Of a DNA stretch of 64,000 nucleotides, positions 1 to 64,000 are shown piece by piece; the stretch's first letter is position 1; each line of letters starts with the position of its first letter. The DNA comes from Ruditapes philippinarum (lineage: Eukaryota): the NCBI RefSeq assembly GCF_026571515.1, contig NW_026854272.1, forward strand, positions 124,001-188,000, in the 5' to 3' direction. Both the position numbers and the translations under genes were made by a program. Below the pieces are notes generated by a model. That model was given only the letters and a program-made list of their open reading frames with translations. It was not told where the DNA came from and did no database searches.

Positions 1-3000
1 GTCTGTGACAGGTGATGTCAGTGCATGTATTTTAATCCCCGATATGTTTCGTCATGACCGCCAAAAAAAATAAAAAAATCACAATCATTAAAACATAATC
101 AATCGACACTGGGACCAAAAATTGACCAATGTATAATTTTATAATCCATTTTGATTTTTGATACATAAAATATATTTGAATATAAAAAGTCATTAAAAGC
201 ATCCCATGAGTTTTATTAACCCCAAATGATTTAACAGATATAGAATCATACTTTTCCTAATGAAATGTTCTTTATATGTACAAAAAGCTCATATTAAAAT
301 GTCACATAATTTATAAGACTCACATTCAGTTAATCCAGCAAAATTCATTTCCACAGTTTTTTAATTAAATGTGAAAATGTTTCATGGGAGTGGCTAAGTG
401 GTCAAGGTATCTGTATTGTCCTCAATCTAGAGATCATGGGCTTGAGCCCAACTTTGACCACCACCTCCTTTTATTGGTTTGATATGTAATAGACCCTTAT
501 ACTATTTAATTTAATTTGAAAGAGCATGTTTCATATATATTGTTTAATCTCAAATGTTTTATCATGATAAATTTTCAATAGGATTGAAGGTTCAATTGAA
601 TGAAATAAAATGTTTTTCAGTATATTTATAATACAAATCAGGAAACAGGTAGCTTTACAGATTTGGCTATAAGCCGATGATTTCTAGACATACTGACTTT
701 AGCTAATATATAACTTCCAGGCTGTCGGAAACCTTAACCGAAAACTGGCAAACCCAGGTCAGGCTATGACGCTATATTCTACACTGTAACTCTTAAAAAC
801 CATTAACTTCAAATATAAAGTCCGCCAAAATTAGATATCTTATACACCAGTGGGTGGGACATAAGATACCATACTTTACCCACAACATCGGTTTAAAACG
901 CAATCCCTAATTAAACACAACGGAAGACACATTGTTTATCTATTGATAACTCGAGACAAATAACAATTTTTCTGGTCATGATTTTAAAAAGAACATCGGA
1001 GATGACTTTTAAAAGGAGACGAATGGACTTGACTGATAATGTACACCGTAGTTTGGGCATATGATAGTTTTATTTGTCATGGGGTGATGACTAAATAAAG
1101 AGACGTTTATATGGTGTATGAAAAATTAAGATTTAATCGACTGATATTAACTCCCAAGACAAAGATCTTGTTCAGATAGTCATCATAACCTGCTTGAGTA
1201 GTAATTTGAAAACAATTTTACAAGAACAATTCTTAAATGTAATGATAAATCATTTTGAAATAAATCAAACAAAGAATAATAGGCCTACAACTTTGATATT
1301 ATTGACTGTTTTAACATAGTGAACAAATGAAAATGGTCATTAAAGAAATAACATCTTTTATGCTTTTCATCAAAACACTGCCTGTTACATAAGTCAGTGT
1401 TCAATTATTCAAATAAAAAAATAAGTTGTGAATAAATGTCAATCAATTTATAATTTGAAAAGTTCACTATAAAGAAGTCAAATAAGCTAAATTTATGTAC
1501 AATTGACAGGCTCCAAAGAATACGACTAAAATATTGGTATACATAGTATAAAATCCATATTAAACACAAATTATTAATTCCCAAGAAAGAAAAATGACCT
1601 CTGATAATATTTAAACATGATCATATTATAACTTAATGTGAAAACCCATTTTTTGTGTAATTGTATGGTTTTTTGTGATGTTTTTTTTAGTCTCATTTAT
1701 AATCATTAATAACTTATCCAATCTAATAAAATTTACACAGAAATCCATTATGGAAATCCTACTACAACAAACATCAACAACAACAATAACAACAACATCA
1801 TCATACTAGATTAAACAAGAAAATCACTTACAAATATTTCTACATTTAAGTCCACTTGTTGTTAAAGTTCTAATACATTTAAAAAGTTGTCTCTTCAAAC
1901 AGTTTCATAACAATGATTTGAAATATATTCTTAAATCTGGTATATAAATAAAACAAAAATTGCCCATTTCTACCATTTAAGGTCATATAACTGCCACCTT
2001 GATGTAATGGCAAACTTGAAAACCTTAATTAGACAGATAAGGGGCAAAGATCTCTTTCAGGTTAATGCAAAGAAAATTGATGACTTTATGGCATTTTGGC
2101 CCATTACACTGATTTTATATAAGATACAATTGTAATTTAAAAAACATTTAAGTGTAAGAATGATGTCATTTGACAGGGATTTGAAAGCATATATTAAAGA
2201 TTAAAGTAATAAAACATCTCATTACAACACCGTAAAATTGTCACAGAAGTGTTAATATGGTAATCAGTTTCTATCCTTGGAAAAAGTGTTTTATGGGAAC
2301 TGTTTAAGTGGACTTTTGCCATCTATACAAACTCTTAAAATGGAGAAATATTTCCATGACATAATATATAGAGCCATTTTAATCTATTAATTGTTAAGTT
2401 GTTAAAAGTTTAAATATTTCCACTGCTGTTGTTTTTCTTTTATGAAAAAAGAACCAACTGAGGTTTTTTGACATAAAACATAGTATATTTATTCAAGATT
2501 TTTATAAAATTTTATAAATATCCATACTAATATCAAGACTTAGTGTGCAAATTTTCAAACTTTTCGCTCGCTTAATTTTTTCCAGAATAATAATTTTTGA
2601 AGTGCAAAATGGCCTGAGAATGTAAAATATCTATAGTTTATTTATGCTTTCAGCTCAAACTGGACTAAGAATGGCACTAAACATCAATTTTCAATTAATT
2701 CTGAGTATATTTCTTTATAATTACGTTTATTAAATTTTTCTATTTCAAGTGCCCCGGATGATCTATGTAATAGATGTATTTCCAGGCTTTTGGACTTCAG
2801 TAAAACTCTTTATTTACTTCTTTTTTCTTAAATGTACAAATAATTTCAGTTTATTTAAAAGAGTCTTCATGATTATAATATATTTTGAACAGTATTCAAT
2901 ATGAATATATTATATTTCATTAATTAAATTGTCTGGTCATTTAGTAATTACTTTCTTTTTGCTTGAAAGAAATAAATCAATTATTCAAAACCTAAAGAAA

Positions 3001-3825
3001 AACTTTTTACTATCTTTAAATATTTATGAAACAGAAAGGTGAGTTTTGTCTTTTAATTTTATTATATAGAAGCAAGAGGGTAAAGACAAAACAACTGAAA
3101 ATTCATTTTTAGCAATAATGCTATCAATGGTTTTCTATTAACTTTATATTTCTAGGAAAACCTTAAAAATCTTCATTTATCAAAGATACAGTCTTAATAA
3201 ACCACAGTTTAATTATACCATAAAAATCAGACCTAAACCCTAAGGGGCCAGATATTTCTATTGATAAACTTTGATTTTTACAATAAAACTTGTCAGATCT
3301 ATCAATAACAGTGTTCAAGATTTCCCAAGAGTCAATGGGAAGTCCTTTATTTTATTGACTTCATCAAAATACTCTTCAATGACGGAGGTCATCAATACTC
3401 TTCAATGACAGAGGTCAATAACATGTATTTTTAAGTAATTATTGTTATTATTTTGTATGACAAGTGGCTACTGAATGACTGATCCATGTTTTCACTACCC
3501 TCGTAACAGTATTGTTCAGCCTGACATTGTACATGGTGTCATCAAAAACAATATTTAAACTTACATGGATGGATAGACAATATACCTCCGAAAATATATA
3601 CTAGTTTATGCAAATAATACACGTAGGAAGTTTTCTAAAAATAGAAAATCAAAATATTGTAAGGAGAGCATGATAATATAATGAAAACTAGTTCATGTAT
3701 TAATTGAAACTTTGAATCTTTTTCACTAATACACCAATCAAAATTTTCATTAAAATTATATTTTCATTATGATTATTTAATCATTTTAACAAACAAACTA
3801 TTTCCTGCAAAAAAAAAGAGTTATA

Positions 3826-4702
3826 CAGTGAAAGTTGAGAAAACCGGACGGCTCTCGGACCGAGGGTTTTGTCCGGTTTTCTCAGCGGTCCGGTATTCTC
3901 AATGTCCCCCACAGCTGTTCAGGATCATATAAACCGAGCAATGACTTACAAAGGATGCTGAACGTATATTTGCATTTTCATGATTATGAGTAAGTATATT
4001 GCTAAATAAAGAAATGATAAAAATACTATACAATATGTTTTAATTGTTTTTGTCCCAATTATTGCATACAAATACATTTAAACGAACAGCAGTTACCTCA
4101 TAACGATAAAGTCCGATTACACCCGCATATGTTTACATTTGGATAATGGATAATAATGTAACAAACATACATGTAGTTTACCTAGTTTGTTCATAATAAT
4201 GCCCCAATAGTAAATATTGCCTATAACATATTTGTCAGATAAAGATTTTTAAAGTAAGTCTTGGCAAAGTTTCACTGTCTTTAATTAATTTAAATTTGTC
4301 ACTTATAGACAGTTCTCGTCAACTGATTTTAACTTATCAATGCCTCGTGCATTTTGGCATTTATATAAAACGGTAACATCTATACCTTAAAATAATTCAA
4401 ACTGTGAAATGAGACATAATTAAACAAATCAGACAATCATTGTTCTGCTACCGCTCAGTTAGCGTATTAGACACGTACACAAGGTTATTCACACCTTCGT
4501 TGTCCGGTATTGTCAGGGTAATTGTCTATATAATTGACTTTGTAGTCCCCTATCAACCGTCCGATATTCGGTTTTTACAGATTCCGGTATTGTCAATGTT
4601 TAATACAATAGTTTAAAGAAGGGAAAATTTGGGACTGAATTATTCGTCCAGTATTTAGAGAGTTCCGATTTTCTCAGCGTCCGGTTTTCTCAAATTTCAC
4701 TG
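3826..4702. mobile_element. Non-autonomous Tc1/mariner (pogo/Tigger-like) DNA transposon, 877 bp
   Basis: 25-bp TIR CAGTGAAA(G/T)TTGAGAAAACCGGACG with 1 mismatch; TA on both sides (3824-25, 4703-04); subterminal TCCGGT(A/T)TT repeats; no transposase ORF. Confidence 0.9.
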
Positions 4703-4949
4703 TATATATCTTTTGTCGAAGGGTGCCTGAGTATTAACTGCTCTTTACAAACTTTTTACCCCTACCCCATCCAATGTCAACAGTCCAGTGCAAAATGTTC
4801 CTACTCAATTTTAGCATAGGTATATAAATATTATTATAAAACCTTCTGACTTGGCTTAAATTCTCTGTAGATTCTTCATTAATTGCTCGAATATTGCCAA
4901 AATACATTTTTTCTCATAAAAAATGAACAGTTACAAGAAAAATTGCATT

Positions 4950-5253
4950 GGTGGTGGTGTTGGTAGTTTTCCCGAATTACAACAGTAAGCCACATTGAAT
5001 TTACCAGAGCACAGTTCAACCACCACATCGTTCCTGGGCAGGCTGTCAAGCAGTTTACCAGTACTAGTTGCCTTCACTTTCGAAAGGAACTGAAACTTCT
5101 GTACATGTCAGAGCAGAGGTACAGTGTGAATGACCGTAGAAAGAATTTCATGATCAATCACAACGAAAGTGACCTGCACTGTCCGGGAATCGAACCGGGG
5201 TTGCCCGATTCACAGTCCAACACTCTACCTATTGAGCTAACAGTACGGCTGGG
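4950..5253 (-). mobile_element. tRNA-derived SINE with Meta-like core, full length
   Basis: On the minus strand: tRNA head (TAGCTCAATAGG, GGTTCGATTCC), core GATCATGAAATTCTTTCTACGGTCATTC, (ACC)n tail. Exact 11-bp TSD AAAATTGCATT at 4939-4949 and 5254-5264. Confidence 0.9.
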
Positions 5254-6711
5254 AAAATTGCATTTCTTTTTTCTCTAAATTATAAAGTACAAATTACAGT
5301 ACAAAATCATATTAAATATCTGCCACATTTTAAATCATGCATGTCTAATAGAGACAAATAAACCAACTTAACTATGTTGAAATTGAAGTTGTTGTTATAA
5401 TTTGTATAGGAAATAAAGAGCAAAGGTGTTGATATTATCTGGGATAAAAAAAAAACCCTCATAAAATAACACCATCACTGTTCTGCTAAACAAGAAAATT
5501 GATGTGCAAATTATTGGCTTTTTTTCAGGTTTTATATTTTGTCGTTTAAATATTTTATCAGCTATTAAATATGTCCATTATCAAGACAGTGGCACAGCTT
5601 CGGAAGCCGCGTCAAAATTCCGAGAGATACTCATCTACATGCATGAACAGTAATTCGAAGCTAACAGCTGTTTTAAAACAACCTTTGATGCTCATTTTAA
5701 ATATCAAACATCGTTAAACAAATGGTTGATGATTTACTTAATATTGTCATCAGTATGGTGAATGTTTCAAATCAAAGCTTCATATTGCACACAGTATGGT
5801 GAATGCTTTTAAATGACAGGTTGCATTTAACTTTTCATGAAACTCATGATTTTATGTATATAACATACATGTAATACAATTCTGTTAAAACTTTCTCTTT
5901 AAAGACAATTTTGATGAAAAATCAAATTGAAATGTTACCATTGCTTAATTTTAAAGTATTATAGCCAATCTCAGGCTTCTACTAGAATTTAAAGCTTTTA
6001 ACTGTTTTTACAACATTTAACAATCATTTTGACAGTTTAAAAAGCTTATGGCAATAGACTTAGTGGTTACCTGTTAAATTATAAGTGAAAGTCTTTATTT
6101 CAAGAAGGGAGCCACTTCTGACAGAAAATATTGCCCCAACAAAATGAAAGTTATTGACTCTTTTTCACATATTTCATAGAGACCTTATCACTAAAACCTT
6201 ATGTTTAAACTTGATCTCAATTCATCAAATAGGTTTTTAAGTGCATCACCAGGTCCACTTCAGGCTCATAATGCAAATTTATTGAAAAGCTAATTGAAAC
6301 TTCTTATCACTTTGTCAAAAAGAAATGACAATTTATTGTCCCCTAATTTATGGGCAGTGGACACCATGGGATCATTTTTCAACCCCCTTCTGTCAAAAGG
6401 GACACGCACAGCCAGTCTTTCTGGCTACAGTGAGGGCACTGTTGACCAGTATTTAATGGCAGGGTCATTATTTACACACTGGCAGGGGATGAATTGTTAA
6501 AATATGAAGTGATTTTTGAAAAGTTACAATTATGATTTTCTATTTAGTACATCTGACACAGAAAAGTTTTCCAATGTTTGTGTTTTCTTTTTCTATTGTC
6601 ATCATAATTAAAGGGGCATAGGACATCATGCTACGTAGATACAACAACCTAAGGATGTGTTCCAAACCTTTTTACAAGAGCCTGTATTCATAAACATTTT
6701 AGGTCAAAACT

Positions 6712-6975
6712 TTGAACCCTTTCCTACCATGCTAAATATCTTAAAAAGACTGGTCCATCTTTCAATCTAGACAAAACCATTCATAATATCTTGGTAAAAT
6801 TTCATATTTCTGGATAGAGAACAGTGCAGACCATGTTCAGACAACACAGATTTGCTGACAGATAGATACTTTTTGTTCCTCCAATATTGAAGATCATACT
6901 TGATGATCTTGGCCTGCACTGGTCACATGGGTAGAATGACTAGAATCTGTTGCTGCCCACAGGCCAAGGGTTCAA
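6712..6975. mobile_element. ~200-260 bp MITE family with (TTAA)CCCT...AGGG(TTAA) ends (piggyBac-like) and an internal palindrome
   Basis: Shared core aacagtgcagaccatg...ggtctgcactgg. Further copies at ~7269-7451, 19695-20200 (SINE-interrupted), 22245-22426, 30236-30416, 35634-35850, 53082-53180 and 60395-60545. Confidence 0.7.
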
Positions 6976-7512
6976 GTTGAACCATTTTTTTTTCTACTTA
7001 AAATAAATACAGTGGTTACAGAATAAGGGAAATAGTAGAAAAAGCAGAAAATAGATTTCAGCAATAGTAGTAACAACAAGGTAAATTTCCTCAATCACAA
7101 AAGTAATCAAAATAAACCACATCTTTATCCACAATTACGTTTGAATAAGTTTTATAGACTTATAAAATATGGAGTTTTCTATAAAATAAAACTTTACATT
7201 CATAAATATGTACTGAAAACTTTTGTGTTATTTAAAATCAAGGATGTATATTAGATTTCCCCTGCTTCTTGACCCTTAACCTGCTGCGGTTTGCAACAAA
7301 TTCTACCTATAAAACCAGTGAAGACACTGTGCTGCTGCACTGTTTGCTATTCGATCAGTACATATTTTGAAAATTTCCCTTAAAATGATGAATGGTTTAG
7401 TACAGATTGAAAGATGGACATGAAGATTTAAGATATTCAATGTAGAAAGGGAGGTTCAAAATACAAAATGAAAAGCATCACCATCAGGCATTATAACTAC
7501 AAACAACCGTAC

Positions 7513-10500
7513 CTCTTTTTTTCCTCTCTAATCTTGCTGTCACAGCCTCATTTAGAATTGTCATCCACACTTGCTGTCCTACGTCCATCAGAACTATCCA
7601 AATACTGCAGACAAATTAATATCATAACAACAAAATATTTTCATAAAGAATTAAACAAGTCAAACTGTATCATATTTGCACTTTTGAAGTTATCAAGTCC
7701 AATTAAACATTTTACATTGTATCTGTAGGTATAAAATTAAGTTATTCTCTTCCATTTTGCTATAAAATCAATGTTTCTCAAAACATGTTTCCGCGTACAA
7801 AGGCGCAAATATTGTCATTGCACATTTAATTTTCAAGTGATTATTACATTTGTATTTAGTACTATTTACACAATTAACACTAATTGTAAGTATTCCTTAT
7901 ATAAAGTTTTGTTTGCATGTACTTTTCAATTCCACCACTGATGTTTATTTAATGCAAAGTTCCGTAACTATCAAATACCAGAATAGTTCAACATTTATTT
8001 GACGAATAACGATCAAATCTATGAGTACAAAATTAAAGCCATGATCTTACTAAAGTAAAACCACCCACAGTTTTTTTTCGGTTCAGAAAAGAAAGCACTA
8101 AGTAATCTAAAAATCAAACTTTAGAAACCACTTTGTTCCTGTATTGTTTCATTAAAAATTTGATAGCATCCATGCATTAAATAAGCTTCCATATCCATAG
8201 TATGTTTGCAAGGAAAATAATACAAAACGGGTTTGATATTACATGTTGTGAGCCCGAACGATTTGTTCAAACTTAAAAGGAAGAAACTAATACCTTGATA
8301 GCCGATTGTCAGGGAAGACGGCCATTTTTTCTGCAGGTACAGAACAGTTGCTACGGTAACATAATCCAGTAATGAATCGGTTTCTTGCAATAACAAGTTA
8401 TTTTTTTATCGTACATCATTCTGAAATTGCGAACCAAGTACAAATTATGTCATGATTTAGCATCAAGATCACTCAGGCCTATAATCACAATTTTCAATTA
8501 ATTCTGCTGATATAAATATTTTATGAAAATGCTGAAATTTCTAAAGGGATGCATACATCATTAATATCACAAGATGAAATCTGGATAAAAGATTACATTC
8601 TGTTATTTATTGAGAAATATCTAAACTCGAAGCCATTATCAAATGTAATTTATTTCTCTCATTAAACTCTTAAACTGAGAATTCCCAATATATTCTTGGG
8701 CATGTTATCAGACATTTTTATTTACATTACTCTATGAAAACATTCATATGGAGTTACATGTGACAATAGTCAAAATATATTGATGTGCCAAAGCTAGATT
8801 CTGAGATATTTTTGTTCTGGGTCAGAATCTCGCTTCAAGAGGAGATATTGCCCATACACAAAAAAGCACAATATCACAATGCCTAGTACAATTTGTTGGT
8901 CTACATGTGACAAGTATGCAAATGTGCCAATTTTTACTTATTCAGGGGCTATAACTCTGCTAAACTCAAATGACAAATTATCAAGGGGCTTAAATTCAAA
9001 TGATGAAAGTTCCAAGACTAAAACAATTTGGATTTTCACGCTAATTTGAAATCTGTGTAATGGACATGGAAGCCTCTTTATTCTACTGTTTTGGCAGGTA
9101 CAGACGGACAGCCTGGCAGTAGGATTGTGACAGCATACAGACAGATGGACAAGGACTTATCTATATGTTACCTCCTTGTATTGGGTGCAAATACAAAAGA
9201 ATAATCTCTGTCCAACAAATGATTCCTTCCAAGTGTTCACCACTTACAACACATTCCTAATATCTCTGTATCTATTTGTTGAAAATGTACATGTTTCAAC
9301 ACAAAGTCAATGTTCTTTGTCAGTTTTAAAGTCAAAGTGATCCAGGTTAATGTTATTTACATTATAAGGCAGATCTGATTTTGGTAAAGTTTCAGGTTAT
9401 CTTACCATTTTGAAGTCTCAGTCCCTGATTTTTTGAGACAAAAATAAAATTCAATAACACTTCAGTTCCTCATCATCTGTCAAGGTGACCTTGGGTCATT
9501 GTTTTAGCAGTTATTTCTTGGAGCCATCAGTCAGATCACCTGAAAAATATAAAATGATGTGAAAAAATGTTAAACTCTTAGGAAATGTTACAAATGTATA
9601 ATGATGGTCTAACAATACATGTACATTGTTTTGGGTTTTTTTGGAAAATTTTGAAATTGTAAATCACTCTATAACTCAAGTTCTTGAAATACACATACAC
9701 TTAACAGATCTTAAAAGTGTGTATATATAAATGGTCCCATACAATTGTGTCAATTTTGGTACTATAATGCTGAAATTTTCACCTCATTATACCAATTAAG
9801 CAGTAAGCAGTTGTATTGCAGCTACTGTGTAGCAGGAGACACAAAAATCATTAACAGGTCAAAACACATTTTTTATTCAAGGGTCAAATGGACAGACAAA
9901 TGACTGAGAAAAGATCCCTATATGTTGCAGCTTCTCTGTAGCTTGTGTGACATAAAAATGCAAACCGACAGATCATCACAGGGACACGCGTAAATACACA
10001 AAACCAACTTTAGAGCTACCAATAAAACTACTAAATGGTAAAAAATTTTGTTTTACTAAGACCAGTTGTTTTCTACTGTCCTTTGTTACATTTAAGAAAT
10101 AAATAATCAGATTAACCAAACTGTTGTTCTTGGTGAACGTACTAAAACTTCCACACATTTTCACATGCCATCTTCACAATAAGTACCCTTTATTTCACAA
10201 TTTGTTCTACAAGAAGTGATAATCACCAATATATCGCCTTCTTATCACTAATTATTCTTCCATAATTTGGTTCCTACACATTCTTTTATGATGTTTTTAG
10301 TACTTGTATCATAAAAATGTTCATTACTTCTAAACAAAGGACCGCAACCATTGACAGAAACTTAATGAATTGAACGTTATGACTTCACAAGTAGTGGTTG
10401 TTTTATGTTTGTTTCCCAGAAATTTTCAACAAATTATGCAAATAATTGTCATTGTCTCATATGGTATACACAGACAATATAGGTCTTAAAACCTACTCAT

Positions 10501-13080
10501 TAAACACCCTTGAAACAAAAGAAATTGATACTATTGTTGTATTGTTGTGAGTAAATTTCTCACTTCCAGTCATCCAAAATTATGGGCTATTACGTAATAC
10601 AATAGCTGTAAAAAAGTTTGTTGTAACTATGCAACTTTAACTTTCAGATGGTAATGCAAGAACTGACCCCTAACCTAATGCTGGGTTTCTAATGTGGACT
10701 TGTTTGGCTACCAAAATTTTGGAGATATGAAAATGGAAATTTTATGAACTGGTCAGCCAACAGTTTAGAGTCTGATCAGACTGTACAGTAATTAACTGTT
10801 GTTTTTAACATGTAATCTTACAAATAGAAAATATTTTAATAGATTCATTTGCATCATTAGATTAACTGATTTAACTAATTAAAATTTTTCATTATATTGG
10901 ATTTTTAGCCGTAATGAGGATCTTTGTCATTGGACAATATGAAGACAACTACTCTTCAGTGGTGGTGTTGGAAGTTACCCTCCAGTTCACTGCAACAAGC
11001 AACCTGAATTCACCAGAGCAAAATTCAGCCATCATATTATTCCTGGGCATGTGGTCAAGCAGTTTAGCAGTTGAAGCGCCTTCACTTTCACATTGAACTG
11101 ATATTACATCAGTCTGTATATGCCAGAGCAGAGACAAACAGTGTGAATGACCAAAGAAAGGTTTCTATGATGAATCACAATGAAAGTGATCTACACCATC
11201 TGGGAATCAAACCTGGGTCACCTGATTCAAGGTTCACCGCTTTACCAACTGAGTTTACCAGGCGATGCCTAACTGCTCTTTTTCAAGCAAACTGAAATTT
11301 ATCCTTTAACTAGCCCTCTTAATTAACATTAAAACAAAACAAGATGCAGTAAAAATTTGTGATACTGGTAAACAAATATAAAAATATGACAAATCCCTAA
11401 TTTATTTGGGGTTAATTCTGTCAATAGTAATGAAAAACTAAAATTTTCCAAATACTTCCTTACTATGAAAGCAGCTACATACATGTATTCAAAAAAAAAT
11501 TTCTCTTTAATCATCAGAAAAATAGCATTCATCTTTTTTCAACTCTTTTTAAGAAGCTGGTATTTCGGATAATTTTTTGACATGTATCAATGGGGGTAAT
11601 TAAGTCATTGTACAAAACACAATGTTAGTGCCTCTTCACTGACCACAATAATACCAGGGCACGCTTGAGGACATACTCTTAAATTAGAAACGTCTTTATG
11701 TAATCCCTCAGCAGGGACACCATTCATGGTCAAGCACCTATTCGAAAGCTCTTGTCCCCTCGGCCATTGTGACTTCTGAGCTTGTAGCCAATTAATCAAC
11801 AATCCTACTAAATAACGCAATCTATTTCTTAAAGGAAATGGTCATTACACGCTGACATTACCTAAAGGGAGAATGACTTTCCCCTCTTCAATTGCATTGA
11901 TTGGACTGGGACACTATTATAGGACTGGTAACCTATAATTTTCACAACTTTAGAACCAGTCCAAAGCAGAAGGGTACACCATAATTATAGCCTGCTGAGC
12001 AGACTGGTTTTAAAGGCCCTAAAATGGCGGGTGGCTCAATTTTTGCAATTGAAAGTAAAGATATAAACATGAAATTGTATCATAAACACTTGGTTTTTAG
12101 TGCTGCTTATGTAATTGTTATGTATCAAATGGGCCAAAAAGGCTAAATTTACTAATGAAATGTCATGAAAATGGGCAATAATTCAAATAAAGCTGTGTCA
12201 GCTTTGAAACTTTAAATATACAAGTGTGTACTAAGATAAATTTGAATTTGTAAGTTAACCATGTCATTTTGACATTGCAAAACAATTTTCAAAAAACAGA
12301 AAACAAATTTAATGATAAAAGAAACATCAAAAAATCTATTTCAATATACAAATATAGGTTCAAAGAATTTGAAATTGCTAGAAAATTCTATCATAATTGT
12401 TCAGTTTAATTCATTTTAGAATATAAAAGGTACCAAAAGCCTGAAAACATACAACTTTATTTTTTTTTACATTCATCAGACTGCAGGGAACATAAACGCA
12501 AAAGACGTGTAAAAGGTATTAAACAAATAAAAACACATATTTAGAATTTACTGAAAATGTATTTTGTGCAATTCTTAGCCCCATTTTAGTTCATTGGGTC
12601 ATTTTTATAATGAAAACAATTATTCAAGAAAAAAAAACTGATTAGACCACAACGCAAGCATTGAGCATGTAACATTACAGTTGTAAATGCATCTTTTATA
12701 ATCACTTGAATGTATAAAAGTTCTCAAAACAGCTTTTTCTCTTGCAAAAAGTTTTGAAATTGAATTGGAAAGGCGTGGAAGTTTGCTTTTCTGTGTTTTC
12801 AGCCAATAGGTCTCCAAGTAATACAATGGTGTCAAATATTCAATATCTTTTATGCCATTTATATGTTGACTGCATTAGAAATAATTAATTCTTCCCCTCC
12901 ACATGTAAAACTTCAAATTATAGCAATATTTGTTATATCAGGTAATTTCTTTTTTTTTCTCTAACGTCCTGTATTCATGTCGATTTTACCTTGATCCTCA
13001 TTAGCTGGAAACATGATTGAACGATTTCCGACATTCCTGCCGTTATTTCTGTTGCCGTTTAATGAGTCGAAAAGGGTACT
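7513..13080 (-). ncRNA. Putative spliced transcript with only short ORFs (lncRNA or uORF-rich leader); exons ~13080-12990, 9539-9406, 7604-7513, possibly continuing at 3804
   Basis: Consensus splice sites: CAAG|gtaaaa (12990), atttttcag|GTG (9539), AATG|gtaaga (9406), ttgtctgcag|TAT (7604), AGAG|gtacgg (7513), tttttttgcag|GA (3804). CpG-richer region near 13.0-13.5 kb. The 5' end is approximate. Confidence 0.35.
10957..11270 (-). mobile_element. Second copy of the same SINE family
   Basis: Colinear with 4950-5253; TSD AACT(A/G)CTCTT at 10947-10956 and 11271-11280. Confidence 0.88.
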
Positions 13081-14020
13081 AGGTAAAGCAACGTAAACCA
13101 TGAATGAATGCAAGTGTCATCTATAAAAGAATATCCCTAGCATATAAAATTGATTCAAATTACCTGCCCACATGTCCAACGTCCACTTAATAAAAATATT
13201 AATACAAGGAAGGCGTCCAAGTTTAGCCCAGTTTGAACCCTTAAGCCGCGATTTCCTTTCCATCTCAAATAGGTGACGAAAATTGAGTTTAAAAGGTGAC
13301 AACAACTAACGGCTAAAGCTTTTTATGGCGATCTAATACACTGTAAAATCAACTTAAAGTCAATGGACAATTCATCCCTCCCAAGTTATTAATTTTCATG
13401 CCCATCTTTTCATTTTCTGTCAAAAAAGACCAACTGCTCGATTAAGATTGCCGATACATGTTATTTTCTCTCCTATCAAATGTATTGCATGTCAAACGCC
13501 CATTAACGGCCAAAATCCCTAATATGCAGAATTATTGTACACTGAATCATAAAGAAACCATTTACTGAATTAAAACCATCATTAAATAAATATTAAGTTT
13601 CACAGGCAAATGGACATTAGGAAATTATTGATAAAATATTTTTGCACTATAAAATTTTTGTAATTATTTTTGGATCAAAGAGGTCAGCTCGCGTTGTGAA
13701 CTGGCATGCAACTGCGGTCAGATATCATCAATGTGGTATTTTACTCCATTTCATGAATGACGATACTTTTATAAATGAAGTATTTGTTTCTATGTTTACA
13801 AAATACAAACAAATACTGGCCATTGTGAGAATGTAAAACATTCTATTTGTAGAATGTATAAAAAAAAATTTGTTTTGTTATGATCAAAATTAAAATGACC
13901 TTAAAAAATGTTAACACTGTACAAAAGAAATCAGCTTTTTTTATTATAATATTTATTTATTAATAACTAAGATAATACTGGCTTGAAATTGTGTACAGGT
14001 CTTGCATAATATGTAATAAT

Positions 14021-14286
14021 TTGTTTTTCTGTTGTCCTTTTATGCCACTTTCAACACATGTTTGTCATATCTTGGTGTCAGATCCACCTTAAACCGGCTT
14101 CAATGGATAACTAACCAGTAATTACCAGTTTCTCTGAAAGTGACCAACTATTTATCCACATAATAAATGGTCATTCGATTCAATGTCCAAGATCAACTGT
14201 TACAGAGAAATTACACTTTGCCAGAGGATTGCACCTGAGCAAGCCCCGGGTTAATTATCCGATGCTCTCTCTACAGAACTATACAG
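14021..14286 (-). mobile_element. Degenerate tRNA-SINE relic
   Basis: Eroded tRNA-like head near 14286, weak core similarity, and T-rich tail near 14021. Confidence 0.4.
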
Positions 14287-16126
14287 TTAGACTAATTTGA
14301 GATAAAGAACATACCGGAACTTCAAAGAACATATTCAGCAGCCAAGGGTATAAAGACAATGGGAGCAAGAAGACTTGGAAAAAGAAATTGGCAAAAAATA
14401 CTGTTTTCATCTCTGAATAGCCTTCTCAATACATGTTGTTTGTTGAAAGAACAAATTTCAGAGAAAACTTCAGTACACATAATGCCACCTTAGTGTAGTA
14501 ACGGAATAAGTCCTTCTAGATTTAATAGAAGTTAATCAGTTATTGCACTAATGGGATAGGAGGTTATTAACTTTCTAAAAAAGCTATTCCTACCTTAGAA
14601 TTGTAATAGCTGAATTTTAGAGAAATTCTACATGTATGTCATGCAGATGATGATGCCAGTGTGGTGCATTAAGCTTCCATGTATATTAAAATTAGAAACA
14701 CATGCAATAAAATGCAGTCCTATATCAAAAAATCAAAAGGTTAAGACAAACCTGAAAACAGGTGAACAATCAATCTATATTTTCTCTTGTTTCTCATATA
14801 AGGAAAAGGTCATAGTCATAAAAACCTCTGTTCAATCAAATTATCAAAACATGCACAGGTTTTTAGGTCAGAAACCACTAAATTAATACATGAAAACCTC
14901 ATATTGTAATCACATTATAGTGTCATGTTGCCTATCAATTGTTTTATGATAAATGAGATTTTAATTTATTGTACATCAGTCTCCATTTCCCTCAAAAAGC
15001 AGTGAGTAAAACACATAGAATGGAGTATTATATAGTTGTTTATCATTTTTTTATGCATTTTTTATCATAATTTAGATCTATCATTAGAAATGACTCTTTA
15101 ATTGCTACTTTGATGTTGGCCAAATGTATCATTTCATATAATGTTCTAATATCTTTTTTTTTAATTTTAAATACCAAGGTATTCAAAATCATGTGAACTG
15201 GTAAATGTAAAATTCTTTGATTATTTTCAGCATCTAATCAACTTGTTTCTACTTAGTTTTCATGTTGTTTTTCACTTATTTTCAAGATAAAATGCAATGT
15301 TTATACACCAAAACAAAATGTTATACATATACATAAGTATTTTGTTATCTTTAGCATGATAAATTTTTAGCAGTTTCATTTAGGAACAGATTTACCACAA
15401 ACTCAACATCAAGTAACAGCTTAAATTTGGATAAATTAAACGTAATGGTCACTATTAAAGGAGTCAGAAAACCCATCGCAGTCTGAAAAGATTCTACTGT
15501 TTAGTACCTAATCAACTTGTTTGAAGTTATCAGCTCCTTGTGAAAGGATTGTACTGTTTTGATTTATGGAAAAATTAACCTACCATATAGGCAAGTCATT
15601 AGATATTGAAAACTTCTAAAACTACAGATACTGTTAAAAATTCAAAAACAAAACAAGTTCTATACACAAATTTAGCTGTGTAAGTCAGTCCTTTCACAAA
15701 TTTTCCCACTTCATTTAGGAATAAGTCCTTAAACTTATGTTACAGTATAACCTCTATGGAGCAACTTCCTTTGGGAGACATTTATTTTATATTTTGGTTG
15801 TTATTTAGAGGTGTTGCTCTATACAGAGGTAATATGTAGATGGGAAGAAATAATTTATAATTGTTGTTGTAAAGAGGTGGTTGCTGTACAGAGCGCTCTA
15901 CAGTGATTATACTATACTTTACTTGGCATGTTTGTACAGGTATTCTTATAGAGCTAGATTGCATCTATTATAATAATCTCTGGTAGTGTAACATTCAATA
16001 GCTAACTAGATATAGCATCATAACAAAATTGACATTCAAAGAATGGCATGTATTCAAACATGACATTAAGTTGCTTGTTCTATAACAAAACTAGGTATTA
16101 AGGGTCAATTTCTACATATTTTAGGA

Positions 16127-16430
16127 GACCGTCTGGTTAGCTCAACAGGTGAGCCTTTGACTGTGAATCTGGCAACCCAGGTTGAATTCCCAGACAGTTC
16201 AGATCACTTTTGTTGTGATTGATCATGGAATCCTTTCTACATTCATTTCCAAAGTACCTTTCCTCTTGCATGTACTGAAGTTATCAGTTCCTTGTGAAAG
16301 TGAAGGCAACTTGTACTGGTCAACTGCTTGACATCCTATCCAGGAATGATGCGGTGGCTGAAGTGTGCTCTGGTGAATTTAAGCTGGCTAAATACTGCTG
16401 TGACTCAGAGGGTAAATTACCAACAACCCA
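16127..16430 (+). mobile_element. Third copy of the same SINE family, opposite orientation
   Basis: Starts gaccgtctggttagctcaacagg, then gatcatggaatcctttctac, ending in an accaacaacc tail; reverse-complement similarity to the other two copies. Confidence 0.85.
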
Positions 16431-18728
16431 TACTTTTTAAGAGAAAAAATACTTTACATTTAAAATAACTCCAGTTATCATACTAATGCTCTTTTATTGA
16501 TAGAATTATACAAATTGCACCTAAGCATGGACACATAATTTACCAAAATATAGCAAATTAAATCATTATAAATATCAAGGAAAGATAAATTTACAACTGT
16601 TATTTCTAAAAATAGACCATTTCAATATTCTTTTATTAAACAAAAAATTTCCTTCTCAATTTCCTATTCTTAACCTCTGAACATTGAAATTAAGTTATCC
16701 TAAAAATCTAATCTGTGTGGATCTAAGAATCTTTATTTTGACAAAAAAAAATTAACAGCAGTTACGTTACTCTCAGGAAGTGCAAATTGTGACGATCACA
16801 TCTCTATTTCAGATGTTACGGACTTTTCAAATGATTAACAAAGGGGTTTGAAATAATACCTGTACAATGCAAACGTAAATTTGTTTCAAATTCATGTACC
16901 TCCCTGTGTAACAAACTAATTAGATCTTAAATTCGATTAAATGCACCCTAGTTCATTAAATTTGAGTCCTTATTTGTATGAAAATATACACTACCTTGTG
17001 GTCGATTAAAACGTACTGCGGTATACCGAAATAACAGAAATGCTACTTGATTCAGTTGTTCAAAAGGAGTGATTTGTATACATTTTACAAACTATTTACA
17101 AATTTTGTTTGTAAAATAAAAGTACATTTCTGTCATCTTCTTTTCTTTCAAACATTAGTCATAAAAAACTGAATGCGGCATTGTTGTTTATTGTGTTTTT
17201 TTGTTGTTTTTTTAAATAAACTAAGACAAAACAAAAAAAAGGATATCTATATTTATATCTCCCTGTTTTTATTTACAGTGGTTAAGATAAATTATATGTT
17301 CTTAAAAAAAAGCTCCCTTGATTTTTTTATTACAAAGGTAAAGAAAAGTAAGTAACACAAAAAGATATCAGTAGAAAAAGGAAACGCTAGATATAAAACT
17401 GTTTTTTGTCGCACAACTTCACCCTCATAAAATCTTGATTTTTATTCACGTTAATGCTCTTAAGTGAAACAATTATAAAGTTAACAATCATATCAGCTTA
17501 TCATATCTAGGACCCCCTTCATTATCGGACAACCTGTATGTTAATAGGTGTCAGATTCTTGGCGACCGGACCGAACTTACGCCAGAAACCCGACACCGTA
17601 ACATTTTTATACCTTTTTCACACTAAACCTTCTACAAGTTCACTCATAATTAAAACAAATTTATTACCGCGATGAGTTTTTAATATGTAAATTAAAATGC
17701 CATAAGCTATGAAATATACAGTAGTCCACGATAAAAATGGAAAACCGTTGTTAAAAAGTACAAAATGAAACTTACTGGTCTTAATAAAACATGAATTAAT
17801 CATAGTCAATAAATAAAATGTTAATTTTATGGACAGTAATAATTTAGAAGGAAACATCTTCCATTGACCATCCCATTGTAATGTTTCACTTTTACACTAG
17901 TATATCTCCTTCATTAGCATACATAGAAAATAAAACAAAGATGGTTGAGTGACAGAGAAACTGATAAATGCTTCTGAACTGCATCTTTTATATGAAATAA
18001 ATGAAATTTAACTGCAAAAGATTTTGTCAAAGTAGATTGCAAAAAAGATATAACAAACAAATAAAGAACAAACAGGCTATTGTTACTTTTGTCTGTTTTC
18101 AGTAGCTCTTTCATCTTTCAAAAGTGTCATCTTATAAGTCATTTACAACAAAAAAATGACCTAAAAAAAAAAAGATTTATCTAATTCATAAATGTTATTT
18201 TGAAAGTGATATGTTTTTAAACATAATTTTGCGTTTGAAATTTAAAAAAAAATACAAAGAAGTGACTTTTTGAAATATTTTAAATGCAACAGCTGAGCTA
18301 TTAGTAGGACAGCAATATGCTTGACTATTCCTAGTGCTTGGAAGTATGTTCAATTTTCAAAGTTAAAAAAAGGGCCATCATTCTGTCTAAACCAATGTTA
18401 GAGTTATTGACCTAAGACAATTACCTCCCAAAGAAGTGTGTGAATTTTCAAACCATTCCCTTTAGTAGTTTTTGAAATACCAACTTGAAAACAAAAACTA
18501 AACCAAAGTGTGACTCCTGGGTGAGTACAACAGCTCTCCCTATTCTTCAAATAGTCAAACTAAAATTTTCAATGGGGGTGGGGAGAGACTCAATCAATCT
18601 GGCCCATACAAACTATGAGTTGTGGTCATCTAGGAGAGCCAAATGCAGACGGACAGACAAACTGTCTCCTAAAAATACCCTTAAACCTTCGTTTGTTGGA
18701 GTATAACAACCTTAGAAATCTTCATAAT

Positions 18729-18780
18729 TGAGCCGTGTCACGACAAAACCAACATAGTGCGTTTGCGACCAGCATGGATC
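18729..18780 (+). mobile_element. Truncated end of a MITE
   Basis: tgagccgtgtcacgacaaaaccaacatagtgcgtttgcgaccagcatggatc resembles, from memory, the terminus of an abundant bivalve MITE; the rest is absent. Confidence 0.45.
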
Positions 18781-19317
18781 ATGTGCCTGTAATCCAGCTA
18801 AGACAATCGGCAGACTGTCCTCGTACAAACTATAAATAGATTTTATGACAACCCAATCATGTTATCGACACTGATCAAATTTAGAAATATTATATCAATA
18901 TTATTGCAGATAATGATCAAATCACCCAGTAAACAATTGGTCAATATAAACAATGATGAAAATTATACTCAAAACATTAATATTAATTTCCATAAATTTT
19001 GCAATTTGTAATATAAAGTTAGCATTGTTTACGTTTGGATTATGTTAGGCATAAGAGATTTACAGGTGCTGACAGTACTGCCACTTTGCTATTGTTTATT
19101 ATTACCCAACATATGGTGGTCCTTAATTACCCGAGTTTTTTTATTTCTTTTTTTTAAAGTCTTATACAATACAAAGTCATTCATATGCAACAGGCCTTGG
19201 TGATTTTGAAGAATAAAATGTTTGGGAAAGAGCCCAAGATTCTGTTAGTTCTCATGCTACTTCATCTAATGTGTCACAGTTCAGAACAGTTCATTATTTC
19301 GGGGAGAAGATGTGTAA

Positions 19318-19416
19318 GCCGCCGGGTAGCTCAGTTGGTAGAGCAGGGGAACGGTATTCTGGGGGTCCCGGGTTTGAGTCCCCGTCAGACTGCACATTTT
19401 TCTCACCCTATGACAA
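19318..19416 (+). mobile_element. Short tRNA-derived SINE or tRNA-like pseudogene
   Basis: A box TAGCTCAGTTGG and B box GGTTTGAGTCC are present, but the anticodon and acceptor stems do not pair cleanly; 3' extension cacatttttctcaccc. Confidence 0.7.
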
Positions 19417-19754
19417 GACATTAAACCAAGACCCCCTGGATAAGTATTTATGGAAAAGAACCAAAGATTTATGGTAAAAAAACAAAGATTACTTCTGTAT
19501 TTGGGAATCTTTGTACTCCTTACACTATTCCATTCAAAAGTTAAAAGGAGCTAGTTCAATATCAAAAGACAAAAGATTAAGCTGCCAAATGTATAGAGCC
19601 TCATCAAATGTAGGTATTCTTTGAGGAAATAAAACTTACTTAAAATCAAATTTACTAAAATAAAAGAAATGGTGACTGTAAAACCAGGAGTTCTTTAACC
19701 CTTATCATGCTAAATATGCTAAATGGACTTGTCTTCTGACTGAATCTGAACACT

Positions 19755-20048
19755 TGTTTGTTTTGTATTTGTTTTACTGGGTTTTAAGTCACACCGACAC
19801 AGTATATAAGTCATATGGCGATGTTCAAGCTTTACTGGTGGAGGAAGACCTCAGGTGCCCTTCCACCCTTCCATAATTTCAGGCACCAGCGGGTACCTAA
19901 GAAGAACCACTGATGTTCCGTAAGCTAGCTTGATAGCTGCCTCACATGAAAGAATTCAAAGTCCCTGTCAGGATTCAAACCCTAAGTGGTGAGGGGCAAG
20001 TGGTTTGAAGACAACGACCTTAAACCTTAACCACTCGGTCACAGACAC
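19755..20048 (-). mobile_element. tRNA-SINE with V-like core, nested inside a TTAA MITE
   Basis: Minus strand reads GACCGAGTGGTTAAGG...GGTTTGAATCC...GGTCTTCCTCCACCAGTAAAGC...(AAAC)n tail. Related fragments at ~23038-23062, 42330-42418, 46190-46380 and 63290-63440. Confidence 0.85.
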
Positions 20049-21057
20049 AACCATTTATCATTTTCATGGAAATTTTCAAGAAATGTGATGACAGAATAGC
20101 AAACAGTGCAGACCATGATCAGATGGCACAGGTGTGTTGACTGATCTTCAGGTCTGCACTAGTCACATTTGTAGAAATGCCACCTGGCGGCATAATATTA
20201 AACACTTAAACAAAGTCATATTATTATCTAAAGGTATTTAAATAAAATAAAAAGATCAAAACATCTTTTATAACAGGTTTCAAAATTCAGGAGAAAAAAA
20301 GGAGAAAAACAAGCTACTTTGTAAAGTCTATTCAGTGGTAAACGGCAAGAAAATAAAGAACTGTTATTTTCCATCTCATATTTCAAATAAAGGCAGGTTT
20401 ATATTCAATTTAGCAATTACCAGAAAGACATGCATGCATTTACAACTACTCATTAAAAACGTACAAACGAACACTTTATAAATTGATTTCTTAACCTGTA
20501 TCGGCAAACATTGACGAAAGGTCAGTCATTAATTCAACTATCAACCAATTGTGCTCAAGCCAGTACACACAGATGCTTGAAAACAAAGGTCTATTTTATG
20601 TTTAAAAGATTATACTAAAATGGTATACCCTACAATCAAAGAGTGCAGTACAGTAATTTAGTTGATGCAGTTAGTGAGTTTGAAAGAAGTTTTATATTAA
20701 ATTAAGGTTAAGGTTATTTGGTAATTGTGTATATTTTGAACAAACTAATTACTGTATATATGAGAGAGGACCATTATTTCAAACTATTGCAGGATCAAGC
20801 ATATTTAATCCAGAATAATGCTATACCTTGTTCAAGACATTGTTATTGTCTTCCTGCTCATCATCGTTATCATTACCATCATCGCTCATCTTATTTTGTT
20901 GCAATTTTGCATTTCTTCTGCACTATAGTCGTCATCTTATCTAACCATCATCTCTTGCTCTTTCTCCATGGATCTTTATCAACCATCAACAATTTACTTT
21001 TCACATTACTCTCTTTATCATCTAAAATTTAAACAAAATGATAATTATCATCTTTGT

Positions 21058-21206
21058 CATCATTTATGCATCAACATTATTATCATCAACACCAACAACT
21101 ACATCATCATAATTATCATCATCATCATAATTTTCATCATCATCATCATCATAATTATCATCATAATTATCATCATCATAAAAATCATCATCATCATCAT
21201 CATCAT
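21058..21206. repeat. Imperfect (ATC)n microsatellite
   Basis: catcatcat runs interspersed with aattat; explains the poly-I and poly-D pseudo-ORFs. Confidence 0.95.
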
Positions 21207-22519
21207 CCCAGACACCAATTAGTGTGACATGCAATTCAATAGAATTTATCAATCTTTTTAAAAGTTATAAAAACCCTTTGATAGATTTGACTATACTTCA
21301 ATGACACACCATATAAAGGGAAGTAAGTACATTTTGAGACAATAAGACCACACAAGTTCTCCCTCTTTGATAATAGCATCACACTAGTTAACTAAAAATT
21401 CTGCTGAATACAAATAAATAAATTTCTCTTTATGAGGAATCCCCTAGTGGTTAAGTGGAGCCTTTCAACCCAGTGATCACAGATTCAAGTCTAACTAGGG
21501 TCACTACCATGTTTCCTCATAGCACAACAGCACTGGGTAGTTTGTTTTTGTTGTTGTTTTTTTGTTGTTGTTGTTGTTTTAAAGTAATTTTTATAAGTTG
21601 CAAAAATCTTGTTTTGAACAAATATGTTTAAACTAAAGGAATCTCTGAATACTTTATCTTTACTTAATACATTCAGATGAAAATACATTACATTAAAATA
21701 CTTGATCATCTCGGATCAGGTGGCAATTCAAACTATTAAACTATTTAGAAAATACTAAAAACATGTATACAATGCTTAACCAAGGCTAAATTAAATAAAT
21801 AATAAAGCAGCACAACAAAAGACTCATTATTTTACCATTAAGCTAGTAGAATATTTTATACATATAGAAACAAAGAACTTGACTTGTCCGGCATTGTCAA
21901 CAAAGATTTAAATGAAAGAAGGGAGGTAACCTGGCAAAAAATGTCAAAATGAGAATGGACAGAGTTTTCTTACCTTGCATTTATAAAGTAAAGTATCAGT
22001 TTTATAAGTAAAGTGTATAGCTGTTTTTTAATATAATATTTCGTGTAATTAGGAAAATTGTACATTATCTAGACCAGTTTAAGAAAAGTTGCATAGAGGA
22101 AAATCATTGTGTTTGATCATGGTATATAGAGAAAGAGATTGAATCTTTCCATTTCATTTCTAGGAGGTCTTTAGCAATAGTGTGACTGAATTAATTTTCA
22201 GCTCAATGATTGTAAAAACACTGTGCACTTACTTCTGAGAATGATTGAACCTTAAGCCTTCTGGCAGCAGCAACCGATTCAACCTAAGTGACCACTGTAG
22301 ATCAACAACAGAACTGTGACATCTGATCATGGTCTGTACATATTTTTAGATTTTCCCTAAAAATGATGAATGGTTTAGTCCATATTTACAGTTGGCAAGT
22401 CCATATATGATATTTAGCATGGTTAAATATATTTAATTACCAGAAAAATTAATGAAATATATATATATATATAATTTGTATAAAATTCATATCAAAATTA
22501 ATGGATTTGGAAAACTTAC

Positions 22520-22592
22520 CCTTGTCAGTCTTCTTTTTCAGTGCTGTAGCCAGGTCCTTAACCTTCTTAGAACTTCCCTGGTGCACTCTGGG
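22520..22592 (-). other. Orphan exon-like segment (PRVHQGSSKKVKDLATALKKKTDKG), phase 0 to 1
   Basis: Strong donor AAGG|gtaagt after 22520. Acceptor is either aaatag| (22592) or tcttgcag| (22612). GC-richer than flanks. Confidence 0.35.
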
Positions 22593-24799
22593 CTATTTCA
22601 ACAGGTATTTTACTGCAAGAAAAACATCGTATTGCACCTTATGTACAATTCCGCTTCAGCTACAAAGGGTGTAAATTGTTTAAAGGGAGGTAACTTAAAA
22701 CATTATTATCACGGTAATGTGCAAAAAATTTGGTAGTGTGGCAGACACAATTTTTGTTATTGTGCTCTAGTTCTGATTTGATCTAAACTTTGAGAGACTG
22801 ATCATTGGCACTTAGTTTTGAGATCATGAAGACCCTTTTGACCATAGAACTTAAATGTATCAAAAATTTATTTTTAAAGTAACATAAAGCTCGTTTTTTC
22901 ATACCCGTCATCATGAACATTAATTATTTGTAATTAAGTTCCATGCCATCACAATCCTTTGTCAAATTGATATTATTTACTAATGATTTGTCAAAAAGGC
23001 CTCCCCCCCCCCCCCCCCCCCCAGAACTCGTAGGCCAGAATCCTGTCAGGGACTTTGGATTTTTAATATCAAACAACAACAAAAAAGCAACGGAACCAAG
23101 TGCCTGACTTATCTATCGAAAATTAACATAGGCAATCAACATCTGATTTGTATTTCGTAGAATTTTTCACCAGTAATTTTAAATACAACAAACATATCAT
23201 ATGTAAAACTTGTATATCTAGAATAAAGGGAGGTAAAAACGTAAGAACATTTAATTTTTTTTTTAAGTAATTACTTCCCTTTGTTTAAGAAATTGTTAAG
23301 ATAAAGGGAGTTAAAAATGTAAAGTTTAAAGAAGTGCACATTACTTCCCCTTAACAGGAAAATTTGGCCAATACTGAAATGTTGCTGTTTGAAGCACTAT
23401 GTTGTAATGATTTGACTAACTATATAGTCTCTGGATTTGACACACTGCCCTTTAAGTTGTAAATTGTACCAAATTTTTAATGAAACTATTATAAAATAAA
23501 ATCTTACCAAAATTTTGTATGAATAAATGTCATTTTATCAACTGTATAACTCCCTTGGCGGAAAAAATGTGTTAACTTTTATAACCTTTTTTCTGTATGT
23601 ATATCATACAAAATATATCAAAATTTAGGGTAAATAATTTTGTAATTTTAATATAATTCCAAGGGGAAATAATCTGTGCATTTTGATAGCATACAATGGT
23701 ACAGTAAATAAATAATTCAAAAAATATAAATAATTTACATTATATTTCAATAATATCATAGAATATTATGAGAAATGAAAGGCCTCTGAATTATTGATCA
23801 TGTATGGGAGGAACAGGTGCAAGTTAACGATAGGGGATATCGGGTGCAAACTAAGGTATAACTTCTTATGCATTTCCTCCAACTCAAAGAATTTATAAAT
23901 AGGCTAGAATTGCAATGTATTAATATTTTTTTCTCTTTTTTCCCTCGGTATATACATGTCATAGAGAAGGCAAATGGAATCAGTAGTATAGTTAAAGAAC
24001 TTTGTTTGGCTATGAAGAAGAACGAAACTTGTAACCTGCAGACCAGCTGTGAATGTCCTGACTGATGCTGAGAGGAGTGGCCCTTGAAGGAGAAAGGTAC
24101 AATGTGAAATGGTGCTAGATTGAGCAAATCCTTGGCTATTGAACAATATTTTAATGGCCAAACTGAGAACTTGTTAACAACATAAATTATTAATATTCAT
24201 GTTCAATAAGTGCATTTGTTTATTCTTTTCTTATTTTTTGGTAAGGTCTATCTTAAGATCAATCAATTTAACAGCTGTTAATATAAGAGGAAGAATTAAG
24301 ACACCTCTCTGCACAAGCAATCTTGGTAGAACTATTGTACCTCCACAAGACAAGCTGGATGGGAAGCTTCCAAAATACAATGTACAATGTTCCTAAATGG
24401 ACTCATATCCAGCATTTCAATCAAGAGTATGTCAATAGCCAGAAACTTTAATCCATTTGGGTTTTATTTTTTAAATCCGACTTGCTTATAACTAAATCAC
24501 TGTTTTATTTATCTTGTATTAATTACTATTTTGTACTATTAAAACAATAGTCCTTCAATTTCCTTATACATCATTACAAAACCTACTTGTGTTACAGTCA
24601 CACGCCTGATTAAGATTACGATCTTTAGGATACCATTACTGTTACTTAATCCCCAGCAAATATTACATGTCTTCATTATTTAATGAAGCAGATTGGCAAT
24701 TTATGCCTTAATGTCTGAGTCACAATTTTCATGTGCAGTAGAGCTCAAAAATCATCTTGCAAGTTGTAGGGTATCACAAGCTCTCTTTAATAACATAAC

Positions 24800-25011
24800 C
24801 TTGAAATTTCTATCTTCACATGCTATTGACTCCCAGAAATAAGAAAATCTTCACATTCTATGGACTCATTATATACAGAAAACCTTGAAATTTCTATCTT
24901 CACATTCTATGGAATCTCTGTATAAAGAAAAATTGAACTTTCTATCTTCACATTCTATGGACTCTCTGTATAAAGAAAACTTGAACTTTCTATCCTTCAC
25001 TTTCTATGGAC
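24800..25011. repeat. Minisatellite, ~46-bp unit, 4-5 degenerate copies
   Basis: Repeated ttgaa(a/c)tttctatcttcacattctatggactctctgtataaagaaaa. Confidence 0.85.
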
Positions 25012-27303
25012 CATAGGGAAATTGGTTCAAGATCATGCAAATCTTGAATAACTCAATATAATTAATACATTAAACCATTTCAATGCTGACTTTAAGTAAA
25101 ACAAATGTTTTGCTTTAAATTTTGAACAACCAGTAAGTTGGCAATTTGGTAGCTTTGGAGACTTCAGTATCAATGTAATGGAAATGAGTAGACAGGACTG
25201 AAAGGAAGTGAAAGTGCACACTGGCCTGGCACATACATGTATATATTTGTGGTCAACATGTCTTCCAACATCACCAAATGTGGTATTATGTAATATCATT
25301 TGTACAAATAACAACAAAAACTATAATATCATTTCATATTTTTTGGTAATTTTATTAGTTTCAACATTTACTTTGTACAAAACTAATACTTTGGTATGGT
25401 AACAAATAAAAACTTATGACATCAATTTGTACATAGCTATAACATTTTATAATCAGTAATCATACAATGTATTTGGTTTTGCGTCATGGTGTTATTTGTG
25501 TCATCTGTATACTATATAATAAATATATATTCTTTTCTTACTTATAATACATTTACTGCAGATTTTAAAATGGTTTAGGACCGGTGATCCCACAAAAAGT
25601 AAAAACAATTTTATAAATAAATAATCAGTTTTTTTTTTGGTGTTTTCTTTTCAGTCAATTATTATAATAAAATCCATTTAAAAACTTTATAATCAATGTA
25701 TTACAAAGTTAAAACCATAGTTAAAAGGCAGACAAGTATCGTAAAGAAGGAAACATTATCAAAAAAAAAGATAACAAAAACTTGAATGATTCCCTCCACA
25801 TGGACTACTAAGATAAACCTGACATACTCAAGTACTGATACTTTTCTGAGTGTATCAAAATTTATTCAATTCATTTTATTTTCTTCTTTAATTTTTTTTG
25901 CAAACAAAAAATCCCCGAGAAATAATTACGTACAATCATCTTTCACAGGAAGAGAAAAGCATGTAAATTTTCTTCAAACATTCTATTTCAAAATGAATAT
26001 TACGCCTTTTCGAGAAATATAATTTAATTCTTACAAAAATCATTAATCAAAATGCATGGTTGATGCATCTTGTCATTTTCACAACCATTTATGTTTAAAA
26101 TCATAAATTTTCACACAAAAAGCTTTCATAGAAAATTCGAATGCATCATTTATTTAAATTATTTTATCTTTTCTTAAAATTCAGTAAAACTCATCCTTTT
26201 ACATTACATCATGTATTTAAAATCAAACATAACTTTATTGACTTAAGATATAGTAGTCAAACTACTGGCTTTCCAAAACAATCAAGTGGTTGTTGAACGA
26301 TAAGATTATTTTTCATATTGCATTTTAAAATGATAAGTTATCTTCAAAAAATTGCATTTTATTTGAAAATTTTTCTTATCAAAGAAACTAAAATATAAAA
26401 CATTGTTTCCTTTATTTTCCATGAGATTTCATTTAAAAAAATATTATCTGTGGGTTATTTTAATATTATTTTTTGGTTTAAAACCCCCAGATTTTTACCT
26501 ACCAGTATTTCATTATTGTGAATTACACATGAAAAGTGTTTTCTTTTAGAAAATGGTAAATTTTTTTTAATGAAAGTGGTAAATGTTTCATTAAAATCAA
26601 TTAAAAAACAACAGCCTTAATACAATACAAATTGATTATTTTTAAAAAGAAATAATGCAGATTTTTTTCAGCTGAAAAATGTAATGATTTTTCATACTGA
26701 AAATGATATAGTTTTAATCAAACATAATTCATAGGCATTTATTATATGAACACAATAAAGAAATATGGACCCGTCTTTTTTATACAGAGCAACAAAAATA
26801 GATAATTTTTATGCGTAGAAATTTTACAACACAATAATATACAATGTACGTATAACAAAAATTGAAAATGTAAGAAAAAAACAACAAAAGAAACATAAAA
26901 CAACATAGTTTGTGTCTCTCGTCAAATTTATAGCACCCTCATGTTACAGACAAAAAGTGACTTTGCCATTTTCATCATTCATTAAAACAAGTGAATCTGC
27001 AATTTCTTCCATGCTTCCAGCTTACTGTTACATCTTTGTATAGATGTACACACCAGAATCTTTTTTGTGCATTCACAAAATGTTGAACAATCTTTTTTAC
27101 TTCTTTAAAAAAACAACAACATAATTTATAAGAGAATTAACGAGCAAGAAATTACATCTCAAAAGTTTATGTTGCGAATCATGATGTTGCAAAACCACAA
27201 TTATCATCCTTGAAATGTCATGGAATAAAATAATGCTAGTTTTTATTGTTCACTTCTTATCATTCCATCCATATTAAAAATATATGTTCACTTGGAAGTT
27301 GTA

Positions 27304-27383
27304 CTAACTCTTGACCACTACAAGGTTGGGCCTGTTGTGTAACTTTTTGTGATCCTTCAAACCATTTCTGAACCCAGTGAGGC
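27304..27383 (-). CDS. Candidate alternative terminal exon of the protocadherin (GLTGFRNGLKDHKKLHNRPNLVVVKS*)
   Basis: Strong acceptor attttgttttctttcag|GC at 27383. Open in phase 1 for 26 codons including the TAG. GC-richer than its flanks and followed by a long AT-rich UTR-like tract. Confidence 0.5.
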
Positions 27384-27459
27384 CTGAAAGAAAACAAAAT
27401 ATATTTTTACTTTCAATTCCAAGGTTTATATTTTAGATTTTTAAATAAATGAAAGTATA

Positions 27460-27750
27460 AACAAGACCTATCCACAGATGTGCTCCTTTTTTCTCATTGT
27501 TGGATATTTAAATAAAAGTAGCATAGAAAAAGGGACATAACTTTGAAAAAATTAATTTTAGGATTATCTGCCATTTTGAAATGACATAAACAAGTATATT
27601 AAGTTTGATGTTTAACTTTTATAGTTCTAAGAAAATGGGCTTTAAAGAAAAAGCTAATCAACACATATGCCTAGGCAAATGCCAAGGCAACACTTACTAG
27701 AGGGTCATGATAATAGCTCCACTTTTTTTCTTAGAAAAGTGGAGCTTAAA
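27460..27750. mobile_element. Degenerate Helentron-associated (HINE/DINE-1-like) element in the protocadherin 3' region
   Basis: acaag start, aagggacataact motif, terminal hairpin agctccacttttt..aaaagtggagct. Similar relics at ~8850-9200 and 18370-18705. Confidence 0.5.
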
Positions 27751-28498
27751 ATGAACAAATTTCTCATAATACGTTGGGTGAATTTCAATAATGGGCATTT
27801 ATTCTATTCAATTTCTAACTGTCCATTAAGAATTTCAATGTCAAGACAATGGAAGTGGGCAATCAACAGTGTACAGTATGGTGGGTGCCTGTCCTTGCTC
27901 TATATTGGTGACAGACAATTTACTGTTAACACTCAAAAGGCTGAATCTATAAATGACGAATATATTAATTTAAAATTTAAAGAAAGTTATTGTACTTTCT
28001 CAAAAACTTTACAATGGAAATGTTTCATTTCCAAAGACTTCTTTAAGTTATTTCTGAACACAATTTTGTATCAATTGTGTTGATTTATAATCAAATATTA
28101 CTCAAAAGAGTTTTCTACAAAGAAAAGCCATTTAATTTAAAAATAAAATGCTACTTCTAGCATAAATACTGACCTTAAGTGGTGAAAGTTTGCAGTTTCT
28201 GAACTTCTTACTGGTCAATGTTCTACCAGCATTATAAGTCATCAACTCCAGCATTTCTAGGCCATTAACCGGATCAGACATAGAATTGCCCCTCAATATC
28301 TCTACAATCTGTATTTCACTATTGTCATATATATAATATAGTCATTCTATATTTATATTATATTTGAGATCTCTCATAAATTATGTAATGGCAGTTCCTA
28401 TCACAGATATGGCAAATATAGTTCACTGATTTGAAGAATAAGAATTGAGCTTTGTCACACAAAATTGAACAAATTGTCAAGGTATTCAACCCTCAAAA

Positions 28499-28926
28499 TC
28501 ACAAAAGATCCTCTATGGAATGCAATGTGTAACTCCCTGACGTCGTAGTTGAGCAATCATCATCCTCTTGCGAATGTTTACGATAGTGGGCGTCACGCGC
28601 CAAGAAATATGCTAAGTCATTCTGAGCAATTACACTATTTGATTTGATTGGATGATTAGAATGAGGCTGAGTATGTTGCCATGACAACATATTTGGGTCA
28701 AGGACAGAAAGGTCATTGTTTAAATGAAGGGGCGCACTTTGATATTGTCTGTTATTTTGTAGATAGCTTTGGTTATTGTTAAATGATCCATATGGTTTGT
28801 ATGTCCGACATGGAATTGGAGGAGGTACAGCACTGTAGTTATCTGCCCTTGATGGCACTAGTTTACTAGGAGCAGACGGCATTGATATTTTCACAGGTAC
28901 AGCATAATCAAATATTTTCTGGTCAT
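28499..28926 (-). CDS. Protocadherin terminal cytoplasmic exon 3 (DDQKIFDYAVPVKISMPS...EDDDCSTTTSGSYTLHSIEDLL*)
   Basis: Acceptor ttaattttcag|AT at 28926 completes the phase-1 codon G|AT and is in frame with ORF 28499..28894; TGA at 28501-28499. The acidic DDDxSTTTSGSY motif resembles invertebrate protocadherin tails. Repaired protein is about 1120 aa. Confidence 0.88.
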
Positions 28927-29932
28927 CTGAAAATTAAAATATGTATCATTATAGTATATTGTGATGTCAATACTCAACGACAGAAAACACCACTTCCTGT
29001 ATGGGATTTAATTTCCCGCTTACAAATAAAGAAAACATCTTGTGACTCAGCCAAAGAGACATTCAGTTCAATATTATTAAAAGTCTTAAAATAAAAAATA
29101 ATGTACACAGAAATTCAAATATTCATTGTTATATATACAATATAAAGGAATTACAGTTTCTGGTTTTAATTTGAAATAAAGCACCACTTATTGTTACTCT
29201 TAGTGCCGCTAAGTCAACCATGTCAGGCCTACATGTTTTGCTGGCTGCCATATTTTATGGTTTAGCAAAAAAAAAATTGTGACATTAATTTTTCAGCCTC
29301 AGCACCCTGATAAAGTAGCATTTTGCATGATGTAAATTGAGACAATTATATAAAGTGTAATGAAGCATTTTAATGACTGTCTGCAAACCTTCCTTATTTC
29401 TTTGTTTTCTTCCCCAAAATAATTAATTACCAGACACATTCCTTAGGTTCCATAAAAAAATAAAATTGTCCTGATTGATTCATGCCTCTCACGGAATTTG
29501 ATTTAACATGTTTCAGTAAATTACCCAAGAAAATAAACATTTAAATGATTAACAGTTACAGTACATGTATAAAGATTTGAAAGAAAGCAAAGAAATAGAC
29601 TTTGTCATTTTCAGAAGAAAAAGATTTATCTAAATTCAATTCATGATAACATTCACTTTTTTTCCTGTAACAATTTACATTTCAGAAATAATGTAATACA
29701 AAAATTGCATTTCTGCATTCCTTATTCTTAATTAATACAGTGTAACTCATGCAGGGTGGCCCTTTGGAGATAAATTAGTCTTTTACAACAACAACAACAC
29801 TTTTTCAGGAAACAAAATGAACCTTCCAAAGGGTATCTCTCGGCAGAGGTTGTACTGAATATACATATAATAATCTTAAATTAATATGTGTTTATGTAGT
29901 AGCTACGATATTTTTATCGTGTTGACACTTAC

Positions 29933-30161
29933 CATGTGACGGTGATGCACTTGTGACTTCCTCCTCACTTGCTCCTCGGCCACTATCCCCGCTACTAGTT
30001 TCTCCCGATGTTTCGCTCCGACTATCGTCAGGATTTGCATGCACAGCTTGTTGTTGTTGTTTAGCAATCTGGAGCATTCGTTGGATTTTAAGATTCTCTA
30101 GTCGGGTCGACACTTTATCATAAAGATCCTGGGTGCTGTCACTTTTCTCAAGTCGAGGGGG
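29933..30161 (-). CDS. Protocadherin cytoplasmic exon 2 (PPRLEKSDST...SGDSGRGASEEE...SPSH)
   Basis: Acceptor tttttacag|CCC and donor CATG|gtaagt. 229 nt, phase 0 to phase 1, in frame with the previous exon. Contains DSGRG, which resembles the CM1 motif of delta-protocadherins. Confidence 0.9.
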
Positions 30162-30772
30162 CTGTAAAAAAATAAATTTCAGTCTTATAAAAACACTTGA
30201 CTTAAACAAACATCTTCAATTTTATAGCACAATATTTAACAAAATGAACTTGCCCACCTTCCAGTTTTGGAACTGTCCATAATCAATTATGGGAATCTCC
30301 AGGTGAAAATATGAAGTTGGTCAGTCAACAGTTTAGAGCCTGGTCAGACTGAATGTGAAGTGCAGTCTGGACTGGCTCCACATATACTGGTGGCAAAGGT
30401 TGTACCAGCAGGGTAAATTTTAAAGTGGCATATAAATTAAAATTTTATTGCTATATAATAAATCATTTGGCTATCATAGATAGTGTGTATTGTTTATGGA
30501 ACACTTTTGTCAAAAACAAACAGAACAGTCAGTTATCAGGCTTAATAAACACTTAAATTAGTTTAGATAAAGAGGGAACAGATTTTGTGCTGAAACAAGT
30601 AATTTAATTTAGATTTATTTGTATTTTTTAGCTTTATGTTTCAGGGAATTTGGGTCATTGACAAGTTTCTTAGCTTTTCCATTAAAAAAACTACAGTTAT
30701 TTCACTTTGATTATTTATGCTTAAGAGCAAATTTTTTTATTTTATTATTTATATGAAATCTTATAAAATTAC

Positions 30773-33474
30773 CTTTTCTGGTGAATACTGTATAGGATTT
30801 GGGGCTTTGCTAACTTGCATATCTAGATGTTGGTAGTTACTCATGGAATCGTGGTCATCAAGTGAGAAGCTTACTTCTTTCTTCTTCTTGCCAATGTCCG
30901 AACCTGGCATAATAAAGTCTGTGCTAGATTCTCCTGTGTTATTCATAATGTACACCGTTTGTTTATTAGCGTACATATTATCATTTCTAATATTTGCACT
31001 TTCAGACAGTTTTTTCTTACGATCCATTGTTCGAAGAAGAAAGATAACTCCGATGATGACAGCCGAAAGTAAAATCGTCACTATAACCACAACAACAACA
31101 ATAACGACAAATTTACTACTTTCACTTGTAATTCCTTCATAGGTGGCGTTAGTGTAGATAACATTGACTATAAGTTCAGCTGTAGAGGAAAGACTTACGG
31201 CCCCCCTGTCACGTACTTCAATCAACAGTGCTATCGATATGTCCTTTTCAATAACTACTGTGTTATCTGCAACAGTGATTATTCCCGATTTTTCATCAAT
31301 TTTAAACAGTCCTAATTCATTCCCCTTAGTTATACTGAATCTCAGCGTACCATTTTCACCAGCATCAATATCATGGGCTTGAATATGTGTTACGATTTCA
31401 ACGTCTTCTGTAGGGTAGTAGAGGGTCGCAGTTTTATTTTTGTTACTTTTTGTAGGGAATGTTATGTTTGGTCTGTTATCATTAACATCGTTAACAATTA
31501 TTGTTACCGGAACAGTACTTGCCAAGGCAGGACTACCTTGATCAGTTACGGTAACATTAAAAACATATCTACTTTGAACTTCACGATCAAGTGCCCGATT
31601 TGACTGAATAACGCCATCAGTAAAAATATGGAAAGGAATTTTTCTGTCAATGAAAGTGGACGAAAGCGAAAAAGTAAACATTCCATTGGCACCAATATCT
31701 GCATCCGTGGCTGCAACTTCATTTACTGATGTACCAGAATTCAAATTTTCCAGTATTTCAAAAGTGTAACTTGACTGGGTGAATTTTGGGGCATTGTCAT
31801 TCATATCTTCAATGGTCAAAGTCACTGTCGCTGTGCCAGTCAGCGGCTTTTCTCCAGAGTCTATAGCTAACACTTCAAATGTTACAACTGGTGTAACTTC
31901 ACGATTAAAGAATGGCTTGGCTGTTATAACTCCTGTTACAGAATCAATCATTATTTTATCCTGGTTTCTAACCTCGTAGTGAATTCTTTTGTTAATACCT
32001 ATATCTTTATCAGTTGCAGTAACTTGAAGAATAACTTTGTTGGTCATTGTATTTTCTGGAATCTTAGCTTTATAATTTCTATATTGAAATTCAGGATGCT
32101 TGTCATTAAAGTCTGTTACTCGTACAAGGAAACTTACGGATGAATTAAGAGGTGGATTTCCTCGATCAGAACAAACAGCGGTTACATTATGTAGGTCAGT
32201 CACTTCACGATCTAAGGTATTTGATACAACTACTTTATAGGCTTCTTCCTCGAGCTTCACAACATCAAAGAAACTATTCGAAACTGAGCAGTTAACTTGT
32301 CCATTAGCCCCCGTATCTGAATCTTCAACAGTAATGTGGGCAACAAAATATCCAATTTTTGAATTTTCCGAAACATTAACAAATCTAATATTCCCAGGTG
32401 AGAGTAGACTGAGGGTGATTTTTGGAGGATTATTTCCGGTATCGGTGACATAGATATACACATAGACCTGAGAAATCTGTCTCCACCATCCAATGCTTCA
32501 ACAATAAAGCTGTAATGGAAGTCCGATTGAAAAACCAGCTTATCGATGGCCACTTTTATTTCACCAGATGTCTCATTTATTGTTAGGTCTTTAAGAACCT
32601 GCGCAGATGACCTTTCATTCATTTGATATGTAACAACACCATTTTCACCTATATCTTTATCTTCAGCATGGACTGTTAGAACAGTTGACCCTCTTGGTGT
32701 CCCCTCTTCCACAGAAACATTATATACTGCATGATCAAAAATAGGTTTATTATCATTTATATCAGTAACAACAATGTCTACAATCAGAACTCCGGACTTT
32801 GGCGGGTTCCCTCCATCTTTAGCCACAATTCTGACCTGATAAGATGGCGTAACCTCTCTATCCAGTAGTGTCTTCACAACAAGTTCCACCTTGAATGTTC
32901 CATCAAGAACTTTTTCACTTACTAATCTAAATGTGTCACTTGGTGTTTCTAGGTCATAGCTTTGGATACCATTGGTTCCACCAGTGTCTGGGTCATCGGC
33001 ACTTGGGAGAGGGATCCTACTATCTACAGGAGCTCCTTCCGACACTTTGATTTCAATACGATTATCCGTGAACATTGGTGCATTGTCATTTATATCCTCA
33101 ATAACGACTTTCACATTGATTGTTTGATAGAACTGTCCATCCGTTTTAGCAGCCACCTTAAAATCCAATTCACATTTTGAGTCACTATACGTCTGACAAA
33201 TGGATTCCCTGTCCATTTTCACCATTGTGAACAGTTCACCAGTTTCACCATTCAAGGTAAAGTACTGAGCATACGTATTCATTAAAAAACTAAATCGTAA
33301 AGAATCTCTTTCGGCTTCCGGAACATTCAAGGTAACATTAGCAAGACTTCCTATTCTAATGCCTGTATCTTGTTCGTCTATAACTTTAAAGGTCACAGAA
33401 GGAGGAGCCTCTTGAGTGAAGGTCAAGGATACCAATGCCAAGGTTGTTAAGATGAGAGTGATCGAAGTCGCCAT
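30773..33474 (-). CDS. Protocadherin (7 EC repeats, delta1/PCDH1-7-9-11-like), large first coding exon: signal peptide, EC1-EC7, TM, juxtamembrane tail; interrupted by a frameshift at ~32477
   Basis: ORFs 32257..33474 and 30761..32461 join into one cadherin chain. ATG in strong Kozak context (ATCACCATGG) and hydrophobic leader MATSITLILTTLALVSLTFT. Ca-binding linkers DINDNAP, DINDNKP, DTGNNPP, DFNDKHP, DMNDNAP, DVNDNRP; DRE/LDRE and AxDxG motifs; Cys pair in EC1 (DRESICQTYSDSKC). TM FVVIVVVVVIVTILLSAVIIGVIFLL at ~31034-31111. Donor AAG|gtaatt after 30773 (phase 0). A single-exon ectodomain is typical of protocadherins. Confidence 0.95.
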
Positions 33475-33518
33475 GGTGATGAACTGTTAACCTTTATTCA
33501 ATCTGTCATAATTTGGTC
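33475..33518 (-). other. 5' UTR part of the first coding exon (spliced leader, so upstream non-coding exon(s) are implied); contains 3-codon uORF MTD* at 33509-33498
   Basis: Acceptor ttataatttcag|GACC at 33518; ATG ACA GAT TGA lies upstream of the main ATG. Confidence 0.6.
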
Positions 33519-33571
33519 CTGAAATTATAAATGAGATTAAATTTAAAATTCATTATTCAGTTAAGATTCAC

Positions 33572-33870
33572 TTTTGGAAATATTCATAGACAAATCATTA
33601 AATTGGAAATATTCATAGAAAATTCATTAATTTGAAAATATCTATATTAAGCCATCATTAAATTTGGAATATTCATAGAATATTCATTAATTTGGAAATT
33701 TTTATAAAATTATCATTGAACTTTGAATAATCATAGAATAAATTATTATCCTTAATTTGGAAATATTTATAAAATTATTTTTAAATTGGGAATATTTGTA
33801 GAATATTCATTAATTTGGAAATATTTATAAAATTATCATTAAATTGGGAATATACATGGAATAATCATAA
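33572..33870. repeat. AT-rich minisatellite (~28-30-bp unit, ~10 copies) in the intron next to the protocadherin acceptor
   Basis: Repeated ttggaaatattcatagaaaattcattaa variants. Confidence 0.85.
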
Positions 33871-35084
33871 AAACATTCTTAAATGTAATGATAATGAAAT
33901 AAAACATTTTACGGTTATATAACTATTGTACAATTTGTAATTCTGATACAGGGGCTTAATCACAGGGCATGAAGTCCATTCACAATCATTTTATTGACAA
34001 TTATATGGGATAAAAAATGTGATCATAAATAAAAAAATGTTTTTCATTACAAAAAAAAGGAAACATTATTTAAAAGCTTTAAAGCAAATGTTTGAATCTG
34101 GCTTAACTTTCGTTATCCCATCTTGAACCCTTGAAATCTTATCATGTGTTCAAACATTATTGAATTGTTAAAATCACAAAATATCAGCGAGGGCTTCCCG
34201 TGCGGGGCATTGATCAGGAACAGTGAAAGTAGTGTAAGTTTTATGTACATAATAACCGGGAATAAAGAGCACGATGACAGCAAAAGATGTTTGCCAAGCC
34301 TTTAACTTTCAAACCTCCGACAATTTCGATACAAACTTTATTAAAGTTGAAGAGCAAGGCAAATAAACGGCTAATAATACGTGGAGATTATTATTCCACT
34401 TTCTTAGAGCTGATTTATCATCGACAACTCAAATATTTCTAATTAGTGACAGCCTTTTACACCTATAGTAGATTTGAAGTTAAATCTTTAACAATTTAAA
34501 CGATAATCCAATCAGGACAATTTGTTGACATAAATTGTAGCACTAAATCCTAAAATCCATGCCCCCAGTGATGGCAGATTTTCATTTCATTTTGCACAAT
34601 AAAACATTTTCCTACCTTAAAAATTTACATTTTCCTATTCTAAACTATTTTCAGGCCTTTTCAGACCTATCAATAATTAAACAAAACATAAAAGGAATAA
34701 AATAGTAAACTTCCAAAGAACTTCATTTTCAATACATATTTTATATGTAAATTATGATTAATGAAATGATACAGTGCAACATTCTAAAATCCAAAGAGAG
34801 AAAAAAGAGAAAAGAAAATGTACCTTTTGCCAATTTATACACATAAACATACAATGCACACACAATTTTATTTCCAGTTATAAATTCAGTGTTCACACTT
34901 CAGGACACAGTAGAATTATGGTTTATTAAATTTTATCTCAAGTTGACAAATAACGTCAAGTACTTTTTATGGGCCCTAAATTATTGCTGTAAAAACAAAG
35001 GGCCCCGTTATAAAGATAAGATGCCTCAAATGGCTTCACATTTAGAATTCCTGCCTTGTTTTTATGCTATCATAAAGTTGTCAC

Positions 35085-35262
35085 ACTAATTAAAGCGGTC
35101 ATTTGTCCAGGTGTGAAATTAGTAAAGGATCACCCACTGCATGTCCACTATTATTAAAGACAGGGGGCAGGGGGATTAAGGGATTATCGGGTATTGTCAA
35201 AGTTTTGACAGGCAGGTGATTTATGACAAGATTATCAAATTGTCATACCGGTAATTAAAATA
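35085..35262. promoter_or_regulatory. Candidate intronic enhancer with clustered homeodomain/TALE/E-box motifs
   Basis: TGACAG (35206-11), CAGGTG (35213-18), TGATTTATGAC (35217-27), two GGATTA (35173, 35181) and two TAATTA in a GC-richer non-repeat island. Motif-level evidence only. Confidence 0.35.
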
Positions 35263-36233
35263 GCATCCCTAGGAGAAAAAAATTCCAAAAATCACAATCA
35301 ATGAAACCATAACACATTCCATCCATTCTGATATGTGATAATTATTATCAAAGTCTTAAATGATTCATATAATATATACTCATTGCTTGATAAATTGAAA
35401 AAAAAAAATCCAAGAACAATCTCTAAAACTGAGATAGAATATTTTCGAATTTTTTCATTTTATTTCAAGATAAAATTATATTCAAATATTTTTAGTTTTT
35501 TTTAATCACTTTTTTGTTTTGTTTTGTTTTTTGATTCAACAAGAATATTGAATTATCTAACCCTGGACTGGACAACCTTAAATATTAAGAAAAATAATTT
35601 TCTAGATTTCAATAATTACAAAAAATTTCTATTTTAACCCTTAGCTTGCAGACAACAACTAAGTCTACCCATGTGATCAGTACAGACCAAGGTCTGTGCC
35701 ATCTGATCATGGTCTGCACTGTTTGCTATTCGGCCAGTGCTTAATTTGAAAGTTCCCTTTAAATAATGAATGGTTTTGTCCAAATGTAGGACAAAACCCC
35801 ACATTTTAAAACCAGGTTTTGTCCGGTTTGTCCAGAATGAATGATAGAGAAGTTAGCAGCAAGGGTGAACTGGTGTAAAGAAGAAAAAAAAATCAAACAA
35901 CACACAAATATGATATTTTCTAACTAATTAAAACCACCAGACAAGCTGTTTCACTTATAATTATTATTTTTTTATCAGGACTGATATTCCAATCTCTCAA
36001 AGATTAATGAGTTTTTGTTGTCACAGGTATGATTGTCTGTGAGTGCACAGTTCAAGAGAGACAGTTTTAACTAGGTTGCTGATGATAATATTGATTTCAG
36101 CAAGGACTGCTACCTGTGTATTATGCAAGACAAGATAACAGAACCATATCCAAGCACTAGACTCTAAAACTACAATCAATAAAAGCAAGAATTTATAAAT
36201 ATCTCTTGTGTCACATACACAAATGCCTTGTAA

Positions 36234-36428
36234 AAATTATGAAAACTTTACATTATTTTATGAAAAATATGAAAATTTTACATTATTTTAAAAAAACTTT
36301 ACATTATTTTAAGAAAATGTTACATTATTTTATGAAAACTTCACATTATTTTATGAAAACTTTACATTATTTTATGTAAACTTTACATTATTTTATGTAA
36401 ACTTTACAATATTTTATGAAAACTTTAG
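36234..36428. repeat. Minisatellite, ~23-bp unit, ~8 copies
   Basis: Repeated aaaactttacattattttatg. Confidence 0.9.
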
Positions 36429-37713
36429 TATTTTAAATGATGTATTAATGATGTATTATAATGTCTCAAAAAGCAACAAAGACGAAAAGTTATTCCAAAA
36501 TTATACAATAAGTTTAAAAGTTATATCTGTTTCAATACCTGTACAAAAATACAAATTTACAAATTTGAAAAGCGATAAAGTTGATAAATACTTGTTAAAA
36601 AAAGCACAATAGCAATACTCACTCTATGATTTATAAAGACAATAACAGAAAAAATAATCCATTTTATATTTGTTTCAAGCACAGGGGCAATATTCTATGT
36701 ACAAAATTATCCATATTGCAGAACAAATATCATTTTCTACTTTAAACTTAGTCATCAATGATTTTTTTATTCAAATTCACTCAAAACAAATCCTGTATAA
36801 GTTTTTATTAAGTTATGCTTGTGTCTATGTTACGTTATATTAAAGATGCTTTTAATACCGAAACAAATTTTTCAGATCTTTTTTCATCGTTGCTCATTGT
36901 CTTGATGACACTGGATCTGTTAAATGGTTAAACGATTAAACAATAACACAATTATGTCTTTTGTGACTTTAATACTATACTAGTCTTATCTTAATCCACA
37001 ATCCATCAGATAACGTCTTATAAGATTACACAAATGACTTATCCTAAAAAGGCTTCATACGATACTATCTAACGTGGTGAAAATACGAAAAGATTTAAAG
37101 TCCACGATAAGACAACGTATGCATTGTATCATGAATTTATCATAATTAATTAGTCATACATTAGGCAGGTGTTAATGAGATAGTGGACGGCAGTTTGCGA
37201 GCATAATGTCACTCCAAGGCTGACCGTAAAACTGTTATGTTTGTATTTTGATGAATTTTAAATATCAAAAGGGAGCACTTGGAAAACGTCAACTGTTCAC
37301 TAACAAAAAAAAACAAATTCGTACTTTTCACTGATCTTCTAACTTTAAAATTTTCTTTAATTTACTTTACACTATTTTTGAAATGTCTAAAATTTTCTTT
37401 CCACTATTAATTTTTAAAATGTATAAAATTTCTTTTACACTATAAATTATGAAATATAAAAAATTTACTTCACACTATTTTGAAAATTAAAAAAAGAATC
37501 AACGATTTAAAAAAGTATATGATATTAATGCAATTGTTAATATAGGCAATATGAAATAATTTTGTGGCTTTAATAGATTGCCCTGTAACAGATCTGAAGT
37601 ATTTTTACCATGCTTTCATGAATATTCTGTCAAAGAAAAAAAACAAACAATATCAAATGATCCACTTGAGATACACATTCTAGTAAACTGTTGCGTTTAC
37701 AAAAGCAAAAAAA

Positions 37714-39430
37714 ACAAGAGGGCCATGATGGCCCTGAGGTCGCTCACCTGTATATAGGCCCCCCAACCCCCCCCCCCCCCAACGTTGCAGAGCCAATTTA
37801 ACCCAAGGGCTTTTATTTGCACAAACTTGGTAGACACCCATAAGAAGATGTTTCATGCTAAACATTTAAGCTCTAGCTCATTGGGCTTTTTAAAAGAAGA
37901 TTTTTTTAAAGTTTTTACTATACACATATAGTTAAAAACAATGACACCCCTGGGGCCGGGCAAGTTTTGACCCCAGGGCTTTTATTTTATTTCAACTCTA
38001 GCTATTTGGGTTTTTTCAAAGAAGATTTAAAGTTTTTGCTAAACACATATAAAAAAAATCAATGACCCCGGGGCGGGGCCAATTTTGACCCCTGGGCTTG
38101 TATTTGAACAAACTTGGTAGACACCTATAAGAACATGTTTGATGCTCAATATCTTGGCCAAAGCTCTTTGAGTTTTTTAAAAGAAGATTTTTTAAGTTTT
38201 TACTATATGCATATAGGGAAAATCAATGACCCCCCGGGGCGGGGCCAATTTTCACCCCAGGGCTTTTATTTGAACAAACTTGGTAGACACCCATTAGAAC
38301 ATGTTTCATGCTAAATATCTTAGCTCTAGCTCTTTGGGTTCTTTAAAAGAAGATTTTTAAGTTTTTACTATATGCATATAGGGAAAATCAATGACCCCCA
38401 GGGGCGGGGCCAATTTTGACCCCAGGGCTTTTATTTGAACAAACTTGGTAGACACACACTAGAAGATGTTTCATGCCAAATATCTAAGCTCTAGCTCTTT
38501 GAGTTCTTTAAAAGAAGATTTTTTAAGTTTTTACTATATGCATATAGGGAAAATCAATGACCCCCGGGGCGGGGCCAATTTTCACCCCAAGGCTTTTATT
38601 TGAACAAACTTGGTAGACACCCATTAGAACATGTTTCATGCTAAATATCTTAGCTCTAGCTCTTTGGGTTCTTTAAAAGAAGATTTTTTAAGTTTTTACT
38701 ATATGCATAAAGGGAAAATCAATGACCCCCCGGGGCGGGGCCAATTTTGACCCCAGGGCTTTTATTTGAACAAACTTGGTAGACACTCACTAGAAGATGT
38801 TTCATGCCAAATATCTTAGCTCTAGCTCTTTGAGTTCTTTAAAAGAAGATTTTTTAAGTTTTTACTATATGCATATAGGGAAAATCAATGACCCCCGGGG
38901 CGGGGCCAATTTTCACCCCAAGGCTTTTATTTGAACAAACTTGGTAGACACCCATTAGAACATGTTTCATGCTAAATATCTTAGCTCTAGCTCTTTGGGT
39001 TCTTTAAAAGAAGATTTTTTAAGTTTTTACTATATGCATATAGGGAAAATCAATGACCCCCCGGGGCGGGGCCAATTTTGACCCCAGGGCTTTTATTTGG
39101 ACAAACTTGGTAGACACTCACTAGAAGATGTTTCATGCCAAATATCTAAGCTCTAGCTCTTATGGTTTTTTAAAAGAAGATATTTAAAGTTTTTTCTTTC
39201 GGTTGCCATGGCAACCAGAGTTTTGCATGGAATTAAATTCTTTGAACAATTTTTAAAGGTGACCACCAAAGGAACATTCCTGTGAAGTTTGGATGAAATT
39301 GGCTCAGTGGTTTATGAGGAGATGTCATTTAAAGTAAAAGTTTACGGACGGACGGACGGACGACGGACGGACGCCGGACGAAAAGCGATCACAAAAGCTC
39401 ACCCTGTCACTTTGTGACAGGTGAGCTAAA
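37714..39430 (-). mobile_element. Helentron-associated non-autonomous element (HINE/pearl-like) carrying a 165/166-bp tandem array
   Basis: In minus orientation: sub-TIR AGCTCACCTG with its inverted partner, (CGTC)n microsatellite (~39345-39380), central tandem repeats, CAGGTGAGCG sub-TIR, terminal palindrome AGGGCCATCATGGCCCT; inserted in an A/T run. Confidence 0.9.
38221..39195. repeat. Six near-identical 165/166-bp monomers arranged (AB)3, preceded by ~3 diverged monomers from ~37780
   Basis: aatcaatgacccc recurs at 38221, 38386, 38552, 38717, 38883 and 39048. Confidence 0.95.
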
Positions 39431-42329
39431 AAAAAACCATCAAAAATATTTACCCATTATTTAAATATGATATCAGACCGTTTTTGTCTCTTGATAAAGT
39501 ACAGGTTGATTCAAAGTACAGATAATAAACAACAAACACAATAATATAATAATTAATCAGATATGGCAAAATACATTTTTCTTGTCAAAATTATCTAAGG
39601 TACATTTAGTAAATGCATAAAAACTGCAACATTTGATATTTCACTAGATTTTGAATATAAAAAATATCTCACCATCTGAAATGATAAACTCATCTTGTTT
39701 AATAATTCCCAGCTTGTATTTATATAGAAGTTAACAACTAATACATAAAACAGTTTTAACTTAAAGAAGCACACTATTATATTGTGACAATAATTTGTTT
39801 CATTTTAAAACTGACACTGTTTTTAAAGTACCAGGTTATTACGCCATGAAATTGCCATTTCACGGTACACAGTTGGAATAATTTACCAAACGTCAACATC
39901 AGTATCGTAAAAAATACCTACTTATGTGATATCTGAAGCATAATCTGTCGTTTTAACTCACTTTTTTGTATTAATACGCCTTGTTAAATGATCTACGCTG
40001 TTTTGCACGTAGAAAACGATATAAACGTTAATTTTTGAATTTATGTAAAAGCGTACCAGAGCAGTAAACTGTATCATCATTAAGTCTAAAATTTTGAAAA
40101 TTAATCGGGCCTAATCTTAAATAGATCTCGCGAAGAGTAACAAATTCATCTTCCTTCAAAAAAGGATATACAAAATGTCTCATCTTTATCCGTCAAAATG
40201 TTCCCGAGATATTATTCATTTTGACGCAAATAATACATTATATACTGATATCCTCTTTGCATAATAACTGTTAGCGTTAAATAACTTTACTGTAACGATA
40301 CACTTCAATCCAACAAGAAAATCGTATTAAGTCCAAATATGCAAATGTAAGTAAACAGTGCCGTTTACAGCGTCATCTCTCATTTACTATGTCTATAGCT
40401 TCCCACTGAGATGTTCCCGTTACAGGTTGATTTTTTTTTAATATATATAATACCCTGACACAGACAGCGATGTTGCTAGAATATTAATTAATATCGGAAT
40501 AAAAACATCGTCGCATCTATACCTCAATACAACCATATTTGAATCCCTTCAATGCAGTAAATTCATTCACTTTATTCTGCTTAAAGACTGAAAATCGTTC
40601 AACACAGTGGCATCTTAATTAACAATGGAATAAATTAATATATCAGACATTGATTTTTACTACTCAAAACAATACATACATTGTATATTAATTAAAGGAC
40701 AAACAGCAACATAAAAACCTGTTACAAGTTTCTCAACATTTTGTTGATATTTAAGCCAATGAATGGCCTTTTGGCAGGAAAAGGATGTATAATTTGTACG
40801 ACATTTTAACAATTTAGTTTATCCCATTAAAGGACTAAAAGATGTTATACAGAACATCAGCAATCTGGTAAAACTGTTAACTTCAAAAAGTGAACAGCAC
40901 TATTGACCTAAATTAACCATTTCCCTACTTCACATACTGAGTATCTGTGCAACACATTTGCAGTTACCTTAAATTTTCTTTTGTCTTAAAGATAATAGTA
41001 CAACTATATAGATTAAAGCAGCACTTAAAATTGAACGCTTTTCAAAACGTGGATAAGATAATCTACTTGTGACCATAAATAGAACAATATACATGTAACA
41101 AAAGATTGATATTTGATTCAAAATAAGCCCGAAAGAAGATATTAATATAATTATCCAGTCATACTAAAACAATTCATTCATTAACCGATCAAGTCGAGAA
41201 TGCTGTAACTTGCTCTTTAAATACATTGAGTACCCGTCATTATTGCGTTGAATTCTAAATCTATATCAAATGACAAAAAGTACATTTTAGGTATATTACG
41301 AGACTGCTTACATTGTTTATCATTTTGTTATGAAAAAATATAAAAAATTTTTCTTTACATAATTATTTTACATTCATATTGGTACATATATATCATTTCG
41401 TAAGGTAGGTAATGTATAAAAGGCCAACTCCGCTTGCCAAACAACATTACAAAGTTCAGAGATCTTTCATATATGGTAATGGGAAATGACAAAATCTAAA
41501 AAGCTTGTCATCTTTCAAATTCACCTTTGTTTTTTTCGTAGCATCGCTTTTTTTTGACAGCCTGTTCAGAAGTATAACATATATAAACAACTTTAATCTT
41601 TGTTAAAACTGACAGTTATGGTCCGATATGAAATTTTTATTTTGTATAAATTTTGAATTATAAATCTAAAACTTGGACAAGCATACATGTTTTAAAGACC
41701 ATCTACAGTATATATGACAATCTGCTAAACAGACCAAGGCTGAGATATTTCAAATGATTTTTTGTTGCGTTTGTTTTTTTGCATTAATGTGAAATATGAA
41801 ACTTATAGACATTTAAAAGTCGCGGTAAAGGTCGTATCAAGGTCACATTGAAAACTTCTTTTATCTAAGATACATTTCTATCTTAAAACTTATGTGGGTA
41901 CTTGATCTCCAAAAGAGCAAAGAGAGAAAAACAAAAACAAAACAAAAACCACACAAAAACAAAAATGAACGTTTAACTTGCAGTCAAACTGAAAACGTTC
42001 CCTTTTCATGCATTAGGAACTTAAAACCTTTTAAGTTTCTAGAAATGATTCAGTCTAATAATATTATAGAAACATTCATGATTTTTGTCTTTTATAAGAA
42101 TAATTATGCACACATATACAATCATGTATAAACAATTTATAGTGTAAAACAACCAATTCCAAGGGGGACAATCCACATATAATTGGTAAAATATCAACAT
42201 TAATGTGTTTTGACATTTTAATTATGCTACATTATGTAAACTATTACAAGATTCTATGACTTGATTTGATCTGAATAACCCTTATTTGTTGGTGGCAACT
42301 TAATTTACTCATGCCACCAGAGTAGGCAC

Positions 42330-42418
42330 AAAGTCCCTGTTGGGATTCGAACTTGCACAGCGCTGAGAGGCTAGTGGTTTAAGGTCAATGACCCTTAACC
42401 ACTCGGCCATGGACACCC
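42330..42418 (-). mobile_element. 5' (tRNA head) fragment of the V-like SINE
   Basis: aaagtccctgttgggattcgaac...ccttaaccactcggccatggacacc matches 19958-20048. Confidence 0.75.
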
Positions 42419-45400
42419 TTTCATCAATATCAAGACACAAGTAAAAGCAACTATAGAACTATTAAACATACCATGTAACAATCTTCATCATGTTTTAAAA
42501 AGTAAAAATATGCACATTTGAAAGGATTGACACAGGTTTCCCCCCTCCTAGTCAGTAATCTGTATTTTATAGTTTCCACTGAGTTTATGAGAATTCTCAC
42601 AGAAGAGAGAAACACATAAAACTGGTAAAAAATAAACATTTTTATTGAATGGATTACAGAAACTTTAGAAAAGAAACTTTGTTTTCCTTAAACACCAGTT
42701 TCAGGTTTTATAGCCTATGCACCTGTCTCACTCAATTTACTTAGCCAATTTAATGTTTGATTTAAAACTTTCAGCATTTTTTTTATTTTGTTTTTTACAT
42801 CAATTTGATACTAAAATTGTCCTCCTTTCTTTTCAAATTTTCAAATCTTTGAGGTCTTTTACATTAAAGTAAACAGAATTTAAGGAAGAAATTGCCCAAT
42901 ATTATTAAAAGTTAATATTCATAAGTGTTTTTTTTTACCTCCGTAGGTGAATTTAGTTTTCTACATACATACTTAAGTAAGTGTACTGAATGAATCACTT
43001 TACAACTGAAAAATTATGATATATTTAAATGCAACAAAAATAATAAAAAAACATTTATTAAAGCATCAAGCCCCCAGATTTCTGTTTATTTGTATAAAAA
43101 TTTCTGATTTTAAATGTTGAATATATCAAGTTATTTTTTGACATAGCTTATAAACAGAAATTACCTGCAATTTGTCAAATATGCAAAATTTCTTTTACTA
43201 AGTAAGACAAGATCGAGGCAGAATTTTGGTAATATTAAACAATAAATTAGTAGTAAGTCATATTTTGCATAATTATATTCACTGTTTCACCTGAGCAATA
43301 TTTAAGTTCAGTCTGGAATTTGAATATTTAAATATTTCATATATAAACATATAATATATAAATATCTTTTTTTTTTTCATGTTTGATTTTTTTCTAAATT
43401 TATATTTTTTTTGAGGCATGCTACTTTAATGTCTGCTCTGGAGTAACCATTTGCAAAATTTTTTTTTTTACAAAAACGTGATTTTACGGATAAATTTCAT
43501 AAAGAGTAATTTCGAGAAAACAAATTGTTCAAAATTATTTCATTATCATTTCATAGATATACTGGGTTTGAATATCATAAAATAAAGAAAGAAAAGTGTA
43601 ATGATACTCAGTGACATATAATACAGTGGAGAAAAAAAACAACAAAAAACTTCCTACTAAATTATATGTTACAAAATTCAGTATGAAAATTTTAATAAAT
43701 TTTTTTAAATACAATTTTCAATCATTCATTATATATTAAGGATCATTATGTTGCAATTGCAACTATAAGAAACAACTCCCTATTGTCATAAGAAATAACA
43801 TTATTTTGCAAAAAAATGTGATGCATTAAATAACTTAAAATACTAAAACTGTAAATAAAAGTTTTACCTATTTAATGTTTTTATTAATATCCATTCAATA
43901 CTAAATCCACATTTTCATCAAAAAGAGGAAAATTCACAAATCTGTCCAGAAAAATAATTTTTATAATCTGTTTGCGATCATATATAATGTTAAATTCTGA
44001 TGAAAAAAGAGGGGACGTGAAGCAATTTTTGTCCAGTAAGTGGCGGAAATATCACATGATATAAACAAGCATATTGTAAAACCATACAAATCCATTTACG
44101 TTTCGAGCCTTATCACAACTGTAATATCCAATTTACATTAATTATCACGACAATATGATTTGTATAGTAAACTTCACTAGAAATCTTATAAACTTTCAAT
44201 ACCGCGATCTACCTAACACAACGAGCAATGCACCCGTGACTTTAAACCAACTTTACGATTGGTCGGTTTGGTTACTGAAGACGTTTTTATACCAATGGCA
44301 ATTTTTTTTTATCTGATGAACTCCGGTACATTTTAACATCCCCATCCCCGAGTTGAATACCTTTATGATTTTTGATACTCTTAAATGTATGACAGCTCTC
44401 TTAATGTGTTTAAGACGTTAGTGTCGCTTTGATCAAAACAGATTAGTGATTTATTTAAAATCTGTTTTTCAGGAGCTGCGTTATAATCAATAATGTAAAT
44501 AGATTTGATACTACACCAACCATACACTGAATTATCCGCACTGAAATCGTGAAAAGCTGTTACGAAAATATCATTAAAACATGAATAGCGTGTAGTTTAT
44601 TATATATAATGCATTCACTTTTCAATATTTTGAAGCCTTTCATGGCAGTTTATTAATATGTAAATAAATTTCCTTTTAAGACATGTGGCTACAAATTTAA
44701 CACCATAAAGCGAGATTGTTATTCTCATATTTATTAAGCTAATGTGGTTTTGGTTTCCTGTTATTGCAAGACGAAAAAAAATCAACTCCTCCCGTACGTT
44801 TTTCCATTCAAGAGAGAGTTTATGTAAAAACAACCATTTTTAACAATTTTTCTTTTTTTGTGATCAAAATTTTTTTATTTGGAACAGATATTTTGAATTC
44901 ATTCTTAAAAAAAATTAAATAAAGTTGTTACTTACTTACTTACTTATTTACTAATACATGATTTAAATAGCAAAACTAAAATTCTAAAGCCTGGATACAA
45001 CCTCGACACGGAGAGTAACTGGGAACCATTATCTGTTACCCGTTGGCATCATTGTTTGTCAGCGTGTTTACGGATTACAGATAAGATTTGTGCGAAACTT
45101 GCAAACATATAATCATGACATAAGTGAACAGATAGAAATTTTGAAAAAAATCGTACGAAGTTTCACAGAAACTTTAAAACCGTATAATTTATTATTATAA
45201 AAACCGTACAATTTCGTCACAGCAATCAGTACATCGTCACGACAGTTAGGCTTCTTTTCAATTTATATTCTAATTTTCATATGATGCAGAAAATGATTTG
45301 CAGTTCTCTTTCATAAACTGTGCAAAAATAAATCCTTTAATTGAACGTTGCTTTCTTTACCTACTGAATATAACGTGTCGATCATCTCTTCACATATCAA

Positions 45401-45663
45401 AAGCTTGATTTAAGATATCATTTCTAGTAGACTGTAACGGTCCTAATAAACAAGGATAAAAACATAACGTAACATCATTTTTAACTAAGCTGAAGTATTT
45501 TTTTCTATCAATTTTCTCTCCTCTGTGAAATTCACACTGTTATAAACGTGTTCTTTAAGAAATTATGATATTCAAATTAAATAATTATTTGACACTTTCC
45601 CTGTACATTCAAAGCAAGATAAGTGCACGACAGGAATTCAGTAAAGCTAAAGTTAAATAAGAA

Positions 45664-45770
45664 TGATTGTGGGTTTCTAACCTGAATGACCAAAGGGTTA
45701 CAAGTCTTCGTTTTCTGATTGTGGGTTTCTAACCTGTATGACCAGAGGGTTAAAAGACTTTGCCTTCGTA
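45664..45770. repeat. 52-bp tandem duplication
   Basis: tgattgtgggtttctaacctg(a/t)atgacca(a/g)agggtta at 45664 and 45716. Confidence 0.9.
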
Positions 45771-48700
45771 TTGTTTCATCGGACACTTCATTTGAAAATT
45801 CAGCCTTACAGTAAATGTCATACTTATAAACAACATACTCAGGAGCCTCCTATCCTATATGTCATACTTAACCATTTCAAAATAAAATGTATCAATTTCA
45901 ACATAAATATTTTTCCAAAAACAACTCTAACCTTAGTTATTTACAAAAATAACAAAAACATTTCAAATGATGAAGAGTTATGAACAGTTATCAAACATGA
46001 TTTAATCATTTACCACCTTGACCATTGGCCTTGCTTTAACCACTGACCAATCTCACATAACCAAATATTATTTCCACTTGACCTATTAAGCTCATTAAAC
46101 ATGATGACTGGACTGAGATTTTCAATTTTAAGGAAATTGTAGATTAGTATGACAAATAAAGTGTATCAAAGTGCCAAAAAGTTAATGAGACCCTGCCCCT
46201 CCCTGCGAGCTTTGAGTTTTATTCTGTCAGAGACTTTTAATTCTTCCATGACAAGATACTATCCAGCTACATGTAGCTTATGGAAGCTTAATGGGTTCTT
46301 CTTTTAAGATGTCAACTCATTCTTGAAATAAAGAAAAAAGTCTTCTTCCACCTGTAAGTTTTGGAGGTTGCCATATTCTCCCTTTTACTGCTGACGTGAA
46401 TCAAAACTCAACAATTCTTGAAAAGTAAGAAGGAAATAAATACAACATGCACACCAATGCTGGCTGAGGTTTTTTTTTACTCTTATTATTCTCTTTAAAA
46501 AAAGAAATAAAAAAATAATAAGGCAGATCAAACCAGTAGCTAACCAGAATATAACCTTAAATTTCAAAATCTTTTATCCAAATATTCAAATAGGTTAACC
46601 ACTTGTTTATTCAATTAAAGCTCTTGATTTATACATAGAGTGCAAGCTGGACAGAATTTGATTTAAATATTTATATTATGGATTTATTAAAGTGCCGCAC
46701 TTGTCAGCTACTTTTCCTTATTTTGGCAGAGAAGTTTATAAACTGTCTGTTAATTGACTACGTGACTATCAAACCAGTTAATATTAAAGTAATGGGACAT
46801 GGAATTAAAGAAAAAGCTATTTTAATACCAATTTGCAAGCATTTTGAAACAGTATGGCATTCTAAACATCAGCTCAAAAAAGAATTTAAGATTTTTCTAA
46901 CATACATGTCTTGACTTTTTTTAAAAAAAGGTTGTATTCCTAATTAACATAAAAATGTAAGATAAATTATGATACTAAATTTTCAATGCTAAAAGAAAAA
47001 TAAAGATGGAGATGATATTAAAAAATCATTAAAAGTTGCTAAAATGTAGATGTCAAGTTAACAGAAGCACTGACATACGCACAGATTATAATATTATAAT
47101 TTTTCACTATCTTCATCTGATAATATTTTTTTGTTAATCATGTGTCAACTTTCATGTTTCTATCCTATACCTTAACTGTCATAATTTCATCAACATCAGA
47201 AAATTTATTCATTGACTTTGCCTCATTTACATGCAATATTGAAAAAAAGGACAATGCTACTCGTCTTCAATATTGTTCCATGATTTACATATTGATCAAT
47301 AGTAAACATGTCAAAAAACATTCATCCTGGTTGGTTCTGATATTTAATATATGTGAACAATTAATACACATTCACCTTGTCCTTTGTAAAAAAAATCTTT
47401 AAAAAAGAAGAAAAAAGGAGGGAAAAACATATTCCCCAAAAAACAACAGGATATAGGAAAAACATCGGGCTCAATTTTGTGTCTCTTGATTAAATATGTT
47501 GATAACTTTATGATTTCATTACTAATACCATCACTAATATCTTTAATGTATTATGTCTAGAAACAAAAGCCATCTTCAAAGACAAAATATACAATAACGA
47601 TAAGTATCCAATATAAAAATATGGTGCCCATGGTAACCCATACTGTAAAATAATACAAAACTATAAAAAGATGCGGGTGTTTGTCACGCTACTGATGTGA
47701 CCTCATCATTAAGGCGATTCTGACCCCCGTATGATACTGCATTAGATGGAGGTGATAAATGTACACGCGAAACTAAAATACCAACAAGTTTTGTGTTTTT
47801 TTCCCATTGTTTGACAATGAGACGATAATGAAAGCTTCTCATCATATAATGATACTATACATGACATGGCTTAGAAAATAATTGTGTAATCGTAACAGTT
47901 GCATTTTAGCTTATAAAACTGACTGCAGTCAATCAAACATAACTCATTGTCAAACAACAATAGTACTTACAACAACTGCTGAAACAGCAACAAGAATAGA
48001 ATGCAAGCAACAAGAACAAACGCGGCTAATACAACAACAAAAACAACAGCAGCAACATCAACAACAACCATATCTCATTAAACTCGTCATTTACACTTTA
48101 TTTTTTCCCCCTCTTTTTCTGCATTAAAATTTTAAAATACCATACACAATTATATATACAGGATTGCATGATAAAACCATATAAAATTGACATAGAAAAA
48201 AATATCATTTTTGAAATTTTTCAGCACTTATAATATCACTTATATATGAGTAATACAAAATTCTACAAACCGATATTAAAACATATTTCACTGAGCCAAA
48301 CAACATATATTGGTATTCGTCTTAAGTCCTTTTTTTAACATCCAACTTTATATAAAAAAAACACCTTCAAATTGTTATTTTAAATGAAAGAAAAAAAGAA
48401 ACTGCGGATTGGAAATACAGGAAGATTCTACCATATACTGGTAATATAAAAACATAAAGATTTTGACATGTTTGCTGGCAATTCCCTGTTATGGAGTTTG
48501 TCAAAGGATTAGTTTCATCAGAGGTCCCTTTCATAAATTAATCCGTTTATCTGCCTGCTTTGACACCTTATTATCATCAGTATCAGTTAAAACCATTAAA
48601 GACAAATAGAAACAAATCCCCACTATAATCCCTCTAATATGACATTAAAGGATTCAGATGTTTAAAAGCTTTATATATACATAGATATAGCATACAATGT

Positions 48701-49678
48701 AGCATCTGTGATGAATAAGTTAAAACCAGTGTCAATATTTGATGTTTCTTTGACTTTTTGATGTCACTAATTGACATGAACATCTTTTCTGGTGTTTTTT
48801 TGTTGTTGTTTTTTTTCCTCTCTGTTGTTTTTGTTTTTTTTTAAAGGAAGAAAGAAAACAACAAACAGAACAAAACAATCAAAGTTAATTTTCAAATCAA
48901 TTGTTACTACAAATCATATATACAGAAGATACATTATCAAATTTTGCAAATGCATCATTAATCTATAAAATAAATTTTGCATAAAAAAGGTATTAAAATA
49001 TAAAACTAAACAGCTATCTTTAAGGGTGGTCCATTTAAGGGGTAAATGATATTAAGCAGAATATGCACATGTTCAGGTATATTACATGAAATGCAATCCT
49101 ATTTTAAACTGCTTGTTTCATATTAAATTAGTCATGCTGGTTTTAAACAATTTGAAAAAATTATCAAATTTGCACTTGCCTTATTTGTATATCAGGATAT
49201 ATCCAAATTTATAAAGTAGCATTTATTAATTCCTTCCTTATGTTAAAGATATGACTCTCTTATTCAGATACATCAACAAATCTGCAGAATTGATCTTCTA
49301 TTTTGTGTCATTCATTGATTCATAAAATAATCAATATAAAATCTAACACTTAATCACCCAAATAATACCAACAAATCTTAAAAATATGTCAACAAGTCCC
49401 AAACAGAGACAGGTCTTTGATGAAAAGAAACAAATAAATTTGAAGAAAGTAAAGCGATAGCTTGTTAACAACAGTTATATCACATTGTTTATTTGTGTCA
49501 CAAACAAGCCTTGGGTTTTATTTAAAAAGACGTTTAAAAAAAAATCTGTCAGCGAAAAGTCAAAACCTATGATAAACACCATATGATATAGACGCCATTC
49601 TTATCCAACCTTTACCTATGTTTTTGTTGTCCTTAAAATACGCACTGTCGGTCTTCCGAGTTTATAAAGAAATTAGCA

Positions 49679-49700
49679 GAAGGCATGCTGGGATAAAGTC
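49679..49700 (-). promoter_or_regulatory. ZNF143/Staf-like site
   Basis: Minus strand GACTTTATCCCAGCATGCCTTC resembles the ACTAnnnnCCCAGCATGC consensus, in a CpG-richer patch. Confidence 0.3.
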
Positions 49701-52614
49701 CCGCAAGTAAGTTTTAGCGGGCTTTAGCGGGTTTTGAGTCACAATACCCTCACCCCTTGACTGCGATTTTATCAGATTAATACAATAATGGTAGAACAGC
49801 GAAATGTCAACACCAATTTACATTGGATTTCTTAAACACTGAAAAACAGTGAAAGGATTTCAATGACGAATCAAAGATGGTTATCAGTAAAAAGTTTAAT
49901 AAAAAAAAGGAAAGTTTGAACTATTTTAAGTAGATCATTATTACTGGTCAGCTTCTCTGATCTTTATATTGTAAGGGTTCTTTTACACAATTTTATTTCT
50001 TCGTCCTTTGTCCCTTTGCTTGTATAATAGCTATAAAATATAAGGCCAAAAATAAATACAACCTTTAAACTCCGCCTTTTTCTTGATATTTTTAACCATA
50101 TTGTACTACATTAAAGTGGATTGGTCTACAATAGGCACACTTTCCATAAGTATTTCAAGAATTGATAAAAACAATAGAAATGTATCTTTTGAATATTCTT
50201 ATAAAATATTGCTTGAAAAAAAAATGTTGATAAAGTTCTAAGTGATTTTTTATTAACATTTATATAATGAATAATAATATTTTGTTCTAGAAAATTGTAT
50301 TATCTGCTATGTTAAAGATATGTAATATCGGATCATGTATCTCACACTTGCCATTAACATCACTATATAATTCTTTTGTGGTTTGTTTTTATTTCTGATA
50401 CTAAATACTATCCTTGTTATAGTTTATTGAATTACAAACCAATTCACTTTAATATATAAACCCAACTAAATACTTTCAAGGTATAACATATTTACTTGTT
50501 TTTTATATTATGAGATTCACAGGCTTTTTTAAATACATACAAACTGAGTTAGTTAACAAATACAGAAAAATATCATGTATAAAAGGATAAAACACATTTG
50601 TCTAATAATTTTTAAGAATATATAAAAGAGTGAAAGTTTGATAAGTACATATAAATTCCATATTCTCTGTTAAGCTATATTCCTTTTTTTATCAACTTAA
50701 AAAATGTTCAATGTTAAAATGCAAGAGAAAGCATCTCATAAATATTTCTTGAATCTCAAGTCAAAATATTTATTAGCATAAACAGTATATGCATTTTTCT
50801 CTAACACATATGAGGGTCATCCTAATATCAACTAAGTAAAAAAGAAAAAAGAAACAAACAAAAACAAAAAAACACACCCAACTAATATAAATATTTATCA
50901 ACAACAAAAACAATACCATATAATCCACAATGCATCCAGTTTTTCTACAGACTCCTTTTACAAAATTACAAGTCACTTAAAATGAACATCTTAGTCAATT
51001 TCTGTATACTTCTAATTCATTTACTAACTGCAACACTCTTTTAAAAATCCGTCAACAATATTAAAAATGACCTCTGCCGTTACGAAGATTAAATGTCAAA
51101 AACACTTTATAGCAATATGACATAAAAAATATGACATTTGAATACACTTAATCCTGAGTAAAACCCCAATAACCCTGCTGGTGTGAAGGCCGTTACCTAC
51201 TAGTCTGTTCCCTACTGAGATCCAATAATAACTAAAATACCAGACCCCACTTGACCTCTTGCACTTTCCATTGTAAAATATTTCTAGTTATTCAACAATA
51301 CACAATAATTCATTTATCTTTTACTATCTTGTCCACTTTTCACTCTTTTCCAGTAAGCCTGTCATTTTGTTGTCATTTTTTTTTCTGCAGGAGAATGTAA
51401 CATAGAGATCAGAATCAGTGCCGAACTTCACGGGTCTCTTCAAAAGGGAGGTAACACTTAATTTCTACCCAATTGTCATGGCAACAATTTGTGATTTACA
51501 GGCTTAGCACTTCACAGACAGTTTAATAAAAAGGTATTTTCATCTTACTGTGTAAAAGTCACACCATCTCTTATCTATTTCTTTTCATCTACCTTATTTA
51601 ATAATAGAATTTCAGAAAATTTACCTGACCAAAACAAAATGTAATACAATTAAAGTAATTTTCTGTAATTCAATTTATGTACATATTTAGTACATTTTCC
51701 CCCAAGGGTTAATTTTCTCATTCAATAACCATTGATTTTCTTAACCTTTTTTTGTAAAAAGATTATATCTTTATAACAGTTAAAAAAGGTTTTCAATTTC
51801 ATTTAATGAAAATGCTTGGTCTTTCTATTTGAACCAATAAACAATATAAAATAAATTGTGTACGCAAATATTTAAAATATGAAAATAATACTATAAAATT
51901 TTTAAGATAGAATGCACCGTGTTTGCAAGGAACTTATGAAGAAGTACCAATAGTTGGATTTTGAATTTCTATAATGACTGGAACAGTTTTTCTTGATTAA
52001 TGCGAGGCCCAGACCCTTGTATTTCGTATTGTTAAATATCATACTTAATTGTCACATATTATGTATTTGTATGTTGTCCTCATGGGCTTATGAACCTGAT
52101 GAATTTTAAATAAATAATGTATAAATCATTACTAAATAATGAATGAAAATTTATAAGCTAATCTTTCTTTAATACAATTTAATAAAAATGGAGAAAAACA
52201 ATTGTTCAACAATCTTTGTAGTAATTTACAAGAATGCAAAAAAATGCTTAAAGCTGCATGCCACCAGATGAACCAAAAAATATTTCTTGAGAAAAAAATA
52301 TTGAATTTGATATTTTAAGAAAAATAAAAAGATTCAAGATTAAAGTAATAATTTCCATGTTATGTGTGATTTATGACCAATTTTGAAGTATTTTTTAAAC
52401 GTATTTCTACTGCATAACTAACACAGTGAGGGCTATCTTTGCATATTTAATTTTTACCTCTCTTTTTTTTTTGTAATTTACCTGGGTTGCTAGTGCTGTT
52501 TGCAATGTGAAAATTATTGTCTTTGTTAAGTTCACAATATTTTACTTTGCAATACATTTACAAATTTTTCATAAAAATAAATATGAATCCGGATGTGTCC
52601 TTGCTTTAAAATGG

Positions 52615-52672
52615 GAAACGGACAAAAGCCCTCCCGTCCAAAAATGACAAGGCGGACAAAAGCCCTCCCGTA
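52615..52672. mobile_element. Solo terminus of a MULE/foldback-like element related to 55292-56148
   Basis: cggacaaaagccctcccgt occurs twice, 36 bp apart, the same motif class as cggacaattcccctcccg; no matching opposite end seen. Confidence 0.55.
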
Positions 52673-53261
52673 AAATGGATTGGTTAAAATAGTGAATTTA
52701 TTAAATTTCAAATATTCAACGCAATATTAAAGTCACATAACAGGCACAGCAAAGAGATGGTCATCTCTTGACCAGAGGCCATATTACTGTCCATTATTGG
52801 ACAATGGTAGACAATAATGTATACATCAAAGGCGTGAAGGTGTGCGATTTTCAAATAACTATTGATCACTTTGTTTGTTTCTCATTATAAAGTCACAACA
52901 GCTAGAGCAACATTGAACTATCTGATTTATTTACCAACATAATGGTGTTGAAAATCTTGATAAACTGTCAAAAACACACATTTCTTAATTAACTTGTAAT
53001 AACATTGTCTGGTATCAAGTTATTAAATCCTTCAGCTTTTTACATCTACAATAATATTTAGATTTCTTCTTTTCTTAACTGTTAGCCCTACTAGCTGCAA
53101 ATAATTCTGCCCATTTCTATCAGTGCAGACCAAAATCAGCCGGCACATCTGAGCATGGTCTGCACTGTTCGCTAATTAGTCAATACATTGTACTAATAAA
53201 AGATTTTGTGAGACTTTTCCATACAAACAATGAATGGAGTCCAAAGATGTCCTGGCTAATA

Positions 53262-53455
53262 TAGGGCTTCCATTAGTGGAAGTTTGGGGGTCATTTACTC
53301 CTTGATTCTGGGCTGCCACATCCAAAATGTAATGCTTTTCTTTTTTTTATCTTTTATAATGATTATGTGACTTCCAGTGTGAGACATTTTGCAGTCTGAC
53401 TTCCAAATTTTGGAATCTTTGACTTCAAAATTTTGGAACTCTAATGGAAGCCCTG
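53262..53455. mobile_element. hAT-like MITE, ~194 bp
   Basis: Perfect 14-bp inverted repeat AGGGCTTCCATTAG / CTAATGGAAGCCCT with (C/T)AGGG...CCCTG ends; TSD is eroded. Confidence 0.65.
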
Positions 53456-55291
53456 CTAAGTTAGTCAATCAGTCGGTCAGTTAGTATGCATTTGTATGAT
53501 ACTGTGTATTTGTAGGTTACATTATTGTTGCTTCTGGCCATTTTACAGGTACCATAATAGTAATACAGATAACAACAGTAAATGGCTGATTCCAACACCT
53601 GATAAAATACTAGGGTAACATTAATATAAACATGAAAACAAAATCTCTTTGTCAAGGAGATGCGGGGTTTACAGTTAGAAAATGATGTATTCTGTAATTA
53701 CGTCTAAAATCATTATAATTAACATAACTCTTTTTGCAAGATTTTCAGTAATTTTGAAAGTATGCAAATTTATATATAATTTTGTTTAAATGTTAATTCT
53801 AATCTCAAATTTTATCTCCAGATATGTAAATGAGGGATAGAAAAAGTTATATAAGAAGGTATAAAGCAGAAAAAAGTTTTGGGATATAAATTCATAATTT
53901 TCATATTCACATTTTTTGAAGCCATTTTATTAAAAAAAGAAAAAAAATGAAGAAGCTACAATTTAACAATATGTTTTTCTAAAGAATGACAGTTATATTT
54001 CAGAACTTGTGACTGGTTAATACAAATTTAACATAACATGATTTGCAAAAAAAAAAAGTAAAATGGTGGACTACATGTAACCCCCATCTTCTATGAAAAA
54101 CAAAAATGTTTAATAATGAATTCTGCAAAATTTTTTTTTATAAAAATACAATTATTTCTGGCACATTGCATTTTAATGAGAACTTGTAAAAATCATTTTA
54201 AGAGATTAACAGGTTTTAATCAAATTAATCAGATGCTATGATTAATTCACGCAGTATAAAACAATGACTCAAAACAAGATGGCATACGACAAAATCATGC
54301 ATTTGTATTTTCTATTGGCTGTAAAACTGTACTTAGAGATTTATAGAGCTTTTTTCTTTAACTTTATAAAAAGATAATATATGAAACATGTGTGCCTGGA
54401 AACAAATGCATGAAGCATGAATACTGACCACACAGTTGGACAAAAACTGACCATACTCAAATATAACAAATGATATTCATCAAACATTACACTATTAATT
54501 ACTTTCTTCATTTCTTCATTGAATTGACAAGAAGTCCCGCAAAGTTTGCTGTCTTGATCGTTAATTCTTTAACTTTGCTGCATGGCGTGCACGATTGTTT
54601 CTAAGGGACAGCATCTGGACTGGCTATTTACTGCCCGCATAGTTTATATTAATTCACTCATTAGGGCTTCTATTTGCATTCTTTAACATCAAAGAATGCA
54701 ATCTCGCAGCTCTTCAGAAATTGGAAACAAGAAATGGTCAAAGATTTACGAGAAATGCGACAATCATTGCCAAAATTAAGTCAATTGTATGCATACAGCT
54801 TCGGCCACAACCCTTCATTTTAATAATAATTTACACTTGCGGCTTAGTAATGGTCCAAATAAAAACATTATCGTATTGTGATGTGTGGGCATAGTGTTGC
54901 ACAGATGATTTTTCACGATTTACGGCAAAACTGACAAGAAACGAGCTTTTATATTTCAGATCTGCATCTGCATTATAATGCATACATCATCATAATGTTT
55001 ATAATTCAGACACTTAGAAAGAAAATAAGCTACACATGTTAACCTATAATAGCCTTGATGAGACCGATACCTGTTATTATATATTCAAATAGTAGACATT
55101 CTCAAAGATGTACGAGGGCTAAAAAGAGCCAATTTAAATAAAAAATGCATAAAAAATGCCTATTTACACGATAATATCTCATGGGGGACTGATAAAAAAT
55201 AAAATACAATATCAGATGTATCATAATAAGGCTTTTGAAGAAAATTTCATTGAAGTTTATGAACAAAATAAAATGTGATACTGTGCCTCTA

Positions 55292-56148
55292 GAATCCCGG
55301 ACAATCGCCCTCCCGGACGATTCCCCTTCCATATTATTTTCACAACCCGGACATTTCCCCTCCCGTTATTTTGGCAGAGCGGACAATTCCCCTCCCATTA
55401 ATTTAACAGAGCGGACGTTTCCCCTCCCGTGAGTTTAACAGAGCGGACAATTCCCCTCCCGTTTTTCACAGAGCAGAACGTGACATTATACGACCCTTAA
55501 TCATAGCCGCCACTGCGTATAAAATATCTATAACCATTCATATTAAAGATCTTAACAACAACTGTTAAAGATCGGAACTTTTAACAATCATTACTTCACA
55601 AAGGTGACATTATACCGCCTTTAATCATTGCCGCCGCTGCTTAAGATAAACAACTGTCAATAAAAAATCTTTAATCATTGCCGCCCTTAATTAACTGCGT
55701 CCTTAATTTTTGCTTTTTTGTTCTCATCAATTGTTCTTTTATTGTTTTGCCGCTGCAAAAATGTATTGACGAAATAAAGATTATTTAAAAAAATGCGTTT
55801 TGTTTTGTTTATATTCATGTATGAAAATTGGGGTTATACCATTCGCTCGTCCGCCCTAGAGACAAGCAAAATGTATTTAAAGCCGATTAAAAATACCTTT
55901 CAAATAAACAATATTATATAATATATATATTCAACAGCCACGGGAGGTAAATTGTCCGCTCTGACAACAGCGGGATGGGAAATGTCCGGGTTGTTAAAAG
56001 AACGGGAGGGGAATTGTCCGGGTTGATAAAAGAACGGGAGGGGAATTGTCCGCCGTAAAAAAATAACGGGAGGGGAAATGTCCGGGTTGTGAAAAAACAT
56101 TCAAGTTTACTGGGAGGGGGATCGTCCGGGAGGGGAATTGTCCGTACC
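55292..56148. mobile_element. Non-autonomous Mutator/foldback-type DNA transposon, 857 bp
   Basis: Exact 9-bp TSD GTGCCTCTA (55283-91, 56149-57). Long inverted arms built from ~31-bp repeats of CGGACAATTCCCCTCCCG. Internal ttaatcattgccgcc repeats; no transposase. Confidence 0.9.
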
Positions 56149-59100
56149 GTGCCTCTACCATAAGTTAGTATATGAAAAAAAAGAAGATTTTTGTGAAATA
56201 CTGGGTCGATTACATTCTCATATCAAAAAGTAGTAATAGAAGATACTATTGCGAGCACTTAGTATAAAATGTCAAACAAACCTGCACGAAAATTACTAAT
56301 ACGTCAACAATTTAAAATCCTTCACTTGTTTCGATATTGCGTCTGCTAATCAGTTATCTGCGATGCAACTTCCTGTTCCTGGAAATAGAAAATGACAAAC
56401 TTAGAGATATTGCAGACGGTCATTAAAATGCTCGATTTAACTTCAAGGAAGTCTAACGCCTTTGCACGCGAAACTGTTTTCCATCAAAGGTAGGAGATTA
56501 ATGCGTCTTTTTTAATGTAGAACACAAAATATAAATGTTACATAATGATTCATAATGTCTTTGCTTTGAAGATTTATATATCTGAGGCATTTTATTACAT
56601 CAACAACCGATCTTAAATAAATTTTTTTTTGAAAATTTACAATTCAATTATTAACAGATAATGTTATTCTACTCAACAACTGAAGATGTAAAATATTGAA
56701 ATCAAACTAAACAATCCTTTTAAAATGTGAAGATATAGCGTGCTGAAAAAATCCCTAGAACTTCATATTCACATATTTACGAAATTTTTCTAAAAAATAA
56801 TTTAAAATTATAAAACAGTCGTACCCGGCCCTCTTAAAGATTTTATCAAAATCAAGTATATAATCTTATAATTCCACAACACATACTCATATTTTCACTG
56901 AAACTCTTGAAAACTATCTAAGTACAGTAACAAATCCATGTACAAAATAGTCCCCACCTGGGTATATTCAATTCAATTTAGTTCTTCAATATTAATCCAA
57001 CAGAAATTTTAGAACCATTCAAATGAAGCAACTTCCTGCGGTTGATGTAACAACCAGTCTAATGTCAACAGACGACCAGTCAAGTGTTGTTTACAAATGG
57101 ATAAACCTCAAATGTGTCAAGAAGCATTCAATGTGAGAAGATTTTTTATTTCACTGTTTGTCCATCGTCTTTCAAGCAGAGGTCAATATTTACGATGGGC
57201 TTTACTCTAACAAGAAAACATTATTTCAAATTTGCTACACAATTTAGATTGAAACTTCAACTAAAATCTGCAAATGTTTCACTTTACCAACATATTGGCA
57301 AAGCAAACACCGCAATATCACTTAATTGTTTTCTAAAATGATAAAATAAACAAAGATACAAGCATGAAGATTTATGGAAGATTATAAAAATATCAAAGCA
57401 GACGGTCAAGAGCATTTTCAAGCAGAGGAAACAAACACAGACTGGTTACAAAATAAATAAACCCAAAGTACCTGAAATTAAGAAACAAGTATTTGATTTC
57501 CTTTGGGACTTTTATTTCATTAACCTGTACCTCAGACTTTGGATGATGAATGTGATATAACAAAAATAAGGATAGATATTATTTCAGAAGATTGAAAATA
57601 CTAATTGGAAACCCTGACAGAGTGCAGTGTCATAGAAACAAAACAAAAATAATTAGACGAGGTTATTTATAACTTAGCGATGCTTATACTGATTGAAAAT
57701 CTCCATATATGGTAATATTTACTTTTCTGTATCATACTGCTCTTTTATTGTGCAGCCTCAACATTTGCAGACGACACTTAAATATCAAATTGAAAGTTAA
57801 TGTAACAATCTAAAATTGTATGTATCAAATAACAGTTACACAAACTTTCATATATATTGTTTTACAAAAGATATAAAAGACTTTAGGGTACAAAATTACA
57901 GTTATATGACCTAGTATAAACAGTTGCAATGTATGTTTTTTATATATGTTATTTATAATAACGTTTTATTTCCAATCCATCAATATGTTGTTTTTTTCCC
58001 CCATTTGTTCTGCACAAAGGATCAAAGAATTAAAGTAATGAATGTTTCTTACCAACAGTAAAACCAAAAAAAATTAACTCTGCGCTACCAGTCTGTCTCA
58101 TATCAAAGGTTTCCAGCAAATTAAATTCATATTCAAAACGCAGTTAACCAGACAAAAGCCACGGAAATAGAATTATCGCCAACAGTCCGATATCAAACAG
58201 TCCGATGAACTGGTCACAATTAATTCAATTAACAGCTCTTCAAATATTAATCCATTAATCAAGGATAATACAATAAGAATTTTCAAAAATCTATATTAAT
58301 TCAAATAATCTCCATTGTACCAAAAAGCGAAATTCTATATCATATTTATGATCTACAAAATTAATTGAAAACCAGATAATCGTGCAAAAGTAAGATACCG
58401 ACATTTGAAACGGCTAAGTCATTGCCTTTCGCATGACTCTGGAATGAAAAATTGGTAAATTAAAAATTCATGAAAATTTCCAGAATTGCATTTAAATCAC
58501 CTACTTTTAGTCAATCTACATTTATCACAATCTCATTAAGTTCCATTCAAAATATCCATTCACAGAAATAGCTAATTTACTGACCACTGGTCAAGACACA
58601 TGAATGACAATGACAGTGCGTAACATTGACATCCTGTCAAATACTTCAAGAAAAATATTCCTCCGCCACAGAAATTTTTATTCCAAATTATTTGACATCC
58701 TACCACTAGAGACATAATTGTGACATTCTGAAATTGGCAAACTGACCAATTAAAACCAATCAGACCAGTTATCTATTGATACTCTATTTAGTGATCACAG
58801 CTAGGGGTTAATGACTCCAGACAATTTTATTGGTGTTTTATGACCTATGTTGTTCAATATTACAGGTGTTGGGGACCGGACCTTACACCGATTGATTCCA
58901 TAAAACACTATTTTGTGTTAATTGCTTTGACTGATCAACTCAAAGTAACTTTTAAACTTATTTTTCAACAAAAAGTATGTCACAATTTGAATTCAAACAA
59001 AAGCAGCAGTTGAATACTAAACATAGTAACAACTTCTTTAAATCTCTAATCAAAATTTTCCAAAAGAAAGAAAAAATGAGGCACAAACCATTTATTACAA

Positions 59101-62100
59101 ATTATACATAAAGTTTCTCTTTAAAATTTTAATTACAAATTTAGAGAATTTTTGCATGTACCCATAATCCTGAAATGTTCATACAAAAAAAAAAAATTAA
59201 CTTACTGTTGTTGTTTTTTTAACAAAAAATAATTAAAATATTTAATAAGTCCAGCGTTTAATCACAGCAATACCAATTTGCTCCCTGCAGACAAGTTTTT
59301 AAATTCACTTTAAAAGTGAATAACTTTCTCTATTTTCCTCGCAAAGATTTCAATGGTCACTGCGGACTGTAATCATCTATTGAAAATCATCAAAGTTGAC
59401 CAGTGGGCGAAAATATAATTACAATATTTAATAATAGGCTGGACAAATTTTTATACGATATTGTTCAATATTCAATACAGAAAGGCAAAATATTTTATGT
59501 GTCTGGCAACACTAAAAATTTGTGCATTTACGGTATTTTACGGGGCGCTGAACATTGTAATGTGTTGATATTAGTACAAAATTCGGAAGGCAATAAAACT
59601 AATGAGGCAGTGTGGGAGAAATTGATTTGTTCGCGTTTTGTTTTATTGATGAATATTAAGATGTCAGAAAAATATTTACAAATATTTTAATAGTTTGTTT
59701 ATAAATTGACTCAGGTTAATATGTAGATCAAGTCAATATGCCCTTGAGGTTAAAACAGATGAACGAGGGGGCGAAAATTCTATAGAGTATATTGAATGAG
59801 TGTAGATTTAATACTAAATTTAGTGAACAAGTTAAATAAAATCATATTACGCAAGCCTCCGGTTAGCATAATATTGTTTTATTCCAAGTGTACAATAAAT
59901 TTAGTATTATTTCTATGCGAAAATGATATTCTATTTATCACATATCCAAAATAAGTATAGTAGAGTTAAATCAGTAATTTTTCATTTATGCGCCTATAGC
60001 GTAACACTAATGTTAGAGCAGTCTTTAACACTGTTTGTATATTAACGCAAATGACGTCACACCAAAACGTTATTACACTAATGTAATATTATTTTTATCA
60101 AATGGCTTAGCTTAATAGTTGTGCCGCGGTTTCTGCAATAAAAGTTCTTATACATACATGTTCTTGTGCTATAATACTAAGACTACATAAACAGTAAAAC
60201 TTCAAACAATTTGTTGCTCAAAACCAAAAACCAGTAAGTTACATACATATTTGCTATGAAATCTGTCCTATTCTTTGATCATTAGCAAAGAAAGTACCTA
60301 TAGGTATGCCACTAGTATATTAATTTTGGAGTCAAGGAAAAATACAATTTTAGGGATTTTACAAACTAATACATTTTAATTTTTTACAATTCTTTTAACC
60401 CCTTTTCCCCTTTAATTTCTTAAAAGACTTGTCCATCTTTTTTAAATTTGGGCAAAACCATTAATATTTTTGGGAAAATTTTTAAAATTGGGGGAACCAA
60501 AAGTAAATGTAGAGACCTAATCACATTTAAACACAACAAGGGCCAAAACTTGAGTCGCACCTGCCCATGGGGTTGAACTTTGCTGCAAGCAGGAAAAGTT
60601 AAGCTTTTAATAATTTTTTTAAAACCCCATTTTAACAATTTTAAAATTTTAAATTTGAAACACTAGGTGAGCCACATAAGACTAATGAGCGATCAGAGAT
60701 TTATGGTTATCAGTGTATTCAATGGCAATATCTTTTTCTTTATTTAATTGATCATTTTAAAATGTATCATTTTATTCCTATATGTTTTGGGCTTTTTTTC
60801 ATATACTAAACATATGGTTTTGAGACAAATCACACCCACCCTTCAAATTTCTTAACATCAAAATGTAAACTAAACTTTATATTTATACCATTCAGAATAC
60901 CATTTCCCCCACTACAAACAGATGTTTAAAGTATAATGACTGTATTAAAAAACTTATTTTTAAAAACACAAATTAAAGACAATTTCATGCCTCTACTGTT
61001 TAATGGCAAGAAGTTAATAAAATATTTGCCAAAAAAGCGGGTAATTTTCATACCTCATTATTACCATGGTTATGATACCAATCATACAAATTACATAAAT
61101 TGTTGTAAAAAAAACATTCTTATGACTGCAGTCACCAATTTAAGTTATTTTCCGAATTGTTACTTTAAATACTTTGTCTACAAAACTGTTTTATAGTCAT
61201 TAAGCTTTTACAGTAAATTTGTGACTTTTGATAAATATATTATTAACAAAACTGCTTTATATTGGAATTCAGAAAGAAATAACCAATAAACTAAGATAGA
61301 TTCAATCAATTCTTCATTTGAGTTGCTTAGTAACAGATTTAAATCTTGTGGAAAAGCATTTTATATCAAGTGATTTCCAGTCTTTATTATTATTTCTTAA
61401 AGGAGATCCTCGTAATATGGCCTTTCAAAGTGAATTTATGAACTAAGATGAATAGAATTATTATTCTAAATTTCTGGAGGCACTGCTCAGCAAAGCAATT
61501 TAAAATCTTTGTTAATGAATTAATAAAATCAAAAGACGCTCAGTCTCTGATATCTTCATGTTTCATCTTTCTTCAGGTATATCAAAGATTGAAACTTTCT
61601 GATTGAAAATTTGTTAGGTTGACAAAAATCTTTTACAGTCAAATTCAAAATGTTATTATTTTTTTGTTTTATATCTAAAACATTCATTTCACTAACAAGA
61701 TGCAAAAAATATAAAAATTAAACTATGAATGTAAGAAACACATAATATGCATAATAAAGAATAAAGATTGTAAAAAAAGCATAAAATTGGCAAAAAAGAA
61801 CAGAAAAAATTCATAATCTTACATGTTCTAAATTAAGTCCAAAATGTCTGGATGTTAACTTCATATAATGAATCACTTCCAAGAAAACCACATTCACTAT
61901 AAATCCCAAAATAATTTTTCTTTTACTTTTTTTGACTATCAAAGAGATTTCCACTCTTTATTAGTACACAAAATCTATTAACAACAATAATTGCGTTCAC
62001 AAATTTACAACTTTATATATAGAAAGCAACAGACGACTGTCACTTGTTATTTTTTATCAGATCTTAATCCATTTAAACAAGAAATTATTATCTAATCATC

Positions 62101-64000
62101 TACATCTGAAATCCACTGTGTCTGTCTCTTCCTTTTTTTTCTTAGTCTACCAAAATAAAAGTATATTCAGTTTAATTGGTCAGAGGCTATTCTACGAGAC
62201 AAAAGAACGAAGGTATCTACGTGCAATCAAGCATCTATCCGATCATGATTACCCCAGGAGCTGTCAACGGGTCCCGTAGACTGCGTTAAGTAATTGTCCC
62301 TTACAGCCATATTTGAGACAATTATAAATCACAACCAGTCAATTTGACACGGTGGACCGGTCTCGGACATTGTAAATTGTCACCCATAGACTAGATGAAC
62401 ACAACAACTAACATGACCAAAACAAATATCGGTGGTCATCTACGGTCAATCTGATTTTGTCTATGATTAATGAGTCACAAAATCTCGACTGTCAAAATGT
62501 TTATATCATCTTTAAAATAATGTTTTTCAAAATAATGACCCAATCAACATGATCATTGAAAGTCATTAATTATGTCATCTGTAGTTATCTTAGACAATAT
62601 TTGGGTAAATTGAGACGAGATTTTGAGAAAAGATTTTAAAAAAACTGACATTATGGAGGAGACTGATAAAGTTGATAATGTGTTAATATCAATAAAAATT
62701 TAAGTCTACGGTGTGAAGTATTATCATATTAGGCATCATGATAAAATCTCCATTTTTCATGCACTTTGGAGTTGTTGTTTTTTTACTCCTCTATAAACAA
62801 ATTTGTCTGCTGCATTGTTAAATTACCATCATCCAGTACCCTGTTTTACCAGGAATATCTTTTTCTGGACTTATTACAGATTTGTGACTTTATTTGTGAC
62901 AACTAACATTAAAGCATCAAATTGTTGTTTTTAAAATTATGGAAACCATTTTTGACTTAAATACATCCTTTACTTATATAAAGCATACTCAATATATTTC
63001 TTTTACTTATAGTAAAACACAACTTATTACCGTAACTAATTTTATTGCTTTCACTGTCTATATTACTAAGCTTTAGTAAAATATAAAAGTTGGATCTCCA
63101 TGGTGACATAGTGTGGTTGCTCACTTCATTCATGATACATGTAATATATTCCTGAATAAGATGAATATTTCTCATGTGAAGAAGTTGTTTTCACCATGAA
63201 AAGAAAGTTCTGTGTTCCTCAGTATATAACCTTCAATATCTCAAATTTACAATGTCAAGGTTATATTCGTATGTGACTTTAAAGCTTTGTTTGTGGAGGA
63301 AAACATCAGATGTGTGTGATGGTCCTCAGCACCCAAAAACCAAACAACAAATCTTCAGCAGTAAGCTTGTTCAGGAGTGATTCATTACATGAAACAGTTT
63401 TAAATCTTAATGGGATTCAAACCTACATCAGTGAGGGGCATAAATTGTAAATTTATAGAACAAAAAGACTGAATATATATTATTTCTGTCATTTTAGTAT
63501 ATATCATAATGAAGAGAGTAAGGTATTTTGGTTTATATGAGATACACAAATCTCATGCTGGACTATCACATGTCAATCATCTTCTTAATTAGGGTACACA
63601 GAGACAGCTCCTGTCCTTACTGTAACATCTTACTATAAATAACATTTGTCACACTAGTTTTACTACGTAAAAAAAGCAAAAAAACATTATCTATGGCCTT
63701 AGAACATTGCCTTATATGGCCTGCAGACTTTAAATGAATTGAAGAGTGACTTAGTAACAATGACTTGTCCAGCCCATAGATTTCAGGAGCTTTATTTCAG
63801 TTAGATCAATAATTTTGAAAATATAACTTTCTCAGTTCTATTTTATTGATGGCTCTTCTTATTTATTTAACACAAATCTTAATATAACTTTTTTTATACC
63901 GGCAAAATAGTCCTACGTTGAAACTAGCTGTAACAAAAATATCAGTCTAAAGAATATCAAAAGATAAGCAGTGTTAATCTCGTCTGTTAAAATAATCCCC

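Follow-up and report, generated by a model that had tools for sequence, protein, structure and literature searches.

The window analysed here, a stretch of 64,000 nucleotides from the Ruditapes philippinarum assembly (contig NW_026854272.1), carries one protocadherin gene on its minus strand, and no second locus was found by tblastn within these 64 kb. A large coding exon of ~2.75 kb (30773..33518, minus strand) contains the ATG at 33474, the signal helix, seven cadherin repeats, the transmembrane (TM) helix and the start of the cytoplasmic tail; its upstream boundary is marked by an acceptor AG at 33520-33519, and two RNA-type contigs cease aligning at 33520/33521, with more letters beyond. 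The cytoplasmic tail continues in a second coding exon (29933..30161, minus strand), which is delimited by contig joints and matches P0002 at 95% in tblastn, and in the coding part of the last exon (28499..28926, minus strand; 74% to P0002), which ends with HSIEDLL and the stop codon. The two coding introns, of 611 and 1006 nt, are both bounded by GT..AG, and splice joints are present in contigs at the predicted sites 30161/30773 (run X7) and 28926/29933 (runs X5, X7 and X10), in agreement with an earlier reading of the letters (hereafter the first-pass annotation), in which all splice sites were considered intact. The gene is intact and spliced in each of the four other data sets that were compared.

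Several features surround or interrupt these exons. At 33498-33520 (minus strand), RNA-type contigs whose alignment stops at the acceptor AG at 33520-33519 carry up to 613 extra letters, which implies one or more upstream 5′ UTR exons beyond the part of the window that was compared with the runs, and a three-codon upstream open reading frame starts on the minus strand at 33509, 35 nt ahead of the main ATG. A 2-nt insertion polymorphism is located at 33485 in the 5′ UTR, 11 nt upstream of the ATG; it is present in X5 (at partial depth) and X7 and absent from X1 and X10. Directly upstream of the large exon lies a tandem array with a 29/58-bp unit (33573-33872), and farther upstream a second array (37996-39194) consists of ~7 copies, 92% alike, of a 165/331-bp unit. 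Within the 611-nt intron, positions 30242-30355 correspond to a fragment of a high-copy repeat, at which the summed contig depth exceeds 1000 in 4/4 runs and many loose ends occur. Six or seven substitutions are clustered within 12 bases right after the stop codon (28481-28492) in X5, X7 and X10 relative to the window, X1 having no coverage there.

By its domain composition, as read from the sequence, the product is a protocadherin, which may be termed delta-1-like by repeat number only. Pfam Cadherin matches occur in 2 + 4 stretches, together with a Cadherin_2 match for EC1; six repeat-end motifs precede the seventh repeat, and calcium-binding motifs are present. The AlphaFold model of P0123, the closest protein (mean pLDDT 80.9), contains an N-terminal helix (2-18), seven beta-rich repeats and a helix at 789-827. 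Pfam, the motifs and this model thus agree on seven repeats. The arrangement of a signal peptide, a single TM helix and a tail is likewise found, the hydrophobic stretch and the tail being visible in the window sequence and the signal peptide being judged from the helix in the P0123 model. The tail carries KEVSF at residues 866-870 (~30880-30860, minus strand), and KKKEVSFS belongs to the consensus drawn from 56 mollusc homologues; KEVSF fits an RVxF-like docking pattern for phosphatase-1. Protocadherins are described as having six or seven extracellular cadherin repeats, and the delta-1 group (PCDH1/7/9/11) as having seven, as is found here, together with the cytoplasmic motifs CM1-CM3 including RRVTF (PMC6339937). 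The vertebrate RRVTF is not present as such in the clam tail, KEVSF being there instead.

The nearest relatives of the gene are other clam protocadherins with seven repeats, namely P0123 (85-90%), P0002 (60-75%), Mactra antiquata KAL4230018.1 (60-68%) and Mya arenaria P0081 (39-55%), and over the segment downstream of the break discussed below the best named relatives are those of Mactra antiquata (68%) and Mya arenaria (‘protocadherin-9-like’, 55%). The gene resembles these proteins in its full length (~1040-1120 aa), its seven repeats and TM helix, and a tail with KKKEVSFS and the C-terminal DDDDCSTTTSGSYTLHS. Among solved structures, the top match is protocadherin gamma-B4 (PDB 6e6b, E 3.8e-98), most of the top 25 matches are protocadherins, and PCDH10 and PCDH19 are also among the best relatives by sequence; the number of repeats is that described for PCDH1/9/11 of the vertebrate delta-1 group (PMC6339937). 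Mollusc protocadherin families are described as lineage-specific expansions, a point of difference from the vertebrate proteins, and the present gene fits in among them as an ordinary mollusc protocadherin (PMC9068888). Listings of the literature on clam protocadherins and on the loss-of-function load of bivalves yielded no paper on this gene.

The reading frame is broken in EC3, as was described in the first-pass annotation. The minus strand at 32490-32467 reads gat ggt gga gac aga ttt ctc agg; the frame opened by the ATG at 33474 (frame -2) passes ALDGGD, continues through 74 foreign residues and terminates at 32257..32259 (minus strand), to give a product of 405 aa, whereas the cadherin frame picks up again in frame -1 as RQISQVYVYIYVTDTGNNPP. 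When full-length relatives are used as tblastn queries, the frame changes at this same break. The coding segment ahead of the break (32485..33474, minus strand; 330 codons) includes the signal peptide, EC1, EC2 and EC3 to strand F and is 85% identical to P0123; the large-exon segment behind it (30773..32482, minus strand; 570 codons) includes the last strand of EC3, EC4-EC7, the TM helix and the KEVSF motif and is 90% identical to P0123 (514/571), starting with RQISQ vs KQISQ. Neither segment contains a stop, and when the break is closed a protein of 330 + 1 + 788 = 1119 aa results. Calcium-dependent homophilic adhesion is a mark of protocadherins, and with the base restored the product is likewise predicted to be an adhesion receptor that depends on calcium.

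Comparison with contigs from four runs (one per study, contigs only; 20 of 24 listed runs contain part of the stretch) defines the size of the loss. Two of the listed runs, each with a small share, bear the label mollusc metagenome. An extra base relative to the window occurs in 4/4 runs, each time at the total local depth: T is inserted behind 32481 in X1 (8.73 of 8.73), and C is inserted behind 32482 in X5 (54.5 of 54.5), X7 (69.9 of 69.9) and X10 (9.8 of 9.8). The lengths of the contigs agree, with one letter more than the corresponding window places in each (260/259, 197/196, 317/316 and 1022/1021). On the coding strand, X1 reads GGT GGA AGA CAG and X5, X7 and X10 read GGT GGG AGA CAG, both of which encode Gly-Gly-Arg-Gln, whereas the window has GGT GG AGA CAG. 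The window is therefore one base short (32481..32483, minus strand) at the silent third position of the Gly331 codon, ahead of the AGA codon for Arg, and this position is polymorphic among the intact alleles (GGA/GGG). The lost base belongs to an AA pair in the GGA-AGA allele or to a GGG run in the GGG-AGA allele, so that the earlier statement that the site is not a homopolymer does not hold for the intact alleles. No contig with the window's form at 32481/32482 was found in the four runs, of which X1 is DNA-type and shallow and the other three are RNA-type; contigs lose rare variants.

In the first-pass annotation, a loss of ~7 nt had been proposed, with some three residues gone from the EC3 turn, on the understanding that the DGGxPxL spacing is needed in each repeat. 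The span between the EC3 aspartates (D329-D345 in P0123) comprises 17 residues in 50/56 homologues, 19 in four and 15 in two; the 56 aligned sequences were chosen as the closest full-ectodomain matches among 236 proteins found. The turn in most homologues is thus two residues longer than in the one-base-longer form, which favours the larger deletion, but within the organism itself the runs depart from the window by exactly one base. A turn two residues shorter is moreover found in P0123 (DGGKQISQ), in the more distant P0128 and in gamma-B4, and it lies in an open frame in P0123, which reads gap-free against the one-base-longer form. EC3 of gamma-B4 (6e6b) aligns without a gap over the short turn, and in the P0123 model a five-residue turn is placed between strands 321-328 and 334-344 with a pLDDT of 87-89. 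The presumed spacing does not hold for this EC3, and a 7-nt deletion is refuted. With the base restored, the window's species also has 15 residues between the EC3 aspartates, and its F-G turn (32470-32490, minus strand) reads DGGRQISQ; in this respect it differs, together with P0123, from 50/56 homologues, orthology being assigned by similarity. The EC3 turn that is two residues short is, as judged from the aligned proteins, an older in-frame shortening (6 nt) in the working lineage, separate from the lesion, and the short turn of P0128 apparently arose separately. The window is 7 nt short relative to distant clams because the 1-nt loss is added to this older 6-nt shortening.

The frameshift is most likely an error of the assembly consensus in an intact 1119-aa, seven-repeat protocadherin. 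The likelihoods attached to this and the other explanations are matters of judgement and not computed values. The extra base is seen at full depth in 4/4 runs from four studies, and 0 contigs are without it. Across 260 bases, the intact contig of X1 has only one other mismatch to the window, and it agrees with the window at 32629, 32650 and 32674, sites at which the other runs differ; the haplotype nearest to that of the window is therefore intact. Elsewhere, X1 differs from the window at 31451 (at full depth) and shares its letters at many sites. The assembled animal may have been a GGA/GGG heterozygote, in which case a merged consensus could have kept neither letter: set against the window's form, each intact allele counts as a one-base insertion of its own, and neither would reach a majority. 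By another route, one A of the AA pair could have been lost from the GGA haplotype and left unpolished. The merging of haplotypes is described to have introduced indels at nucleotides that differ between haplotypes in a long-read assembly (Korlach et al., 2017, PMC5632298), and short consensus indels are described as the commonest error of CLR data and as a source of frameshifts (Rhie et al., 2021, PMC8081667). The present case is like these published artefacts in that a 1-base frameshifting indel falls on a nucleotide that varies between alleles, in a gene that is otherwise intact. It is unlike them in that the two alleles are documented in other runs, while the assembled animal is presumed to be heterozygous.

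The first-pass annotation had left the choice between a recent loss-of-function allele and an assembly artefact; the four intact runs favour the artefact, and a rare private allele is the lesser option. Such an allele would be a real 1-nt deletion, probably heterozygous in the assembled animal, in which one A was lost from a GGA haplotype. The AA and GGG contexts favour real slippage too. The frameshift is faithfully present in the window sequence, the private missense G364R lies close by, rare alleles could be missing from contigs, and bivalves are described as having a high genetic load (bioRxiv 10.1101/2025.06.24.661118). Against this, the deletion occurs in 0/4 runs, the loss of a silent polymorphic base is the signature of a merged-haplotype error, and the gene contains no second stop or frameshift. 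With listed variable places at 2.7% of the stretch compared, a random real deletion would hit a polymorphic base with a probability of ~1 in 10 or less, a rough estimate that allows for an ambiguity of 2-3 bases. A real allele is unlikely but deserves some weight: RNA-type runs could deplete a null allele.

All but one of the four intact runs are RNA-type, and a 10-nt GT..AG stretch extends across the site, so that a real genomic frameshift might be thought to be repaired at the level of the RNA or the ribosome, by a micro-intron, insertion editing or programmed frameshifting. However, the DNA-type X1 is intact as well, and repair of any such kind is extremely improbable. As for the micro-intron itself, excision of the 10 nt gives the third frame and not the cadherin frame, and no joint is present there in the contigs.

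It might also be supposed that the window represents a recently duplicated, disabled copy while the runs show its intact twin, or a pseudogene fixed in the population from which the window derives. An oyster is described as carrying polymorphic duplications, but a duplicate should yield DNA contigs without the base, and the DNA-type X1 gives none; in addition, X1 contigs match the introns of the window with 0 differences in 340 bases, and the 64 kb contain a single protocadherin locus. Relative to the runs, 153 places in 5601 bases are variable (2.7%). Among the 40 best-supported of these 153 differences, 14 fall in the 3′ UTR and 26 are coding, and 24 of the 26 coding differences are silent, vs 22% expected without selection (binomial p ~5e-14 for these best 40 of 153); this best-supported subset may favour common silent variants. 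This overwhelming silence speaks against both a duplicate and a pseudogene. Because the coding differences are mostly silent and the splice joints are seen, a fixed or old pseudogene is unsupported; a fixed unitary pseudogene would not be expected to show the lesion in 0/4 runs together with intact splice sites and no further stop or frameshift. A disabled copy or fixed pseudogene is thus very improbable.

The earlier statement that the gene has no other lesions is correct for stops and frameshifts but overlooks a private missense difference. At 32384..32386 (minus strand) the window has an AGA codon for Arg364, whereas 3/3 covering runs have Gly, X1 being without coverage. The G364R substitution (32386) sits 95 nt downstream of the break, at a residue that is Gly in 27/28 of the closest homologues and in 33/56 of the wider set. 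A second missense difference, Ala for Thr at 30970, concerns a variable site. If P0123 is taken as the outgroup, the window holds the derived state in both cases. Two derived changes in the window, one of them the private G364R, might indicate a null allele under relaxed selection and thus weigh against a consensus error. G364R itself may reflect a second consensus error, a polymorphism or the decay of a null allele; that it is a genomic difference restored in RNA by A-to-I editing is unlikely.

If the allele were real, its product would probably differ from the one first envisaged. The 405-aa length and the position of the stop ~1.5 kb before the next exon junction (1484 nt as computed) are confirmed, and the 74 foreign residues are near the ~70 first given; ‘EC1-3’ is nevertheless too much, since the final EC3 strand, 334-344 in the model of P0123, lies beyond the break. 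Because EC3 would be without this strand, a folded, secreted EC1-3 protein, as had been suggested, is doubtful according to the model. Nonsense-mediated decay (NMD) had been expected; in human, NMD is described as weaker for stops in exons of >400 nt (PMC12776119). Here the exon measures 2.7 kb and the premature stop is 1484 nt away from the junction, so that NMD is uncertain, the rule being a human one. It is very unlikely that a real segregating allele produces an mRNA that escapes NMD and a soluble EC1-EC2(-partial EC3) protein that disturbs the adhesion mediated by the intact protocadherin, G364R having arisen later on the dead haplotype. The exact 405-aa frameshifted protein is absent from a collection of 15 billion sequences, a weak negative since eukaryotic gene calls are patchy there; when proteins 30-496 aa long were searched with residues 270-400 of P0123 for short fragments across the site, 68 candidates emerged, none of them significant. 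The matches listed in two protein searches did not include a full-length protein from the species of the window.

If the frameshift is a consensus error, as is likely, it is an issue of annotation only, and the gene counts as intact; wherever this assembly shows a frameshift at a polymorphic base, a check is then warranted before the loss of a gene is claimed. If it were a real private null, it would be of modest interest as one instance, affecting a conserved adhesion gene, of the loss-of-function load that bivalves are expected to carry. One small lasting fact emerges from the aligned proteins: in this lineage of clam protocadherins, the EC3 turn was shortened in frame to the length found in vertebrate gamma-B4.
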